From the IMG/VR virus record IMGVR_UViG_3300012232_000007, positions 1 to 43,111 of that record: a stretch of 43,111 bases of DNA. One strand, written 5' to 3'. Origin of the DNA: a virus (lineage: Duplodnaviria; Caudoviricetes). Below the pieces are notes generated by a model. The model was not told the DNA's origin, made no database searches, and saw nothing but the letters and a program-made list of their open reading frames with translations. The position numbers and the translations under genes are program-made. Below are positions 1 through 43,111 of the stretch, piece by piece. The number at the start of each line of letters is the position of its first letter. The stretch's first letter is position 1.

Positions 1-123
1 AGTTGCCGCCCGAACCCGGGGCCGTACTCCTGGATGAAGGGGATCACCTGATCCTTGGTGAACTTCCCGAGCCCATCGGTGACCTCTCGAATGGCCGGAT
101 TCAGTTCCCGCCCGAGCATGATG
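1..123. repeat. Terminal overlap identical to 42989-43111 (circular assembly)
   Basis: Exact 123-nt match between both ends; the tape-measure frame reads through the junction. Confidence 0.97.
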
Positions 124-1229
124 GCGGCCGATTCCACACTGCCATTCATGGCATCGGTGCTGCCGGCCAGGTTGTCGGTCATCACCACCGCCACCTCAGC
201 GGCCGTCACGGTCCCCAGCACGGCCGTCGACATCTCATCGAAGCCTTCGGCCCCAGCTTGGGCCAGGATGGCGGCGGCGCGGATGGCGTCGGAGCCGAAC
301 AGGGTTTCGAGCGCCAGACTGCGTTGCGACTCGCTGAGGTCGGCCGTCACGCGGTTCAACTCGCCCGCAATTTCGCGCAGGTCTTTAAACGAGCCGTCCG
401 CATTCAGGAAGTTGTTATGGACCTCATTGGTGGCAAGGCCCAACTCCTGAAACATGGCCGTCTGAGCCTTGGTGGTAGGCACCAGATTCAGCAGCATCGT
501 CTTGAGGCTGGTACCGGCGTCACTGCCTAAGATGCCGGCCTTGCCCATGAGGGCCAGGGCCACGGCGGTCTGATCGAAGTCCTGCCCGGCGAGTTTGGCG
601 GCCGCACCCGAGGAGGCCAGCGCAAACTTAAAGTCGTTCATGCTGCCGGTCGTCGCGTTCGCAAATCCGGCCACCGCGTCCGCAACTTCGGCGGTCCTCG
701 CGCCCTCGATGTTAAACAGCGACATCGCATTCGCGGCGAGGGCGGCGGCGGGGGCAGCTTTCTCCCCAGAGGCGGCGGCCAGATCCAGGGTGGCCTTGGC
801 CGCGCCGGCCATAATATCGGCGGCGGATACGCCACCCTTGGCCAGTTCCCCGATGGCCTCCGCGGCCTCGGTGGCACTAAACGAGGTACTGGCGCCAAGT
901 TCGAGCGCCAGGTCACCCAGCGCCTTCATCTCGGCGCCCCGCACGTCGAGGCCGGTGACTGCTGCGACGGCGCTTAGGGTCTTGTCGAACTCCGCCGCCT
1001 TCGATGAGGCATAGGCAAGTCCACCGGCCACGGCGGCCGCCCCGGCCACTACCGGGCCGGCCAGCCCCTGAGCCAGGACGTTGACCGAACTGTGCGCCTT
1101 AGTCGATGAGCCGTCGACCTTATCCGCCGACGCACTGACCTTATCGAGCGACTTGGCAGCCGAGTTCGCGGAGAGCGAGAGCTTGTCTTCGCCCTGCAGC
1201 GTGACCTTGACTTTGAGATCATCCGCCAC
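1..1229 (-). CDS. Tape measure protein, N-terminal part (TP901-type; continues at 42988->41689, ~842 aa total)
   Basis: GGAGG then GTG at 1229 (MADDLKVKVTLQGEDKLS); ...ELGASTSFSATEAAEAIGELAKGG...GILGSDAGTSLKTMLLNL...LFGSDAIRAA; in frame with ORF 41689..43107. Confidence 0.93.
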   Translation of the reverse strand, partial: MADDLKVKVTLQGEDKLSLSANSAAKSLDKVSASADKVDGSSTKAHSSVNVLAQGLAGPVVAGAAAVAGGLAYASSKAAEFDKTLSAVAAVTGLDVRGAEMKALGDLALELGASTSFSATEAAEAIGELAKGGVSAADIMAGAAKATLDLAAASGEKAAPAAALAANAMSLFNIEGARTAEVADAVAGFANATTGSMNDFKFALASSGAAAKLAGQDFDQTAVALALMGKAGILGSDAGTSLKTMLLNLVPTTKAQTAMFQELGLATNEVHNNFLNADGSFKDLREIAGELNRVTADLSESQRSLALETLFGSDAIRAAAILAQAGAEGFDEMSTAVLGTVTAAEVAVVMTDNLAGSTDAMNGSVESAAIMLGRELNPAIREVTDGLGKFTKDQVIPFIQEYGPGFGRQ

Positions 1230-1240
1230 CAGCGGCCTCC

Positions 1241-1486
1241 CTACTTACGCCTCTGGCGAGCGGCTTCCGCCTTGCCCAGCAGGTTCAGAATCTCGACCGT
1301 CTCCAGCACCTGGGCCGGGTCCGTTTCCCACAGCTCGTCCACCACGGTCGGCAGGACGTGCCAGTGGGCGGCTAACATGTGCCGCGTGTAGGCCCAAGGG
1401 ACTTTCAACCCCTGCCCGGAGTTCCCGCGCGCGGTCGCGTTCAGCCATGTACTTAGCTGCGCCCGCGCAGGGCCATCGAGTTTGGG
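1241..1486 (-). CDS. Tail assembly chaperone -1 frameshift extension (gpT-like)
   Basis: Slippery C CCA AAC at 1486-1480; -1 frame open to TAG at 1241 (...YTRHMLAAHWHVLPTVVDELWETDP...RQRRK*), ending at the TMP RBS. Confidence 0.8.
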   Translation of the reverse strand, partial: PKLDGPARAQLSTWLNATARGNSGQGLKVPWAYTRHMLAAHWHVLPTVVDELWETDPAQVLETVEILNLLGKAEAARQRRK

Positions 1487-1929
1487 AGTATCTGCCGAGC
1501 GTCAGAAAGCGAGATGGCCAGCACATCGAGCAACTCCGCCGGAATGGCCGTCCAGAAGGCGGGGTCGTGAGCCGGCGGGAAAGGGTTACCGTCGAAGTCC
1601 TGCCAGTCGTTGTGCTCGACCACCACTTGCCGAAGGAGCCCCACCATGTTGTCCGGGACGGTCAGGTCAATCCCCACCGTGAGGCTGCGCGGGAAGTTGA
1701 CCCAGTACCGAGCGCGCATCCCTGCCTGTCCGTACTCCTCCGGCATATCGACCCACACCAGCCGACGGGGCATGGCCTGGGCCGTGGTGGGTGGCACCAC
1801 CGTCAGCGGCGTGCTCAACTCACGCACTCTGCGCTCGGCGGCATCGAGTTGCTGCCGCAGATCGGCATCCTCCGCATGGGTGCCGTTCTCGGTGGGTGGC
1901 GCGGTGTACGTCATCATGTCGAGTTCCAT
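1453..1929 (-). CDS. Tail assembly chaperone (gpG-like)
   Basis: Between tail tube and tape measure; AAGGAG RBS; slippery site near 3' end. Confidence 0.78.
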   Translation of the reverse strand: MELDMMTYTAPPTENGTHAEDADLRQQLDAAERRVRELSTPLTVVPPTTAQAMPRRLVWVDMPEEYGQAGMRARYWVNFPRSLTVGIDLTVPDNMVGLLRQVVVEHNDWQDFDGNPFPPAHDPAFWTAIPAELLDVLAISLSDARQILPNSMALRGRS

Positions 1930-2008
1930 CGGGGCTCCTTAGTAGCGGGTAACCATTAATTCAGGGAGGGGTGCGGTATCCTCTGGCTCGGAGAGCGAGG
2001 AGGGCGAG

Positions 2009-2503
2009 ATGACACGATGGTTCCCATTGACCCTGGCGGTACTGATCCTGGTTGGCTGCAGCGCACCGGCGGCGAGTGGGCCGCCAGCCCTGGGGCGCTC
2101 GGTACTGGGCTCGACTCGGGATGGTTGGATTGCCTCACGGGGGCAGCCGACCCCGATGGGCATACGGGAGCTTTTCACCCGCGATACCAAAGTCGTGTGG
2201 CTCGAGGTCGACGGCGTGCAGCGTGCCCGGCACATCGAGGTGGAGACCAGCCATGATGCCCAGCTCGATCCCGCGCGAGCCATGGTCAAAATCCACCGCC
2301 CGGCCGATGCCAAACTCATCCGCACATACACCGGCCGTGACGGGCTGATCGTCGAGGTGTTCCACAGCGAATCGCTGGCAGCGGCCATCCCCGGCGATGA
2401 GGCATGGGACGGCGAAGATCCCGGTACCTTCATCCAGGTTGCCGGGCGCGAGGGCGAGCGGACTACCCGCCGGGTGGTGCTGGCGATGGGCAACCGTCCG
2501 TAA
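2009..2503 (+). CDS. Predicted lipoprotein (moron)
   Basis: Hydrophobic signal with lipobox LVGC; GAGGAGG RBS; opposite strand to tail operon. Confidence 0.75.
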   Translation: MTRWFPLTLAVLILVGCSAPAASGPPALGRSVLGSTRDGWIASRGQPTPMGIRELFTRDTKVVWLEVDGVQRARHIEVETSHDAQLDPARAMVKIHRPADAKLIRTYTGRDGLIVEVFHSESLAAAIPGDEAWDGEDPGTFIQVAGREGERTTRRVVLAMGNRP

Positions 2504-2526
2504 CCCATTATTCGATGGACACGAAC

Positions 2527-2604
2527 TGGTAAAATGTATACATAGCGAAGCCCCCGCGACGGGCAAACGTCCGGGGGAATGGCACCACAAGGAGTGATCT
2601 CGTG
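2527..2604 (+). promoter_or_regulatory. Extended -10 promoter and structured leader of HNH gene
   Basis: TG-G-TAAAAT (2527-2535); nested hairpin 2551-2577; AAGGAG inside CCAC..GTGG hairpin. Confidence 0.55.
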
Positions 2605-3174
2605 GCACGTCCTAATTCTATCTGCAGCCTTTGTCAGACCCCGTTCTACGCCTCCCCCATCCGCATCACCTCCGGTGAAGCTCTGCACTGTAGCCGGGCG
2701 TGCCGTAACGCCGCGATGAAGAAGCCACCCACCATCTGCGCGGAGTGCGGTCTGGCATTCAGTAGCCGGCACGCGAACCCCCGGTACTGTTCGCTGTTGT
2801 GTACCAACCGGGCGCGGCGACGGAATCGTCCCCTCATTCCGTTCGAGCAGCGATTCTGGTCCAAGGTGAACCAGGCGGGACCGATCCCTCCTCACCGGCC
2901 GGAGCTCGGCCGGTGCTGGGTCTGGACCATCTCTCTCAGCATGGGTTACGGCTACATCGAGGCAGAAGACCGGAAGATCGGGTCGCACGTCGCGTCCTGG
3001 CGGCTCCACGTCGGTTTGGTCCCGAAAGACATGTATGTCCTGCACGCCTGCGACAACCGGGCGTGTGTCAATCCGTCGCATCTCTTCCTCGGTACTCAGC
3101 GGGACAACGTCCACGACATGATTTCCAAGGGACGACAAGACTTTACACACCTGCATAACAACCATATAGACTAA
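2602..3174 (+). CDS. HNH homing endonuclease with N-terminal Cys zinc-finger repeats
   Basis: CxxC/CSxxC repeats; RFWSKV...CWVW...HVASWRLH...VLHACDNRACVNPSHLFLGTQRDNVHD. Confidence 0.92.
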   Translation: MARPNSICSLCQTPFYASPIRITSGEALHCSRACRNAAMKKPPTICAECGLAFSSRHANPRYCSLLCTNRARRRNRPLIPFEQRFWSKVNQAGPIPPHRPELGRCWVWTISLSMGYGYIEAEDRKIGSHVASWRLHVGLVPKDMYVLHACDNRACVNPSHLFLGTQRDNVHDMISKGRQDFTHLHNNHID

Positions 3175-4178
3175 ACCCAAGCTGCTGCGCGTGCATTCTG
3201 CGCTAAGAGCTGGAATCCCGCCGCTAATACGCTATCATATTTATACCCTAAGGTCAGGTTGTAGGTACGGGTGCCAGCATCGCTGCCCGAGATGTCAACG
3301 GCGGTCCACTTGCCGGGCAGATCCACCTTGACGAACGTCTTAAGCGCACCCTCGAGAATGTCGTTGTTACCGAACTCCAGGCGCACCAGACGGCCCGCGG
3401 TGTCGTCGGTGAACCAGTGGTTGTACTCCGCCAGGGCGGTGGCTGAGGCCGCCTCGAACACCAGATCGGCGGTCACGTCGATCTCACCGAGGGTCGCCTT
3501 GTTCATCGCGTTCACGTTGTCCGCGGTGAACTTGCGACCGAGATTGTTGTTGAACGTGACTGACCAGTTAACGAGGGTAGAGGCGATGTTGGTACTACCC
3601 GGAGTACCGCCGATGGTCTCCAGATACATCTTGGCTTCCCAACCCTGGTAGAAGTTGGGCGTCCGGTCGGTGGGGGTACCCGCGAGCGCGGTCTGCGTCA
3701 TCGCCTTGGCGAACAACTCCGCCGACAGCATGTTGTCGCCGCCGGCGCTGCCCTCGATCTGTAGCGTGTTGGCGTAGACGCCACTCATCTGCCACGCGCT
3801 GGCGCCGTCGTCCCACTGGAAGGTGCCCGACTCGGGCGCAGTGCTGCCGGGCTTGTACGTGTGGAGCCGCGTGGTGGTGCCGCCGCCAGGGGTAGTCGTG
3901 GTGGGCGCCCCGATGGCGATGTTGAAGAGTTCCATGCACTCGGCGGAATCCAGCGGGAGCGACACCGTGCCGGCCGGCATCTGCGCGCCGTTGGTGATCT
4001 CCAGCACGTTGTCGCGCCGGCCCACCGCGAAGTGGTGCGAGGTGGAATCGACCGACTGTTTGAAGGAGGAATCAGACGCGTAATAGAGTTTGCGGGTGGC
4101 AGTGGCTACGGCGGTCCCATAGGTGGTCTCTTTGGCCGCCTGCCAGACTGAGCGCCAGAGGTGTCCATCTGTCGGCAT
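3171..4178 (-). CDS. Major tail (tube) protein
   Basis: 335 aa, AKETTYGTAV N-terminus, NNNLGR motif, position after terminator and before chaperones. Confidence 0.85.
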   Translation of the reverse strand: MPTDGHLWRSVWQAAKETTYGTAVATATRKLYYASDSSFKQSVDSTSHHFAVGRRDNVLEITNGAQMPAGTVSLPLDSAECMELFNIAIGAPTTTTPGGGTTTRLHTYKPGSTAPESGTFQWDDGASAWQMSGVYANTLQIEGSAGGDNMLSAELFAKAMTQTALAGTPTDRTPNFYQGWEAKMYLETIGGTPGSTNIASTLVNWSVTFNNNLGRKFTADNVNAMNKATLGEIDVTADLVFEAASATALAEYNHWFTDDTAGRLVRLEFGNNDILEGALKTFVKVDLPGKWTAVDISGSDAGTRTYNLTLGYKYDSVLAAGFQLLAQNARAAAWV

Positions 4179-4312
4179 ACTGCTCTGCTCCTGTAAAGCA
4201 GAGCGGGGGCCTCGGGTGGCGACGGCTCCTGAATGAGGGCGGGGTCACTCGGGTGAGTGAAACGGCCAGGCTATGCGGTTGGCATCCTTTTGGTCAGTGG
4301 CTCATTATCGCA
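4179..4312 (-). promoter_or_regulatory. Promoter and structured 5' leader of tail-tube gene
   Basis: TG-C-GATAAT at 4312-4304; hairpin 4245-4260; 8-bp hairpin 4182-4204 overlapping AGGAG RBS. Confidence 0.55.
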
Positions 4313-4319
4313 CGCGCAA

Positions 4320-4427
4320 TCACGTGCGCTTCGTAATCCCGTACCGGCCCTCGATGCGCCCCACAATCTCGAGCAGCAGCCGGCGGATCAGGAGCCAGAA
4401 CTCCCGATCAGGATCAGGGCTTGGCAT
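4320..4427 (-). CDS. Small hypothetical protein (35 aa, not in ORF track)
   Basis: MPSPDPDREFWLLIRRLLLEIVGRIEGRYGITKRT*; overlaps end of upstream gene. Confidence 0.55.
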   Translation of the reverse strand: MPSPDPDREFWLLIRRLLLEIVGRIEGRYGITKRT

Positions 4428-4626
4428 CGGCCGGTTTCTCGCTGCTGGCGGCGGTCGCGGGGCTCATCTCCGCATCGGTTTTGGTGTCGTACAACGGACT
4501 CTCCCGCACCAGCTTGCGCTGCTCGGTGTCGAGCGCCTGGTACTCCTCCTCCTCGAGATCCCTGTTCGGCACTCCGTGGTGGTACTCGTCAGGCTTGATG
4601 TTCTTACGCTTGGCACGAATGGCCAT
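4414..4626 (-). CDS. Hypothetical protein
   Basis: GAGGAGG RBS; GVPNRDL motif; within tail operon. Confidence 0.7.
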   Translation of the reverse strand: MAIRAKRKNIKPDEYHHGVPNRDLEEEEYQALDTEQRKLVRESPLYDTKTDAEMSPATAASSEKPADAKP

Positions 4627-4637
4627 CTCATCCTCCT

Positions 4638-5084
4638 CTACGTGTTGGCATACTGCACCACGGTTACGACGATCGGTTGGAGCCGGTACTCCTGCCCCGC
4701 GAGAATGCGGTACTCCGGCGAGCTGGCCAACGACAGGTCGAGTGATCCGCTTTTGACCTGGGTGGTCGCCTCTAAAAAGAGGCCCGTGCCGTTCTTCCGC
4801 GCCGCGTAGAAATCTGCCACGAAGTCGTCCAGGGCCGCCGCTACCGTCGTCTCCGCGGTGGCCTCCGCTCCCTGGACGCGGTAGCCGATTTCGATGAAGT
4901 AATCCGCCTCGCGCTGTAACAGCCCGCTCGCCTTGTCGATGATCCGCTGACCGCTGACTGTCACATAGGCCGACACCCGATTACTGAGCGACTCCGGCAC
5001 ACCGGTTCGCACATCCTGAATCCCCGTCACGCTGCCCAGCATGGTGGCGAGCGCCGTGAGCGGGGCACTCGTGGTGAAACTCAA
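4638..5084 (-). CDS. Putative tail terminator/completion protein
   Basis: Size and synteny before tail tube. Confidence 0.6.
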   Translation of the reverse strand: MSFTTSAPLTALATMLGSVTGIQDVRTGVPESLSNRVSAYVTVSGQRIIDKASGLLQREADYFIEIGYRVQGAEATAETTVAAALDDFVADFYAARKNGTGLFLEATTQVKSGSLDLSLASSPEYRILAGQEYRLQPIVVTVVQYANT

Positions 5085-5455
5085 CGGGGCCTCCTCGTCA
5101 GGATCGACCGACGTAACGTGCCCGTCACTACCACCACCAACGCTTTTGCCCGCGCTTCCACGTCATAGCCGGAGGCGAGTAGGGCGTCGATCGCCGGCTT
5201 GCCGGCCTTGAGCGCCTGACTGATGCGCTGCGGGATCTTCGGCTCTACCTGAGCGAGTGCCCGCGAGAGATAGAACACGCCACCCGCTCGACGTGCCCGC
5301 CGTCCGCTGCGATGCCGTCCGGTCTCGATGCCGTATGAATATGCGACCGAGCTGCCGACAACCACGGATTTCCCATCGGCAGACTCGGCCGTGTTCTCCA
5401 GCTTGTGCAGGTAGCGCTGCGCTTCCTTCAGCCCGACCACGTGTACGCCCGCCAT
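5081..5455 (-). CDS. HK97 gp10-like tail completion/neck protein
   Basis: VVGLKEAQRYL start, VGSSVAYSYGIETG and TGTLRRSI motifs. Confidence 0.7.
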   Translation of the reverse strand: MAGVHVVGLKEAQRYLHKLENTAESADGKSVVVGSSVAYSYGIETGRHRSGRRARRAGGVFYLSRALAQVEPKIPQRISQALKAGKPAIDALLASGYDVEARAKALVVVVTGTLRRSILTRRPR

Positions 5456-5769
5456 CAGTCGGCCCGCACGAGGTCGATACGCTTCTGGATCACGCCGCCG
5501 AACAGACGGATCACGCCATCGGTGCCATGCACACAGTTCCAGCGCAGCCCTCCAGAGAGGATCTGCGCGCCATCGGGGATCGTGGTCGCGGGGTCATAGT
5601 GGAGATTGCGGATAGCACCCAGCTCCGCCCGGTCCAATCCCGTAGCCGCCGGCTGTCGCCCCACATGGAACAGGCGACAGCGCACCCCAGAAGCCGCCAG
5701 CACGGTAAACGCCCCAGTGCTAGGGTCTTCCGTGTAGACGGACAGGGTTTCGTCGAGCCCGATGGTCAC
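5455..5769 (-). CDS. Putative head-closure (stopper) protein
   Basis: Size and synteny after adaptor. Confidence 0.55.
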   Translation of the reverse strand: MTIGLDETLSVYTEDPSTGAFTVLAASGVRCRLFHVGRQPAATGLDRAELGAIRNLHYDPATTIPDGAQILSGGLRWNCVHGTDGVIRLFGGVIQKRIDLVRAD

Positions 5770-6335
5770 GCGATCACCACCCGCCTCGATCCAATCAATC
5801 GGATCACCTCGTCAGGAATATCCCCGACCGCTCCATCCGCGAACTTGACCGACAGCTCACCGCCCACGCCGAACTGCTCGACGCCCGCAGGCACGCCCGC
5901 CACGCTCGACTGCATCCAGTGCGCGACCAGTAGCGTGGTAGCGCGCTTGATGCGGCCAGGCACCGTGATAGCCGGCGTGTAGTCCACGAGCACCTCACCG
6001 TAGCGGTAGAGCGCCAGGCGAAGCTCACCAGTGGTCAGGCTGATAACGTCGTAATCGCTGCCACTGGTCAAGGTCACCAGTGGCTCCCCCACGGCGCCAT
6101 AGGTCTGACGGATGCGCTGGATGCTGGCCATCGGCGCCTTCCGCAGATATACGGTCGGCCCCTCGATCCGGTGCCGCTCGCCCGTGATGGCCGTCGACGC
6201 CTCGAACGTGCGCCCGGCGTAGTGGTCAATCCAGTCCTGGGCGCTGACAATGTAGTCCGTAGCCTGGGTCGTTTGGGCTCCTGAAAAGGTCACGCCCATC
6301 TCGGTGGCCACGTCGGAAGCCACACAGTACGCCAT
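5766..6335 (-). CDS. Head-tail connector/adaptor (gp6-like)
   Basis: MAYCVASDV..AQDWIDHYAGRTF..VPGRIKRATTLLVAHW. Confidence 0.8.
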   Translation of the reverse strand: MAYCVASDVATEMGVTFSGAQTTQATDYIVSAQDWIDHYAGRTFEASTAITGERHRIEGPTVYLRKAPMASIQRIRQTYGAVGEPLVTLTSGSDYDVISLTTGELRLALYRYGEVLVDYTPAITVPGRIKRATTLLVAHWMQSSVAGVPAGVEQFGVGGELSVKFADGAVGDIPDEVIRLIGSRRVVIA

Positions 6336-6336
6336 A

Positions 6337-7446
6337 TCAGGAGCACCGCCGTATGTAGCTGGGGATGCAATACGGCCGCGTCACGCTCGGAGTGGCCGTC
6401 ACCGTGGCGGTCTGCGTGGGAGTGCTGGTAGCGGTAACGGTCGGGGTCCGGGTGCTGGTGGCCGTCCCGGTCGCCGTGTGCGTGGCCGTGGCGATCGGGG
6501 TCGTCGTCAAGGTCGGGGTCAACGTGGCCAGCGGCGTGGGTGTCCCGAAGACGAAATCGCGGTGTGCGCGGCCTTCAACACTTAGGCTGCCGTCCGATGC
6601 GAACAACCAGGCCGCGTGCCCGTTCTGGTCACAGGCTTGGCGGACGTTTCCGAAGTAGAGCGCCATCGTCACCCCGAGGCTGGCAAAGGTCTGGAGCCCG
6701 GCGAGCGTGTAGTGGTAGCGGTCCGCTTCACTCTGCCCGGCCGGCGTGCACGTCGGGTCAAACTGCTCCGCCCAGTGCGACCATTCAGTCACGGCGATGC
6801 CCCACCCGTGCGCACTGGCGTAGGCGGCTGCCATCTGCGTCTGACTGGCGAGCTGCGGCTCGGTCGAGGGCAAGTCATACGAGGACTGCGGGTAGAAGTG
6901 GAAGTTGAGGTCGTGCATAAACGGGAGCGTGCCGTACTGCTGCTGATGGACCGTCAGGAACCGCTGGTACGCCTGTTGCCCCGTCACGATGTCCGGCGCG
7001 CAACAGTAGGCGGTCCAGCCGATCACCGATGGGCCCAGGATGCGGGCGGTCGGATCAGCCGAGCGGATGGCATTCACCTGTCCCGCGTACCACTGCGAAA
7101 ACAGCACCGCGTCGGCGTCGGTGGTCAGCCCGCCATCCTGCCAGCGGGAATTGGCCTCGTTCGACAGAAGCCACGCGAGCCCCTTGGTCTGCATAGCAGC
7201 CACCTGCGCCTGCGTCACCGAGCGCCACGGGTAGCGCAGCAGGCGCACGCGGTTGGGCTCGCCATTCGCGGTCGGCTCCGAGGTGTACTGCTGATAGACC
7301 GTGCCGCCGTAGGACGCTAGCTCTTGTGCGGGAGACTGGCCAGGAGCCACGACGTTATGGCCGATGAGCATGGTCCCCGCCTGCACAGTCAGCATGGAAA
7401 TCGCCCACAGGGCCAACATGGCGCACGGAGCGAGCAGGTAGCGCAT
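6337..7446 (-). CDS. Secreted clan GH-A glycoside hydrolase (Glyco_hydro_cc/GH128-like) with Thr/Pro-rich tail
   Basis: Signal peptide; SNE acid/base, ILGPSV, NFHFY, IAVTEW nucleophile motifs; TPT/TAT repeats. Confidence 0.72.
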   Translation of the reverse strand: MRYLLAPCAMLALWAISMLTVQAGTMLIGHNVVAPGQSPAQELASYGGTVYQQYTSEPTANGEPNRVRLLRYPWRSVTQAQVAAMQTKGLAWLLSNEANSRWQDGGLTTDADAVLFSQWYAGQVNAIRSADPTARILGPSVIGWTAYCCAPDIVTGQQAYQRFLTVHQQQYGTLPFMHDLNFHFYPQSSYDLPSTEPQLASQTQMAAAYASAHGWGIAVTEWSHWAEQFDPTCTPAGQSEADRYHYTLAGLQTFASLGVTMALYFGNVRQACDQNGHAAWLFASDGSLSVEGRAHRDFVFGTPTPLATLTPTLTTTPIATATHTATGTATSTRTPTVTATSTPTQTATVTATPSVTRPYCIPSYIRRCS

Positions 7447-7532
7447 CAGCCCCGCCCCAGCAGCACGCACAGCACGGCCAGCCCCAGGAATGCCAGGGCG
7501 GCCAGTCGCTCGCGTGCAGCGCGTGTTCGCAT
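7446..7532 (-). CDS. Small single-TM peptide (28 aa)
   Basis: MRTRAARERLAALAFLGLAVLCVLLGRG*, TGATG-coupled to GH gene. Confidence 0.4.
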   Translation of the reverse strand: MRTRAARERLAALAFLGLAVLCVLLGRG

Positions 7533-7535
7533 TGG

Positions 7536-7847
7536 TTACTTGCCTGCCCGATCACGCATCATGCGCACACACTCACGGAAGGCTTCGACGATGGCGTCTT
7601 CGTCTCCCTCAAAGCCAGCGTCGTCCACTCCCCAGGACAAACGGCCTACGACCTCGCCATCTCGATAAGCCGTAAAGGAGTGAGAGCCGATCGCAGCTCG
7701 TGTTTGGTAACCGCGTGCTTCGTCGGGAGCGGCTACGTGAAAATGCGTCTCACTAGCCCCTTCCGTCCCAGTCCCCACACCCGCTCGAATTACCAGCGTC
7801 GGCGGGCCTGCCATCGGGATCAGATCAGGATCTACTGCAAATCGCAT
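7536..7847 (-). CDS. Hypothetical protein with a fragment similar to the adjacent fibre repeat
   Basis: GAGGGAG RBS; IRAGVGTGTEGAS resembles IRSGLGTGNATGS. Confidence 0.6.
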   Translation of the reverse strand: MRFAVDPDLIPMAGPPTLVIRAGVGTGTEGASETHFHVAAPDEARGYQTRAAIGSHSFTAYRDGEVVGRLSWGVDDAGFEGDEDAIVEAFRECVRMMRDRAGK

Positions 7848-7868
7848 CGCTACTCCCTCTCGCATCGG

Positions 7869-8174
7869 TTACTCGGCTCCCACTTCCACTGGCAGCACGT
7901 GGTGGCCATTGTTGATGGGATTGACCACCTCCCGCATCCCGTATCCATACCCGTGCGGCTCGTTCTCTGGCTGCGATTCCTCGACCGTCTCGATCAGTTC
8001 CGGCGTCACCCCGTAGACCTTGCGGCCGTCGAGGCGGAGCTGCGTGCCGGGGGCAATGCCCATGTCCGACAGCAGCAGCTCGATCTCGTGCAGCGCCTCG
8101 TCGCGTTGCTTGACGCGGTATTCCAGCGCGGCCGCTTCGGCGTTGGTCATCTCGTGTAGAAGTTGCTCGTCCAC
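7869..8174 (-). CDS. Hypothetical protein
   Basis: AAGGAG RBS, 101 aa; possible fibre chaperone by position. Confidence 0.65.
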   Translation of the reverse strand: MDEQLLHEMTNAEAAALEYRVKQRDEALHEIELLLSDMGIAPGTQLRLDGRKVYGVTPELIETVEESQPENEPHGYGYGMREVVNPINNGHHVLPVEVGAE

Positions 8175-8183
8175 GCGTACTCC

Positions 8184-9119
8184 TTACGTCTGTGAGAAGA
8201 GGCCCAGGTTTTGCAGCGCCGTGATGACCGCATCGGTAGATGAGCCAGTCGCCACTGTTTGACGAGCCACCGCCGCGACCCCGTAGAAGCCGATGCCGAT
8301 AGCCGTGGCGACCGCCTGCACGCGCATCCCCTCGGTCTGCGTCTGTGCGCCATTGCCGCTAGCTACCTGAATCGGCGCGTTGAGGATGAGCGGAACGGTT
8401 GCGCCCGTACCCGTTCCTGCGCCTGGCTGGAGCGTCCCACTCGCGCCCGCCACGTTGGTGTCCGTGCCGGAGCGGCTGGACTCCCCGATGGTGAGGGTGT
8501 TGGCGATGGGAGAAGCGGAGTTGGCGGCGCCGATGCGGAGGGATGCCGCGCCCACGCGGCCGAGGGTGATATCACTAGCTCCCTGCCACGTAGATGCAAA
8601 CCCTATCTGAGTAACGTTTACATGATCGGTAATGCGAATACCGTTATTGCCCCCAGTAACAATATCAAGAATATTCAACCCAGCTTGACTTATAATAACA
8701 CTCGTAGTAGTACCTAAATATAAAGTATTTGTGACCAGCAATGGTGACGCTGACGTATTCAACGTTGACGTTAGCGTCAGCCGCGTGGCGTAGGTCTGCG
8801 TCGTGCTGCCACTGGCCACGGCCGTCGCGGTCTGGAGGATCAGGCTGCTGCCCGTCGCGTTGCCAGTGCCCAGCCCCGAGCGGATGGTGCCACTCGCCCC
8901 CGCCACGTTCGTATCAGTACCCGGACGGCTCGCCTCGCCAAGGGTGAGCGTCTGCGCGATCGGCGTGGCGCTGGGCGCGGCTCCCAGGCGCAGCGAGGCG
9001 GCGGCCAGGCGGGCGAGGGTTACGTCCTGGTTGGCGGTGTCCAGCACAAGGGAGTCAAATTTGCCCGCGCCGGCGTAGATGCCGGTGAAACCAATAGAAA
9101 CCGGAGCTTGTAAAGTCAC
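8184..9119 (-). CDS. Putative head fibre/decoration protein with duplicated ~78-aa module
   Basis: G/T/S/A-rich; two copies of D[VI]TLxRxxAASLR[LI]GAA...GTDTNVAGASGT; C-terminal ITALQNLGL. Confidence 0.65.
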   Translation of the reverse strand: MTLQAPVSIGFTGIYAGAGKFDSLVLDTANQDVTLARLAAASLRLGAAPSATPIAQTLTLGEASRPGTDTNVAGASGTIRSGLGTGNATGSSLILQTATAVASGSTTQTYATRLTLTSTLNTSASPLLVTNTLYLGTTTSVIISQAGLNILDIVTGGNNGIRITDHVNVTQIGFASTWQGASDITLGRVGAASLRIGAANSASPIANTLTIGESSRSGTDTNVAGASGTLQPGAGTGTGATVPLILNAPIQVASGNGAQTQTEGMRVQAVATAIGIGFYGVAAVARQTVATGSSTDAVITALQNLGLFSQT

Positions 9120-9128
9120 GGTGCCCCC

Positions 9129-9518
9129 TCAGCGCAAGTACATGGTGACGACACCCTGCTTGGCGTTACCCGCATTCGTGATACTGAGGCTCAGCACGCT
9201 ATCAACGAACACCGTACTGCCGTAGGTGTTCGATCCGACTACGGTCTGGATCACGGGCACGAATTGCTCCGAGCTCGTGGTGTCGCGGTCGGCCCCCGTT
9301 CCACCCAGCACGTCTACCCCGTCCGCATCGGTAATCACGACATCGTAGTTATCGGTCGGCGCCGTAGCCCCTGGGTTCGTCACCACCCGCAGGATCTCGC
9401 CGGTTATCCGCCCCGTATCGGTGCCACTGACATTCCCGGACGCGTCGGAGGTCCAGGTCCAGACAACACGTTGCATTCCCGCCGGTCGGTCATAGGTGAT
9501 GGCGACGGTGCCAGCCAT
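9129..9518 (-). CDS. Hypothetical virion protein (beta-rich)
   Basis: Head module; ATAPTDNYDVVITDADGVDVLGG. Confidence 0.65.
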   Translation of the reverse strand: MAGTVAITYDRPAGMQRVVWTWTSDASGNVSGTDTGRITGEILRVVTNPGATAPTDNYDVVITDADGVDVLGGTGADRDTTSSEQFVPVIQTVVGSNTYGSTVFVDSVLSLSITNAGNAKQGVVTMYLR

Positions 9519-9857
9519 TTACCGGCCCTTGTTTGCGGGCGGCTGACGGATCGCCTTGTCATCCTTGGGCGGCTCAGCCTTGCTCTCGGCCTCCTCCTCG
9601 AGGGGGTCCGGCTCCGGAGGGGGCGAGTCCTCCGGAGCCGGTTCGACCACGGGAGAGGGGGCCGATTGCGGATCGAGCAGGCCGTATTTCTCAGCCAGCT
9701 CGAGGGGGATCTCACCGTTCTCCCCGCACAGCACGAAGGCGGCTTCGGTCGAGGATTCCGGCACGAGCTTGGATTTGTCGAAGTTGACGTACAGCCGCTC
9801 TGGAGAGCGGTACATGCCCGGACTTGGCATCCCACTGTCCTCCCGAATGATCGCCAT
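9519..9857 (-). CDS. Hypothetical capsid-associated protein
   Basis: Head module; acidic Pro-rich tail ending PANKGR. Confidence 0.65.
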   Translation of the reverse strand: MAIIREDSGMPSPGMYRSPERLYVNFDKSKLVPESSTEAAFVLCGENGEIPLELAEKYGLLDPQSAPSPVVEPAPEDSPPPEPDPLEEEAESKAEPPKDDKAIRQPPANKGR

Positions 9858-9860
9858 GCT

Positions 9861-10691
9861 TTAGGTCACGCTGCCGATGACGGTGTAGCTGGGCGCCGCC
9901 GCCGTGCCAGTGTTGACGTAGTTTTTGCCATTCGCCGTATCCACCACCAGCGTCCCCGCCGGCGCTCCGATGAACGCCGCGGTCACGCCCGGCGTGGTCT
10001 CTGCGATGCTCAGGGTGGCGGTGCCGGTCAGCGCGTTGGTGTCGACCGTGACCAGCGGCTGCGCCCGCTTAGCGAGATTGGCGCCGCTGAAGGTCAGGAG
10101 GAAGTTCCCGACCCCCGCCGTCAGGGTGCTGTCCGACGCCACGATACCGACCTTGCCGACGTTCTTGAGGCCCTGCGTGCCCGGCGTGGTGCGAGCCACC
10201 GAGATGTCAGCGCCGGTCCGGTTGTCGACCACCTCGAGCGCGAGCTGTGGCCCGAACGCCGCGAAGGTGACGGTCAGCGTACCCACGCCTGCCGTCATGG
10301 TCCCTACAGCCGTCACAACGCCGCTAGTGCCGATGTTGCTGAGGGCCTCGAGCGCGGTATCCACGTTGTCGCGCAACGTGTTGTTCGTCGCTGACCACGT
10401 GATAGCGGCAGTCCGCTGGCCGGCCAGGCGCAGACGGAACGTGCCCGAGGGGGTGGCCGCAAACGTGATCGTCTGCACCTCGGCCGTACCCTGGAGCGCG
10501 TTGTTGACGTTGGCCAGCAACGTGGCGTTCGTGGCGGACCACGCGATGTCACCGGTCACATGCCCTTCGTAGGCGAGCTTGAACGTGCCGCCGGTGGCGT
10601 CGATGGTGGCGGTCTGGACTTCATCGGTGCCGGCCCCCGGCGCCCCGCTCATGCGGTAGGCCCTGGTAGTGGCGCCCTCAATCGTAGGCAA
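9861..10691 (-). CDS. Putative capsid decoration protein with two EVQT modules
   Basis: Directly after MCP; EVQT..GTF.L....T..I.WSATN.TL..NV..AL present twice. Confidence 0.7.
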   Translation of the reverse strand: MPTIEGATTRAYRMSGAPGAGTDEVQTATIDATGGTFKLAYEGHVTGDIAWSATNATLLANVNNALQGTAEVQTITFAATPSGTFRLRLAGQRTAAITWSATNNTLRDNVDTALEALSNIGTSGVVTAVGTMTAGVGTLTVTFAAFGPQLALEVVDNRTGADISVARTTPGTQGLKNVGKVGIVASDSTLTAGVGNFLLTFSGANLAKRAQPLVTVDTNALTGTATLSIAETTPGVTAAFIGAPAGTLVVDTANGKNYVNTGTAAAPSYTVIGSVT

Positions 10692-10734
10692 TTTGGACTC
10701 CCTTCTAGTGGCTACTAATGATCGTCAATAACCA

Positions 10735-11979
10735 CTAAATCGAGGTAACTGTGCAAAATGCACTCGGACGATAGCAGGCAAGCGCCAAACGAGACTCAGC
10801 CATGATTTTTACTCTGTTATAGAGGAAATCAGAGCCGTCCTCGGTGGCCACCGTGATGTTGATGCCCTCACGTCGGAAGACTTCTGCCTGGGTGCTGAAC
10901 GCCCCGACTAGCGCCGTGTTCTCGGTCATGGCCGTGGTGACCCGCACCGGCAGTCCCCAAATGCGATCCGGTCCCTCGTCGGAGGGGTTGCCCCAAATGT
11001 AGATGCCGTCGAGGGTCCGCAGGAGCTTGAGGTCGGTCCAGTCATTCGGATGAAACACGACCCCCGACGGCTCGCTGAACCCGCTACCGGCCGAGCCACG
11101 CACCTTCTGCATGGCCTTGTACACGGCGTCGGGGGTCGGGTCCGCGCCCTTGGCCTGGGTCTGCACACTGCGCGACAGGATGCCGGGGATGTTGGGCGCC
11201 ACGCCGTCGCCAGAGAGGATCTGCGCCTCTTCAGCCCGCTGCACCATGTAGGCCAGCCGACCCCGCACGGTGCTCTCCACCATCGGGATGTCGTCGAGGG
11301 CTTCCTTGGTCATGGGCACCCAGGTAGCAATCTTGCGCACCGTCTCGGTGCGCAGCGTCCACGCCAGCGCGGATTCGGGCTTGAGGGCGGACTCGGCCAC
11401 CGTGTCAGCCGCGTTGGTCAGGGTGGTCTCCTCGAAGTAGTCGATGGTCGGGCGATCGGTGCTGCCCTGCATCATCAGGTCCATCACCGTGCGGGTCTCG
11501 ACGCCCATGTCCTGGGTGCCACCCCGGGCCGCCTGGGGGGTCATGGAGCCGATGGTGATGATCGTCTTCCAGCTCACGCCGGGAATCTCGAGGCTGAACG
11601 AGCGCAGGCCACCGTCGCGGAACGCCTTGTACTGGCGGTCTTCCTGCAAGAGGCGGCGGAGGTCGCCGGGCTTGAAGGTCTTCGACTCGCTGGCCAGACC
11701 AGGATGCAGCATGTTGCCGGCCGGGGTCTGCGCCACGCGGATGGCCCGCTCATTGTCCTGGGCGATGCGGGCCGCGTGGGCCAGGTCGGATTCCTTGGCC
11801 GCCAGGTCGTTGATGATGGCATCGCGCCGGCGGATCTCGGCCACCTTGGCGGACGAGTCCATCATGCCGAGCAGAGTTACCTTATCCATGTCGAGGGATT
11901 CGCCGGCCTGCTCATAAATGTCGTGCAGATCCTTGCGGCGGGCGTCCAGTTCTTCTCGAACGTCAGTCAGGGAGGTCAA
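10735..11979 (-). CDS. Major capsid protein, HK97 fold
   Basis: Coiled-coil delta domain; VAESALKPES, QILSGDG, FHPNDW, IWGLPVRVT, AESRLALACYRPSAF. Confidence 0.96.
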   Translation of the reverse strand: MTSLTDVREELDARRKDLHDIYEQAGESLDMDKVTLLGMMDSSAKVAEIRRRDAIINDLAAKESDLAHAARIAQDNERAIRVAQTPAGNMLHPGLASESKTFKPGDLRRLLQEDRQYKAFRDGGLRSFSLEIPGVSWKTIITIGSMTPQAARGGTQDMGVETRTVMDLMMQGSTDRPTIDYFEETTLTNAADTVAESALKPESALAWTLRTETVRKIATWVPMTKEALDDIPMVESTVRGRLAYMVQRAEEAQILSGDGVAPNIPGILSRSVQTQAKGADPTPDAVYKAMQKVRGSAGSGFSEPSGVVFHPNDWTDLKLLRTLDGIYIWGNPSDEGPDRIWGLPVRVTTAMTENTALVGAFSTQAEVFRREGINITVATEDGSDFLYNRVKIMAESRLALACYRPSAFCTVTSI

Positions 11980-12908
11980 GGGCGTGCTCCTTCTAATGCC
12001 ACTCCAGCCGAGTGGTTGAGATCCCGGTGCAGCGCGTCGAGGGTCTGGAAGCGGGCGAACATCGCCCGGAGCTCCGCCTGTTGCGCCTTCTCCGGGTCAG
12101 GGGTGATGGCCGGCTCGGTGGCGGTGAGCAGGGAGTCGAGCTGGCCTGCCAGTTCGTCCATTTGCTCGCGCAGCGCATGGAGTCGGCGTCGGTTCGCCTC
12201 GGACAGCACGCGTCCGGACTTCTGGCGGAGATCCGCTATCTCGCGGGCCCGCTCAGCAACGGCGGAGGAGTCGAGCAGCACGCGCTCGAACTGATCCGCA
12301 AAGCGCTCGGTGATGGGTTCGGGGTCATCGTCTTCGGGCTCGGGGTCCGGTTCGGGCTCTGGAGGAGGGGCAACCTTGAAGCCGGGCACGGTCCACAGAT
12401 TGACGGGCCGCTCGGTATAGGGGTGCGATTTGATGCCGGTTACCTGGGCGAAGGAGTCGGCCGGGATCGCCACCAGCGAGGTCTCGAATACCTCGATCTC
12501 TTGCAGCTCCCGGGTCACGCCATCCTTGCCATCGCGGTCGGCCCACTGGTGCGCCAGGTAGCCGATGGACAACCCCATTGACTTGCCCCGCGCAATGCGC
12601 TCGGCGGCAATGGTGCGGGCGTTCTGCGCTTCCGGGGTGCTGTGGAAATCAGCCGTGATGTAGAGGCCGGTACGGTCCTGCTTGGCGGACGCTACCGTGC
12701 CGATCATGGTCTCCCAGTCATGCGACCAGGCAATAAACCCATTGTCGACAAAGCGGCTCAGATGCTTGGTGTAGGCACCAGGCGCAATGGTGTCACCGTA
12801 GGAGTCGACGTTGCCGAAGGTCGAGGCGTATCCGGCCAGGGAGCCGGTACCGTCACCGCTAACCTTCGCTTCGGTGAGCGGCAGGATTTTCCATTCGGGA
12901 ACGGGCAT
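11976..12908 (-). CDS. HK97-family prohead protease
   Basis: GYASTFGNVDSYGD, WSHD (His), GLSIGY (Ser), ETSLVAIPAD; C-terminal KSGRVLSEANRRRL. Confidence 0.95.
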   Translation of the reverse strand: MPVPEWKILPLTEAKVSGDGTGSLAGYASTFGNVDSYGDTIAPGAYTKHLSRFVDNGFIAWSHDWETMIGTVASAKQDRTGLYITADFHSTPEAQNARTIAAERIARGKSMGLSIGYLAHQWADRDGKDGVTRELQEIEVFETSLVAIPADSFAQVTGIKSHPYTERPVNLWTVPGFKVAPPPEPEPDPEPEDDDPEPITERFADQFERVLLDSSAVAERAREIADLRQKSGRVLSEANRRRLHALREQMDELAGQLDSLLTATEPAITPDPEKAQQAELRAMFARFQTLDALHRDLNHSAGVALEGARP

Positions 12909-12995
12909 AGAAATGGCCCCCAAGTGCTGCGACTTGGGGGCCACGATGCAGCGTGGGCACGAGTTACCCGATATGCAATTGAGGGAATAGTACCA
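12909..12995 (-). promoter_or_regulatory. Promoter and RBS-sequestering hairpin of protease/capsid operon
   Basis: TG-G-TACTAT (12995-12987); perfect 12-bp stem 12914-12943 ending 5 nt before ATG. Confidence 0.6.
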
Positions 12996-12998
12996 CAG

Positions 12999-13178
12999 TT
13001 ACGGACTAGGCTGGCCTGCGACCGGCTCGCTCTGGTTCCGAGCCTTGCACCGAGGGCACGTAACGCACCACGGACGCGAGGCTTGCTCGATCAGCAAACG
13101 TCGGCAACGCCAGCAGCGGACATCGACATCCGTCACCAGCGCCGGCCGCTCCATCTGCGCCACGCCGTCAGCGGTCAC
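12999..13178 (-). CDS. com: Mu Com-like zinc-finger protein
   Basis: DVRCWRCRRLL...VTCPRCKARN matches the Com CxxC...CPRC..N pattern. Confidence 0.75.
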   Translation of the reverse strand: MTADGVAQMERPALVTDVDVRCWRCRRLLIEQASRPWCVTCPRCKARNQSEPVAGQPSP

Positions 13179-13429
13179 TCGGCTGGCTCCCGCTTCGACC
13201 ATTGCACGCAACCAAACGTCTCATGCGTAGCTAGTCCTGCCATGTACTGCTCACCGTCAAAGCCCATAGCGAGCGTCGTGGGTTCCATCGGACTGAGGCC
13301 GTTTAACAAGGCGGGGCCTTTGCCACTCTCCGCCCACGCCATATCACAATGGCCCCAATCAGCCGGGTATCTCTCGACCGGATTCCGCCACCAGCGACAG
13401 GTCAAGCACTCGCCTTCATGATTACTCAT
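13175..13429 (-). CDS. Hypothetical Cys-rich protein
   Basis: CLTCRWW..WGHC..THETFGCVQW; coupled overlaps. Confidence 0.65.
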   Translation of the reverse strand: MSNHEGECLTCRWWRNPVERYPADWGHCDMAWAESGKGPALLNGLSPMEPTTLAMGFDGEQYMAGLATHETFGCVQWSKREPAE

Positions 13430-13608
13430 TCGGCGGCATCCATCTGCGCGTACAGATCCTCGGGCGATTCCTTGACCCAATACCCGAGCGGAGCCCCGAG
13501 CATATCAATCGCAGAGCCCCCCTCGTGCGGACGGATCGACACGATAAAGTCGATCCGGAATCGCCCTTCGCTGCCATCCTGAAACGTGGCGCGGATGAAA
13601 CCGCTCAC
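13426..13608 (-). CDS. Hypothetical protein
   Basis: GTGA-coupled start; MSGFIRATF...VKESPEDLYAQM. Confidence 0.6.
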   Translation of the reverse strand: MSGFIRATFQDGSEGRFRIDFIVSIRPHEGGSAIDMLGAPLGYWVKESPEDLYAQMDAAE

Positions 13609-13982
13609 GCCGTCACCAGTTCCCGGTGCTCGACGTGCCCGTTGTGGCTGGTCGCCTCGCGCCGCCAGAGCATCCGCAAAGGTCGTTCTGCCCCACTGCC
13701 CACCATACGCATCTCCCGACGGAACCAACGCCATTCCCGAAGACGATACGCCCACCATCGGAGTAGCCCCTGGTCATCACGATAGACAAGGATGGGCGCT
13801 GGTGCTCGCGGACGATCCGCCCCAAACGGAATCCACTGCGCGACCTTACGAACAGACTCTGTGCGAAACGTCCAACTGGCGGGATCTATATCGGGATACC
13901 GATTGCGCAGGTGTTCGCGCATGAGGTCATCCGTCATAGGAGCATTGGTCAAAGTGACCGGCTCGAAGTAAGAGATCGTCAC
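13605..13982 (-). CDS. Chimeric protein: capsid E-loop-like N-terminus plus portal-like C-terminus
   Basis: GTG overlaps portal TGA; TISYFEPVTLTNA and WTFRTESVRKVAQWIP match MCP; ends SHNGHVEHRELVTA. Confidence 0.65.
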   Translation of the reverse strand: MTISYFEPVTLTNAPMTDDLMREHLRNRYPDIDPASWTFRTESVRKVAQWIPFGADRPRAPAPILVYRDDQGLLRWWAYRLREWRWFRREMRMVGSGAERPLRMLWRREATSHNGHVEHRELVTA

Positions 13983-14030
13983 ACCCCCACCAACTCTTTC
14001 GCCTCGACGTGCCCGTTGTGGCTGGCCGCC
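13605..14030. repeat. ~50-bp imperfect direct repeat (13605-13657 and 13979-14030), 22-bp exact core
   Basis: TCGACGTGCCCGTTGTGGCTGG at 13630-13651 and 14004-14025. Confidence 0.85.
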
Positions 14031-16105
14031 TGGATCTGTGAGGCACGGGTCAGGGGGCTTGGGCAGACCCGGCAATTTGGGTGCAGGAGGGTGAGCCCCT
14101 TTGCCTCTGCCAGTGGTAAACGCTTCCCGTTGCGGTCAACACAACCCGTGAACGCACCATCCGCCCCATCAGGGTCGATGATCTCGACACCAACAACCAC
14201 GCCGCTCGCCTCGAACGAGAGCATCGAGGCGTCCACGGTGGCCCGGCCCAATTCGGTACGCGCAATCACCCGAGCACGGGTCTCGCTAAACTGCGTCATC
14301 CGCTGCACCCGCACCATGAGCTCGTCCACGCCCTCGCCCAGCGCCTGCCCCTCCTGCAGCGTGTGGGCAATCGCCCGCTGGGTGGTCTCCGTGATGCCGA
14401 CGATGTTCTGGCCCGCTTGCTGGAGGTAGGCCCGAGTCAAGGGGTCGTCAATCTCGAACGAGGTGCCCAGCACATCCTGCGCCACGTTGTGGGTGCCGTT
14501 CAGCGCCTGCTGATACGCCTTGTGGAACAGCGATTCGAGTAACCGCTGCTCCTCGTTCCAGTCGAGCACTTCCTCACCGGCTTTCGTCTCATGGAACGGC
14601 GCCGCCTTCAGCGTGCCCCGCAGTCCAGCAATCAAGCGCGATTGCTGCCCGCTGAGATAGTTCGCTACCTGTCGCTCAAAGGGCGATTGCAGGCGCGCGC
14701 GCAGACGGTGGATGGCTGGTACATAGTTGGCGGCGTCCTTCGTCTCCAGCGTGCCCCACAGCGCGTCTGAGAATGATTTGGGGATGTCGTCATCCTCAGT
14801 GTCCGGCTCGGTGGGGGCAGACTCAGGGGCGACCGGCTCAGGCACCACACCAATCATGTCCGCCGTGGTCGGCGTGACGTTGATCGGCAGATAGTACACA
14901 TCGCCGTCCGGGCCGATGGTCTCCAGACCCCGCATCTCGAGCGACTGGTTCAGCGTGATCCCGCCCTTGGCCAGCGCATCGTCTACGCGATGCCACAGCG
15001 CGTTCTGGTCGTCCTGCAGCGCCCGCACCGTGGAGATGTCGAAGTCGAACACATCGCGCCGGGGGTCCGCGAACTGCGGCATGAGCTGGCGCTGGATCTC
15101 GCGGGCGAAGAAACGCCACGCCGGGATCAGCACGTTCTCGGTGGCCTGCTCCTTGGCCTCGCGCATGTTGTTGTACGTCGATCGGTCCAAGCCCGCCCCG
15201 AGCCCGCACACGACAGCCGGCACGCCGATCACCGCCGAGATCCGTTCCTCGGGCACCCGGCGCAGGGTCTTGTAATCCATGTCGGAGGGGTTGAACGACA
15301 TGAACTGGACCTTCGTCCGGCCGGACATTACCAGCGGCTCACCTCGATGGTCGCCGGTCGTCTTCTGGTAATAGTTCGTCTTGATCTTGTCGGCTTCGGG
15401 TTCGTCAATGCTATCTTCGTCGTCCGGCGAGATCATGACATGCGGGCCCGCGCCATTCGCCAGCAGGTTGGAGCTCCAGGTGGCCGCTTCATCGTCGGTG
15501 AAGATTTCCCGCAGCAGACAGTCCAGATCACTCGAGCCCTTCTGCGGATACTTGGGGTCCAGGCCGTTCCTAAAGTGGACGACATCGGTGATCTCGAGGC
15601 GGATAGGGTCACGCTCGGGACGCGGCCGGTACTCATAGTGCGAGATGAACGTGCCAGGATCATCGCCCTGGGCCGGCTCCATCATGGCGGACGGTGCCCA
15701 CCAGAGCTGTACGGGTCGGCCCTGTGTGTTCTTGAGCACGATCCAGTAGGCGTTACCCCTGCGCCATTCGCGGTAGGTGGCATCGAATAGGGTCAGGCTG
15801 GAGTAGAAGGGGTTGGGGGTGTCGAGCAGTTCGACCAGCGGGTGATTGTCTACCGGATCAAGTTGGCCTTTGGCACCACGTCGACGGACTCGGAGCTCAG
15901 CCTCGGGGAAATTGTCGGTGATCCAGCGGAACTGGGCCTGGACGATGCTGTTATGGCTACCATCGCCCTGGTACTGGCTGTAGTCGGAGCGGGAGAGCCC
16001 GTGCACCCAGCCCCAGCCCGGACCGAATAGCTGGGATGAACGGCCGAACACCATACGGCTGACCGCCTTGACCCTTGCCCCGATCCGGTTGAGCAGCCCT
16101 GGCAA
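13979..16105 (-). CDS. Portal protein fused to MuF/SPP1 gp7-like minor head domain
   Basis: HPLVELLDTPNP, GNAYW, DVVHFR, STYNNMRE; C-terminal RARVIARTE...LHPNCR. Confidence 0.93.
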   Translation of the reverse strand: MPGLLNRIGARVKAVSRMVFGRSSQLFGPGWGWVHGLSRSDYSQYQGDGSHNSIVQAQFRWITDNFPEAELRVRRRGAKGQLDPVDNHPLVELLDTPNPFYSSLTLFDATYREWRRGNAYWIVLKNTQGRPVQLWWAPSAMMEPAQGDDPGTFISHYEYRPRPERDPIRLEITDVVHFRNGLDPKYPQKGSSDLDCLLREIFTDDEAATWSSNLLANGAGPHVMISPDDEDSIDEPEADKIKTNYYQKTTGDHRGEPLVMSGRTKVQFMSFNPSDMDYKTLRRVPEERISAVIGVPAVVCGLGAGLDRSTYNNMREAKEQATENVLIPAWRFFAREIQRQLMPQFADPRRDVFDFDISTVRALQDDQNALWHRVDDALAKGGITLNQSLEMRGLETIGPDGDVYYLPINVTPTTADMIGVVPEPVAPESAPTEPDTEDDDIPKSFSDALWGTLETKDAANYVPAIHRLRARLQSPFERQVANYLSGQQSRLIAGLRGTLKAAPFHETKAGEEVLDWNEEQRLLESLFHKAYQQALNGTHNVAQDVLGTSFEIDDPLTRAYLQQAGQNIVGITETTQRAIAHTLQEGQALGEGVDELMVRVQRMTQFSETRARVIARTELGRATVDASMLSFEASGVVVGVEIIDPDGADGAFTGCVDRNGKRLPLAEAKGLTLLHPNCRVCPSPLTRASQIQAASHNGHVEAKELVGV

Positions 16106-16132
16106 TCCGTTACTCCGCGCCTGACTGCCGAT

Positions 16133-16160
16133 ACTTTAGCACGTTGCGTAATTGCGCAAT
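16133..16160 (-). promoter_or_regulatory. Putative promoter for portal with near-palindrome
   Basis: TG-C-TAAAGT (16141-16133); TTGCGTAATTGCGCAA dyad upstream. Confidence 0.4.
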
Positions 16161-16162
16161 GG

Positions 16163-17449
16163 TCACCACACCCCTCCGCGCCGCTTGCGCCCCTCGGACA
16201 ACTCGGTTATCGCCCACACTCTCGCGTCAACCTCATCATCATTTTCATTGCTGACCGGGAATGAAAACATCTGATCCTCGAGGGTCGGGAACTGCCCAAC
16301 GTGGTGCACGCGCCCCTGCTCATCGAGCGTGGCGATGGGCTCCGCGCGCACCGTCTTGCCCCGACTGGCGGTGATCTTCTTGACGGGCAAGTCACGCCGC
16401 AGTGAGTGCAACGTCGAGATGACCATATCGCCCCCATTATTGGCCTCTGCGATCACCTTGTCAGCGGCATACTCGTCGTACCAGTCGATCGCCTTGTTCG
16501 CCCAGCCGGACGGGCTCAGCCGCACGCCAGCCGAGCGCAGCACGTAGTAATCGCCATCCTCGCCCAAACCCGCCACACAGAGCCCGGTGTAGTCACTGGT
16601 AGCCTCTGCGGTAGCCGCCGGGTCGATGGCCACCACGATCCGAGACAGCGGTGGATGCTCGGTCACCCGGTTGGCCTCGATCCACGACGCTTGCCACAAC
16701 GCCCCCTCGACATCCTCGAGCAACTCCCCGCCGAGTTCCTGCCGCCCGAGCCGGGTGCCGCCGTAGTCCTCGTACAGCGCCGAGCGGACATCCGCATTCA
16801 GGTGTGGGTTATCGTCCGTAGTCGCGCGGCGCACCACGGTCCGCGGGTCGTTGATAAGCTGCTTGAGCAGCTTACGCGGCTTGGGAGTGGTCGAGGCCAC
16901 CACGCGAGGATGGGTACCGATCCGCAATCCATAGCGCATGTGTTGCCAGCACTCATCGAGATACCGCCACGCCGCCAGCTCCTCCGCCCACACCAGCGAG
17001 CGATTCCCACCGGCTCGCAACCGCTCGACATCCTCGGGGCTCGAGGCGCCGAATAACTTCGCCTCCGAGCCATTCGGCCAATACACATGGAGCCCGCCAG
17101 CCCCCCCGCGCAACATCACACGGGGGTTATGCGCCTTGAGTCCCGAGGGGCCATTGACGCACGCCTCCACAGCATCACCCAGCGTGGGGGCAATGATGGC
17201 AATCCGAGTACGCTCACGCCGAGCCTGCTGGTCGATATAGTGCGCGGCACCATCCGTCTTGCCGGAACCACGCCCACCGAGAAGCAAGAGGAGAAACCAG
17301 TCGGTCCCTTCGGGAGGGATCTGGTGCGGGAGCGGCTGCCAGACTTTGCCGGTGGCATGGGCGGCCTGCCGCATCCGGGTGATGACGACCGCCTCATGGG
17401 CGAGTTGCTCGGCTTCCTGGCGAGGGGCAAGCAGTGGTTTAGCGGACAC
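16163..17449 (-). CDS. terL: Terminase large subunit
   Basis: Walker A GGRGSGKT, Walker B VWAEE, STTP motif, nuclease AIDPA..EANNGG..DDEVDA. Confidence 0.96.
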   Translation of the reverse strand: MSAKPLLAPRQEAEQLAHEAVVITRMRQAAHATGKVWQPLPHQIPPEGTDWFLLLLLGGRGSGKTDGAAHYIDQQARRERTRIAIIAPTLGDAVEACVNGPSGLKAHNPRVMLRGGAGGLHVYWPNGSEAKLFGASSPEDVERLRAGGNRSLVWAEELAAWRYLDECWQHMRYGLRIGTHPRVVASTTPKPRKLLKQLINDPRTVVRRATTDDNPHLNADVRSALYEDYGGTRLGRQELGGELLEDVEGALWQASWIEANRVTEHPPLSRIVVAIDPAATAEATSDYTGLCVAGLGEDGDYYVLRSAGVRLSPSGWANKAIDWYDEYAADKVIAEANNGGDMVISTLHSLRRDLPVKKITASRGKTVRAEPIATLDEQGRVHHVGQFPTLEDQMFSFPVSNENDDEVDARVWAITELSEGRKRRGGVW

Positions 17450-17870
17450 CGATCCTCAGCAGTTCCTCGGCAGCCTGCACCGCTTCCTCGGGGTCTAGCC
17501 CTTCTTGCTCAGCCAGTTCGCGCACCCGGTGGGTGATGTCGATCTTCGACGGGGCATCGAGTCCGAGATACTTCGCCCGCCGATCCTGAATTGCGAGCAG
17601 CCGGTCGATCGCCAGCCACTTGCCGGCCAGGATCTGCGGCCAGATCGCCTCTTCGGCCGTGGCCAACCGAGCGAGCTCCTCCGCTACCCACTGATCCACG
17701 TGCGCGATCCGCTGCTGATGCCACTCGGCGCGTACCACTGCGACATCTCGGGCAATGGTTCCGAGGCTCACTCCCAATGATCGCGCCATCTTCCGCTCAC
17801 TGTTGCGCGCCAACAGCATCTCCGCAACTCGAGTGCGGCGTTCTTCGATGTCAGCGCGGAGCGGTTGCAT
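17439..17870 (-). CDS. terS: Terminase small subunit (HTH)
   Basis: Upstream of terL; HTH SERKMARSLGVSLGTIARD; RRAKYLGLDAP. Confidence 0.85.
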   Translation of the reverse strand: MQPLRADIEERRTRVAEMLLARNSERKMARSLGVSLGTIARDVAVVRAEWHQQRIAHVDQWVAEELARLATAEEAIWPQILAGKWLAIDRLLAIQDRRAKYLGLDAPSKIDITHRVRELAEQEGLDPEEAVQAAEELLRIGVR

Positions 17871-17915
17871 GTTCAGTCCTCATGTGTTCCAGTGTCTTGC
17901 CCATAGTCTACTCCG

Positions 17916-18302
17916 TCACCCGGCCCTCCGCACCGCGCTGCCCTCGGGACGGGGCACTCCCCGCAGCCGCTTGACTCCGGGCTGTTGCTGGTAGAGCTCG
18001 CCGGCATCAGCTCGGTGTTGGACAGCCCGGGACAACGCACAATGTTTGCACGTCTCTGCTCGCTTGCCCGTGCCGTTCAGTTTGTGGAAATCCTCGAGCG
18101 GGTAAGTGTCGTGGCACTCGGCGCACTGGCGCTTAGTCTCTGGCCCGGTCCGGCCCATTAAGCTCGTCGGCCTGGCGTGGGGCAAGCCGACCACCTTCTG
18201 GCGAAACGCGCGTGAGCACATGATGCAGACGTAGCCGTCACCATCAGGATCCGGCCACAGGTCGCCATTGCAGTTCGGGCACCCATGCAGGATGTAGCCC
18301 AT
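17916..18302 (-). CDS. Zinc-finger hypothetical protein
   Basis: CPNCNGDL..CIMC and CAEC..CKHC. Confidence 0.65.
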   Translation of the reverse strand: MGYILHGCPNCNGDLWPDPDGDGYVCIMCSRAFRQKVVGLPHARPTSLMGRTGPETKRQCAECHDTYPLEDFHKLNGTGKRAETCKHCALSRAVQHRADAGELYQQQPGVKRLRGVPRPEGSAVRRAG

Positions 18303-18303
18303 G

Positions 18304-18708
18304 TCAGCCCTCCCATCCTCGTAATTCGACCAGGTGATAGCCCCGCCGCGTGTTGGGCACGGCCCGCACGCCGTAGGGCACGATGCGTCGATTGAGCAGC
18401 CCGACCATGCTCTGAATGGCCGTAATCTCGGATACGCCAATCGACGGCCAGACGGGATCGGCCAGTTCGTCATAAGTGGCCACGCCGGGGTGCGCGAGCA
18501 AGAGCGCCACCAATAGTTCACGCTCCCGAGGACTCAAGGCGGTCAAGAGAGGCACCGGCACGATCTTGCCCTGCGCGGTGTAGCCCAATGGCCCGACCCA
18601 AATGGTTCCAGCGGTCAGGGCCTGCAGTTGCGCATCTGACACGGCTGCACAACGCGAGCAACAGACCGCCCGCTCTCTCTGCAACACCGGCGGGAACCGA
18701 TCACCCAC
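18304..18708 (-). CDS. Stand-alone OmpR/PhoB-type winged-helix regulator
   Basis: LSPRERELLVALL..GVATYDELADPVW..NTRRGYHL; no receiver domain. Confidence 0.75.
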   Translation of the reverse strand: MGDRFPPVLQRERAVCCSRCAAVSDAQLQALTAGTIWVGPLGYTAQGKIVPVPLLTALSPRERELLVALLLAHPGVATYDELADPVWPSIGVSEITAIQSMVGLLNRRIVPYGVRAVPNTRRGYHLVELRGWEG

Positions 18709-19174
18709 CCTGCACCCCCTTTCGTCTCGCGCTGACTTGCCCCGCTCCGTCCGGCGGGCGAATCGAGGTCCGGAGATTACGGTGATACTCGCCGTGCTGA
18801 GCGCGACACCGCTCCGAGCACCACTTGGCATCTGGTCGCCGGGGTCGGAACCGCTGCTTACACCACGGGCAGGACGGCTGATACCGGCGTGAGTGGGTCG
18901 CCTGGCGCACGGCTCGAGCGATGGTGGACCGTCCATAGCCCGGATACTTCGCCGCTAGTTGCGTATAGGACAGCCGCCCCGTCCAGTGGTCCGCCGCCAT
19001 GCACGCCAGGAGCTCCGAGGGGATGATGGTCCCCACCGCATACTGCCGCTCGCGTTCCGATCGACGGGCGTTGGTTGCCAGTTGCCGACAGGCCTCCTGG
19101 CAATAGCGACGGTCACTCCGGCCGCCCGTCGGGATGGGCTGCCCGCAATCGTGATACTGGCAGAGAGTGGACAT
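18701..19174 (-). CDS. Zinc-finger/HTH hypothetical protein
   Basis: C..C..RRYCQEACR; LSYTQLAAKY..RSTIAR; CPWC..WCSERCR. Confidence 0.65.
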   Translation of the reverse strand: MSTLCQYHDCGQPIPTGGRSDRRYCQEACRQLATNARRSERERQYAVGTIIPSELLACMAADHWTGRLSYTQLAAKYPGYGRSTIARAVRQATHSRRYQPSCPWCKQRFRPRRPDAKWCSERCRAQHGEYHRNLRTSIRPPDGAGQVSARRKGVQGG

Positions 19175-19182
19175 AACGCCGC

Positions 19183-19536
19183 CTACGCCCCGCCGTCCGC
19201 GCGCCTGGTGAGCGCCTCGCGGAGCGTGTCCACGGTGAGCTGTGCGCGGTCCATGACCTCCCGCATCACCTCGTCAATCGGTGCGGAGTAACGCCACTCC
19301 TCCAGATCCAGCGCCATTTGTGCCGCCGCCGTGAGCCGGGCATTCTCCGCGGCCAGGGCGTCGAGGTGGACAAGGAGTAGCCAGTCATATTCCACGTCGT
19401 CGCCCAAGAGCACATCGAGCACACGGCCTTGCTCATCGGTCAAGGGCTCACCGCACACCAGAGCGCGCACCGCCTCCAGTTCAGCCGCCGTGAGCCGCGC
19501 GTCACGCGGCGCCTCGGGGGCTCGCTCGTCGGTCAT
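19183..19536 (-). CDS. Hypothetical protein
   Basis: Coupled ORF with GGGGAG RBS. Confidence 0.6.
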   Translation of the reverse strand: MTDERAPEAPRDARLTAAELEAVRALVCGEPLTDEQGRVLDVLLGDDVEYDWLLLVHLDALAAENARLTAAAQMALDLEEWRYSAPIDEVMREVMDRAQLTVDTLREALTRRADGGA

Positions 19537-19868
19537 CGTGTTCTCCCCGCCACAATCTCATCTGCAATCTCTGCCACGTTCGATGGCCGTGCCAACCGAT
19601 AGCGCACTTCCCGACAACGCTCTACCATGTCCCTCCAGACTTCCTGCTCGGGTTCCAACTGCTCCATCTCCTTTTTGCATTCGATGATCCAGAGCACCGG
19701 ATAGGCAGCGATGGCGAGATCCGGCCACCCGCGCTTCGACTTACGGCTGTCCGTCTCGTGGTGCCAGGACACACAGAGCGCGTCGGCAGTGTCCGTCAAC
19801 GTCCTCTGTACCGCGCTTTCGAGTTGCGCTCGCCAGAGAAGCTCCTGGCTCGTTAGACGCCGCCCCAT
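19533..19868 (-). CDS. VRR-NUC domain nuclease
   Basis: LES..GWPDL..IECK..EQEVW. Confidence 0.85.
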   Translation of the reverse strand: MGRRLTSQELLWRAQLESAVQRTLTDTADALCVSWHHETDSRKSKRGWPDLAIAAYPVLWIIECKKEMEQLEPEQEVWRDMVERCREVRYRLARPSNVAEIADEIVAGRTR

Positions 19869-19915
19869 CGCCGCTCAGCCCTCGCCGCGCCGCGTCACCC
19901 GCGGTCCTCGGGCGC

Positions 19916-20539
19916 TCATCGCCGGTCCTCGGGAGCCAGGTACGGCAGGCTGATCGCGTCGAAAAACGATTCCTCGGTCGGCGTGTCGATGACGCGACCA
20001 TCCCCGCCGAATAGTTGCCCATCCTTGACTCGGTAGCCGGGCGGCAACATGCCGTGCAGCAATTCGCTCCGATCACTCGGCCCTTGAATGCGAAACGGCT
20101 GCGTCCTCGACATCACCAGCCGATGGGACCACTCTGACGGGCCGGTTCGGATAGCCATGATGACCCCGAATTGCGCGGGGGCGACGACCGAGAAAAGATC
20201 CAATCCGAATCCGAAGTAACTCAGCCGCTTGTACCGCTCACCCACAGCCCGTCGACCGTTCTTGTCGAGCCGGGTGCCCAGCTCGTCATTGACCAACATC
20301 GCCTCGATATGGTCATCCAGTCGGTTGACCGTGAACACGTCGTCCCCGAACAACGTGCCGCCGGTCTCTTGCTCGATCTTGGGAATGCACACGATTTCGA
20401 TATCACCACAGGTCGGCGCCTTCCGTCGTACCGATCCCGCGATACAGATTTCCTCGCAGTACGGCGTCAGCAATCCCACCACCGCCTGTGCGAGCACCGT
20501 TGCCTCCGCCAACCCCATCCGTTCCGTTGCTGTGCCCAT
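19916..20539 (-). CDS. polX: Minimal family X DNA polymerase (palm/thumb only)
   Basis: IAGSVRR..GDIEIV..LDLF..RTGP..TPTEESFF..LPYLAPEDR. Confidence 0.88.
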   Translation of the reverse strand: MGTATERMGLAEATVLAQAVVGLLTPYCEEICIAGSVRRKAPTCGDIEIVCIPKIEQETGGTLFGDDVFTVNRLDDHIEAMLVNDELGTRLDKNGRRAVGERYKRLSYFGFGLDLFSVVAPAQFGVIMAIRTGPSEWSHRLVMSRTQPFRIQGPSDRSELLHGMLPPGYRVKDGQLFGGDGRVIDTPTEESFFDAISLPYLAPEDRR

Positions 20540-20570
20540 CCCACACCCCTCCCGTCCGCGCCCGCCGCAC

Positions 20571-20843
20571 TCAGCGGTATTCACCCAGCCGAATGGCCCT
20601 GGCCATTTCTCGCAATGCCCATCGGGTCTCACTGTCCACCTCGTAACGGAACGCCTCACCCTCTAACCAGTAGGCGATCTGCTGTACCTGCTCGGTCAGA
20701 GTGCTGACCCCGTTCGGCGTGGCAGGAATGGCATCCTCGATGTCGTCCAGCGTGCTCTCCAGATCGCTGAGCGCACGGCGCACGCTGTCAATCTCGTACT
20801 GCAGGTCCTCCACGCTCTTGGGCTTCTTCGCGGTCATCGCCAT
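20571..20843 (-). CDS. Hypothetical coiled-coil protein
   Basis: GGAGGAG RBS; 90 aa. Confidence 0.6.
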   Translation of the reverse strand: MAMTAKKPKSVEDLQYEIDSVRRALSDLESTLDDIEDAIPATPNGVSTLTEQVQQIAYWLEGEAFRYEVDSETRWALREMARAIRLGEYR

Positions 20844-20910
20844 GTCAGTTCTCCTCCCCCTCCCGTCTGCCCGGCGCTCCCATCCGCGCTCCCTGGCTGC
20901 TCGTGCATCG

Positions 20911-21987
20911 TTAGGACACCTCCAGACCGGATAGGCTGAACAGGTCATCGACTGGTGGCGCCGTCACTTCCGACTGGATCTTGGCGACGTTGGCTTGGCT
21001 CTGCTGGTAGTAGCTTTCCTTGAGCTCGAATCCCACCGCATCGCGCCCCTGCTCGATGGCCACGTAGGCGCTCGAGCCGATGCCCATAAACGGGTCCATC
21101 ACCACCTCGCCCGGATTGCTGTAGAGCTTGATGTTGCGGCGGATCACCTCGAGCTGCAGGGGACACACGTGGCGCTCGTCATCCTCTTCCCGCGCTGAGC
21201 GCCAGCCGTCCAGGGTGTCGATCTCGAGGATGTCAGTCCAGCACCCGTGCGCCCAACTGATCCACTCATCAGTGCTTACCCAGCCATCAGGGTTGAGTTC
21301 CGGGTGGTAGAGACATTGCACACCTTTGGGATGCTCGCCGGGCTTCTTGAACCACAGGATGTAGTCATTCGGGCAACTAGCCAGCCGTCGCCCGTCGCGG
21401 CGGCCTGTCACGAACATCAGGCTGTGCAGCTTCTGCGTTTGGGCGATGCGCTGGGGATTCTTGTTAATCGCCACCTCGCCCACCCAGTCGAACCCGCCGG
21501 CCATGAGGATGTCGATCACCGCCCCGCGGAAATCGCGGCGCCCCATAAATCCGTGCTGCACCTTGTAGGTCAAAAGCTGCTGGATGTGGATCGCCACGAT
21601 GGTCCCCGGCTTCATCACGCGAAACACCTGCTCGGTCCAGAAGCGCATGTGCAGCCCGAAGGTCGACCCCACAAAGTCGAGCCCCGCATCTGGCGAGTTA
21701 CCGACGTCGGCCGTCTTGCCGGAGTACATGAACAGCGAGGCGAACGGGATGCTGGTTACCAGGAGGTCGACCGACTCCGCCGGTAGCTTCGCCATGCCGG
21801 GAATGCAATCCTCGTTGAACAATTCCACCAGCGATTGATGATCCGGTCGCGGGAAGCCCTTCGAGTCACGCTGGCGGCAGAGGTCGCTACAGTAGCGTTC
21901 ACCCACGGCGACAGGGGCCCGGCAGAACCGACAGCCGTCTCGCGCGTTGGGCTCGACAGATTCCATCAGGTCCATGAGATCGGTCAC
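20911..21987 (-). CDS. DNA amino-methyltransferase (N6/N4, beta class) with N-terminal Zn ribbon
   Basis: Catalytic motif TSIPF before SAM-binding DPFMGIGS; HVCPLQL; GFELKESY. Confidence 0.9.
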   Translation of the reverse strand: MTDLMDLMESVEPNARDGCRFCRAPVAVGERYCSDLCRQRDSKGFPRPDHQSLVELFNEDCIPGMAKLPAESVDLLVTSIPFASLFMYSGKTADVGNSPDAGLDFVGSTFGLHMRFWTEQVFRVMKPGTIVAIHIQQLLTYKVQHGFMGRRDFRGAVIDILMAGGFDWVGEVAINKNPQRIAQTQKLHSLMFVTGRRDGRRLASCPNDYILWFKKPGEHPKGVQCLYHPELNPDGWVSTDEWISWAHGCWTDILEIDTLDGWRSAREEDDERHVCPLQLEVIRRNIKLYSNPGEVVMDPFMGIGSSAYVAIEQGRDAVGFELKESYYQQSQANVAKIQSEVTAPPVDDLFSLSGLEVS

Positions 21988-23588
21988 AATTCCCCCTGCA
22001 GTGCTTGGCAGTACATCGCCTCGCAGATTTCGACATCGCGGTTAAAGGCTTCTTCCTTGCGTTTCACGTTGGTCCAGACCATGCCCTCGAGTTCTGGCAC
22101 GTAGGGGATGTGCACGCGCACCGTCTCGGTCTGCCCAAAGCGGTACGCCCTTCTCACGGCCTGGTACATGCGCTCAAAGCTGTCATCGAAGCCCGAGAAC
22201 ACCATCGAGCGGCAGTGCTGGAGATTCATCCCGAACCCGATCAGCGAGGCTTTCGATACCAGGACCTGCAAGGCGCCGGTGCGGAATCGCTCCAACACGT
22301 CGAGCCGGGCCGCATCGCTCATGGAGCCCGAGAGCGCGCCCACGGTGAGCCCGGAGCCATCGAGTTCCTGGGTCAGGATCTCCGTCTCTTCGTCAAACAC
22401 GGTCCACACCAGGACCTGCCGCCCCTCCCCCGCATCAGTCCGCACCAGATCGGCCACCGCGGCGGGCTTGGCAGAGGGAATGCGCGCCACCTTGCGACTC
22501 TTTCCCGCGGGACCGTCGTACAGAAACCCCTTGGCCAGTTGGGAAAGCTTCGTCCGCTCGGTCACACCCATGCGGTCATCGCTGAACAAGCCGCCACCTT
22601 TCGCCGCGACAAACGTGTACATCAGCTCGCGCTGCACGTCGGTGATGGGTAGTCGGTACTCCCGAATGTCCGGCGGCGGCAGCGTCGAGAGAATGTCACC
22701 CCAGCCGAAGTGCGACGGGTCGCGCAGATAGATCGACCAGTCGGCCATGAAGCGGTAGAACGCCGCCCGCGCATGGGGCTTGACCTGATAGTTCCCCTGC
22801 TTATCCCGCGTGAAGTAGGTCCACAGGATCTCTCCCTCGGTGCGTAGTTTCTCGAGGAAACTGGCTTGCGATGCGTACTCCATCGCCTCGTTCGGGGCTG
22901 GCGTGGCCGTAGCAGAGAGCTTGTATTCAATGCCACGCGCCGATTTGATGATGTTCCACTTGATGACTCCCCCACCGGATTTCAGCGTCGAGGATTCATC
23001 GAAGGCGAGCCCTGCACAGTGGCGGAGTTCGTCCAACGTGCCAGGAATGAACTTCTGCGCATTCGTGATGGCGATGCCAGGACCTGCAGCCGTACACCAC
23101 GCGGTCAAGGCTTCCCGTGTCTCCAATCGTTCGATGGCCAGCTCATCGCCGTAGAACCGGCGCGCCTCCTCCAGGAGCTGTGGGATCACAGCCAGCGGCT
23201 CGAGGATCAGCACGCGCCCGACGGTCAGATGCCGCACCTGTCGACACCATTCGAGCAGCATTGGCCCCTTGCCTAAGCCGGTGTCGGCCCATAGCGCGAA
23301 TCGCTTGTGATCCAGCGCGCGACTCACAATCCATCGCTGGTAGTCAAACAGGTAGTCGGCCAGCGGCAACCGCTCCGGAATCACGACTGCATCGGCCAGC
23401 CCGAGCAGTCCAGCGAAGCGCGCCGGCGCGGTGACGGTGTAGGCGTCCGTCTCCCAGTCGTAAGAGGTCTGCGACTCCGGTAGCGTCTTGGCCTTGAGGA
23501 AAAGCTGGTAGGCGTCGAGGTCGAAGGCACGGAATGCCAACGCGCACCGATCCCCGCGGATCTGAATGGGGTTAGACTCAACTTGCAT
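21984..23588 (-). CDS. SNF2-like (SF2) helicase
   Basis: ADTGLGKG, FDESS, TATPAPN, GFGMNLQ, QAVRRAYRFGQ. Confidence 0.9.
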   Translation of the reverse strand: MQVESNPIQIRGDRCALAFRAFDLDAYQLFLKAKTLPESQTSYDWETDAYTVTAPARFAGLLGLADAVVIPERLPLADYLFDYQRWIVSRALDHKRFALWADTGLGKGPMLLEWCRQVRHLTVGRVLILEPLAVIPQLLEEARRFYGDELAIERLETREALTAWCTAAGPGIAITNAQKFIPGTLDELRHCAGLAFDESSTLKSGGGVIKWNIIKSARGIEYKLSATATPAPNEAMEYASQASFLEKLRTEGEILWTYFTRDKQGNYQVKPHARAAFYRFMADWSIYLRDPSHFGWGDILSTLPPPDIREYRLPITDVQRELMYTFVAAKGGGLFSDDRMGVTERTKLSQLAKGFLYDGPAGKSRKVARIPSAKPAAVADLVRTDAGEGRQVLVWTVFDEETEILTQELDGSGLTVGALSGSMSDAARLDVLERFRTGALQVLVSKASLIGFGMNLQHCRSMVFSGFDDSFERMYQAVRRAYRFGQTETVRVHIPYVPELEGMVWTNVKRKEEAFNRDVEICEAMYCQALQGEL

Positions 23589-23715
23589 CTCGACTCCTTG
23601 TGTCGTGGTGCCACGGTCGGGGAGGTTGCCGCCTCGCCCGGCCTGGTTATTCGCTGTCACTCGCCGCGCTCCCCCAGCGCCGCCAGCGCCGCGTCCATGC
23701 TGAGCTGTGCGCTGC

Positions 23716-23895
23716 TCAATTTCGACGCTCCCGCAGCATGTGCCATCGTGCATGACTCGCTGCCCACTGGGTGTGTGCTTCCATCCAGTGCGCCATCCAG
23801 CAGCCATCCCGGCCGGGCTCGCGTAGCAGGCGCTGGAGCTCCTCCAGCCAGTAGGTCACGTCGGCTTTGGCTTCCCGAATCGGTGTGTAGGTCAT
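23716..23895 (-). CDS. Hypothetical protein
   Basis: ATGA-coupled to the DnaC-like gene; MTYTPIREAK... Confidence 0.5.
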   Translation of the reverse strand: MTYTPIREAKADVTYWLEELQRLLREPGRDGCWMAHWMEAHTQWAASHARWHMLRERRN

Positions 23896-24947
23896 TTGCG
23901 GTCTCGCAGATTCGGGCCGTCGATCTTCAGCACCTCGCACATCTCGACAATCCGCCAGGTCGTGCGCTCGCCGATGTGCCCGGCCAATTCCTCGAGGCTC
24001 AGGTTGCTGGTGAACACGGTTTCGAGGTCTTCGTCGTGCCGGTGGTTGATGATGGTGAACAGCTTTTCCGCTACCCAGTCGGTGACCCGCTCGGCGCCGA
24101 GGTCGTCCAGCACCAGGAGCGGCACCGTCTTTACCTGCTCGATCAACTCGCGCTCGGTAGCGACTGCGTGCGGCCCGTAGGTCTCGCGGATGCGGTCCAG
24201 CAGGTTCGGTACCGTGAGGAATAGGGCAGCCTCGGTGCGGATCTCTACGTACTCATGGAGCAGTGACACCGCAAGCCCGGTCTTTCCTGTCCCAAAGGAG
24301 CCGTAGAGGAAGATCGATGGCTTCCGTCTGTCGAGCCACTCGCTAAACTCGCCCGCATCTTCAGGGCCGCATACCCAACGGTGCAGGTCGGCCACCACTT
24401 GCGCAGTCGATTCGCTTACGGGATAGGTCGCAAACGTGGCTCTGATGAATCGACTCGGCACCTGTGCACCGACAAAAAGACGGGCGAGTTCCCGCTCATT
24501 CCGTTCCCGCGCGAGCCGTGCGCCCTCCTGATGGGCTCGCTCCTTCGCCGCCAGTCCATCGGGGCATCCGCAGTATTCCTCGAATGAGTGAACCTCGGGG
24601 GAAAGGTAGCGACGACTGCGCCCACCTTCACCCAGGCACCAGCACCCTTCGGGGCGTTCAGCCTGGAGCGTGTCCCGGTAGAGTCCGTCACTCAGTTGCG
24701 TCTGCGCCCACTTGACCGCTTCGCGCGCCCGTCGCTCGTCATCCATGACCATGACCTGCGCAGCCGGCTTTGCTTGGATCACCTTCAGTTCCGTAATGCG
24801 GGCTGCTACCGTGGCCTCGAGCTCAGACGTACTTGGCAAAGGGACTAGGTACTCCCGCGGTAGCCGCCTCGGTTGATCGCTGGGTGTAAGTCCCAGTCCC
24901 TGAATGGCGTCCGAAAGGTTGACCAGCGGTGCCGTGTCCGGTTCCAT
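23892..24947 (-). CDS. DnaC/IstB-like helicase loader ATPase
   Basis: GSFGTGKT, LVLDDLGAE, IINHRH, TSNL, RIVEMC..GPNLR. Confidence 0.92.
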   Translation of the reverse strand: MEPDTAPLVNLSDAIQGLGLTPSDQPRRLPREYLVPLPSTSELEATVAARITELKVIQAKPAAQVMVMDDERRAREAVKWAQTQLSDGLYRDTLQAERPEGCWCLGEGGRSRRYLSPEVHSFEEYCGCPDGLAAKERAHQEGARLARERNERELARLFVGAQVPSRFIRATFATYPVSESTAQVVADLHRWVCGPEDAGEFSEWLDRRKPSIFLYGSFGTGKTGLAVSLLHEYVEIRTEAALFLTVPNLLDRIRETYGPHAVATERELIEQVKTVPLLVLDDLGAERVTDWVAEKLFTIINHRHDEDLETVFTSNLSLEELAGHIGERTTWRIVEMCEVLKIDGPNLRDRK

Positions 24948-25668
24948 TCCTTCGCTCCTCACATCGCTCAACATCGCGGTTCAGCCAGCGCACCAGATAC
25001 AGGCGTTTGTCTTTCGCCTTATCCATCGCGGTGTGATTCAGCGCCGCAGCTACAGCATCCCGCGCCTTGTGCTCGCCGCCGAGTCGCGGCGCGTATTCCA
25101 CAATCAGTTCCTCGACGTACTCGTCCGTGATCTTGAGCAAAGAGCGAGCGGATTTGATCGGCGTGGGCGCTGTCGCGTCAGCGACCGTACTCTCGGTAAG
25201 GTTCTGTTTGGTTTGGTTAGGTACGGTACGGTTAGGTACGGTTACCGCGTTCGTACTCTGGTCGAAACGCGTTTCACCATCACTCTTAAAGGAAGGCGGC
25301 GGCGTTTCGTCGCGGTGCTCTGCTCGCCAGCGCCGCAGTCGCTCGGCATCTGTACGCCGTTTCTCGAGGAGTCGGCCCGCGTAGTCCTGCCAATCGTGGA
25401 GCTGCCCGTCATCGTCGACAAAGCGGGCCCGCTTGAGTGCAGAGACGAACGCCTCGCCATCGCCGTCATAGCCCGCTGCCTCGGCTACTTCCTCGGGGTC
25501 AAACCCGCTGAGGTCGCCCTCCTGGGCGTACTCGAGCGACCACCACCACAAGAGATGCAGATGGCCAATAGCGCAAGGGACGGAGATGTCCAGGGTCTTA
25601 GCAAGTCGGATCGTCTTGGGATGACGGGCAAGGCTGGTGTGGGATTCGATCCACGGCATCAGCGCCAC
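24823..25668 (-). CDS. Phage replication initiator (replisome organizer)
   Basis: WIE..LARHPK..IGHLHLLWWW..LHDWQDY; upstream of loader; internal repeats. Confidence 0.8.
   Translation of the reverse strand: MALMPWIESHTSLARHPKTIRLAKTLDISVPCAIGHLHLLWWWSLEYAQEGDLSGFDPEEVAEAAGYDGDGEAFVSALKRARFVDDDGQLHDWQDYAGRLLEKRRTDAERLRRWRAEHRDETPPPSFKSDGETRFDQSTNAVTVPNRTVPNQTKQNLTESTVADATAPTPIKSARSLLKITDEYVEELIVEYAPRLGGEHKARDAVAAALNHTAMDKAKDKRLYLVRWLNRDVERCEERRNGTGHGTAGQPFGRHSGTGTYTQRSTEAATAGVPSPFAKYV
25195..25245. repeat. Putative replication-origin iterons inside initiator gene
   Basis: 5-bp periodic GGTTA/GGTAC/GGTTT; GGTTAGGTACGGT twice. Confidence 0.55.
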
Positions 25669-25714
25669 CCTCGGGGAGAGGATGCGCAGGGGGGTAGATT
25701 GCTACAATGTGCTA

Positions 25715-25810
25715 GTCGCATCAGATTACTCCTGGTGCGGACGGGCCTCGGGGTGCTTCCAACACCGCCGGGGCCTTCCTGTATTCAGTTACTGCGTTGA
25801 TTATACTAAA
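25715..25810 (-). promoter_or_regulatory. Promoter and structured leader upstream of initiator
   Basis: TATAAT near 25805-25800; nested hairpin with GGTG-TTGGAAG-CACC; AGGAG in hairpin loop. Confidence 0.55.
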
Positions 25811-25815
25811 TTTCG

Positions 25816-26073
25816 TCACTGTCGGGTATCCGCAGTGCGCAGCATCGCACGACCATGCGCGTTGATCTCGTAGAGACTGCGGTCGACGCCATGCGACTCC
25901 ACCTCGGTGATGTAGCCGTCCAGGAGTAGTGCCTTGATCGTGCCGGGCTCCAGATCCTGCCAGGGGCCAATCGGGCGCACGAGCTGGAAGCGGTGCCCCA
26001 CACGCCACACGCGGCCCTCTGCAATCTGCCCCAGTAACTGCCGCTGGGTGTCGGTGAGTGCCGTAGCTGCCAT
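25816..26073 (-). CDS. Hypothetical protein (winged-helix-like)
   Basis: LTDTQRQLL..TIKALLLDGYI..YEINAHGR; GAGGAG RBS. Confidence 0.6.
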   Translation of the reverse strand: MAATALTDTQRQLLGQIAEGRVWRVGHRFQLVRPIGPWQDLEPGTIKALLLDGYITEVESHGVDRSLYEINAHGRAMLRTADTRQ

Positions 26074-26106
26074 GTGCCGCTCCTCTGTCTAATCGCTTTG
26101 AATAAG

Positions 26107-26140
26107 CGAGGGGGACGGCTACGATGAACCGTCCCCCTCG
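26107..26140 (-). terminator. Hairpin/putative intrinsic terminator after ssb
   Basis: 12-bp perfect stem CGAGGGGGACGG/CCGTCCCCCTCG followed by CTTATT on the - strand. Confidence 0.55.
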
Positions 26141-26148
26141 GGGTTAGA

Positions 26149-26556
26149 TCAAAATGGAATCGAGTCCAGGTCTTCCGGTGCTCCTGCGCTGGCTGTCGCG
26201 CCAACCGCGACCGTCTGCTCGCCGTCGCGCTTGCTGTCGAGGATCTGCATTTCGCTGGCCGTCACGTCGAGGCTGAATCGCTTCTCTCCGTTGGCCGCGT
26301 CATAGGTGCGCGTTGCTAGTCGCCCCTCAACGTAGACCCGACTCCCCTTATGCAGGTACTGGCTGCAGACATCGGCCAGCTTCCCGAATGCGGTGCAGCG
26401 GAACCACTCCGTAGACTCGGTGCGCTCTCCGCCAGTGTTGCGCGTGGTGCTCACCGCGACCGAGAAGTTGGTGAGCTGGGTACCGTTCGGGGTGAACTTC
26501 GATTCAGGATCACCCCCTAGGTGGCCGATCAGGGTGACTTTGGCCAGTCCGGCCAT
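26149..26556 (-). CDS. ssb: Single-stranded DNA-binding protein
   Basis: KVTLIGHLGGDPE, TEWF, KGSRVYVEGRL, acidic tip DSIPF. Confidence 0.96.
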   Translation of the reverse strand: MAGLAKVTLIGHLGGDPESKFTPNGTQLTNFSVAVSTTRNTGGERTESTEWFRCTAFGKLADVCSQYLHKGSRVYVEGRLATRTYDAANGEKRFSLDVTASEMQILDSKRDGEQTVAVGATASAGAPEDLDSIPF

Positions 26557-27227
26557 CAGACGACTCCGTTCATGGTGGTTTGCGCGGCGGCCTGTTCATC
26601 CAACGCCGTCTTGAGTTTTCGGCTGAGGTCCAACATCTCGGCGCGGGTGGTATCTCGGTCGATGGCGTAGTAGCTGGTATCCAGTCCTCGTGCCCTGGCG
26701 GCATCCATGCCGCGCTGATAGGCTTCATGGTCTGCGGTGGTTGGCATCGGGGAAGCGACCTTCGGCGCGGCTGGAGGAGTCGGCGTCACTTCCTTCGCGG
26801 GTGGCGTGGTGGTGGTCCGCTCGGGCTTCGGCGCTGGAGTCTCCCCCTCGGGCAAGTCCTCGCCGGCGTAGAGGTAGAGCCCGAGTCCGAACATGGCGAT
26901 GGCCTTCGTCAGACAACGCATCACCGCCGTATTGATCTGGAAGGCGTTCGGATTCTTGATCGCCTGGTTGGCCGCGTTCATCACCGGAAGCACTGCGGAT
27001 CTGGTCTTGCCTTCGATGGTCACGTTGACCTTGACGACCGCGGTGTCATCCCTCAGCCACATGCAGGGCTGGAGCGTGCCATGATCGTCGCCATACTCCA
27101 CCAGTTGCCAGTTGGCCTCGGGGTCTGCCTTCAGCACTTCCGCCCACGCCCAGCACCACGAGAGATAGGTAAACTTCCCCTTCTGCTCGGTATGGTCGTT
27201 GACGTTGACCGTGAGAAATTCGGTCAC
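26556..27227 (-). CDS. Sak-type single-strand annealing protein (DUF1071-like)
   Basis: EQKGKFTYLSW.WAW, LPVM, INTAVMRCLTKAIAMFGLGLYLYAGEDLP; next to ssb. Confidence 0.85.
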   Translation of the reverse strand: MTEFLTVNVNDHTEQKGKFTYLSWCWAWAEVLKADPEANWQLVEYGDDHGTLQPCMWLRDDTAVVKVNVTIEGKTRSAVLPVMNAANQAIKNPNAFQINTAVMRCLTKAIAMFGLGLYLYAGEDLPEGETPAPKPERTTTTPPAKEVTPTPPAAPKVASPMPTTADHEAYQRGMDAARARGLDTSYYAIDRDTTRAEMLDLSRKLKTALDEQAAAQTTMNGVV

Positions 27228-27424
27228 GATGTCGTCTCCCGTTGCGCAGCGATGCGGCGTGCCTCATTCGCCTCGCGGTAGTGCTGCAGGCAGAACACGC
27301 GGCCATGCTTGCGACGGCTGTAGGTGGCGAGTAGCTCGGGCGTCCACATGGTGCCGTCTCGGAAACGGATGTCCTTCAGCGGCTCGTCGCACAACTCGCA
27401 GGTGAATTGCGGTGTTTCGCTCAC
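27224..27424 (-). CDS. Hypothetical zinc-binding protein
   Basis: CELC..YSRRKHGRVFCLQH. Confidence 0.65.
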   Translation of the reverse strand: MSETPQFTCELCDEPLKDIRFRDGTMWTPELLATYSRRKHGRVFCLQHYREANEARRIAAQRETTS

Positions 27425-27436
27425 GATGTCGTCTCC
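27224..27436. repeat. 16-bp direct repeat flanking one gene (27224-27239, 27421-27436)
   Basis: TCACGATGTCGTCTCC twice, i.e. GGAG-ACGACATC-GTGA on the - strand. Confidence 0.85.
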
Positions 27437-27564
27437 TTCACCGGCAGCCCCAGCATCCGGCGGGCGGACTCGCGGCGCTGCTCGATGTAGCGGGCGAATA
27501 GCGGGTCGAGCCGGTGGCGGGCGTCCTGCTCGGCGCAGATGCGCGCGAATTGCTCAGCGGTCAT
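27421..27564 (-). CDS. Small hypothetical protein (47 aa)
   Basis: MTAEQFARICAEQ...KETTS*. Confidence 0.5.
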   Translation of the reverse strand: MTAEQFARICAEQDARHRLDPLFARYIEQRRESARRMLGLPVKETTS

Positions 27565-27745
27565 GCGCCACCTCGACAACATGGTGATCACGGAGGCGCC
27601 GATCGGTGGTCTCCAGTGCTGAGATCACGTCGCCTAAATCCTCGTCATCCCCGAAATAAATCTTGATCGACCAGAAATAGGTGCCATCTTTGTGGCGGTG
27701 CAGCTCGATGCTGCTGCGACTCTCGCGGGTCGTCGGCTCGCTCAT
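27554..27745 (-). CDS. Hypothetical protein
   Basis: MSEPTT..SIELHRHKDGTYFWSIKIY. Confidence 0.65.
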   Translation of the reverse strand: MSEPTTRESRSSIELHRHKDGTYFWSIKIYFGDDEDLGDVISALETTDRRLRDHHVVEVAHDR

Positions 27746-27942
27746 GGCCACACCCCATGCCGCCACAGCGCCGCCAGCAGCACCACCGCGAACAGCGTGG
27801 CGAGGTAGGCCCCGCCGGCAATCCCGTTCAGTACCGCACGCCAGTGCCGCCGCACGAACAGCCACAGCGAGCGCCGGGTGAGCCGCCGCTGGTGCCGGTG
27901 CCGGGCCGGGGCGTAGGCCACCGGGTGCAGATGGGCGGTCAT
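27742..27942 (-). CDS. Small membrane protein
   Basis: ATGA-coupled; C-terminal TM segment. Confidence 0.55.
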   Translation of the reverse strand: MTAHLHPVAYAPARHRHQRRLTRRSLWLFVRRHWRAVLNGIAGGAYLATLFAVVLLAALWRHGVWP

Positions 27943-28637
27943 GACGCCCGCTCCAGAGGCTGGCCAGCGAGATACCAATAGAGTCGTTTGGATTGCCACT
28001 GTCGTTCTGCGTCCCTGGCTGCGTCCCCGGCTGCGTCCCAGGCTGCGGCCCTGGCTGCGTCCCAGGCTGCGGCCCTGGCTGCGTCCCTGGCTGCGTCCCA
28101 GGCTGCGGCCCTGGCTGCGTCCCCGGCTGCGGCCCTGGCTGCGGCCCTGGCTGCGTCCCAGGCTGCGTCCCAGGCTGCGGCCAATTCCTCTTGTGTGGCT
28201 TCACCACGCGCGAAACGCCGCGCGACTGCGATGCTCTCCCAGGATCGCGGATCGGGTTCGCGCCCGCGTTCTCGCTCACGATTCAGGGCTCGCTCGGCAC
28301 AATCGCAGGCGAACAGGCGCGCAACCTGCGCATCCCAGTTCTCCACCCGGCTGACGAGTCGGGCACGGCGTACCACGACCTTGCTTTCGTCGGTGTCATT
28401 CACGTCCACCCGATCGCCGTCGTACTCTGCGATGAAGATGGCGGGACCGATCCAGTTGACCAGATCGGATGCTCGGCAGAGGTGGTAGCCATTGCGGCAA
28501 GGGTCCAGTGCGCCACGAATGGCGGGCATCCACTCGCCGGGACCGTCTGCGGTTGGCAGGTGCCACTGTCCCTGTCCGCCGTGATAACAACTACCGTCCT
28601 CGTTGAGGATCTTGTACAAGCGTTCAGACTCGCTCAC
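27939..28637 (-). CDS. Phage protein with Imm5-like domain and AA(W/R/G)(D/A) repeats
   Basis: CRNGYH, KVVVRR, RLFACDCAERAL..DPRSWESI.VAR.FARG, then repeats. Confidence 0.7.
   Translation of the reverse strand: MSESERLYKILNEDGSCYHGGQGQWHLPTADGPGEWMPAIRGALDPCRNGYHLCRASDLVNWIGPAIFIAEYDGDRVDVNDTDESKVVVRRARLVSRVENWDAQVARLFACDCAERALNRERERGREPDPRSWESIAVARRFARGEATQEELAAAWDAAWDAARAAARAAAGDAARAAAWDAARDAARAAAWDAARAAAWDAAGDAARDAERQWQSKRLYWYLAGQPLERAS
28008..28182. repeat. 12-bp coding tandem repeat (~14 copies)
   Basis: GGCTGCG(T/G)CCC(A/T/C) units encoding AAWD/AARA/AARD/AAGD. Confidence 0.9.
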
Positions 28638-28875
28638 TTCGCCCCCTCCCGCTCGGCGGCGCGGCGCTCGGCATCGGCCCACAGCACGTCCAGAAGCCTC
28701 TGGAGGGCGCACCCCGCCTCGGGGCTGATCCGCTATCTCGATGGAAACCACGGCGCACGTCGACTTCTAGGGCATCCCGGTAGGCGATCATGCTGGAGAT
28801 CACCGCGCCGTTACTCTTGGTGATGACCACCACCTCGTCACGGGTGGGGTACACTAGGGTTGGTTCAGGTTCCAC
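28624..28875 (-). CDS. Hypothetical protein
   Basis: AAGGAGG RBS after a hairpin at 28892-28921. Confidence 0.5.
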   Translation of the reverse strand: MEPEPTLVYPTRDEVVVITKSNGAVISSMIAYRDALEVDVRRGFHRDSGSAPRRGAPSRGFWTCCGPMPSAAPPSGRGRSERV

Positions 28876-29011
28876 GTTCTCTCTCCTCCTTGACGGTCGA
28901 GCGCTAACGACGCTCGGCCGTTCTTGTGTCCTGGGGCTGCGTCATTTCGGTGGCCATCACCTCCTGTGCGGTCACCTGTTGGCACTGGGCGATCAGCCCG
29001 GCCATCACGGT

Positions 29012-29809
29012 CTACAGCTCCTCCAGCTCGGACTTCCGAATTAGCACCCAGCCCGCCTCACCGATGGCGCGGTACGCGGCGGCATCCCGCACCAGTGCTT
29101 CGTGCTCGGTCTTGATTTCCTGCCATGACCGTCCTTGAACCATTGCGTTTACCGCAGCGACGGACGTATTGAATGCCTTCGCTACATCCTTCCTATCCAC
29201 CCCCATATGCGTCACCCCCGTGAGAATCAATAAGACTTGGCGCTGGGTGAGATTCGTACGGGACGAATTCTCTCCCTTAAAAGTCACCGTGCGGCGCCTC
29301 CCTTTGCTGTCCATGTCCTCCATGTTTTCTTTCGGAGTCCCGAGGAATAGATGGTCAGGACGGACGCAGAGCGGGTTATCACAGTGGTGACAGACAAAGA
29401 GACCGGGTGGGATTGCTCCGTTGTGAAGCATCCAAGAGTAGCGATGAGCCCCCATCTTGCGACGATGGGCAAGGTTCATTCCGCCGTAGCGATTGCCCGA
29501 CCGTGACTTCACGGTCCATTGCCAACACGCACCTAGTGTTACGGCCAGAATTGGGCCATTCTTATCTACGTGGTCCCAGAACCTCTCTACATCTGGCCGA
29601 TCTCTCCCCTCGTAAGCGCAGGGGAGAGAGCAGAATCTGCCGCCTGACTTGCGGTCATTGGCAATGGTTGGTCGGAACAACTTCCCACAGACAGCACAAT
29701 TCCTTATGTCCGCGAGCCGTCTCCTTCTGGAGTCCCTGTCAGTAATCAGCTCGCGGTCGATGGCCTCGGTCAGCGGCGTGGTGTCGGGCGGCAGGATGTC
29801 GTGGCTCAC
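29012..29809 (-). CDS. HNH endonuclease
   Basis: CAVC..FCSLPC, RFWDHVDK, AHRYSW, VCHHCDNPLCVRPDHLFLGTPKENMED, GENSSRTNLT. Confidence 0.9.
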   Translation of the reverse strand: MSHDILPPDTTPLTEAIDRELITDRDSRRRRLADIRNCAVCGKLFRPTIANDRKSGGRFCSLPCAYEGRDRPDVERFWDHVDKNGPILAVTLGACWQWTVKSRSGNRYGGMNLAHRRKMGAHRYSWMLHNGAIPPGLFVCHHCDNPLCVRPDHLFLGTPKENMEDMDSKGRRRTVTFKGENSSRTNLTQRQVLLILTGVTHMGVDRKDVAKAFNTSVAAVNAMVQGRSWQEIKTEHEALVRDAAAYRAIGEAGWVLIRKSELEEL

Positions 29810-30024
29810 TGCCCCGCTCCCTTCGCCTGCCGCACCAGTCGTCCGCACTCAGAGCTGAGCCGGAGCGCATCCGCCAGCGCGTTGAAGGGGGCTTGCTCCA
29901 GCGGGGCGCGCAGCATGATCTGCTCGATGGTGTAGGTAAGCGTGGAGACCAGCCGCTCGGCATCCTCGATGCCTGGCGGCGTGGCGGTGCGGATCGCGCG
30001 GATGGTGGGCGGGGCTCCGGTCAT
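29806..30024 (-). CDS. Hypothetical protein
   Basis: Coupled ORF in early operon. Confidence 0.55.
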   Translation of the reverse strand: MTGAPPTIRAIRTATPPGIEDAERLVSTLTYTIEQIMLRAPLEQAPFNALADALRLSSECGRLVRQAKGAGQ

Positions 30025-30365
30025 GGTGCACTCCATTCGATGGATCGGTGCTGACTGCCCCAATTGATCGCATCACCGCAGTCCGGCATCCAAATGTCTA
30101 CGTGGTTGCCGAGTACCCCACCTCCCGTGTCGAGCGCGGTAAACGTGCGGCTGGTGCCAGCAATGTCCACTTGCGCGTAGAGTGGGATCACACGGGGGTC
30201 GACCGCCACCGCACCCCAGCGGGTGTACTCGCCGGTGCGCATCGGCCCGTGAATGCAAAACGCCGTCACGCGGAAGGTGCCGCTCCCCGAGGGAGCCTGC
30301 GCCGAGGCCGGGACACTAGTGGCCGCCAGCAGCGCAAGGGAGAGGGCCACGGATCGAGTGCTCAT
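30021..30365 (-). CDS. Secreted 3D (Asp-Asp-Asp) domain protein
   Basis: Signal peptide; VTAF, AVDPRVIPL, ALDTGG, VDIWM. Confidence 0.88.
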   Translation of the reverse strand: MSTRSVALSLALLAATSVPASAQAPSGSGTFRVTAFCIHGPMRTGEYTRWGAVAVDPRVIPLYAQVDIAGTSRTFTALDTGGGVLGNHVDIWMPDCGDAINWGSQHRSIEWSAP

Positions 30366-30583
30366 ACCGGCACTCCCTTCTGCCGAAGGGCTCCCTGCTC
30401 AGCATCCCGATACCCGGCCTGGTAGGCGTCGATGTCGCCCTGGTCCCAGGTCGTGAAGTTGGTTCGCATCGGCTCGCCGTGCTGCTGAATGTGCACGCCA
30501 TGTCGGTACGACCAGACGTGCTTGCGATGCGCGGCGGGCACAATCAGGGCGGTTGCGCCGAACGACGGCGTGTAAGCGGTCAC
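30362..30583 (-). CDS. Hypothetical protein
   Basis: AYQAGYRDAEQG; coupled ORF. Confidence 0.55.
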   Translation of the reverse strand: MTAYTPSFGATALIVPAAHRKHVWSYRHGVHIQQHGEPMRTNFTTWDQGDIDAYQAGYRDAEQGALRQKGVPV

Positions 30584-30849
30584 GCGGATACCTCTCCCAT
30601 CTCGCGCTCTTTGCGCTGCTGGCGCTGGCGCCGCTCAATCGCTGCAACTTGGAGCCACGCGGGGGCTTCGTCCAATGCGCGCTCGAGGAGGAGGGTGACG
30701 ATCACGGCAAACGGCATGCCCGTGTCGTCTGCCCACTGCTGGACTCGCCCCACCAGAGAGGTTGGAATGCGGGTTACTCGCCCATGGCGATCCGCGTGTA
30801 CTTGCACCCTGCGCGCCTCCCGTTGCATACCTGCATGCGTGTTGTGCAT
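30580..30849 (-). CDS. Putative Cro-equivalent (ribbon-helix-helix-like) regulator
   Basis: First gene divergent from repressor; VTRIPTSLVGRVQQWADDTGMPFAVIVTLLLERAL. Confidence 0.55.
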   Translation of the reverse strand: MHNTHAGMQREARRVQVHADRHGRVTRIPTSLVGRVQQWADDTGMPFAVIVTLLLERALDEAPAWLQVAAIERRQRQQRKEREMGEVSA

Positions 30850-30995
30850 GCATCATGATACATCGGTTACATCATGCATGCAACGATTTAGGTATGCACG
30901 GAATCGGGAAAACGAGCGCACCTGCGAAGGAGGGTGGAACCGGGGAGAACGGGATGCGTTATCATGCGTGTAACTATTCGTACATGATGTAACGC
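30846..30995. promoter_or_regulatory. Divergent immunity control region with operator-like repeats
   Basis: GTTACATCATG (30866-30876) and its reverse complement CATGATGTAAC (30983-30993), plus further CATCATG/ATCATG variants. Confidence 0.6.
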
Positions 30996-31015
30996 GACCA
31001 GACCGGAGATGGAGC

Positions 31016-31465
31016 ATGGAATTACGAGACGTGGTACGAGCCGAACTGCACCGACGGAAGTGGAGTCAGTCCGAATTTGGGCGGATGGTCGGGGCGAATG
31101 CCGCGTTGGTCAGCCGGTGGCTGAGCGAATCGGCTCCGGTCGTCCCTGGGCCGTATTACTGTCGGCGCATCGCGGAAGTGCTTGGGCTCCCGAAGGCGCA
31201 CATCATGCAACTGGCCGGGCACGATGAGCCAACCCCAGCCGAGCCGTCCGGGATCGACATGGAAAAGCAGCAGGCGCTTTTGGCCTTCGAGCGCATATTA
31301 GATGAAAGGCCGCGGTCCCGCTGGCGTGGCATCGTCGCCATCACGCGCGGAGTGGCGGAGGCGCTCGAGGATGAGGTGCCACCGGACCCCTCCACCCATC
31401 ATGGAAACGACGATGGTAGAGATAATGTGAATAGGCATAATCTCGTAGGAGTTTTGGTCGCATAG
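31016..31465 (+). CDS. XRE-family HTH repressor
   Basis: WSQSEFGRMVGANAALVSRWL..CRRIAEVLGLP..LAGH; divergent layout. Confidence 0.88.
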   Translation: MELRDVVRAELHRRKWSQSEFGRMVGANAALVSRWLSESAPVVPGPYYCRRIAEVLGLPKAHIMQLAGHDEPTPAEPSGIDMEKQQALLAFERILDERPRSRWRGIVAITRGVAEALEDEVPPDPSTHHGNDDGRDNVNRHNLVGVLVA

Positions 31466-31590
31466 CTGCCAAATAAGCACGCAAAGCTGCCAATAGCACC
31501 TATAGATAATTGGCCAGGTGGCTGATGTCAAATGGCACTCGTGATAGTATCATCCGGCACTCACGACGATTGACTGATTGAGGGAGCGGT

Positions 31591-31884
31591 ATGCAATGTC
31601 CTTGCGGCAACAGCGCCGTCACTGACGGTGACTTTGAATGCGAGCGAGGGAAGGCGAACTATCACCCGTGGAGTGGGGGCGGGCTACTGGTCTCACCCTG
31701 CGGGTCGTTCATGTGGCGACAGGGGGATGACCGTTGGGAGGTGGTTAGTGGGTCAGTCGGGGCAAAGTCGGCCGATGGACCAGATAAGCCGGACGCGGGA
31801 GTGATCGTGGCCACTACGCGGGGTAAACTGGTGATAACCGTGTCGCTCGTGGTCGATCTTACGGGACTGGTGGATGACCAGTAG
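31591..31884 (+). CDS. Hypothetical protein
   Basis: GAGGGAG RBS; 97 aa. Confidence 0.5.
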   Translation: MQCPCGNSAVTDGDFECERGKANYHPWSGGGLLVSPCGSFMWRQGDDRWEVVSGSVGAKSADGPDKPDAGVIVATTRGKLVITVSLVVDLTGLVDDQ

Positions 31885-32029
31885 CTTGGGCTTCACACAA
31901 TCCGTCTAGTGGGCTTGGTAAAGATAATATTCCTTAGCTATGTCAACATAACGATTAATGCTTAGTTGGTGACCGTGTGTCAGGGAGGAGGCCCGAGCAT
32001 GGAAACGACCATTGTTGCAGGGGGTTCAG

Positions 32030-32308
32030 GTGGCCAACTCGGATTCTGAAAAGCAAGAGACGCATTGGGATGACTGCTGGCGGGTGCATCTTCCGTGCGC
32101 GGTAGTGAGAATCGAAGAGCTTACCACGCAGGTGGGTGCGGGGCTGACGGCGCACAGCCGCGATGCGATGGCCGATATGTTGGCGGAGGCGCAGACGGTG
32201 ACCGATGCCCAGGCTGCCCGAATCGCGGCGCTCGAGTCGCGGATAGCCGAGATGGAAGACGACCGGCAGCAAGCGGCGTGGGAGCGCGAGGAGGCTGACC
32301 GTGGCTGA
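32030..32308 (+). CDS. Hypothetical coiled-coil protein
   Basis: THWDDCWRVHLPCAVVRIEEL; ends DRG*. Confidence 0.6.
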   Translation: MANSDSEKQETHWDDCWRVHLPCAVVRIEELTTQVGAGLTAHSRDAMADMLAEAQTVTDAQAARIAALESRIAEMEDDRQQAAWEREEADRG

Positions 32309-32633
32309 GGCGCGGCGCGCACGGGATGGGGATGAGCGAGACTGAGCAGGACGCAGCCAGAGAGCTATTCGACGCATGGCTCGCCGCGCTGACCAATGAA
32401 CCTGGCTGGATGAGTCGCGGAACCTTTGACCTGTGCCGCTCCGCATTCGACGCCGGCGTGGCGCACGGGCGGGCGGAGGCGCTGGAGGCGCGGATTGCCG
32501 AGTTGCGCACGCATCTGGACTGGATGATGGCGCATGTCCTGGAGTCGCGCCCGGATGACGATTGGCTCAAGATCATGCTCCGTCAGGCGCTGAGTAGCTT
32601 GGAGCCCAGCGACCGTGGCTGAGGCGCGGCGCG
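32297..32633. repeat. 23-bp direct repeat (32297-32319, 32611-32633)
   Basis: GACCGTGGCTGAGGCGCGGCGCG twice, each spanning a stop codon. Confidence 0.9.
32326..32622 (+). CDS. Hypothetical protein
   Basis: 98 aa; ends DRG*. Confidence 0.6.
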   Translation: MGMSETEQDAARELFDAWLAALTNEPGWMSRGTFDLCRSAFDAGVAHGRAEALEARIAELRTHLDWMMAHVLESRPDDDWLKIMLRQALSSLEPSDRG

Positions 32634-32680
32634 ATCAGCCGCCCTGCCGCTGAATCTTGGCCACGATGCGGGCCCGCAGC

Positions 32681-33619
32681 TCAGGCCAGCAACGCGGTGA
32701 CAATCTGCTCTAGTCGGTCAAGGCCAGCCGTGCCACCCTGCACCGCTCTCCGACAGGCTTCCCAATCCTCCGCGTCGGCCATCGTCTGAATGTCGCGCCC
32801 CGCAAAGTACCAGGCGAACACCTGAGCCGCTGGTACGGGCTCGAGCGCGCGGTCGGGAACACTTACGAGATCAATCCCGATGGCATCACCAGCCGCCTGG
32901 TAATTTGATGTCCAGGTCAGTTGAATAAATCCCCGCCCATAGTACGGATAGTACCGCAGGTTCACCGCCCGCCATGCCTCGTCCATCCAGAATGCTTCCC
33001 GCACGGGGGCAAACGTGCTCGCCGTCTCGATCGCTACGGTGCCGCAAGCCACCGCCAGCGTGTTCGTCGACGACTGCCCCACCGCCTGGAGCTCCGCCAG
33101 GATGCGCGGCCAGTGCTCCGCGATGGTGGCTGCTGGGCAGCCCGTCGCGGCGGCGATCTCCTCCACCGTCCAGGGCGAGCCCTCTACGGGCGGCCGCTCG
33201 AGGCCGTGGATGCGCCGATGGCCATAGTAGTGCTCTTGCCAGTAGTCGGAGCCGTAGTCGGTGAGCCCGACCCCAGCCGGGATATGCGTATCCCACATCT
33301 GCCCCACGGGTTGCGGAGCTCGAATGATCCCCAGGTGCGTTACCGTGTCGGCCGGGGCATAGGTCCGGGTGAAGAAGATAAGGTCGCCGGGTTGGACATC
33401 ATCCCCGGTGTCCTGGGCGTTGTCATAGATTCGTTGGGCGCTGGTGTAATCGGGATTGCCCAGGTCGACGCCGATATCTGCGAAAACCTTACACACAAAG
33501 CCCGAACAATCCAATCCTCCGTCACGGTCAATGTCTTTTCCCCCGAATACATACGGCACCCCCTCGTACTTACGGCACGCAGCCCACAGTTGATCAAGTT
33601 GTGACACCCCCGGTCCCAC
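32681..33619 (-). CDS. Endolysin: NlpC/P60 peptidase plus GH19 domain
   Basis: GVPYVFGG, LDCSGFV, QPGDLIFF, THLGI; IETA..E, YYGRGFIQLTWTSNY. Confidence 0.92.
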   Translation of the reverse strand: MGPGVSQLDQLWAACRKYEGVPYVFGGKDIDRDGGLDCSGFVCKVFADIGVDLGNPDYTSAQRIYDNAQDTGDDVQPGDLIFFTRTYAPADTVTHLGIIRAPQPVGQMWDTHIPAGVGLTDYGSDYWQEHYYGHRRIHGLERPPVEGSPWTVEEIAAATGCPAATIAEHWPRILAELQAVGQSSTNTLAVACGTVAIETASTFAPVREAFWMDEAWRAVNLRYYPYYGRGFIQLTWTSNYQAAGDAIGIDLVSVPDRALEPVPAAQVFAWYFAGRDIQTMADAEDWEACRRAVQGGTAGLDRLEQIVTALLA

Positions 33620-33623
33620 CGGG

Positions 33624-33830
33624 TTAGGATCGAAACCGATAGGCGCTTTCGGCGTCGGCCTCGAACCAGGCGGAGTCTACTGAGGTGATTTTGGGGTAGG
33701 CGTGAAAGGTCCCGTACTCGAACGGATGGAGTACCTCGTTAGTGGTCTTGTACTCCTGGCCGTAGTCCTGACCTGGGTCCATCCCCTTCGCCCGCATCTG
33801 TTCAAGCCGCTTCGCAATCGCTGGGTGCAT
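33624..33830 (-). CDS. Small protein, possible LGFP-like wall-binding module
   Basis: GQEY..VLHPFEYGTFHAYP; GGAGGAGG RBS; adjacent to endolysin. Confidence 0.5.
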   Translation of the reverse strand: MHPAIAKRLEQMRAKGMDPGQDYGQEYKTTNEVLHPFEYGTFHAYPKITSVDSAWFEADAESAYRFRS

Positions 33831-34256
33831 CTAACATCCTCCTCCACTGTGCGCGGGCGCCGTCTGCGCATTCGGTCGCGCCGGCGCCTTCTGGTCTATC
33901 GACTCGTGTCGGGCGACAATCTCATCTACGGTCTCTGCGAGATACCTGCGAGCCAGTGGCGGCAGTCGGTGCATCTCGGTACGGGCTTCCGCCCCGGAGC
34001 GGTTCAGATGGTGCGCGGCGTAACTCTTCATCTCATGGTCATACTCCGCGTCGAGCAGTGTGATGAGGTCGTCCACCTGCTCATCCGTCAGGGGGGCCCG
34101 CCCCTCCGGCCGCTGGTGAAACGGGTCAGGGATAAGATGACCCGCCTGCCCCGCCTCGAGCGCATCGAACACCTCCCGCAGAAAGGCCGTGACTTCATTC
34201 TCGTAGGGCGTGATCCACGTGTTCTCGAACCATCGCCCCTCGATCATGGCCGCCAT
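33831..34256 (-). CDS. Hypothetical protein
   Basis: 141-aa ORF in operon. Confidence 0.6.
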   Translation of the reverse strand: MAAMIEGRWFENTWITPYENEVTAFLREVFDALEAGQAGHLIPDPFHQRPEGRAPLTDEQVDDLITLLDAEYDHEMKSYAAHHLNRSGAEARTEMHRLPPLARRYLAETVDEIVARHESIDQKAPARPNAQTAPAHSGGGC

Positions 34257-34385
34257 TCCTTGATACGGCGGGCAACGCGCTGAGTTTGTGAGGGGCAGAG
34301 ACGCGATGGATCTAACCTCCGCCCCGGCTCGGATTGGGGCAGAATGGTCGGTGTCGTCTTCGTAGGGGTAATCGTCGGTGCGGTC

Positions 34386-34820
34386 TCAGTCACGGTAGCC
34401 TCCGGTCTCGTCCCAGGTGCCACGCATCCCCTCCACTTCGTGGGCTAAGAGTGCGTGGCGGATCTCTTCGCGGCTCGGCTCAGTGTGCTCCCTGACCGGC
34501 CAGAGCTGCGGATCTTGCAGCCCCAGCAGCGCGGCCAGGATCTTGCGCAGAAGTCGGAGCCCGAATTGCTTATCCGCCCCCAGCGCATCGAAGGGGCTCA
34601 CGCGGTCTTTCGCGTGCCACAGCTCGGCCTCGGTGAGAACGACGGAGAGCGTCTCCGGGGCATCCTCGCCGGTTAGCTCTAGCATCACACTGCCCAGGCG
34701 CTCTAGCGCTCTGTACGGCACGATGCGCTGGTCCTCGGTGCCGGTCTCGAAGGTCTTGATCTTGTCGACCAGCCAGCAAGCCTCCGTGGCAGTCAGTTCG
34801 ATGCTCGCCTCAGTCTTCAT
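34386..34820 (-). CDS. Hypothetical protein
   Basis: 144-aa coupled ORF. Confidence 0.65.
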   Translation of the reverse strand: MKTEASIELTATEACWLVDKIKTFETGTEDQRIVPYRALERLGSVMLELTGEDAPETLSVVLTEAELWHAKDRVSPFDALGADKQFGLRLLRKILAALLGLQDPQLWPVREHTEPSREEIRHALLAHEVEGMRGTWDETGGYRD

Positions 34821-34998
34821 TCATCCGTCCCGCCTGGTACTGCAGGCGCGCGAATTCCAGGCGGCACGCCTCCACGGTTTGCTCGAGGCTCGCGCGGTCG
34901 TTGCGCTCGCGCAGGAGCAGGAGACGGATGATCTGATCCTCGGTGATCTCGAAGGCGGACATAATCCCAATCATCATCAGATCGTTCTGCCTGAGCAT
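34810..34998 (-). CDS. Small hypothetical protein
   Basis: GGAGG RBS; ITEDQIIRLLLLR..RLEFARLQYQAGRM. Confidence 0.6.
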   Translation of the reverse strand: MLRQNDLMMIGIMSAFEITEDQIIRLLLLRERNDRASLEQTVEACRLEFARLQYQAGRMNED

Positions 34999-35000
34999 CG

Positions 35001-35120
35001 TCACCTCCACATTCCGACGCCCAGCCGCGCGCACAGATAGAGCAGCGCCCCACCGATGCAGAGCGCACCTAACACGGCCAGGGCGAGCTCGATCAGTTGG
35101 GCGCACTCGCGGCGGGTCAT
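35001..35120 (-). CDS. Small single-TM protein
   Basis: MTRRECAQLIELALAVLGALCIGGALLYLCARLGVGMWR*. Confidence 0.45.
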   Translation of the reverse strand: MTRRECAQLIELALAVLGALCIGGALLYLCARLGVGMWR

Positions 35121-35281
35121 CAGACGAGCCGTCCGCCGGCCAGCCAGGCGAGGCAGAGGCACGCAACCGCGAACCAATGCCAGCCGAGTTTATGACCGGC
35201 GATGATCACCTCAGACCCTGCCATGATGAACAGGACCACGGCGATAATCACGAACACGGTGACGGGTTGTATGTCGAGCAT
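35120..35281 (-). CDS. Two-TM membrane protein
   Basis: GGAGG RBS; two hydrophobic segments. Confidence 0.6.
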   Translation of the reverse strand: MLDIQPVTVFVIIAVVLFIMAGSEVIIAGHKLGWHWFAVACLCLAWLAGGRLV

Positions 35282-35285
35282 GGGT

Positions 35286-35531
35286 CTAACCTCCAGGTGG
35301 GTTGAGTGGTTCATTAGGTCGCGCGGGTGGAATCGTCAGGGCCGCATTCGCCCCATCCGAATGGGCTTTGTTCACGGCGCGTTCTGCGAACAGCCAGGCG
35401 ATCACCGGCCCGGCTAGTCCGATGAACACCTCGCTACTGATCAGCCGAGTGATGAAGCCCCAGGTCAGGGCACCGGCGAACATGATGATGATGGCGGGCC
35501 GCACCAGCGCATTTATCGTCTCGGTGGTCAT
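35286..35531 (-). CDS. Holin-like two-TM protein
   Basis: Two TM helices, VIAWLF, polar tail; lysis region. Confidence 0.6.
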   Translation of the reverse strand: MTTETINALVRPAIIIMFAGALTWGFITRLISSEVFIGLAGPVIAWLFAERAVNKAHSDGANAALTIPPARPNEPLNPPGG

Positions 35532-36199
35532 CGGGCAACTCGCTCGACCATGAGGGCTACGAAGCCCATGAGCGAGATGCCGGCCACGAACAGCGAGAGC
35601 ACAAAGCTATTCGACGTCTGGCGGCTCGCATTGGTTTCCCGAGTGCCCAATCCCATGCCCTCGATGCGCGTGAGCCGCTCCTTAATGTCACTGATCTGAG
35701 CAGAGAGCGCATCGGTGGTTGACTGAAAGAGATCACTCTGTTTATTCAACGTCTCCGCCACCGCGCGCTCACTCTTATCGATGGCCTTCTGATTCGCCTC
35801 TCCCTCCTTGGCCGCGGCCGCGGCCTGGGCAGCGAAGGCCGCGTCGACAGCTACCTTGTTGTCCCGAGCCTCGCGCTCTCCCCGCGTATCCCGCTCGGCG
35901 AACTGTGTCTGGATGCTCGAGAGACGTTCGTCGACGGTCAGGAACCGCTGGTTCATCAGTTGCATAAGTTGCTCTAGCCGCTGCTCCAATTCGGCAGGAT
36001 TTTTGTCACGGGCCACCTGGAGTAGCCTGACCGCTTCCGCCATCCCGTCCAGGCGCGCATCGCGGGTTGACACGATGCCATCGATACGGGTTTCGAGGAG
36101 CTCGCGGAGACTGGCAATCTCCCGAGAGAGCGCGATCCGCGTAAGCTCAGTCGGGTCCGGCACGGGCCGCGAGTCGGGTCCGTGGTGCATCGGTTCCAT
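35528..36199 (-). CDS. Coiled-coil protein with C-terminal membrane anchor
   Basis: Long heptad region, KERLTRIEG, C-terminal TM. Confidence 0.7.
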   Translation of the reverse strand: MEPMHHGPDSRPVPDPTELTRIALSREIASLRELLETRIDGIVSTRDARLDGMAEAVRLLQVARDKNPAELEQRLEQLMQLMNQRFLTVDERLSSIQTQFAERDTRGEREARDNKVAVDAAFAAQAAAAAKEGEANQKAIDKSERAVAETLNKQSDLFQSTTDALSAQISDIKERLTRIEGMGLGTRETNASRQTSNSFVLSLFVAGISLMGFVALMVERVAR

Positions 36200-36306
36200 C
36201 AGCCCCTCCTCTCGCCCCGGCCGATCAGGGCCACCCCGACTACCAGCAGGACCATGATCACCAGCGCGGGGAACCGCTCGGCCAACCAGGCGCGGAAGTC
36301 ATCCAC
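36199..36306 (-). CDS. Small single-TM protein (35 aa)
   Basis: MDDFRAWLAERFPALVIMVLLVVGVALIGRGERRG*. Confidence 0.5.
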   Translation of the reverse strand: MDDFRAWLAERFPALVIMVLLVVGVALIGRGERRG

Positions 36307-36691
36307 GGGTCACACCTTCGGTTTGCGTGGCGAGCATGGAAATCTGCCAGCGAGTCCAGGCGGTCAAGAGCGAGATGCCGATGAGCAGGAGTTCGATCAC
36401 AATGATGGCTGCCATAGCCAACTCACTCCCGACGTCAGGGATGCCACTTGGCGTCTGGCTCGGGATCACCAGGGCCCGCACCGCGAGCCCGGCCAGGATC
36501 AGGAAGCAACTCACCAGACCGGTGGCCCGCAGGAGATTGCTGCGCGCCACTACGTACAGCACGGTGTCCGACTGCGTGCGCAACACCGCCACATCCTGCC
36601 GACTGTCGACCACCACCCAGCCACACACGATGAGGCCGAGCAGTGCGATCAGCGCGCGCACGAGCTCCAGCGGCGTCGTCAACTCCGCCAT
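36299..36691 (-). CDS. Three-TM membrane protein (paralog B)
   Basis: Three hydrophobic helices; similar to 36691..37131. Confidence 0.65.
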   Translation of the reverse strand: MAELTTPLELVRALIALLGLIVCGWVVVDSRQDVAVLRTQSDTVLYVVARSNLLRATGLVSCFLILAGLAVRALVIPSQTPSGIPDVGSELAMAAIIVIELLLIGISLLTAWTRWQISMLATQTEGVTRG

Positions 36692-37131
36692 CAGATCGAC
36701 GGCTCCCCCGCCGGGGGGTCGGCTTGCCGCAGTAGCCCGCCCTGCCCCTCCGAGGTAATCTCTATGCGCATCCACTCGCGCACCCGGCGCCGCACGCTGA
36801 CACTCTGCAAGGAGAGCCCGGCCAGCACCACCTCACACGAGAGAAACGCGAAACCAGCCCACACGGCCACCAGATCCGGGTCGCCGGTCGGCGTAGGGCT
36901 CGGCACCGTCATGGCCCGGATGCCAATCAGCGCAAATACCAGTTGCACCCAGCCCAGCCCCAGCGCACCGAGCACGTTAGCCCGCCGAATCAATTGTTCC
37001 GCGCGGGTGTACTTTCCGCTGAGCACCCCGGCATCACGCCACGCATCCAACCCGACCCACAGATGTAAGCCCAACGCCACCAGCGCGGTCATGGTCCACA
37101 GCAGCTCGATTGGTTCCACGGTCGACGGCAT
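36691..37131 (-). CDS. Three-TM membrane protein (paralog A)
   Basis: Three hydrophobic helices; similar to 36299..36691. Confidence 0.65.
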   Translation of the reverse strand: MPSTVEPIELLWTMTALVALGLHLWVGLDAWRDAGVLSGKYTRAEQLIRRANVLGALGLGWVQLVFALIGIRAMTVPSPTPTGDPDLVAVWAGFAFLSCEVVLAGLSLQSVSVRRRVREWMRIEITSEGQGGLLRQADPPAGEPSI

Positions 37132-37427
37132 CAGTCCGTCCGTCGTAAGCGGGGGAGCAAGGCGTCCCGCTCCGCCTGTAAGGCCCGCATCCGCGCCAGT
37201 CGGTCCAGGGATTGTTGGGCGGTGATCTCCGCATCCTGTACGGTCTGCACCTTCTCCGGGGCGATGCGCTCGAGCAGGCGGGTGGTCTCATCCACGATGC
37301 GATCCATCTGCACCTCCACCGCCGCGATCTCCATCTCGTCGGCCACTTCGGCCGATCGCGAGCGCTGGCGCGACCGTCCGCTAAACCAGTCCTTCACGTG
37401 GTGCCACCATGCCCGTGCCCCCTTCAT
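37131..37427 (-). CDS. Hypothetical coiled-coil protein
   Basis: ATGA-coupled; MKGARAWWHHVKDWF. Confidence 0.6.
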   Translation of the reverse strand: MKGARAWWHHVKDWFSGRSRQRSRSAEVADEMEIAAVEVQMDRIVDETTRLLERIAPEKVQTVQDAEITAQQSLDRLARMRALQAERDALLPRLRRTD

Positions 37428-37702
37428 CGCAATCCTCGTAATTCGTCCGACTCTAATTCGTCGGATTGGTCCACCCGATCCCGCACGGTCTCTAGCAGCG
37501 CCTGCGAGGCCCCCTGGGCTCGCAGCGCGGCGAACAGCATGCGGTCGGCCCGGTTCTCCGCTCGCAAGGCCCGCCGCTCCATATCCCGGAACTGTGGCCC
37601 TGGCACCCAAGCGCCTAGATAGAGCGTGATGATCGCCAGGACCAGCGCGATCATCGCCCCTGCGGGACCCGCCAGCCCCTTGATAGCCTCGTCGATAGTC
37701 AC
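37424..37702 (-). CDS. Single-TM membrane protein
   Basis: GGAGG RBS; N-terminal TM then WVPG and coiled coil. Confidence 0.65.
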   Translation of the reverse strand: MTIDEAIKGLAGPAGAMIALVLAIITLYLGAWVPGPQFRDMERRALRAENRADRMLFAALRAQGASQALLETVRDRVDQSDELESDELRGLR

Positions 37703-37723
37703 GCGCCATTACCTCCACCACAC

Positions 37724-38485
37724 TCAGGCGCGCCACTGAACGAGCATTCCGTACCATTTAGCGCCACCGCCTCCCACCGTATCGGTGACCGTGGCAATGA
37801 CTCCGGGCGTGAGGGAGCTAAACGCTCCCAGCATACTGGCCGAACTGCCGCCCACCCGATAAGTGGTGGCCACTACCATCGTGTTCAGGTCGGTCGGGAT
37901 GGTGAACGAAAATGACATGGCGGCGACGTTGCCCGCCGCCCCATCGGAATAGTCTGCCGGGAAGGTGCCCGGGTTATAGAGATCGGGCCTCGGCGTTACC
38001 CACGCATAGCCCATCGTCTGCGTGGTACTGGACGCGCGGGCGATCTCGCGCCAGACGCCACTCCCCTCACTCATGAGCGTCAGGACACTGCCAGCCGAAG
38101 CCACCCAGTTTGCGGCACCTTGGAGCACGATGGCCCCCGCCTGATGGCGCACAGTGGGGGTGCTGTCGAACTCGAGCCAGATGACGGTGCCGGCTTGCTT
38201 CGTGGTAATGGTGTTGACCTGCGTGGTGCCGGTCACGTGGTAATAGTTGCCATCGCCCCCGAGCGCGAGCGCGTTGGCGGATGCGATGTCGGCGCCCTTC
38301 GACTGTTGCAACATCCCGGCGCCGAGCGTGACATGCACCGGCGTGATGGTGGATGCCCCATCCCCTCCAGCCCCGCTATGGGCATGAGTGGAGAGCGCGC
38401 TGAGGTTGTCCCGGATGTGCAGGTTCATAAGCGCGGCCGTGACGACTTCGCCAACGCTCCAGGTCCTCGGGCTCGTCCACGCCAT
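37724..38485 (-). CDS. Tail fibre/receptor-binding protein
   Basis: MAWTSPRTWSVGEVVTAALMNLHIRDNL anchor; KGADIASA..GNYYHVTGTT module. Confidence 0.75.
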   Translation of the reverse strand: MAWTSPRTWSVGEVVTAALMNLHIRDNLSALSTHAHSGAGGDGASTITPVHVTLGAGMLQQSKGADIASANALALGGDGNYYHVTGTTQVNTITTKQAGTVIWLEFDSTPTVRHQAGAIVLQGAANWVASAGSVLTLMSEGSGVWREIARASSTTQTMGYAWVTPRPDLYNPGTFPADYSDGAAGNVAAMSFSFTIPTDLNTMVVATTYRVGGSSASMLGAFSSLTPGVIATVTDTVGGGGAKWYGMLVQWRA

Positions 38486-38495
38486 CAGTTACTCC

Positions 38496-41267
38496 TCAGT
38501 ACGCCAATTTGGTGTCGGTGTCGAGCACCGATCGGGTTTCCACGATCCAGAAGCTGTCGGGCTCAGCGCGGCTCACGTTCCAGAAGATGACCGGCCGAGG
38601 ATCACCCTCCATAACAACAGATTCCTCCACGCCTTCTAAAAAGTAGTCCTCCTCGATCCCGGTGGTGCCCGGCAGCGAGTGATGAATGGTCAGCCTGGTG
38701 CCGATGTCGGCCGCGAACACCAGCGGCCACAGCGCCGAGTCCGCCCAAGGGTCGATCTGGATGCGCCGAAACCGCGACGTTGGCTGACTGCGCTGGTAGA
38801 CCAACCAATCGGCCCAGCCCTGCGCATCCTCCGCCCCGGCGAGTTGCGCGGCGGTAGCCGGGTCCAACTCGAAGTCAATCACGCCGTAGTCGTCTTGGGA
38901 TGCGCTGTCCTCTGCTACCACCGCGGTATCGAGCGCGGTCTGCACCACGGCGACGGAGATGGTGGGTGGCCCAATGACATCCGTCGCATGGAGCGTGGCG
39001 GTCATCAGCGGCACGTCAGTATGGGCCAGGTCGCCCACAAACGAGACGTCGGTTACCTGCCCGACCCAGTTGGCCGCCTGACAGCGCACATTGCCCGGAC
39101 GGATGGAGGGCAGCGCCTCGAGCGCCGCCTGGATCTCGTCCTGGCTGGCGTTCACCAGGATTTGCCCCGTTGTATAGCCCGCAAACGTGAGGTCGAACCA
39201 CCCGCCGGTGACCGTGCCGATGAAGCTGACCCGCTGCACCTCGTCGAGCGAGCCAGTGAACGGGATCGTTACCCGGTTGATCAAGCCGGCATCGTCTAAG
39301 ACCGGCTGGGGCGTGGGAATGGGGTAGTCCCCTTGCGCCCCGAACACGCCGATGCTGGTCTGGGTCAGGCGCCAGTGGCGGTCGTGATAGACCGCCACGC
39401 CACTGGCCTGAATGTAAAATGTGCCCCGTCCCGCTTTAACGATCAGATCAAGGTGCTCGAGTACCGGCGTCTTGACCAGGGATGCGGCCGGCGGTTGGAA
39501 TGTGCCGTCTGAGTCCAGCGTGACCGTCGCAATGCCCGCCGCCGTTAGTACCTCGTCTACTCGCTCCCAGTCGGTCTCCGCCGGGAAATCTGCGGTGATC
39601 TTCTGGCCCAACAATCGCTTATAAAGATCCTGTCCCGCGAGGGTGACATTCGCCCCGAGTACCAAGGGTTCAGCGGCGTAGCTATCAATGAGGACCGTGC
39701 CCCGGTAATACGTCTCGCCGCCGTAGTACGCGACCACCCTCAGCGCGCGCTTCAGCTTGAGATCGGGATAGTACGAGCTGGCGCTATTCTCCGGGTCGAG
39801 CTCGGCATCATCGTCGTCAAAGTCACAACTGAGTGAGCCGGCCGCGATGCCGCTGAGGTTATCCTGTCGCCCTCGCTGCGCCCGGTAGCCCATGAATCGG
39901 GGGCTGAGCTCCTCCCATCCCGGCCCGTCGCCCACCCAATCAGCCGGGTTCGTGGAGGGGTGAAACTGGGCATAGAAACCAGGGATCTCCGCCGGCAACG
40001 TCGGCTGGTCAATGAAGGTATTCGGCCCCAGGCAAATCTGCACATCGCAAGTAGAGGAAGCCCCGGCCCCGGTGACTTCCCACGCGAGCGCATAGAAGAG
40101 ATACTCTCCAGCCAGCGTGAGGGCCGGGATGCTCTGACTGGCCAGAGATATTTGGGCCGCGCTGGTCGTGAGATTGGTGACCGTGGTACCGACCATCGCC
40201 CCGCTCGTCACCTCGGTAGCTCCTTCGCCGGTAGGAGAGAAGCTCCGCCAGATGCGGCAGCGCATACGCCCATCCTGACTGCCACCCACCACAGTCGCCT
40301 GTACCGCGACACTGACCGTCCATGTACCGGCTGCGATCCCACCGCGGTAGATGCCGGTACGGAAGCATTCCCCATCCAGGGGTGCGCCGGAGGGCTGCGC
40401 AGTCGTGCCCCAGTCCCCGGCATCGGTCACCGCCACTCCCCGTTGCATCCGCGCATAGTTCGGAGCGGAGCGCGTGCCCACTCGCCACCCCGTGGAGGTG
40501 GTTGTGTCGAACGGCGACGGGGGATCTCCGCCCACTTGGAGCCGAGCATGATTGGACCCCTGCGCGCGTTGGGTGGGGATGGGGTAAAACGTGTGGACGG
40601 TAGCGAGAGGCGGCTCGGCCCCCGCACCGGCGTTGTAGAGGTCGCTGATGTCTGTGGGGCTAAGGGAGCTCGCCCAGCCGCCCCAGGCGTCGTACAGCCC
40701 CTCTCCGTAGGCGATGCTGTCCCACTGCGTGCCCGCCAGGTTAAACGGCGCCGCGCCGTTAAAGAAGGTGCCCGAGAACGCGACCGAGACTTCGGTGCCG
40801 TTGTTAACCGAGAGATACAGCGTGTTGCCCGAGCGGCGGACCACGATGAAATACCAGGTGTTCGCAACCGGAGCGGCCGACCAAGCGAGGATAGAGGCCG
40901 CCGTCCCGTCCGTGGAGTAGGCGAACGAGAGTTTGTTGGCGTTCCCCTGGTCGGTGAACAGCAGATACGACTTGTTGCCGGCTCCGGTGCCCTTGCCGAG
41001 AATGCCGAGGTACTGCGCGAACGCGGCGGGACTCTTCCACCAGCCAGCGAAGGTGAAGTCACCGCTGCCCAGCTCGAAGGCGGCTTCATCGGCCCGGCTC
41101 AAGTACTCCGAGTTCGCCCATACGCTTTGGGCCGCGTCACCGATCTTGCCCGCCGCGGAGGTGACGGTGTTATTGTCGGTGAGATCCCGGCCGGCGATCG
41201 AATCAACGCGATTCCCACTCGCCTCATTCAGCTTGTAATAGAACTTATCCGGTGTAGGAATGGTCAT
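38496..41267 (-). CDS. Large tail tip/hub protein with N-terminal LamG-like lectin domain
   Basis: YYKLNEASG..GKIG..DFTFAGW..WYFIVV..ISDLYNAG; RGRQ..AG..LDPEN; EVQ module. Confidence 0.8.
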   Translation of the reverse strand: MTIPTPDKFYYKLNEASGNRVDSIAGRDLTDNNTVTSAAGKIGDAAQSVWANSEYLSRADEAAFELGSGDFTFAGWWKSPAAFAQYLGILGKGTGAGNKSYLLFTDQGNANKLSFAYSTDGTAASILAWSAAPVANTWYFIVVRRSGNTLYLSVNNGTEVSVAFSGTFFNGAAPFNLAGTQWDSIAYGEGLYDAWGGWASSLSPTDISDLYNAGAGAEPPLATVHTFYPIPTQRAQGSNHARLQVGGDPPSPFDTTTSTGWRVGTRSAPNYARMQRGVAVTDAGDWGTTAQPSGAPLDGECFRTGIYRGGIAAGTWTVSVAVQATVVGGSQDGRMRCRIWRSFSPTGEGATEVTSGAMVGTTVTNLTTSAAQISLASQSIPALTLAGEYLFYALAWEVTGAGASSTCDVQICLGPNTFIDQPTLPAEIPGFYAQFHPSTNPADWVGDGPGWEELSPRFMGYRAQRGRQDNLSGIAAGSLSCDFDDDDAELDPENSASSYYPDLKLKRALRVVAYYGGETYYRGTVLIDSYAAEPLVLGANVTLAGQDLYKRLLGQKITADFPAETDWERVDEVLTAAGIATVTLDSDGTFQPPAASLVKTPVLEHLDLIVKAGRGTFYIQASGVAVYHDRHWRLTQTSIGVFGAQGDYPIPTPQPVLDDAGLINRVTIPFTGSLDEVQRVSFIGTVTGGWFDLTFAGYTTGQILVNASQDEIQAALEALPSIRPGNVRCQAANWVGQVTDVSFVGDLAHTDVPLMTATLHATDVIGPPTISVAVVQTALDTAVVAEDSASQDDYGVIDFELDPATAAQLAGAEDAQGWADWLVYQRSQPTSRFRRIQIDPWADSALWPLVFAADIGTRLTIHHSLPGTTGIEEDYFLEGVEESVVMEGDPRPVIFWNVSRAEPDSFWIVETRSVLDTDTKLAY

Positions 41268-41689
41268 CCGAAGCCTCGAGGCGGCACGGCGAACCACGGG
41301 CGCACGCGGTGCGTCTCCGGTCCCTCGTTGGCCACCCGCTGCCACTCCTGGCCCTCGATCACGACGGTCAGGGTCGCGGTGTAGCCGATCCCACTGGGCC
41401 CGTCGTACACGTCGACCTGCATGGCACAGGGGAGGTTGGCATTGCGTAACACCGGCGGGTACGGCTCGGTCTGGTCGGTGGGGGCCCGCGTGCCGATGTC
41501 GGGCCGCTTCTCGTCGCCGTCCGCTGGCGCCACCGAATGCGAGCGCAGGCCCTGCCAGAACCGGTTATTGTGCTGAGCCGCAAAGGTGCGCTGCTGCGCT
41601 TCCATCGCGGGCAACAGCCCGTTCATCTTGGCGTCGATCTGTGCGAGGATCTCATCACGCGAACGGTTGGCCTTCGCATTGCCCCGCAT
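41264..41689 (-). CDS. Hypothetical virion protein
   Basis: Coupled between TMP and tail tip; VDVYDGPSGIGY. Confidence 0.7.
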   Translation of the reverse strand: MRGNAKANRSRDEILAQIDAKMNGLLPAMEAQQRTFAAQHNNRFWQGLRSHSVAPADGDEKRPDIGTRAPTDQTEPYPPVLRNANLPCAMQVDVYDGPSGIGYTATLTVVIEGQEWQRVANEGPETHRVRPWFAVPPRGFG

Positions 41690-43111
41690 CAGACCAACGC
41701 CCCCACGCCCCGCTCGAGATTCGACTGGGCATACCGGCGGTCCCGCTCGCGGTTGTTGCGGTTCAGGTTGTCGCCGTCGAGGTCGATCCGTACCTTGGCG
41801 ATGGCGGCGGCCAGCTTGTCGTAGTCGATGATCTCGCCCCCACTCCCGCCCGCCATCGGTACCACCATCTCTGGCCCCGCCTCACCGATGAGGGCGAGGG
41901 TGGGCGTGGTGACGAGGCCCCCCTTCGCCATCGCGCTGATGCCGATCTGCGGCATGATGAGCGGGGTATGGGCGTTGCCGGGGCCGGTGCCGCCGGTGCC
42001 CCCGCCCCCCGTGCCCGCGCCGTAACCCTGTCCCACGGCAGCGTTGACCTGTTTCACGGCTGACGCGGCCTCAAGGGCCGACTTGGTAAGCTCGTCATAT
42101 CTTGCCGCCGTGATAGCGCCCGGCATGCCCCGGAGCGCGTTCTGTAGATCCGCCGTGGAGGTCAGCAGCGTCTGGTTGCCCGTGGCGGCTGCCCGCGCTC
42201 GCTTGTCCAGGTCTTCGTACCGTGCGGCTGAGATGGCGCCCGGCATCGCACGCAGCATGTTCTGGAGGTCGGCGGTCGACTTGGTAAGCGCGATGGTCGC
42301 GGTGGTGGCTCCTTCTAGTGCACGGATACCGCCAGTGAAGTAGGAGCCTTCACCCGGACCAACTATCCCGAGCCGGTCCACCGCACCCCGGAAGCCGCGC
42401 ATCACCAGCGATCCCGCGCTCGTGTTTACGGCCGGGGCCATTTCTCCAAGTCTGTCTACTGCGCCACGAAAGCCCCGCATGACCAATGATTCCGACGCAG
42501 CTACGACCGCCGACTCCCCCTCCTGAATGCCCGCCACGATGCCGAGCGCGATGGGCAGTCCTACCTCGCGGGCAAACAACTTCGACGGCGACCGTGCCTC
42601 GATCGCGGCCTTCGCTCCGGCCAATGCTTCGGAGGCGAGTCCTTGCAACCTGGCCACGATGGGGCCGGGGTTGATCCCGGAAACGATGCCCGAGACGATG
42701 GCCACGCCCAGCTCCATCGCCCGGTCACGGAAGGTGCCGGCCATGCCGGAGATGGCCGCCGCCGCGTTGTTCAGCGCGGTACTGACGGTGGTTACCAGCC
42801 CGTCGAATGCCTCGCCTACCGCATTCTTGAGGTTGGCCATGGCGACGACGGTGTTAAAGATGGTGGCAATGAGGAGGTCCAGGCCCTGGCCCCATGTATC
42901 CATCATGGCCCGGAAGGCTGTCCCGATCGGCCCCACCAGCGGCGCGAGGGCATCGGCCACCATGCCCAGGAACTTGACGGTCTCGGTCAGTTGCCGCCCG
43001 AACCCGGGGCCGTACTCCTGGATGAAGGGGATCACCTGATCCTTGGTGAACTTCCCGAGCCCATCGGTGACCTCTCGAATGGCCGGATTCAGTTCCCGCC
43101 CGAGCATGATG
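41689..43111 (-). CDS. Tape measure protein, C-terminal part
   Basis: RSPSKLF, MAKGGLVTTPTLALIGEAGPEMVVP; continues from 1229->1. Confidence 0.92.
   Translation of the reverse strand, partial: IMLGRELNPAIREVTDGLGKFTKDQVIPFIQEYGPGFGRQLTETVKFLGMVADALAPLVGPIGTAFRAMMDTWGQGLDLLIATIFNTVVAMANLKNAVGEAFDGLVTTVSTALNNAAAAISGMAGTFRDRAMELGVAIVSGIVSGINPGPIVARLQGLASEALAGAKAAIEARSPSKLFAREVGLPIALGIVAGIQEGESAVVAASESLVMRGFRGAVDRLGEMAPAVNTSAGSLVMRGFRGAVDRLGIVGPGEGSYFTGGIRALEGATTATIALTKSTADLQNMLRAMPGAISAARYEDLDKRARAAATGNQTLLTSTADLQNALRGMPGAITAARYDELTKSALEAASAVKQVNAAVGQGYGAGTGGGGTGGTGPGNAHTPLIMPQIGISAMAKGGLVTTPTLALIGEAGPEMVVPMAGGSGGEIIDYDKLAAAIAKVRIDLDGDNLNRNNRERDRRYAQSNLERGVGALV

Follow-up and report, generated by a model that had tools for sequence, protein, structure and literature searches.

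A capsid protein excerpt behind the portal gene of an HK97-type phage as a candidate decoy for capsid-sensing immunity

Bacteria sense capsid proteins directly, and the capsid is essential and can hardly be mutated by phages. In the Sau-Thoeris system, binding of ThsB1 requires the E-loop of the major capsid protein (MCP); recruitment of ThsB2 and activation require the P-loop (PMC12578639). Avs7, Avs8, and Avs10 also sense MCPs, and Avs7 binds mainly the A-domain, over a broad surface of the fold (PMC13581612). The available text of these two reports describes no phage-encoded capsid-fragment decoy alongside the sensors (PMC12578639, PMC13581612). In the accessible portion of the EVADES preprint, "mimic" refers to DNA mimics, and the word "capsid" is absent from the main text (10.1101/2025.06.06.658234). 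A search of the largely open literature, taken without supplements, returned no published description of a natural capsid-excerpt gene. The excerpts described here are new in that they come from HK97-type phages with small genomes and lie at a fixed position of the head operon.

The window, i.e. the whole stretch of DNA that was analyzed, is a complete phage genome of 43,111 nt with direct terminal repeats. Among GTDB genomes, its capsid protein has the closest relatives in bins of Ca. Limnocylindrales and Chloroflexi, and our guess from these sequences is that the host belongs to the Chloroflexota. The head genes lie on the minus strand in the order terminase, portal-MuF fusion (13979..16105, 708 aa; PF04860, sub-threshold PF04233, phrog_2662), four small ORFs, prohead protease (11976-12944), and HK97-family MCP (10735..11979, 414 aa; PF05065, phrog_10). 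We refer to the interval from the end of the portal or MuF gene to the protease in viral loci as the slot. For HK97 numbering, the MCP of the window was aligned to gp5 (PDB codes 2GP1 and 1OHG), the mature protein beginning at Ser104 (PMC5701804). Its residues K200, N388, E395, E184, and R241 occupy the positions of HK97 K169, N356, E363, E153, and R210.

The first gene after portal-MuF is a putative mini-gene of 125 amino acids (13605..13982, minus strand). Its GTG start overlaps the portal stop (GTGA), and a further overlap joins its stop to the GTG that follows; the protein has no Pfam or PHROG match. Residues 2–14 (13941..13979, minus strand) correspond to MCP 178–190 (HK97 147–159), the first strand of the E-loop, and residues 37–52 (13827..13874, minus strand) correspond to MCP 207–222 (HK97 176–191), the return strand into the P-domain. 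The source segment in the MCP gene, located by BLASTP and alignment with the ORF, comprises the E-loop residues 178–222 (11314..11448, minus strand). Between the two strands, residues 15–36 (13875..13940, minus strand) substitute for the 16-residue tip of the E-loop, which spans gp5 160–175 and includes the crosslink lysine K169, and offer no equivalent of K200/K169. The strands are followed by a Trp/Arg-rich middle (residues 53–100; 13683..13826, minus strand) with a weak codon score. This segment had no Pfam or PHROG match, and a third virion protein was rejected as its origin (best match, WRWFRREMR of the portal, p 0.135). The rest of the slot (12999..13608, minus strand) holds two small ORFs (13426-13608 and 13175-13429) and a Com-like zinc-ribbon gene, all of them lacking a capsid-piece signal; the 60-aa ORF at 13426-13608 has no Pfam match. 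We presume it to be FlbD/SwrD-like. A promoter-like site was not found in 12800-14300.

The likeness to the capsid protein, first proposed in the preliminary description, is real. BLASTP aligns the ORF with the MCP of the same phage at 24 of 52 identical residues (E 4e-10), and the Smith-Waterman score of 101 was reached by none of 5000 shuffles (maximum 58); the best of 150 ORF shuffles against the whole six-frame genome scored 72. When the whole genome was searched in six frames with an MCP profile built from relatives, the ORF was matched as well (iE 9e-4). The assignment of this MCP segment to the HK97 E-loop, made at the outset, is borne out by the gp5 alignment, in which K200 falls on K169. 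Across both strands, 21 of 29 residues are identical in spite of 10 synonymous codon differences; the match holds at the protein level as had been claimed. The intervening tip is indeed replaced: it counts 22 residues instead of 16, with identity at 3/16 positions (strands versus tip, Fisher p 7e-4), whereas 23 MCPs of similar strand identity keep 7–13 of the 16 tip residues. Within the first strand, the ORF has a proline at the position of E184, a residue found in 83 of 85 MCP segments, and the near-invariant E184 and T185 are both changed. The equivalent of E184 in HK97, E153, has a role in assembly. The construct used for the Prohead II crystals reportedly lacked a similar E-loop tip, and the Prohead II chain is 9 residues shorter in our alignment with HK97 gp5.

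The ORF protein cannot serve as a capsid subunit, and in this respect the earlier proposal of a non-assembling protein stood. The MCP profile covers it only at positions 177–222 of 411, and PF05065 does not match. A full HK97-fold MCP was rejected as an identity because spine helix, A-domain, and P-loop are lacking and no more than about 29 of the 282 residues of the mature protein are present; a Ccm-like protein, an MCP paralogue of nearly full length carried by a satellite, was rejected for a protein of 125 aa on a complete phage genome. Structure prediction of the ORF alone, proposed as a check, gave a low-confidence model with a helix at residues 18–28 (pLDDT about 53–70 there); the single-sequence AlphaFold model as a whole is unreliable (pLDDT 47), with the second strand drawn as a helix. 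The model of the MCP was likewise poor (pLDDT 42).

The capsid piece is derived, judging from its residues, from the phage's own MCP lineage: the ORF retains F182 and L187, each present in 4–5% of 85 MCP segments, and its strands are closest to the MCP of one related locus (L015, 23/29), followed by the phage's own (21/29). Relative to the latter, the strands show a pS of 0.69 and a pN of 0.20, values that are no proof of selection on the ORF because the silent change may predate it, from its time within an MCP gene. In simulated neutral drift of 0.3–0.9, 125 codons stayed stop-free in 5% to 0.5% of runs. The loss of the tip versus the kept strands, together with the open frame, points beyond neutral decay.

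The end of the ORF has a different source. Its last residues match the end of portal-MuF (13 of 23 identical, E 2e-5; 1 of 5000 shuffles), and the copy of the portal C terminus noted earlier is present; it is mainly a DNA repeat and not a recoded protein match. The 53-nt direct repeat (77% identity, 23 nt identical) has only two copies in the genome. Copy 1 (13979..14031, minus strand) is the 3' end of portal-MuF and supplies the ORF start, and copy 2 (13605..13657, minus strand) encodes the ORF tail with an NGH motif and forms the GTGA junction to the next gene. Since the repeat recreates this stop-start overlap, duplication explains the tail without a function of the protein, and DNA duplication is the preferred reading of the portal piece. 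Neither portal nor MuF profiles match the ORF, and a portal or MuF protein was rejected as its identity, as only the last 25 residues are shared, beyond the MuF domain.

These repeats bear on a rather unlikely explanation, a recombination scar. A piece of the MCP gene of a sister phage would have been dropped behind the portal by microhomology recombination, the duplicated portal end would have restored translational coupling, and the frame would be open by chance or through recent origin, with no capsid-related job for the product. The 23 identical nucleotides that bracket the ORF fit such an event, as do the Sak-like annealing protein encoded by the phage and the change of both E184 and T185. 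A scar would, however, require that the tip alone was exchanged, in frame, by a second event. Even a scar would provide a clear snapshot of a gene assembled from a phage's own parts.

The ORF is not an assembly artifact because another IMG/VR contig carries it with a single silent change and a contig of run X3 covers 13220-14866 without differences; the window itself may stem from run X1. The gene callers recorded an overlapping frame (13426-13758) instead, which covers the ORF from 13758 down, and none of the four starts of the ORF is on record among the gene calls. Under a codon model, in which genes mostly score 0.1–0.6, the ends of the ORF score 0.17 and 0.44 and its middle −0.19; over the overlap, the mini-gene frame scores 0.02 versus −0.15 for the recorded frame. 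The frame is open for 51 codons upstream of the start, and inspection by eye showed no slippery site for portal read-through or frameshifting into the ORF. The absence of a gene call and of homologues agrees with a scar. A search of 1.84 billion protein representatives gave 0 matches, although homologues passed over by gene callers, as this ORF was, could escape such searches. No independent homologue was found in the protein collection (near and longer lengths), the ESM Atlas, or PDB sequences, and INPHARED held nothing independent (best E 0.1). The homologue search in IMG/VR that had been proposed recovered the near-identical strain only, so a diverged homologue for dN/dS is missing. In metagenomes, the ORF matched the window's own contig (L007) and an ORF of another contig (L008), which we take to be a bacterial GST-like frame hit by chance. 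A post-portal ORF of a further locus (L003) shows a weak likeness (E 0.034). A search with an E-loop profile returned 89 short proteins that look like ordinary MCP fragments: the MCP profile covers at least 75% of the length of 79, and the remaining 10, of low coverage, keep the normal tip. The frame of the ORF is open and its strands have pN < pS relative to the MCP, in an ORF for which no homologues were found and which gene callers skipped.

Capsid excerpts were found in the same slot of relatives. Small frames were compared with the structural proteins of their own locus, initially in 149 loci. A first set of 28 loci has 111 slot ORFs, three of which match the MCP of their locus at p<0.001. 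One (L035:40-279) carries the start of the spine helix of its own MCP (15/27 identical, E 9e-8, 0/3000 shuffles) and scores best with that MCP among 182; the others, from a related pair of loci (L004/L005), copy an A-domain motif (1/3000 and 0/3000 shuffles). A fresh scan covered the 59 non-redundant of 75 new loci, of which 17 had a slot interval and the rest were without one. Here, 1 of 60 slot ORFs matches its own MCP at p<0.001 (L162:4538-4711), with a helix and a strand of the same A-domain region as in L004/L005 (0/5000 shuffles); this mini-gene scores higher with other MCPs (up to 72) than with its own (60). Not counted as excerpts were L028 and an ORF of 56 aa right after a portal stop (L016:1279-1449, plus strand) with a weak A-domain likeness (19/3000 shuffles).

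The two sets together comprise 45 loci with 171 slot ORFs; four of these ORFs, from three independent lineages, match the MCP of their locus at p<0.001. No control reaches the same threshold: of 465 ORFs that lie downstream of the MCP, none matches its own MCP, and slot ORFs match the reversed MCP (0/171), the portal (0/134), or the protease (0/171) in no case. For the three independent cases, the slot differs from downstream with p 0.019 and from all controls with p 0.004, values to be read with the slot having been defined after L035 was seen, so that only the 17-locus fresh scan is an independent test, and with p-values that come from fits to 60 shuffles and a slot set in which many ORFs are spurious frames. 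The mini-gene of L162 directly follows a portal stop and those of L004/L005 follow a MuF-like ORF, whereas in L035 the contig ends within the gene upstream. Each of these mini-genes begins at a stop that it overlaps and is located ahead of a zinc-ribbon gene. They have no homology to the ORF of the window and are without its NG tail. Family profiles alone missed them, and only the MCP of each locus revealed them. Such recurrence at the same gene position is not what a one-off scar, the refuting case named in the preliminary description, predicts. That slot content varies between relatives would suit a scar; a scar would leave unexplained why slot ORFs match the MCP and not the equally close portal or protease, and why downstream ORFs never do.

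Further resemblances to structural proteins and repeats were seen elsewhere. In the window, a 141-aa ORF near the lysis genes (33831-34256, minus strand) resembles residues 474–574 of the phage's own portal-MuF (27%, E 9e-5; 0/150 shuffles when compared with the structural proteins as a pool; the best among 24 other small ORFs examined); the MuF profile does not match it, no relative was found, and it is possibly a second self-excerpt. The 68-aa ORF next to it (33624-33830, minus strand) shares 10 of 20 residues with MCP 265–284 and scores best with the phage's own MCP (46), a borderline match whose score was reached by 4 of 150 shuffles. A locus in a Thermoleophilaceae bin has two capsid genes (L159:1916-3026 and 9033-10250), one of them split into two frames. 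The gene after the MCP (9861-10691, minus strand) contains three internal repeats, and its repeat domain recurs in a large tail-region protein (38496-41345, minus strand; iE 2e-15). A 12-nt tandem repeat at 27983-28222, within ORF 27939-28751, is read as AAWDAAR-type repeats.

The position in the head operon would also suit a modulator or poison of head assembly, an explanation we regard as unlikely. The excerpt would bind capsid subunits, either those of its own phage or those of a related phage or satellite that co-infects the cell, in the manner of Ccm, an MCP homologue that targets the helper capsid protein (PMC5052747); in Prohead I, the E-loop folds against a neighboring P-domain (PMC10275583). 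The NGH tail might address the excerpt to the prohead. Of 42 portal-only tails, 19 have NG within the last 22 residues, encoded by differing codons, and NG lies there in 14 of 93 protease tails versus 0 of 113 MCP and 0 of 23 terminase tails; a second set had it in 9 of 32 tails. Asn-Gly(-His) near the C terminus was noted in related portal and some protease tails (e.g. L020, L022, L031, L047, L054, L072), and ORF 7869-8174 of the window has NGH 12 residues from its end. The tail is perhaps an address tag for the prohead; the other mini-genes, however, are devoid of it. The loss of the E153 and K169 equivalents weakens the poison version, a poison matching its own lineage would harm the phage itself, and an excerpt in only 4/45 slot loci is not a core assembly factor.

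The mini-genes have a net basic, aromatic composition in common. This composition, the loss of contact residues from a kept strand pattern, and a neighbor that is a Com-like regulator would fit a small protein that borrowed a stable MCP hairpin as a scaffold for a non-capsid job, e.g. Trp/Arg-rich nucleic-acid binding. We consider this improbable; it gives no reason for the borrowing of three different capsid segments at a single position.

We tentatively favor the ORF as a non-assembling capsid excerpt that acts as a decoy for a host capsid-sensing immune protein, a possibility still short of even confidence. It resembles a known immune trigger, the MCP and its E-loop (BLASTP E 4e-10). Its translation would be coupled to the portal stop, and it would appear with the head proteins, including the capsid protein; its strands would be maintained by selection, and its partner would be an immune sensor. 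The excerpt would occupy an E-loop-binding sensor that needs another capsid surface for activation, so that no trigger follows. If the separate requirements of Sau-Thoeris for binding and activation apply, an E-loop-only piece would bind without triggering. Because protein fragments act by titration and inhibit abundant targets worst (PMC9245647), a scarce partner is favored over the capsid itself. Against a decoy, the hairpin alone may not bind, given the broad grip of Avs7 on the A-domain, and the replaced tip might be the very part that a sensor reads. The A-domain bound by Avs7 is the region copied in L004/L005 and L162, and a short excerpt may lack the broad surface.

More tentatively still, ordinary HK97-type phages of 40–60 kb could keep a decoy slot directly behind the portal that each lineage refills with surface excerpts of its own MCP; translated along with the head genes, these would jam capsid sensing. 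Different capsid surfaces in different phages would fit turnover against changing partners. If so, the excerpts as a set (E-loop stem, spine-helix start, A-domain) would map the capsid surfaces that bacterial sensors read. By displaying a single capsid surface and none of the others, such a gene would then be a way out of capsid sensing, and the four excerpts are short, defined test pieces for sensor-bound capsid surfaces.

Among described proteins, the closest in sequence is the E-loop of HK97 gp5 (PF05065, phrog_10), to which ORF residues 2–14 and 37–52 align through the phage's own MCP at 147–159 and 176–191; unlike gp5, the ORF has about 29 of the 282 mature residues and a replaced tip in place of that with K169. 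Like Ccm of SaPIbov5, it is MCP-derived and cannot replace the capsid protein through which Ccm interferes, whereas Ccm comprises a whole predicted HK97 fold and is satellite-encoded against a helper (PMC5052747). ThsB1/ThsB2 of Sau-Thoeris and Avs7/8/10 are the kind of partner that a capsid excerpt could occupy, although they are host sensors of other bacteria (PMC12578639, PMC13581612). Engineered dominant-negative fragments likewise keep one interaction and titrate it, but they come from laboratory libraries and are not natural genes (PMC9245647). The proposed decoy logic, in which a look-alike binds a defense protein, is that of T7 Ocr (PMC12409349; 10.1101/2025.06.06.658234). Whereas Ocr mimics DNA, the ORF takes a structural protein of the phage itself as its template and copies its sequence.
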